The translations under genes and the position numbers were made by a program. This document shows positions 1 through 15,778 of a stretch of 15,778 bases of DNA, piece after piece (within the stretch, counting starts at the first letter, position 1; every line of letters starts with the position of its first letter). The stretch lies in NCBI GenBank assembly GCA_037445915.1, contig JBBIJQ010000045.1:1-15778 (forward strand), in the 5' to 3' direction. A model generated the notes under the pieces. The model saw only the letters and a list, made by a program, of their open reading frames with translations. It did no database searches and was not told the origin of the DNA. Source of the DNA: Planctomycetales bacterium (GTDB taxonomy: Bacteria > 4484-113).

Positions 1-193
1 GCTTGATGCTCTGGTAGCCGCGCGCGGTGAGGCCGAGGCGCTCGTGCGCGCGGTTGAGCAGGTTCGTCCCCGCCTCGCCCAGCGCGCATATCTTCTCAAT
101 TTCGTTGGCGCGCAAGTGCGAGTTGAAGCGGTGCTTGCGCCGCGCAGTGAACCGCTACTGTTGCATCTGCCACGCCGCCTTCACCCTCTCGCG
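1..193 (-). pseudogene. comM: 3' remnant of a ComM/YifB Mg-chelatase-like AAA+ ATPase gene, with an in-frame TAG at 157-155; runs off the window edge
   Basis: Manual translation through the TAG gives RERVKAAWQMQQ*RFTARRKHRFNSHLRANEIEKICALGEAGTNLLNRAHERLGLTARGYQSIK. This matches the ComM C-terminal pattern RERVxxARxxQxxRF...NxxL...I...C.L...LL..A...LGLSARxY. Confidence 0.8.
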
Positions 194-346
194 CGCGAAC
201 GCCTCCATGCTCGTCGCCTTGACGGGGCGCAGCGTCGGGATTGCGACGAAAATAATCGCCGCCAAGATGGTGAGCACCATCAGCAGCTCCAGCAGCGTCA
301 TCCCTTGCCGCATGTAGGCTTCCAGCTTTTCCCGCGCGACGGGCAT
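155..346 (-). CDS. Short chimeric ORF: type IV prepilin-like N-terminal cleavage/methylation motif joined to 12 ComM-like residues; probably a non-functional fragment
   Basis: RQG|MTLLELLMVLTILAAIIFVAIP has Gly at -1, Glu at +5 and a hydrophobic helix. Start is ATG 346 (6 nt after a GATAAT box at 358-353) or ATG 313. No pilin globular domain follows. Confidence 0.65.
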   Translation of the reverse strand: MPVAREKLEAYMRQGMTLLELLMVLTILAAIIFVAIPTLRPVKATSMEAFARERVKAAWQMQQ

Positions 347-393
347 ACGTGGATTATCGCGAAAAGCGCTGGTTTCAGGTCTTTCCAAGATAA

Positions 394-624
394 CTAAGAG
401 TTCAATGCCTTTAGAAGTTCATCAACGGAATGTCCGATATCACGCAGCACTTTGGCAACGAGCGGCCGTCCTAAGTCCCTATTCGGGTGAAACGGAAGCG
501 AAGTAGCCCTTCCATCTGGATGCTTATAGAAGATATGGCTTCCCCTTTGGCGCGTCCTGCTGAAGCCAAGGTTCCGCAGCGCTTTCTCCGCATCAGAAAA
601 CGAAAGGACAGGGACTCTGGTCAA
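394..624 (-). CDS. hicA: HicA-family toxin (mRNA interferase)
   Basis: 76 aa with LRNLGFSRTRQRGSHIFYKHPDGR..LPFH..DL, containing the GSH catalytic motif. The TTG start overlaps the hicB TGA stop (TTGA, 624-621). Confidence 0.92.
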   Translation of the reverse strand: MTRVPVLSFSDAEKALRNLGFSRTRQRGSHIFYKHPDGRATSLPFHPNRDLGRPLVAKVLRDIGHSVDELLKALNS

Positions 625-839
625 ACGGCAACCTCAATTTGCTGCACGCCGATAAACGATGAAGGAGTTCCTATATCCTCGCCCAGTTCCTCAATACATA
701 GCTCAATGACTTCACGCAAGTTATCCCTTAGCTCATCCAACGTTGCCGCCTGAGTGTGTGCGCCGGGTACGCTGGGGACTATCCCGACGTACAATTTAGT
801 TTCGGGGTCATATTCCACATACGCGGTAAATGTTCTCAT
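621..839 (-). CDS. hicB: HicB-family antitoxin, short form without a C-terminal DNA-binding domain
   Basis: YVGIVPSVPGAHTQAATLDELRDNLREVIELCIE is the HicB partial RNase H fold signature. ATG 839 is preceded by SD GAAGGAG (851-845), so this start is preferred over 866. Confidence 0.92.
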   Translation of the reverse strand: MRTFTAYVEYDPETKLYVGIVPSVPGAHTQAATLDELRDNLREVIELCIEELGEDIGTPSSFIGVQQIEVAV

Positions 840-854
840 ATGTTCTCCTTCACA

Positions 855-890
855 ATTATACCCCAACCCTGCGCCCTCTTAAGGTATGAT
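855..890. promoter_or_regulatory. Divergent promoter region for hicBA (-) and trxB (+)
   Basis: TATAAT on the - strand at 860-855 just upstream of the hicB SD. TATGAT on the + strand at 885-890 upstream of the trxB SD (AAGGAG). Confidence 0.5.
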
Positions 891-927
891 ACCCACCGGC
901 GCGTGAAGCGCATAAGGAGCGTCATAT

Positions 928-1905
928 ATGGACTTCAAGCCCTGGGAACAGCAGTGGGACACGGTGGTAATCGGCGGCGGGCCGGGCGGCGTTTCGGCTG
1001 CCATCTACTCAATCCGCGGCGAGCTAAAAACGCTGCTCATTGAAAAGTCGTTCATCGGCGGGCAAATCGCCCTTACCGCCGAGGTGGAGAACTACCCCGG
1101 CGTGCCCAACACCACCGGCATGGAACTGGCGCAGAACATGGACGCGCAGCTTCGCAAGTTCAACGCGCAGATAATCAACAAGACCGTGGAACGCCTGCAC
1201 GAAGCGCCCGGCAGCGGCTATATCGTGGAGCTAAACAGCGGTGAAATGGTGGAGACCAAGACAATCATAATCGCCACCGGCAGCCGCCCCAACCTGCTTG
1301 AAGCCAAGAACGCCAAGGAGTATTACGGCCACGGCGTTTCCTATTGCGCGATATGCGACGGGCCGTTCTTCCGGGGCCAGGACGTCGTCATCGTCGGCGG
1401 CGGCGACGCGGCGATGGAAGAGGCGCAGTATCTCGCCAGCGTCTGCGGCCATGTGACCCTCGTCCACCGCCGCGAAGGCTTCCGCGCGCAGCCCATCGCC
1501 GTGAACCGCACCAAGGCCGTCCCCAACATCACGATGCGCCTGAACACCGTCATCACCGAAGTCATTGGCGCCGACGGCAAGGTGACCGGCGTGCGGCTGC
1601 GCGACACCAAGACCGAAGCCGAGAGCGTCCTTCCGGCGGCGGCCGTCTTTGTGTTCATAGGCTCTGTCCCCAACTCGCAGTTTGCGCGCGGATTTGTCGC
1701 TATGTCCGACGACGGGCAAATATATGTGGACAACCGCATGCGCACATCGCGCCACGGCATCTTCGCTGTCGGCGACATTACGCATAAAAGCCTCAAGCAG
1801 ATGAGCGTGTCGGTGGGCGAAGGCGCATCCGCAGCGCTAATGGCGCGCCATTACATCACCACCGGCGAATGGCCCGACGAGCCCCCCGGCCCCACCCACG
1901 ATTAA
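928..1905 (+). CDS. trxB: Thioredoxin-disulfide reductase
   Basis: VVIGGGPGG FAD motif, GGQI..T.EVENYPG, GVSYCAICDG redox CxxC, VGGGDAAMEEA, VHRR..FRA NADPH motif, GIFAVGD. SD AAGGAG upstream. Confidence 0.96.
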   Translation: MDFKPWEQQWDTVVIGGGPGGVSAAIYSIRGELKTLLIEKSFIGGQIALTAEVENYPGVPNTTGMELAQNMDAQLRKFNAQIINKTVERLHEAPGSGYIVELNSGEMVETKTIIIATGSRPNLLEAKNAKEYYGHGVSYCAICDGPFFRGQDVVIVGGGDAAMEEAQYLASVCGHVTLVHRREGFRAQPIAVNRTKAVPNITMRLNTVITEVIGADGKVTGVRLRDTKTEAESVLPAAAVFVFIGSVPNSQFARGFVAMSDDGQIYVDNRMRTSRHGIFAVGDITHKSLKQMSVSVGEGASAALMARHYITTGEWPDEPPGPTHD

Positions 1906-1906
1906 G

Positions 1907-2518
1907 TTAACTCCATCTCTCGGGTTTGGTTAGTAAAAACCCATTTGTAGAAGTTACTGCTTCTGGAAGTTGGCTACTTGCGAATTTTCTTCGGCCAATA
2001 ACGAAATTGCTATAGGCTGCTTCTTGTAGTTCAACAGCACTCCTTCGCGGCGGAAAGGCTACAATAACTCTCTTCGTCGGTGCTATCTGTTTAATGGTCG
2101 TAACTGCAGGCGTCAAGTCGCTATCTCCTGATACCAGCAGTGCTGTATCAAACAAGTCCATAATCGCATCTTCTATTAGAGTGACAGAGATGTTCACATC
2201 GGTCATCTTTTCGGAAGGAACAAATGTCTCAGCTCTACAGGCCGGGCACTTGAAGCTAGACAACTTATACTTGCCAAACACTATTTCGATAGCCCCAACT
2301 GCCTTGAGCGCTTCGAGATAGGTCATTTGCCGTTTCTCTTTCGCAGGATTGTCAGTCACTAAAGAAGTGAAATACTTCACGCTGCTCAGGCTCTGTTTAG
2401 GGGTGAGCAGGCTACTAATCAGCTTATGGATGTTTAGCCACATATATTTATGTCCGTATTTATCACGCAAGCCGTAATACAAGTTAAACCCATCCACGTA
2501 TGCACTTACCCTATACAT
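1907..2518 (-). CDS. NYN domain (LabA/DUF88, PIN-like fold) putative ribonuclease
   Basis: Conserved acidic motifs YVDGFNLYY, EKMTDVNI and LVSGDSDL, with an internal CPAC. Visibly more AT-rich than the flanks. AGGGAGG lies upstream. Converges on trxB with a 1-bp gap. Confidence 0.92.
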   Translation of the reverse strand: MYRVSAYVDGFNLYYGLRDKYGHKYMWLNIHKLISSLLTPKQSLSSVKYFTSLVTDNPAKEKRQMTYLEALKAVGAIEIVFGKYKLSSFKCPACRAETFVPSEKMTDVNISVTLIEDAIMDLFDTALLVSGDSDLTPAVTTIKQIAPTKRVIVAFPPRRSAVELQEAAYSNFVIGRRKFASSQLPEAVTSTNGFLLTKPERWS

Positions 2519-2545
2519 GAAACCCGATCATCCTCCCTTCAGATG

Positions 2546-2578
2546 TTGCAATTCTTATCGAGCTAAGTTATAATATCA
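2546..2578. promoter_or_regulatory. Overlapping bidirectional sigma70-type promoter
   Basis: + strand: TTGCAA (2546-2551), 17 bp, TATAAT (2569-2574). - strand: extended -10 TG-A-TATTAT (2578-2570) pointing at the NYN gene. Confidence 0.75.
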
Positions 2579-2579
2579 C

Positions 2580-2641
2580 TATGCAACGGTGAGGAGAGTA
2601 TCCTCATCCCGACGCCCCCGGCAACGGGGGCGTTTCGCATA
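2580..2641 (+). ncRNA. Putative ~60-nt structured small RNA (two hairpins, possibly closed by a basal stem), divergent from the NYN gene
   Basis: Begins ~6 nt after TATAAT. Hairpin 1: GGTGAGGA-GAGTA-TCCTCATC (2588-2608). Hairpin 2: GACGCCCCCG-GCAA-CGGGGGCGTT (2611-2634, GNRA loop). Basal stem: TATGC 2580-2584 with GCATA 2637-2641. G-U wobbles and the GNRA loop both favour the + strand. Confidence 0.6.
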
Positions 2642-2688
2642 TAAGCTGCATATCGGCATGTCCTTGATGCCTCTCCATCCTGCGCCGG

Positions 2689-2697
2689 TGATATAAT
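2689..2697 (+). promoter_or_regulatory. Extended -10 promoter for the transporter pseudogene
   Basis: TG-A-TATAAT, 8 nt before GTG 2706, with no SD. Confidence 0.6.
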
Positions 2698-2705
2698 CCC
2701 GCGCC

Positions 2706-3337
2706 GTGGAGACTAACCTGATAGCTGTCTGGTGGGGCTTGCTGGCGAGCACAGCGCTCATTGCCGTCGTGCATGCCGCGGCCGGCCCTGACCACTACTT
2801 TCCCTTCATCGCCATTGGCCTGGCGCGTAAATAGTCGCGCACCAAGGCGTTTGCAATCGTCCTCATCAGCGGCATAGCGCACGTCCTGTCTTCGGTCACT
2901 ATCGGCTTCGTCGGCATCGCCGCAGGCATAGGCCGGGAATCGCTGAAAATCCTTGAGGGCACGCGCGGCACGGTCGCGGGATGGCTGCTAATTTTCGCAG
3001 GCGCGCCTTATCTTGCTTGGTCGCTGCGCCCGCACCACCACAATGCGCACGCAGAAGACATCGCCAACGGCCCGCGCGCGCAGCACCGAGGTTTAATCTT
3101 CTGGATATTCGTCGCAGTAATTGTGCTCGGCTTCTGCGAGCTGTTTATCCCGCTGATGTTCGTCGCGGTGCAGATAAGCTGGGATGCGGATACATGCTTC
3201 AGCTTGAGGGCTTTGTGGGAAATGCAGCGAGACCATCGGCGGCATGTTCTTTAGGAACCCGCTGCCCGGCGACTTCAACGGCAGCGGCGGGTGGTGAGTC
3301 TTGTGTGCTCATGTATCAGTTTTCAATTAGCCTGTGA
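2706..3337 (+). pseudogene. Pseudogene of a Ni/Co transporter-like membrane protein (NicO/RcnA/UreH/DsbD_2-like); not in the ORF track
   Basis: From GTG 2706: ...VVHAAAGPDHYFPFIAIGLARK*SRTKAFAIVLISGIAHVLSSVTIG...GWLLIFAG..YLAWSLRPHHHNAH...VLGFCELFIPLMF. It has the HxxxxxDH motif, a second TM His and a His-rich loop. Premature TAG at 2832-2834. The frame loses hydrophobic character after ~3185 and stops at 3252-3254. The 3' boundary is approximate. Confidence 0.8.
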
Positions 3338-3392
3338 TATCTAGAGCGGCGCTGAAGCGCAGCCTACCCGGGATTATTGATACTCTGGTAGC

Positions 3393-5483
3393 TTAAGGCC
3401 GCGAGACTTCCGCGTCCACGCCAGCGCCCAGTTCCACGAGCGGGAGGGGGTTGGCTTCGTCGGTGCCGCGCTGGGTCCACATCTTGTTGTTTGCGGCGAA
3501 GGCGAGTTCGGGCGGGTAAGTATCGTTGCCGCCGGTGTCTATGAACAGCCCGAGGTTTAGAAATAAGTCGCGCAGGCCGCCACGGCTGCCGATGTTGGCG
3601 CGGCCAAGCGTCGTGCCCGCAGCGACCTTGTAGGCGTCGTCGCCGCGCATGTCCCAGAAAATGCCGATGCCGTTGGCGTTGCCGCCGCCCAGCGACAGGT
3701 TCGGCGCTTCGTAAACGTCGTTGCCCGCGCGGTCGGTGAGGAAGCCCAGCGAGAAGTCGTGCCCCGCGCCGATTGCCATGTTCATGTCGGCGAAGTAGTG
3801 GTCGCTGCCCGCGCCGTCGTCCAGCACGCCCAGCGCGAAGTGCGCCGCCGACGCCTGCACATACCAATGCCCGTGGTAGTCGTCGTTTCCCTCGTCGTCG
3901 GCGAGGATGCCCGTGCCGTACCAGTAGCCTACGCCCTGGCCGAAGACGGCGCAGGAATACGCGTCGTTGCCCGCAGCGTCAAAGAGCAGACCCACGCCGC
4001 CTGCCCAGGAATGGCCGGTCGTGTAATCGCCGCGCCGCCCGAAGCCGCAGCCTTGCGCCAGCGAGGAGTTATGGTCCTTGCTTTGCGCGGAGGGGAAGCG
4101 GATGTCGGTATCGTTGGCGGTGTATTTGTCGTCGCCCGCGAGGTCAACCAGCAGCCCCGCGCCCATCGTGTAGCCGTAACCCTGCGACAGCGTGTAGCAG
4201 TCGTAAACATCGTTGCCCGCCGCATCGGCGAGCACGCCAGTGCCGAACACGCCTGCGCCTTCGCAGTTGGAAACGGCGGAGTAGTGGTCAGCGCCGCCCT
4301 CGTCCAGCAGCACGCCGGTTCCGAAGACGCCGCAGCCGAGCGCGAAGTCCTGCGCTGTGTAGGTGTCGTCGCCAGCGCAGTCCACGAGCATCCCGTAGCC
4401 AAAGACGCCTGCGCCGAAGCACGGCTCGGTGGCGGTTTCGCAGGTGTAAGCATCGTTGCCGTTTAAGTCCAGCAGCACGCTTGCGGGGTTGCCGAAGCCG
4501 TAGCTCACGCCTCCCCCCTGGTAGGCGTCGCCACCGCCGCTGTCTATGATGAGCAGGTAGGGCAGCGAGCCGCCGTAACTATTCGCGGCGTCGCCGTTGA
4601 GCGCGACCATGCCCCACGGGGTGTCAAACGTGAACTCGTAGTCGGCGACGGGTTGCGCCGCCTTGAGCATATTGTGAACCTTCTCCGTTACGAGCGCGAG
4701 CAGCGTCGCGCCGGTGTTCAAGTAGCCCCAGTCCACATTGTCCATCAAGTACTCGCTGAGGTCGCTGAGCTGCACATCGCGCTTGATGGCGTCAGTTCCC
4801 TGAAGCGTGTCGCCTTCCTCGGCCATCCACTTCAGCAGTTCGCGCGCAGGGTCATCAAGCTGCGACATTTGCAGCTTCGTGCGCACAGGGTCATACGCCG
4901 CGTCGTAGTAAGCCAGCACATCAGGCAGCGCGTAGAAGTAAAGCGCGGCAGCGTCGGAGATTCCTTTCGGCAGCACGGCAGCGCGCTCGGCAAGGTATTC
5001 AGCTTCGCTGGCATCCATCGTCTTGCCCTCGGCGGCGTAGCACCCCTTGACGGCATCAACGAAGTGGTTGCCTATCGTCGTGTCAGCGAGCTTCTTCGCG
5101 TATGGCACCATGACATCGCCGGTGAGCCCCAGGCGCACTGCGCTATTAAGCCGTGACTGCGCAATTTGAATGAGCTTGGACAGGCTGCCTTCCTTCGCCG
5201 CAGTGAACGCGCCGTCGCGCATGATGGGCGTGTAGGCGGGTATCTTCCACGGGTTGGCGATGAGCGTGTCAAAGAAGCGCAGGCGGTAGCGATCGCCGCC
5301 GTAGAAGTCGCGGTCGCTCAAGTCAAAAGTGCAGCCTTCCATCGTCAGCCCTACTTGGGCGAGCGCCTGGCGGATGGTTGGCGATGCGGCGCCGGCGAGG
5401 TTGTCGTTGCGCGATGCCTGTGCAGGCGCGGCAGCGGCGGTGAGGGCGAGGATGATAAAAGCTAAGGCGATTTTACGCAGCAT
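3393..5483 (-). CDS. Secreted 696-aa hypothetical protein with ~12 tandem hhhDxxGxDxY repeats
   Basis: Sec-type signal peptide MLRKIALAFIILALTAAAAPAQA, SD AGGAGG and strong GC3 codon bias. Repeats include VLLDLNGNDAY, MLVDCAGDDTY, LLVDLAGDDKY, LLFDAAGNDAY and IFWDMRGDDAY. Confidence 0.9.
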   Translation of the reverse strand: MLRKIALAFIILALTAAAAPAQASRNDNLAGAASPTIRQALAQVGLTMEGCTFDLSDRDFYGGDRYRLRFFDTLIANPWKIPAYTPIMRDGAFTAAKEGSLSKLIQIAQSRLNSAVRLGLTGDVMVPYAKKLADTTIGNHFVDAVKGCYAAEGKTMDASEAEYLAERAAVLPKGISDAAALYFYALPDVLAYYDAAYDPVRTKLQMSQLDDPARELLKWMAEEGDTLQGTDAIKRDVQLSDLSEYLMDNVDWGYLNTGATLLALVTEKVHNMLKAAQPVADYEFTFDTPWGMVALNGDAANSYGGSLPYLLIIDSGGGDAYQGGGVSYGFGNPASVLLDLNGNDAYTCETATEPCFGAGVFGYGMLVDCAGDDTYTAQDFALGCGVFGTGVLLDEGGADHYSAVSNCEGAGVFGTGVLADAAGNDVYDCYTLSQGYGYTMGAGLLVDLAGDDKYTANDTDIRFPSAQSKDHNSSLAQGCGFGRRGDYTTGHSWAGGVGLLFDAAGNDAYSCAVFGQGVGYWYGTGILADDEGNDDYHGHWYVQASAAHFALGVLDDGAGSDHYFADMNMAIGAGHDFSLGFLTDRAGNDVYEAPNLSLGGGNANGIGIFWDMRGDDAYKVAAGTTLGRANIGSRGGLRDLFLNLGLFIDTGGNDTYPPELAFAANNKMWTQRGTDEANPLPLVELGAGVDAEVSRP

Positions 5484-5486
5484 AAT

Positions 5487-5516
5487 GAATCCCTCCTATG
5501 CAGGGGGATTCTACCA
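5487..5516 (-). promoter_or_regulatory. Extended -10 promoter overlapping an inverted repeat that can sequester the SD
   Basis: TG-G-TAGAAT at 5516-5508. The hairpin GAAUCCCCCU-GCAU-AGGAGGGAUUC (5511-5487) contains the AGGAGG SD. Confidence 0.6.
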
Positions 5517-5526
5517 CTGCGCAACT

Positions 5527-6588
5527 CTAGCGCGTCAGTTTCTTAACCAGCGCGTAGAGCTCGTCAGCCTGCTTCGGGTCGGCAACCGCCGAGATGACAG
5601 CGCAGGCGGTTGCGCCAGCCTTGATAACGGACGCGAAGTTAGCGGCGGTGATGCCGCCGATGGCGAGAACGGGCGCGTCAACTGCCTTGGCAATGCTCCG
5701 AACGCCGTCCAGCCCGGCGACGCGGGTTCGCGACTTGCTATCGGTCGGGAACACTGCGCCAACGCCAATATAGTCAGCTCCGGCTTCAATGGCGCGTATT
5801 GCTGAATCCGCCGTTCGAGCGCTGTATCCAACAAGCATGTCGCCACGGAAGGTTGAGAGCTTTCCCAGCGGGATGTCCTGCGGGCCGACATGCACGCCGA
5901 AAGCGTTTGCCGCGCGCGCAACGTCCACGCGGTCGTTGACTATAACCAACGAATCGGGGAAGCGCGCAGCGACCGATTGCGCGGCCTTTAGCAGCACCGC
6001 GGCGGGCATATTCTTATAACGGACTTGTATCACCCTCCCGCCTGCGCGGTGGTATCGCGAGACAAGCTGCATCGGCGACTGTATCTTGGTGTTCATCTCG
6101 TCTAAAACGAGATTAAGCGGGAAGCTTGTAAGCGCGTCGCGAAACTCGCGCACTCGGTATTGCGCCGTGAGGTGCGCTTGCGCATTCGCCTCCAGCGCAT
6201 AGAGCGCAAAGCGGAGCTTTTTGTACTGCTGGGAAAAGGCGCGCAGGCTCAGCACCTTGCTTACTTCCTCCAGCGTCCTAGCGGCTTCCTGCGCGCGCTT
6301 CAAGTTTGCGCCCAGCAGCGGGGACTCGCCGGTGCGCGACATTTCAGCGGCGCTGTCAGTTTCTTTGCCGGGGTCAAGCTCTAGGCGGCGCGCCCTCGCA
6401 ATCTCCCTGCCGAGAAGCTCGCGCAATTCCTTTTCCATTTTGCCCGAGGCAAGGCGCAGCGACTTGGCGCGCGAGAAAAGCTTGGCGGATGAAGGCGAAT
6501 AGCGTATGACATCCTCGGCGACGCGTATCCCCTCGCGCAGCCGGTTAAGGTTAGCTTCCAGGATTTGCAGCGCTTGTGTTCTTTCCAC
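5527..6588 (-). CDS. thiE: Thiamine-phosphate synthase with an N-terminal ThiD2-like domain
   Basis: C-terminal ThiE motifs IQVRYK, IVNDRVD, GVHVGPQD, YIGVGAVFPTDSK, AIGGI, AVISAV. N-terminal ILEANLNRLREGIRVAED and ANLKRAQEAARTLEE resemble long cyanobacterial/planctomycete-type ThiE. Confidence 0.92.
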   Translation of the reverse strand: MERTQALQILEANLNRLREGIRVAEDVIRYSPSSAKLFSRAKSLRLASGKMEKELRELLGREIARARRLELDPGKETDSAAEMSRTGESPLLGANLKRAQEAARTLEEVSKVLSLRAFSQQYKKLRFALYALEANAQAHLTAQYRVREFRDALTSFPLNLVLDEMNTKIQSPMQLVSRYHRAGGRVIQVRYKNMPAAVLLKAAQSVAARFPDSLVIVNDRVDVARAANAFGVHVGPQDIPLGKLSTFRGDMLVGYSARTADSAIRAIEAGADYIGVGAVFPTDSKSRTRVAGLDGVRSIAKAVDAPVLAIGGITAANFASVIKAGATACAVISAVADPKQADELYALVKKLTR

Positions 6589-6594
6589 GCGCTT

Positions 6595-6603
6595 ATTCTA
6601 GCA
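6595..6603 (-). promoter_or_regulatory. Extended -10 for thiE (likely leaderless)
   Basis: TG-C-TAGAAT, 6 nt before GTG 6588 and directly after the aroE stop. Confidence 0.65.
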
Positions 6604-7542
6604 TTACCGGGGCTGCGCCTTGAACTCCCGCAGCCAGATTCGCCGCGACAGCTCCGCCTGGCGCTCCAACATCTTGCGCCCGTTGATAGCCTCGCATCCC
6701 TGAAGCTTCGCTAGAAAGAGCAGCCGCGTCTCCACGGGATTGCATACCAGGTCAAAGACCGCCTTGAACAGGCGCAGGAAGCGCGGGTGGTCGCCCAGCG
6801 ATTCTTCAGCATTTGGGAACAGCCCGACCGGCGTCGCGTTCACCAGCAAGTCAAAATGGCGCGGGCCTTTATCAAACTCGGATTCGTTAAAGACGTGATT
6901 GGTGTTCACGCCCTGCTCTTCCGCCAGCTCGCCGACGCAGCGCGCGTCCAAGCCGGTTTGCTCCAAAAACACACTTTGGTTTTCCGCCCAGCCGAAGAAG
7001 TCTTGAAAGTGCGCGAGCTTCACCGTCCGCACACGCTTATTCATTGCCGCTGTTATCCGGCGCACTGCTTCCAAGTTGCGGCCGCTGCGGTGGACTACAA
7101 CGAGCCGTTCGCATCCCGACTGCGCCAGCGCATACAGGACGGCGAGAGCCGCGCCGCCTGAGCCAAATATGAGAGCGCGCTTCACCGGTTCTTTCACAAC
7201 GGAGTACAGCGCGTCCGCAAAGCCCTGAGCGTCGGTGTTGTAGCCTACGAGCTTGCCGTCGGCTCGGCGCACTATCGTGTTCACCGTATCCAGGGCTGCG
7301 GCATCGCCCTCAAGCTCGCTAAGGAAGTGCGCCGTTGATTGTTTGTAGGGGAGCGTCACATTTGCGCCGAGAAAGTCTTCCTCCGCAAGCACCGCGCGCA
7401 GCGATTCACTGAAAGTGCCAGGGGGGATTTCGCGCTCGGCGTATTCCAGCGGAAGTTTCATCTTGGCGAAATGCGCGTTGTGCACCTGCGGCGAAAGGGA
7501 ATGCCCCAGCGGGTAGCCAATCAGATACAGCTTGTTGCGCAC
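6604..7542 (-). CDS. aroE: Shikimate dehydrogenase family protein; true start GTG 7542, not 8037
   Basis: LIGYPLGHSLSP, GANVTLPYK, VNTI, GYNTD, GSGGAA, LLVNATPVG. The upstream ORF extension is antisense to the CofE-like gene. A promoter box sits 7 nt before GTG 7542. Confidence 0.9.
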   Translation of the reverse strand: MRNKLYLIGYPLGHSLSPQVHNAHFAKMKLPLEYAEREIPPGTFSESLRAVLAEEDFLGANVTLPYKQSTAHFLSELEGDAAALDTVNTIVRRADGKLVGYNTDAQGFADALYSVVKEPVKRALIFGSGGAALAVLYALAQSGCERLVVVHRSGRNLEAVRRITAAMNKRVRTVKLAHFQDFFGWAENQSVFLEQTGLDARCVGELAEEQGVNTNHVFNESEFDKGPRHFDLLVNATPVGLFPNAEESLGDHPRFLRLFKAVFDLVCNPVETRLLFLAKLQGCEAINGRKMLERQAELSRRIWLREFKAQPR

Positions 7543-7549
7543 GCGGGCA

Positions 7550-7595
7550 ATTATCGCACTAGCTTGCGGCAGGAGCAAGTTTGCCCTGCTATAAT
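7550..7595. promoter_or_regulatory. Back-to-back extended -10 promoters for aroE (-) and the CofE-like gene (+)
   Basis: - strand TG-C-GATAAT (7558-7550), 7 nt before GTG 7542. + strand TG-C-TATAAT (7587-7595), 7 nt before GTG 7603. Confidence 0.7.
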
Positions 7596-7602
7596 CCCGC
7601 CA

Positions 7603-8292
7603 GTGGGTAAAGAGAAACAGCCCGAAATAACCGCCGGCGGCCTGCGCTACCTGCGCATCCCCGTAATAACGCACATTCTTACAGGGGAGGACGACCCGAT
7701 TGATGTAGTGCGCCGGTACGCCCTTCCGCTTTCGTTGGAAGGCGACATCCTCTTCATCGCCGAAACGGGGCTGGCGATAATGCAGGGGCGCGCACGCCCG
7801 ATTTCGGGCATCCGCGTCACTCCGCTGGCGCGCTTGCTTTGTCGCTTCGTCACCAAAAGCAAGTACGGAACCGGCCTGCGCAGCCCATACGCGATGCAGG
7901 TCGCCATTGAAGAAGTTGGCGCGCTGCGGGTGCTGATGGGGACGGTTGCGGCGGCGTGGGGCAAGCTCGTGCTCAGGCGCACCGGCGATTTTTATAACGT
8001 GGCAGGCCTCGCAACGAAGATGATTGACGCGGAGCACACGATGGGCATTGAGCAGTATTACGAGTGCGTCATCCCAGGGCCGGTGCGCATCCCCGAAACC
8101 TGCCGCGCGATAAAAGGCTCAACCGGCCTTGACGCCTGCGTCGTTGATGTAAACGATATCTTCCCGCCCTGGATAATCGGCGGCAGTTTTGACGCCTCGC
8201 GCTTCCCCGAAGTTGCCTCCGCTCTCACGGACAACCCGCTGGGACAGGGCAATGAGTGCACGCCGATGGGGCTTCTGCGCCGCCTGGAGTGA
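7603..8292 (+). CDS. CofE-like (F420-0:gamma-glutamyl ligase family) protein; start GTG 7603
   Basis: IPVITHIL..DD..DVVRRY....GDILFIAE..LAIMQGR, FYNVAG...KMID, VVDVND and the terminal DNPLGQGNECTP match bacterial CofE-like proteins. Confidence 0.8.
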   Translation: MGKEKQPEITAGGLRYLRIPVITHILTGEDDPIDVVRRYALPLSLEGDILFIAETGLAIMQGRARPISGIRVTPLARLLCRFVTKSKYGTGLRSPYAMQVAIEEVGALRVLMGTVAAAWGKLVLRRTGDFYNVAGLATKMIDAEHTMGIEQYYECVIPGPVRIPETCRAIKGSTGLDACVVDVNDIFPPWIIGGSFDASRFPEVASALTDNPLGQGNECTPMGLLRRLE

Positions 8293-8347
8293 GCGCGCCG
8301 CGCTGCGCAGGCGCAACATTAACCCCCGCAGCCGGGTATCCTTATTG

Positions 8348-8356
8348 TGTTATCAT
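8348..8356 (+). promoter_or_regulatory. Extended -10 upstream of the ccs fusion operon
   Basis: TG-T-TATCAT, 24 nt before ATG 8381. Confidence 0.45.
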
Positions 8357-8380
8357 TCCCACGCGCTTTGGCTTACTGAC

Positions 8381-10852
8381 ATGCAAACCAGCCTAACACT
8401 TGTAATTGCGTCCGCTGCCCTGTATTTGGCTGCGGCGGTTTTTTACTTCGCAGCGCTCTCTTCAGAGAGGGCGCGCAGGCTCTCAGGCGTGGGCAGCATC
8501 TTGCTGCTCCTCGGCATCCTCGTCCAGCTTTACTGGTTTATCGCGCGCACAGTTGAATACTGGCGGCAGTACCACGGGTTCGTCCTACCCTCGGTCAGCG
8601 CGTTTGAAGCCATCGCGCTGATGGCATTTCTCATCGCGGTAGTTTACTACGCCACTGAGCTTACATCCAAAACGCGCGCCTTTGGCGGACTCGTCCTCCT
8701 CGTGCCCCTGGCTGCAATGGCGTATCTAGTGCTGCTGCTGCCAGACCAGTCGGGCCCGCGCGACCTGCCCCCCGCGCTGAAGAGCTACTGGCTTCCTACG
8801 CACATCGGCACGCTCATCCTCGCTTACGCAGTCTTTTCAATAGCTTTTATTCTTGCAGTGTATTACCTCTTCCGCCTGTGGCGCGCTTCCGCGCAGACGG
8901 GCGCGGAGGACAAGGCTGCTCTCGCGCGGATTGACCGCGCCATCTACACGCTGACACTCGCGGGCTACCCTTTCCTCACGCTTGGGCTGTTCCTCGGCGC
9001 AGTCTGGGCAAACGAGGCATGGGGGACTTACTGGGCTTGGGACCCAAAGGAAACCTGGGCGCTTGTAACCTGGGTTTTCTACACGATGTACTTCCACGCG
9101 CGATTGTCTTTGCGATGGCAGGGCGCGCTTTCGCAGGCGCTGAACATAAGCGCGTATGCCGTCCTGCTCACTACCTTCATCGGCGTTGACCTCATCTCAG
9201 CGGCTTTCGGCATTGAAAGCATCCACGCCTACGCCACCACCAAAGGCGGGTTACTTGGCATTATCGGCCTGTTCGTGTTTATCGCCGTGCCGCTGGTGTA
9301 TGCCCTCTGGCCAAGGGTGGCGAAGGAGAAACCGCAACAGGAACCTGACGCAAAGGGGAGCGAAGCTGGGCTATGGGAGCTATTTGTTGGGCTGCTAAAG
9401 TCTATCCCCTCAGCGGTCGCGATGCTGGCCATTTTTGGCATCCTCTGCATTATCGGGACCCTAATCCCGCAGCGCATACTCGGCGCGCAAGATGCGCAGC
9501 TTATCGCCAAGTTCGGGGAAAGCGGCTTCAAGGCGCTGGAGGCGATGGGGCTCACGGACATATTCAGGACTTGGTATTTTGACCTCGTGTTTTTCTGGCT
9601 TGCGTTGGCAGCGCTAATATGCACTCTTGCGCGCCTGCGCGGGGTGAGGGCTGACTTGAAATCCAGGCCGGGGGCCGCTACAGCCGCGTCTATTCTGGGC
9701 TGCGCAAGCGCGAAGCGCATATGCGCAAGCGAAGTGAAGCTTGGCCTTGACGAATTCATAGCTAAGCTGCGTGCCCGGCGTTACCGCGTCTTCACTTCAG
9801 AAGCCGGCGGGGCGATGGTAATCCAAGCGGACCGCTGGGCGCTGCGGAAGTATATGCCCGTTATCTTCCACGCCGCCATACTCGCCATATTCCTGGGCGG
9901 GGCGATTGGGCGGGTGTGGGGTTATAGCAGCGCCGTCACCGTCCCGAAGGGCGGGGAAGTTGTTGAAACCTTCCGCGTTTCGCAGGACAAGGAAGGGCTA
10001 AGCGCGAAGCTGGCGTCGCTTGTTAAAGCGCAGAGTTACGAGCTTAAGCTGCGCGACTTTACCATTGAATACAACAAACGCGCCGCGAAGCTTGACGCTT
10101 ATGCCGACATTGAAGGCAGCGAAGCCATCGCGGAGTTTGAAAGCTACGAAATACGCCACTTCATCTCAGACCTTGTTGTTTCACATAACGGGCATGAGGT
10201 GCAAGGGCAGGTCGTGGTCAACCACCCGCTGCGCGCCGGCGTGACGACGTTTTACCAGACAAGCTACATGAAGACAGGCTACGTCACCGTCAGCTTTGAC
10301 GGCCAGGAAAGCACTTATCATGTTCGCCCCGGCTACGCCTACCAGGTCGGGCCGGATGGCGAACTCTGGGAAGCAGACCGGGGCATTGACCCGAACGGCA
10401 GCGAAATTCTCGCCCATCCCGAACCCATTGGCGGCACATTCCCAGTCAAGTCAGGCCCGCTATACGAAAGCGGAATACAGACCGGCCAGCTCGGCCCAAT
10501 CGGGCTGTTTCACCTTATCTCTCAAAACGGAACTCCCCTGCGCTTTGTGCTTCTCACGCCGGACAAGCCGCTTGAGCTTACAATCCCCGGGCACAAGGTT
10601 ACCGTGCGGATGGACGGCGTTACGGAAGATGTTTCTGTTTTCCAATACAAACAAGACCCGGGCGTGTGGCTTGTTTTCACTGGCTGGATGGCCTTGATTG
10701 CCGCGCTGCTAATCACGGCGTTTATCACCTTCGCGCGCATTGAAGCCTATTGGGGCGAAGACGGGGTTGTCGTGAGGGCGCGCACTCACGGGCCGCGCCC
10801 GGCGGACGCTTTTGCGAAGGCGATCGTGAAAACCCTAACCGGCGGCAGATGA
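8381..10852 (+). CDS. System II cytochrome c synthase: single-chain fusion with CcsA(ResC) N-terminal and CcsB(ResB) C-terminal
   Basis: N-half has PALKSYWLPTH, the WWD motif WANEAWGTYWAWDPKETW, YFHAR and SIHAY. C-half has IIGTLIPQ, GLTDIFRTWYF, LICTLAR, IFHAAIL, VVVNHPL...FYQTSY and DPGVWLVFTG. One continuous frame. Start ATG 8381, since 8189 overlaps the upstream gene. Confidence 0.9.
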   Translation: MQTSLTLVIASAALYLAAAVFYFAALSSERARRLSGVGSILLLLGILVQLYWFIARTVEYWRQYHGFVLPSVSAFEAIALMAFLIAVVYYATELTSKTRAFGGLVLLVPLAAMAYLVLLLPDQSGPRDLPPALKSYWLPTHIGTLILAYAVFSIAFILAVYYLFRLWRASAQTGAEDKAALARIDRAIYTLTLAGYPFLTLGLFLGAVWANEAWGTYWAWDPKETWALVTWVFYTMYFHARLSLRWQGALSQALNISAYAVLLTTFIGVDLISAAFGIESIHAYATTKGGLLGIIGLFVFIAVPLVYALWPRVAKEKPQQEPDAKGSEAGLWELFVGLLKSIPSAVAMLAIFGILCIIGTLIPQRILGAQDAQLIAKFGESGFKALEAMGLTDIFRTWYFDLVFFWLALAALICTLARLRGVRADLKSRPGAATAASILGCASAKRICASEVKLGLDEFIAKLRARRYRVFTSEAGGAMVIQADRWALRKYMPVIFHAAILAIFLGGAIGRVWGYSSAVTVPKGGEVVETFRVSQDKEGLSAKLASLVKAQSYELKLRDFTIEYNKRAAKLDAYADIEGSEAIAEFESYEIRHFISDLVVSHNGHEVQGQVVVNHPLRAGVTTFYQTSYMKTGYVTVSFDGQESTYHVRPGYAYQVGPDGELWEADRGIDPNGSEILAHPEPIGGTFPVKSGPLYESGIQTGQLGPIGLFHLISQNGTPLRFVLLTPDKPLELTIPGHKVTVRMDGVTEDVSVFQYKQDPGVWLVFTGWMALIAALLITAFITFARIEAYWGEDGVVVRARTHGPRPADAFAKAIVKTLTGGR

Positions 10853-11856
10853 TGGAAATGGAGCTTGCGGGCGCGCGGTATTCAGTTTGCCTTGACGATG
10901 TTGAGCGCGAAATGCGCAGCATCCTCTACGAGGCGGACACTCTGGTGCATGATTACATCGCGCTAGTGGCGCAGGGAGTCGGCAAGCGCATGCGCCCGCT
11001 ATTGCTTATCATGTTTGCCGACCTCTTTGGCACGCCCGACCCCGGCAATGTAGTGGTGAGCGCGGCATGCTGCGAGCTGCTGCACACGGTTTCGCTCATA
11101 CACGACGACGTCATAGACTCGGCTGAGACCCGTCGCGGGCTGGCGACGCTCAACCACCGCTTTGGGAATGAGGCTGCGGTTATCGTCGGCGATTACATTC
11201 TCGCGCAGTCGTTCCTACGGCTTGCGCAGCTTAGGGACTTCACTATCCTTGAGCTGACAATCAACGCCAGCAAGAAGCTTGGGCTTGGGGTTATTGAGGA
11301 AATCCGCGCGCGCGACAAGCTAAACCTTTCGGCGGGTAAGTACTACGAGATGATAGGGCTGAAGACGGGCGCGCTGTTTGCGCTCGTTTGCGAGGGCGGC
11401 GCATACCTTGGAAACGCGGACGAAGCGGGCATGGCAAGCGCACGGGAATTCGGGCGCAACCTTGGGGTCGCGTTCCAGGTTGTTGACGACTTGCTTGACT
11501 TGACGCAGTCGCCTGACGAAGCGGGCAAGCCCACGTTCAGCGACTTACGCGAAGGGCGCATAACGCTGCCAGTGATATACGCATGCGAGACAGACCTTGA
11601 TAGGACTGCGCTTCTCATAGCCGCTTACAAGACTACTTATCGTGAATCACGGGAGAAGGAGATCCGCAAATGGCTGGTTGAGTCAGGCGCGCTGAGACGT
11701 TCGTTGGAAGATGCTAGCGGGCTGCTGGCATGCGCACGCAATGAGCTTGAGCGCGCAACGAGCTTAGGCGCACATCCCGAAAAGGCTGCGGGCATCCTTG
11801 AACTTACTAACCAGGTGCTGGTGCGCGTTCCGGCTTGGGCCAGGGAGCGCTGCTAA
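10849..11856 (+). CDS. Long-chain trans-polyprenyl diphosphate synthase (IspB/HepT-like)
   Basis: GKRMRP, first Asp-rich motif LIHDDVID...RRG, KTGALF, second motif FQVVDDLLD, GKP..SDLREGRITLP. Non-aromatic residues (V,S) before the first motif suggest a long-chain product. ATG overlaps the ccs stop (ATGA). Confidence 0.92.
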   Translation: MMEMELAGARYSVCLDDVEREMRSILYEADTLVHDYIALVAQGVGKRMRPLLLIMFADLFGTPDPGNVVVSAACCELLHTVSLIHDDVIDSAETRRGLATLNHRFGNEAAVIVGDYILAQSFLRLAQLRDFTILELTINASKKLGLGVIEEIRARDKLNLSAGKYYEMIGLKTGALFALVCEGGAYLGNADEAGMASAREFGRNLGVAFQVVDDLLDLTQSPDEAGKPTFSDLREGRITLPVIYACETDLDRTALLIAAYKTTYRESREKEIRKWLVESGALRRSLEDASGLLACARNELERATSLGAHPEKAAGILELTNQVLVRVPAWARERC

Positions 11857-11864
11857 GGCTTGTG

Positions 11865-13271
11865 ATGAATACAGGCGGCGACCCACGGGCTATCGCGCTT
11901 ACCATCCTCGCAAAACTTGACCCGTCGTCTTACGAGTATGAGAACAAGCGCAGGCCGTCGCACGAAGTAGAGGCACGGGCATATGACACGCTTCCGGCGG
12001 CGATGAACCTGCTGCTTACGGCGGCAAGGAACATTACCGTCCTTGACCGCGTTGTCCTCTCGTTCCTCCACGAGCGAAACCTTATGCACCTTACGCCGCG
12101 CGTGCGCAACGGGCTTAGGCTCGGCGCGGCGGAAATCATCTTCACCCAAACGCCGAGTTACGCAGCCGTCTCGGAATGGGTAACATCGCTGAAGCCTGAC
12201 GGCAAGCGCTTCTCGGCGCTCGCAAACGCGGTATTGCGCAAAGTCGCAGAGACCGCGCAGGCCGCAAGTGAGATCAACAACCCCGGCGACGCTCTTGGCT
12301 CATTAAACACGCCAAGCTCGCTGGCGCGTTTGGCGCAGGAACTGGCGAAAGGCGACAGCGAATGGCTGGAAGCGATGGCGGAGCTGCCGCCTGACGCGCT
12401 TTCAAAGATTTCATCGCATCCATACTGGCTTGTTGACGCCTGGCAAAAGCGTTTTGGTGGCAAGCTTGTTTGGATACTGTCAGCATCGCAACGCCCGCAC
12501 AGGCAGGCCATTCGCTGGGATGCGCAGGCGCGCGGCGGGATGGAGCGGCCTGAGGCCGAGCTGGCTGCACAGCTAAAAGCGCTTGCCGAAACAGTGGAGT
12601 TTCGCGGCAGGGAATACAGCCTCATGCCAGCCGGCGAATCAAAGCTTGTTTGCTGCGCATTTGACGCCGGTGTCATATCGCTGCAAGGAGTCGCGAGCCA
12701 AGCGGCAATCCTTGAATTCCCGCCGCCGGAAAACGGGCTGGCGCTGGACGCATGCGCCGGTTCAGGGATAAAGGCGACGCAACTCGCGCTGATGATGGGC
12801 GGGGCAAAGAGGCTCATCGCCTGCGACATCTCCAAGTTGAGGCTGGAAGAGCTTGTCGCCAATTTTGAGCGCCTCAAGATGCCGCCGCCGCAGTCATTCG
12901 CTTTTGACCTAACAAAGCCTGAGCACGTATCCGAGCTTCGCAGCGCTTTCCCGCAAGGCTTCCAGCGCATCTACATTGACGCGCCGTGCTCAGGCACGGG
13001 GACGCTAGGGCGGCTGCCATTCAAGCGGTTCCGGGTGAAACCTTCAGACATAGCCGCTCTCGCGGAAACACAACGAAATCTCATCGCTTCATGCGCAAGG
13101 CTGCTTGCGCCGGGAGGCGACATCGTTTACATCACCTGCAGCTTGCTAACCGGGGAAAATGAGGATGTCGTGGCGGGCAGCGGGCTTCGGACAATGGGAA
13201 CACCAATAACGATACTGCCTGAAACAGATTATCTGGAAGGCATGTTCGCGGCTAGAATCGAGCAGCGTTAG
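11865..13271 (+). CDS. rsmB: RsmB/Sun-family RNA m5C methyltransferase with a NusB-like N-terminus
   Basis: LRLGAAEI..., ANAVLRKV and SHPYWLV in the NusB-like/RsmB N-terminal part. LDACAGSGIKA (motif I), IDAPCSGTG (IV), YITCS (VI). Start could be GTG 11862 or ATG 11865. Confidence 0.85.
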   Translation: MNTGGDPRAIALTILAKLDPSSYEYENKRRPSHEVEARAYDTLPAAMNLLLTAARNITVLDRVVLSFLHERNLMHLTPRVRNGLRLGAAEIIFTQTPSYAAVSEWVTSLKPDGKRFSALANAVLRKVAETAQAASEINNPGDALGSLNTPSSLARLAQELAKGDSEWLEAMAELPPDALSKISSHPYWLVDAWQKRFGGKLVWILSASQRPHRQAIRWDAQARGGMERPEAELAAQLKALAETVEFRGREYSLMPAGESKLVCCAFDAGVISLQGVASQAAILEFPPPENGLALDACAGSGIKATQLALMMGGAKRLIACDISKLRLEELVANFERLKMPPPQSFAFDLTKPEHVSELRSAFPQGFQRIYIDAPCSGTGTLGRLPFKRFRVKPSDIAALAETQRNLIASCARLLAPGGDIVYITCSLLTGENEDVVAGSGLRTMGTPITILPETDYLEGMFAARIEQR

Positions 13272-13283
13272 CCATCTCAGTTA

Positions 13284-13312
13284 TTGCGAATGCGCTTTTG
13301 GAATGGTAAAAT
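13284..13312 (+). promoter_or_regulatory. Sigma70-type promoter for nfnAB
   Basis: TTGCGA (13284-13289), 17 bp, TAAAAT (13307-13312), with an extended TG at 13304-13305. Confidence 0.65.
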
Positions 13313-13350
13313 GCGCCGATTGCTGATTCCCCTTAACAAGCACAAGTGAT

Positions 13351-14229
13351 ATGGCTGACGCAACAACAAAAGAAAACCTCATTATTTTCAAGAAACGGCT
13401 CTCGGAAAATACCGTCCGCATAGAAGTCACCGCCCCGCTAATCGCCAAGAAGGCGCTGCCAGGGCAGTTCGTTATCCTGCGCGTGCATGCGCGCGGCGAG
13501 CGAATTCCCCTGACTATCGCGGACAGCAATCCCGGGAAAGATACCATTACCCTCATTTTCCAGGAAGTCGGTAAGAGCACGCTTATGCTTGGCTGCCTGG
13601 AAGAAGGCGACAGCCTGCACGACCTGGTCGGCCCGCTGGGGCATCCTACTCCGATTGTGAATTACGGCACGGCGATAGTCGTCGCGGGCGGCCTCGGCAC
13701 CGCGGAGATGTATCCCATCGCGCGGGCGCTGCGGGCGGCGGGCAACCATGTCATAACCATCGTAGGCGCGCGCAGGGAAGACTTGCTCGTGCTGCTTGAC
13801 GAGATGCGCAGCGTTTCCGACGAGGTCATAGTAACGACTGACGACGGCAGCGCCGGACGCAAGGGCGTGGTCACGGAACCGCTTAAGGAACTGGTTGCAT
13901 CCGGGCGCGCCAATTTCGTGATTACCTGCGGGCCGGTCATCATGATGAAATTCGTCGCCGAAGCCACGCGCGAAGCCGGGATACTCACGATGGCATCGCT
14001 CAACCCCATCATGGTCGACGGTACGGGCATGTGCGGAGTGTGCCGCGTAACCGTGGGCGGGAAAACGCGATACGCGTGCGTGGACGGCCCCGACTTTAAC
14101 GCGCACGAGGTGGACTTCGCCGAGCTGATGCTGCGCCAGAAGACATACTGCCCGCAGGAAAAGCACGCGATGGAGCTCTGGCAAGCAGAGCGCGAACACT
14201 TATGTAAGGCAATACCCCCGAAGAGCTAA
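13351..14229 (+). CDS. nfnA: NfnA/SudB-type FAD, [2Fe-2S] small subunit of NADH-dependent ferredoxin:NADP+ oxidoreductase
   Basis: PGQFVILR..GERIPLTIAD, VGPLG.P, GGLGTA, CGPVIMM and the [2Fe-2S] motif MVDGTGMCGVCRV...ACVDGP (Asp + 3 Cys). Confidence 0.9.
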   Translation: MADATTKENLIIFKKRLSENTVRIEVTAPLIAKKALPGQFVILRVHARGERIPLTIADSNPGKDTITLIFQEVGKSTLMLGCLEEGDSLHDLVGPLGHPTPIVNYGTAIVVAGGLGTAEMYPIARALRAAGNHVITIVGARREDLLVLLDEMRSVSDEVIVTTDDGSAGRKGVVTEPLKELVASGRANFVITCGPVIMMKFVAEATREAGILTMASLNPIMVDGTGMCGVCRVTVGGKTRYACVDGPDFNAHEVDFAELMLRQKTYCPQEKHAMELWQAEREHLCKAIPPKS

Positions 14230-14248
14230 TGCAGTTGGTGGCGAACAT

Positions 14249-15748
14249 ATGAGCAGCAACCCCGACAACCCTAACGCCGAGACAACCAAGAAGGTCGCAG
14301 TCTCCAACGCCGATAAAGTCGGCCCTGACGGCCTTACTAACCGCGAGCGCCTGAAGATAAAGCGGCATGACATGCCAGAGCAGCCGCCCTCCGAGCGCAT
14401 CCGCAACTTCAACTCAGTGGTTCTCGGCTACACGCCGGAAATTGCATATGCCGAAGCTCAGCGGTGCTTGGACTGCCCGGTGCCCAAGTGCATTGACGGC
14501 TGCCCGGCGGAGATTGACATTCCCGGCTTCATCAAAGAGATACTCAAGGGCGACCTTGAAGAGTCATACCGCATCTTGAAAGTTTCCAACGCGCTGCCCG
14601 CAGTCTGCGGTCGCGTGTGCCCGCAGGAATCGCAGTGCGAAAAGACCTGCTTGCTTGCGAAGAAAGGCCCGGTCGCCATCGGGCGCTTGGAGCAATACGT
14701 CGCCGAATACATACTTGACCAGCACATAAAGAATCCGCCGCCGGTTGAGCGCATGACTCCCACCAAGGAAAAGGTCGCAGTGGTCGGCGCAGGCCCCGCG
14801 GGAATCACAACCGCGATGGACTTGATGCGCATGGGCTACGACGTGACCATCTTTGAAGCGCTGCACAAGCCGGGCGGAGTGTTGAACTACGGCATCCCGC
14901 CGTTCCGCCTGCCGCGCCGCATTCTGAACGCGGAATTGGACAGCATCGGGCAGATGGGCGTGCCGGTTTACGTAAACCGCGTTTTCGGCAAGACCATCAC
15001 CTATGAAGAGCTAATGGAAGACGGCTACAAGGCAGTGTTCCTCGGCACCGGCGCAGGCCTGCCCTCGTTCATGGGCATACCAGGCGAGAACGCCAACGGC
15101 GTCTATTCATCAAACGAATATCTTACGCGCGTGAACCTCATGGAAGCGTGGGACTTCCCCAACGCCGACACTCCCGTCTTCGTGGGCAAGACGGTCGTCA
15201 CCGTCGGCGCGGGCAACACCGCGATGGACTCCGCGCGCGTATCATTGCGCATGCCCGGCGTGGAGAAAAGCTACATCGTTTACCGCCGTTCCCGCGACGA
15301 AGCCCCTGCGCGCCACGAAGAGCTGGAGCACGCGGAACAGGAAGGCGTCATCTTCCAGTTCCTCACGCAGCCGGTTGAAGTCCTGCGCGACGAGAATAAC
15401 TGGGTCAAGGGGATGAAATGCCTGCGCATGGAGCTTGGCGAGCCCGACGAGAGCGGCCGCCGCAGGCCCGTGCCCGTGCCGGACAGCGAGTTCGTGATTG
15501 ACTGCCAGACCATCCTGGTCGCCATCGGCCAGCGCCCCAACCCCATCGCCATGAACAGCATCAAGGGCTTGGAGATATCGCGGTGGGGAACCATCGTCGT
15601 CAACGAGCAGACGATGATGACGACCGTGCCGGGAGTATTCGCGGGAGGTGACGCCACCGTAGGCGCGTCAACAGTGATTATGGCCGTCGGCCAGGGCAAG
15701 ATTGCCGCGCGCGCCATTGACGCTTATCTCGCGGGGATGAGGAAATAG
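14249..15748 (+). CDS. nfnB: NfnB/SudA-type large subunit (GltD-like flavo-iron-sulfur protein)
   Basis: EAQRCLDC..CIDGCP, VCGRVCPQESQCE, IGRLE, VGAGPAG, YGIPPFRLP, GAGNTAMD, YRRS, GVFAGGD. Directly downstream of nfnA, with no gltB large subunit in the window. Confidence 0.9.
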   Translation: MSSNPDNPNAETTKKVAVSNADKVGPDGLTNRERLKIKRHDMPEQPPSERIRNFNSVVLGYTPEIAYAEAQRCLDCPVPKCIDGCPAEIDIPGFIKEILKGDLEESYRILKVSNALPAVCGRVCPQESQCEKTCLLAKKGPVAIGRLEQYVAEYILDQHIKNPPPVERMTPTKEKVAVVGAGPAGITTAMDLMRMGYDVTIFEALHKPGGVLNYGIPPFRLPRRILNAELDSIGQMGVPVYVNRVFGKTITYEELMEDGYKAVFLGTGAGLPSFMGIPGENANGVYSSNEYLTRVNLMEAWDFPNADTPVFVGKTVVTVGAGNTAMDSARVSLRMPGVEKSYIVYRRSRDEAPARHEELEHAEQEGVIFQFLTQPVEVLRDENNWVKGMKCLRMELGEPDESGRRRPVPVPDSEFVIDCQTILVAIGQRPNPIAMNSIKGLEISRWGTIVVNEQTMMTTVPGVFAGGDATVGASTVIMAVGQGKIAARAIDAYLAGMRK

Positions 15749-15778
15749 GGAGACGGGCCTAGACAACAAGCTTAATCT

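Follow-up and report, generated by a model that had tools for sequence, protein, structure and literature searches.

The locus studied here raises the question of whether a NYN-domain nuclease gene and a short structured RNA encoded divergently from it belong together, and if they do, what the RNA does to the nuclease. It lies in a 15,778-nt stretch of DNA from a Planctomycetales bacterium (contig JBBIJQ010000045.1 of assembly GCA_037445915.1), which was analysed as a whole and is called the window in what follows. The answer reached is that the two genes probably constitute an undescribed RNA-plus-nuclease module, in which a toxin or defence enzyme would be held in check by the RNA.

The inserted cassette

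The NYN gene and the small-RNA gene occupy an inserted cassette (positions 1906–2640) between trxB, which ends at 1905, and a membrane-protein gene. The G+C content of the cassette is 44–47%, against 57–68% in its flanks, which bears out the AT-richer composition given in the initial annotation. In two relatives that have no cassette (G006 and G007) the distance from trxB to the membrane gene is about 60–90 nt. In the relative G005 the trxB locus still holds the RNA, with 85% identity to that of the window, but the NYN gene is gone and different cassettes, two hicBA pairs, occupy its place next to the element. We consider that positions 1906–2640 are a two-gene module which may have been acquired horizontally, with a chance that is about even for the best explanation taken as a whole. 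The module of the window does not lie within a defence island.

The membrane gene had been said to need no promoter from the cassette, and its own promoter was indeed located (TG-A-TATAAT, 2689–2697), 8 nt ahead of the GTG start at 2706. This promoter is conserved in both cassette-free genomes and, elsewhere, unrelated genes follow the RNA; on both counts a leader or riboswitch of the membrane gene was rejected as the identity of the element.

The NYN nuclease gene

The NYN gene (1907–2518, minus strand) is an intact ORF of 203 aa, and the acidic motifs ascribed to it were recovered. Its product matched the Pfam NYN domain (PF01936; E 1.7e-11, 45.3 bits, the curated cut-off being 24.2), with D9, D107, D132 and D134 as invariant acidic residues in an alignment of 19 members. 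The PADLOC model of HEC-09 matched it over positions 1–203 of 203 (E 2.3e-80, 267 bits), and the window gene is a full-length member of this candidate defence protein family. In addition, the AlphaFold2 model of the protein (pLDDT 91.8) was compared with solved folds by Foldseek, the best match being 2qip (E 4e-12), while the NYN domain of MARF1 was matched with an E value of 6e-6. By prediction the product is a metal-dependent nuclease with a NYN fold, belonging to the HEC-09 family. This family is large (3210 clusters with E values no higher than 1e-10, and at least 570 matches in GTDB species genomes) and already figures among candidate defence genes whose mechanism is unknown.

Upstream of the gene, a Shine-Dalgarno sequence (GGGAGGA, 2531–2537, minus strand) could be read 12 nt ahead of the ATG. 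A candidate extended −10 (TG-A-TATTAT) is present at 2570–2578 on the minus strand, pointing into NYN and overlapping the plus-strand −10 of the small RNA, as the initial annotation stated; TGATATTAT is the reverse complement of 2570–2578, corresponding to this candidate NYN −10 on the opposite strand, and the opposite-strand motif GTGATATTATA was also found in locus L008. The gaps between NYN and the adjacent genes hold no protein gene; the initial annotation had stated that no protein antitoxin adjoins it.

The small RNA gene

By its sequence features, the divergent element at 2582–2636 (plus strand) is a real small-RNA gene. The conserved RNA is 55 nt long and was matched over its full length by the models R1 (86.5 bits) and R2 (65.9 bits). 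A promoter directed away from NYN had been proposed and was found at 2546–2574 (TTGCAA-17-TATAAT, plus strand), its −10 ending 7 nt ahead of the RNA; G005 has kept both this −10 and the spacing. At the same position homologous copies carry either TTGACA-17-TAnAAT or the Bacteroidota-type TAnnTTTG, and promoter-like hexamers of the type of the host phylum, 2–15 nt upstream, scored at least 4/6 in 81 of 95 copies as a raw count.

The element starts with AAC and ends with GTTTC. It consists of a 5′ tail A-A-C, hairpin 1 (2588–2608, with an 8-bp stem and a 5-nt loop that reads GAGUA here and K-A-G-Y-A in the family consensus), a CC-GAC linker and hairpin 2 (2611–2634, with a 10-bp G+C stem and a GCAA loop), the base of which, GACG...CGUU, is conserved in the family. 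Folding of positions 2575–2650 gave −36.8 kcal/mol (z = −5.1, equalled by none of 200 shuffles) and comprised the 8-bp hairpin, the 10-bp G+C hairpin with its GCAA loop and, in addition, a closing stem of 5 bp. All three parts had been included in the structure initially described near 2581. The two hairpins are present and conserved, but the 5-bp closing stem is not, even in the copy closest to it, that of G005; it lies outside the conserved RNA and is probably fortuitous. In the family, hairpin 2 is a predicted intrinsic terminator, with T at positions +1 to +5 after GTTTC in 69–85 of the 95 homologous copies. The copy of the window is atypical for the family in this regard, its T-run being just TTT (GTTTCGCATAT), so that only UUU follows hairpin 2.

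Two other identities of the element were discarded. A conserved small ORF inside the RNA was rejected, as the frame of the window (ATG-CAA-CGG-TGA) is replaced in G005 by a different one of 5 codons. Mimicry of an anticodon loop, a T-loop or a sarcin-ricin loop by hairpin 1, compared by eye, was also dropped; among 91 copies the loop opens with U in 68 and with G in 21, which is incompatible with a fixed U33.

Covariation in the family is unusually clear. In the family alignment, which had been fitted to the covariance model, 97.6% of the cells were paired, against 29–55% when the partners were slid; compensatory (two-sided) changes occurred in 17 of 18 pairs, and the observed values were reached by none of 500 shuffles. 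An alignment of 35 copies made with MAFFT and RNAalifold, not fitted to the model, returned the same two hairpins, with 14 of 16 pairs compensatory. Across the family, hairpin 1 has compensatory changes at all 8 pairs, and its loop conserves G in 88 and A in 83 of 91 copies. The family table holds about 130 G.U cells in all, the basal G.U pair of hairpin 2 being present in 60 of 90 distinct copies. Given that these pairs would be A.C mismatches on the opposite strand, they support the plus strand as that of the RNA; the T-run lies on the RNA-sense strand. The check that had been proposed for the locus was to look upstream of NYN homologues for a conserved, covarying motif of two hairpins whose promoter points outwards, and it gave a positive result. 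The comparative evidence shows the small RNA as an independent, structurally constrained gene.

With respect to known elements, the proposed Rfam search was carried out against the covariance models of Rfam 15. The element of the window matched no family at E up to 1, the RNA in 20 NYN loci gave no match at the gathering thresholds and 13 orphan loci gave none at E up to 0.1, and a known RNA family was rejected on this basis. It was a single copy in a DNA search of its own 1.79-Mb genome, where the structure model R2 added one further weak relative, beside tRNA genes; a REP-like or dispersed genome-wide repeat was therefore rejected. A plain terminator was rejected as well, since the element is preceded by a promoter of its own and, in the window, does not directly follow any gene on the same strand.

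Association of the RNA with NYN genes

A covariance model derived from the element located the two-hairpin RNA within about 1.1 kb of NYN homologues at 78 of 80 loci from species genomes of many phyla, and one of the two loci without it (L057) is cut by a contig end. It was divergent and upstream at 74 of the 78 (one of them, L080, being weak at 21.7 bits), convergent and downstream only at three (L049, L061 and L077) and co-directional at one. Within the class to which the window belongs, the RNA stands beside NYN in G013, G019 and G021 (twice in the latter), and also in G000. Carriers that are harmless and can be cultivated are available as well: on plasmid pTHEOS01 of Thermus oshimai JL-2 the RNA lies 62 nt upstream of the gene for the NYN protein WP_015065388.1. 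Some loci carry tandem RNA units (L049, L050, L061, L062, L074, L104 and L116), up to four of them, each with its own promoter, in L061. The co-directional order, in which the start of NYN comes after the RNA, was seen at six loci (L094, L216, L228, L232, L245 and L258, the last one decayed) and at a seventh, L275, in which NYN is reduced to its C-terminal half. It runs from the promoter through the RNA and a hairpin 2 with a shortened T-run to a Shine-Dalgarno sequence and the NYN start, within about 15–40 nt. No RNA matches were found near distant NYN paralogues, and the RNA was carried by 2 of 53 viral NYN loci and by none of 30 DUF3800 loci.

The loci compared show the RNA travelling with this NYN subfamily across phyla, in a divergent, convergent or co-directional arrangement. 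The divergent geometry is the commonest one, although it is not obligatory. It must be noted that the arrangement varies while the proximity stays, which argues for an action of the RNA in trans, as do the tandem units. A partnership conserved across phyla also indicates that it is real, the RNA being neither a plain terminator nor a REP element.

RNA copies without NYN

Among metagenomic RNA copies, 38 of 95 (about 40%) had no NYN gene. The 48 R2-confirmed copies on viral contigs, several of which carry bona fide phage structural genes, all lacked NYN in tblastn searches. A cryptic NYN beside orphan copies was sought by blastp, hmmsearch and hhalign, and none of 19 neighbouring proteins was NYN-like. 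Two orphan copies are divergent beside DUF3800 genes. A general link to DUF3800 was rejected, given the absence of the RNA from the DUF3800 loci mentioned above and the fact that, by profile comparison, DUF3800 and NYN proteins have no sequence relationship. The RNA is thus not exclusive to NYN, and it may have a role independent of NYN or other partners. In addition, at least 8 loci have a truncated NYN beside an intact RNA, and NYN without the RNA was almost never found. This asymmetry, NYN being rarely alone and the RNA often alone, is, by analogy, typical of toxin-antitoxin pairs.

Proposed mechanism and alternatives

The reading that we favour, at a probability of roughly 0.5, is that the RNA would be a trans-acting inhibitor of the NYN RNase, as in a type III toxin-antitoxin or abortive-infection system. 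The initial annotation had advanced a type III-like antitoxin with divergent geometry as a possibility. The conserved association of a covarying RNA with NYN and the existence of a co-directional variant favour this idea, while its divergent geometry did not prove to be a rule and the RNA is found away from NYN as well. According to the proposed mechanism, the RNA would be made constitutively from a strong promoter of its own, and being separate this promoter would provide RNA in excess. The RNA would act in trans on the NYN protein, with the conserved loop, the linker and the base of hairpin 2 as its contact surface, and would keep the RNase inactive. The overlap of the two −10 boxes in the window, or the position of the RNA ahead of a leaky terminator in the co-directional variant, would form part of this layout. 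When transcription of the host stops, for example upon infection by a phage, the RNA would be depleted, and NYN would then cut RNA. The copies in phages and the chromosomal copies without NYN might be antidotes or decoys. Some observations count against this mechanism: the model needs a short-lived RNA, which a hairpin RNA of such high stability does not obviously provide, the window copy has no T-run of the kind usual in the family, the module is outside a defence island, about 40% of the RNA copies have no NYN nearby, and HEC-09 is reported to have given no protection against the coliphages tried. A wider reading, which we hold tentatively and as rather doubtful, is that of a widespread unrecognised RNA-antitoxin immune module, in which a dedicated 55-nt RNA from its own gene would keep a NYN RNase inactive. 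Phages would answer it by including the same RNA, as a decoy, in phage transcripts, and the chromosomal orphans would be antidotes.

It is also conceivable, though unlikely, that the RNA assists NYN as a positive partner and does not inhibit it; in a ribonucleoprotein it would then be the cofactor, the scaffold, the guide or an obligatory substrate. The association, the covariation and the conserved single-stranded nucleotides would serve such a partner equally well, and the reported absence of defence by HEC-09 in a heterologous host could mean that the partner was missing or not expressed. Nevertheless, a cofactor that has no use apart from its enzyme should be lost together with it, and RNA genes that are intact and have promoters survive at loci from which NYN has been deleted or at which it has decayed, which speaks against this explanation, as does the presence of the RNA in phages without NYN. 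Moreover, the short conserved stretches yielded no complementary target.

A control of NYN expression by the RNA, through pairing with the mRNA (type I-like), promoter occlusion at the −10 boxes or an attenuating leader, seems to us quite improbable. The −10 boxes that overlap in the window and in L008 and the leader-terminator layout of the six co-directional loci would suit it, as would a dip in the duplex scan over NYN coding positions +35 to +85 (mean −19.6 against about −15.5 kcal/mol). The dip is a weak average, the predicted duplexes vary in register and partners between loci and the RNA/NYN pair of the window is at background (−15.5 kcal/mol), so that pairing with the NYN mRNA was not found convincing. 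The convergent loci and the orphans are incompatible with promoter overlap or attenuation, and a cis-antisense RNA has no need of loop and linker sequences conserved across phyla.

There is a comparably small chance that the element is primarily an RNA of phages or mobile elements with a function of its own, for instance a module for stability or termination at transcript ends or a cue recognised by NYN, of which NYN cassettes carry or exploit a copy. The 48 viral copies lie mostly directly behind a same-strand ORF, genes of HNH endonucleases follow 3 of 23 viral representatives, and the genes around orphan copies are those of toxin-antitoxin systems, restriction and mobile elements. Against this, a promoter belonging to the element is present both at NYN loci and at most chromosomal orphans, and there it is therefore not the end of the transcript of another gene. 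Its presence at nearly all NYN loci and at none of the 30 DUF3800 loci also disagrees with this explanation, and it is hard to rationalise that a host would constitutively make a cue activating its own nuclease. Finally, an action of the element as DNA, as an attC-like recombination or attachment site of mobile cassettes, is very improbable in spite of the inserted nature of the module, the other cassettes at the site in G005 and 5′ AAC and 3′ GTT ends that resemble integron core sites, as two separate hairpins with a conserved loop are not one long imperfect palindrome, promoter motifs specific to each phylum and a T-run at fixed positions indicate transcription, and the copies are isolated and form no cassette arrays.

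Returning to the RNA as a trans-acting inhibitor, if this is true the logic of RNA antitoxins would extend to a PIN-like nuclease fold, and the phage-borne copies suggest an RNA-based counter-defence. An obligatory small-RNA partner would change how a NYN gene has to be cloned, tested and annotated. The RNA family itself is an addition to those held in Rfam 15.

Comparison with known systems

The RNA motifs DUF3800-I, drum and skipping-rope, whose function is unknown (Weinberg et al., 2017, PMC5737381), recall the present RNA in its two orphan copies divergent from DUF3800 genes. They differ from it in that the present RNA has no Rfam match and its main partner is NYN.

The protein belongs to the same family as HEC-09 (Hma-embedded candidate 9; PADLOC PDLC04163), which has been described as a single protein gene with conserved aspartates and a NYN fold similar to that of MARF1 (bioRxiv 10.1101/2024.01.29.577857), although no Hma system surrounds the gene in the window. 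The main text of that preprint has no occurrence of "ncRNA" or "non-coding" and does not mention the RNA. In the only published experiment, as given there, HEC-09 conferred no protection against the coliphages tested (bioRxiv 10.1101/2024.01.29.577857), and a widespread RNA-antitoxin module, if true, would be a possible reason for it. In our search of the published literature, no paper linking NYN proteins to a partner small RNA was found, and HEC-09 appears there as a protein only.

The module is also similar to the type III systems ToxIN, CptIN and TenpIN, in which a ribonuclease-type protein is accompanied by a small structured ncRNA and by no protein antitoxin. The order promoter, RNA, terminator and nuclease gene of the co-directional variant is that of type III systems, and the tandem units of some NYN loci are also reminiscent of them. 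Phage-borne ToxI-like RNAs are known, and the RNA copies on phage genomes recall them. To our knowledge, the known type III toxins share a ToxN-like fold, whereas the window protein has a NYN/PIN-like one. The type III antitoxin is a series of tandem direct repeats that precede the toxin gene, with a terminator in between, and are cut from a shared transcript; the present RNA as a rule comes as one unit that has its own promoter and terminator and mostly points away from the nuclease gene, as in the window, and its relatives approach the type III arrangement in part, with a single co-directional unit or with tandem units. Since both the ToxN-like fold and the tandem-repeat antitoxin are absent, the module of the window would be type III-like in its working at most, and not a member of that group; if the widespread immune module is real, it would add a fourth type III-like family, without structural relationship to the other three.

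The NYN Gene and the RNA Element Occupy an Inserted Cassette

The window is the entire 15.8-kb contig (C45) of a 1.79-Mb metagenome-assembled genome, 90% complete. The Pfam search identified a thioredoxin-reductase-type flavoprotein gene (trxB) at 928-1905 (+ strand) and, together with ORF prediction, the gene of a 203-aa NYN-domain protein at 1907-2518 (- strand). They are followed by a membrane-protein gene at 2706-3337 (+ strand), whose own TG-A-TATAAT promoter at 2689-2697 is kept in the family relatives G006 and G007. We interpret positions 1906-2640 as an insertion made up of the NYN gene and the RNA element, because trxB and the membrane-protein gene lie only tens of bases apart in G006 and G007 (about 60-90 nt, read from the alignment) and the G+C content falls to 44-47% across 1950-2700, against 57-68% in the surroundings. 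The cassette delimited in the initial annotation coincides exactly with this insertion. The membrane-protein gene directly 3' of the cassette is a pseudogene, with an in-frame TAG at 2832-2834 where the G006 and G007 orthologues have Trp and a frame that diverges from them past about residue 160, near position 3190; its Pfam search matched no family. In addition, a 696-aa ORF at 3393-5483 (- strand) matched none of the Pfam families at an E-value of 0.01 or lower.

The NYN protein matched the PADLOC model of HEC-09, a candidate defence protein family, over its full length (E 2.3e-80), and its family comprised 3210 clusters with E-values of 1e-10 or lower, nearly all of about 203 aa. The AlphaFold2 model (pLDDT 91.8) had a LabA-like protein (2qip) and the MARF1 NYN domain as its nearest structures. 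D9, D107, D132 and D134, as well as a CxxC pair, were invariant in the alignment, in agreement with the intact acidic motifs initially described. HEC-09 has been reported as an NYN protein whose gene resides within Hma defence systems (bioRxiv 10.1101/2024.01.29.577857); the terms "ncRNA" and "non-coding" are absent from the main text of that preprint, and our literature search retrieved no report of an RNA partner for NYN or HEC-09 proteins. A second, different NYN-domain gene was present in the same genome (contig C20, 15484-15985, - strand); the profile aligned to it as two segments (positions 1-52 and 49-144) located in different frames or ORFs, and the gene is possibly split or frameshifted. 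An NYN protein only distantly related (35% identity) was found with a VbhA-family antitoxin gene on the 3461-bp E. coli plasmid NZ_CP091696.1 (locus L347) and on Serratia rubidaea plasmids of identical size; no RNA copy was detected in these tiny plasmids by R2, the refined covariance model of the RNA.

A Conserved Two-Hairpin RNA with its Own Promoter

The outward promoter that had been proposed was located at 2546-2574 (TTGCAA-17-TATAAT, + strand), and 2570-2578 read in reverse complement gives the opposite-strand TG-A-TATTAT. The strong fold was likewise reproduced (-36.8 kcal/mol, z = -5.1; 0/200 shuffles equally good). The 5-bp stem said to join both ends did not hold, being missing from the closest homologue (in G005), and the conserved unit was 2582-2636. 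In an alignment of 91 rows fitted to the covariance model, 97.6% of cells paired, against 29-55% with partners slid by 1-3 columns, and changes on both sides were seen in 17 of 18 pairs (322 cells in total), covariation values reached by 0/500 shuffles. Since this alignment was fitted to the model, 35 diverse copies with their flanks were also aligned by MAFFT and folded by RNAalifold, which recovered the same two hairpins with 14 of 16 pairs compensatory; the covarying motif anticipated upstream of NYN homologues is found with and without the model. Near-invariant positions included C3, C9, the G-C pair adjoining the loop, the linker CC, a G (88/91) and an A (83/91) in the hairpin 1 loop, and GACG...CGUUUC at the base of hairpin 2.

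The functional RNA strand is assigned as the one pointing away from NYN in the window because G.U pairs, the T-run and the -10-like hexamer all fit that strand. The basal pair of hairpin 2 was G.U in 60 of 90 distinct copies, with G.U pairs common elsewhere in the stems; T occupied the five positions past GUUUC in 69-85 of 95 copies; and a -10-like hexamer lay 2-15 nt upstream, with at least 4/6 positions matched in 81/95 copies (no shuffled control). TTGACA-17-TAnAAT preceded the RNA in many Proteobacteria, Chloroflexota, Planctomycetota and Acidobacteriota, and TAnnTTTG took its place in Bacteroidota. That the promoter type follows the host while its position stays fixed is a strong argument that the RNA is transcribed on its own.

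Linkage of the RNA to NYN Across Phyla

The same trxB locus of G005, a genome of the same family, carried an 85%-identical copy, and its eight differences were all in loops, at unpaired positions or compensatory (A-U replaced by G-C in hairpin 1 and C-G by U-A in hairpin 2). A covariance model built from these two copies (R1) was run on loci fetched solely because they encoded NYN homologues. It matched divergently upstream of NYN in four of the five best homologues among 41 genomes searched, three of them from the window's own class and one from outside its phylum, and in 69 of 80 NYN loci from GTDB species genomes, a plasmid among them, belonging to Bacteroidota, Dehalococcoidia, Planctomycetota, Pseudomonadota, Actinomycetota, Acidobacteriota, Ignavibacteriota and others. 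R2 added L044, L047, L075, L084 and, weakly, L080; in L049, L061 and L077 the RNA was solely downstream of NYN and convergent, and in L094 it was upstream on the same strand. The RNA was thus present within about 1.1 kb in 78/80 loci, neither model finding a copy in L042 or in L057, which is cut by a contig end. Its 5' end was mostly 45-90 nt from the NYN start, and L061 held four RNA units, each with a promoter.

None of the simpler identities proposed for the element was sustained. A dispersed repeat was ruled out by a DNA search of the genome, which returned one copy; a leader of the downstream gene, by the variation of that gene among loci; and a known RNA family, by Rfam 15, which gave no match at the window element, nor in any of the 20 NYN loci and 13 orphan loci searched (orphan meaning RNA with no NYN nearby). 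These sequence comparisons show that one NYN subfamily is genetically linked, across phyla and with varying orientation, to a structurally constrained small RNA that has a predicted promoter and terminator of its own.

The only addition by R2 in the same genome was a weak relative (39.9 bits) at 153-207 (- strand) of contig C109 (L119), 9 nt past a tRNA-Ile(GAU)-like gene and ahead of a tRNA-Ala-like gene (identities by eye). It retains hairpin 1 with a UAGCA loop, its GAC linker is replaced, and it would be co-transcribed with the adjoining tRNAs.

RNA Copies without NYN

A restrictive sequence pattern derived from the family consensus matched at least 119 stretches on metagenome contigs. Among 106 listed matches with at least 750 nt on the 5' side, NYN was divergent in 52, co-directional in 5 and absent in 49. 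R2 confirmed 38 of these 49, the remaining 11 being chance matches, and about 57 of 95 copies among the matches listed are NYN-linked (the 57 counted as pattern matches, the other 38 after R2 confirmation). In the window's own class, orphans were two of the seven strong copies (G005 and G015), the place of NYN in G005 being taken by two hicBA cassettes. Most orphan copies retained the promoter, and their neighbours included HipA, ParE, HicB, an MmeI fragment, a Cas3-like helicase, RhuM, Fic, an IS110 transposase and HNH, a setting characteristic of toxin-antitoxin, defence and mobile regions; the 19 neighbouring proteins checked included no hidden NYN. At least eight loci had a truncated or interrupted NYN beside a retained RNA.

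In G005 (L032, contig C26, about 1600-2660, - strand) trxB is followed by a tandem pair of hicB-hicA cassettes and then by the orphan RNA gene. In front of each cassette stands a sequence nearly repeating the final ~20 nt of trxB and a further ~60 nt, a pattern suggestive of tandem duplication that took in the end of trxB. Two further copies (L174, 8280-8332; L227, 197-251) were divergent beside DUF3800 genes, 53 and 100 nt away, whose proteins are 31% identical to each other; the RNA was found in 0/30 control DUF3800 loci of the same phylum.

Viral contigs were scanned with the same pattern. R2 confirmed 48 of the 50 matching loci, at 35-69 bits, and tblastn of the 50 found no encoded relative of the window's NYN protein (best E-value 0.94). 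Many viral copies were 0-70 nt past a same-strand ORF and some had their own promoter. The genes around the viral copies included those for baseplate, tail sheath, head-tail adaptor, tape measure, endolysin and ribonucleotide reductase. Conversely, only 2 of 53 loci of NYN relatives on viral contigs had the RNA, most such relatives being at most 38% identical. On the phage contigs L123, L162 and L156 the RNA is followed on its own strand, after 70-190 nt, by the start of an HNH/homing endonuclease gene, and in the metagenomic L247 an HNH gene on the other strand directly adjoins the RNA.

Proposed Mechanism

The RNA would act in trans on the NYN protein. A purely cis mechanism is argued against by the variable geometry and by the tandem units of L061. 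A scan for pairing between the RNA and NYN mRNA gave an average dip at +35 to +85, arising from heterogeneous pairings, with the window's own pair at background. A role as cofactor fits less well than one as antidote, given that NYN hardly ever occurs without the RNA and the RNA is often found without NYN, beside remnants and in phages. We favour, with a probability of about 0.5, a putative RNA inhibitor that would keep the predicted NYN RNase in check and release it upon failing RNA supply, phage copies serving as decoys. The one published phenotype test was negative, HEC-09 cloned with its native promoter region giving no protection against the coliphages tried (bioRxiv 10.1101/2024.01.29.577857).

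Comparison with Known Systems

The structured RNA gene next to NYN is real, and its reach is considerably wider than the initial annotation could tell: the RNA forms a new and widely distributed family that is associated with a candidate defence nuclease and has phage-borne copies. In the co-directional form the promoter and the RNA come first, hairpin 2 being followed by a shortened T-run; next come the SD and the NYN start, the latter within about 15-40 nt. NYN starts beyond the RNA in this way at six loci (L094, L216, L228, L232, L245 and the decayed L258), and L275, also co-directional, keeps just the C-terminal half of NYN. Type III toxin-antitoxin systems have the same operon logic, which secures an RNA excess over the nuclease; they differ in protein fold, and the antitoxin-like RNA here is no repeat array. 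On the RNA side, the closest likeness is to DUF3800-I, drum and skipping-rope, motifs ending in a terminator that occur with one protein family irrespective of orientation. Eleven other terminator-ended RNA motifs are known for the DUF3800 family. No function is offered for DUF3800-I, drum and skipping-rope in the account of Weinberg et al. 2017 (PMC5737381), and DUF3800 has been described as a predicted RNase H2-like protein and as a retron effector (PMC7736814). The kind of system, a nuclease with an RNA partner, is already known; new within it are the NYN fold, the RNA and the architecture.
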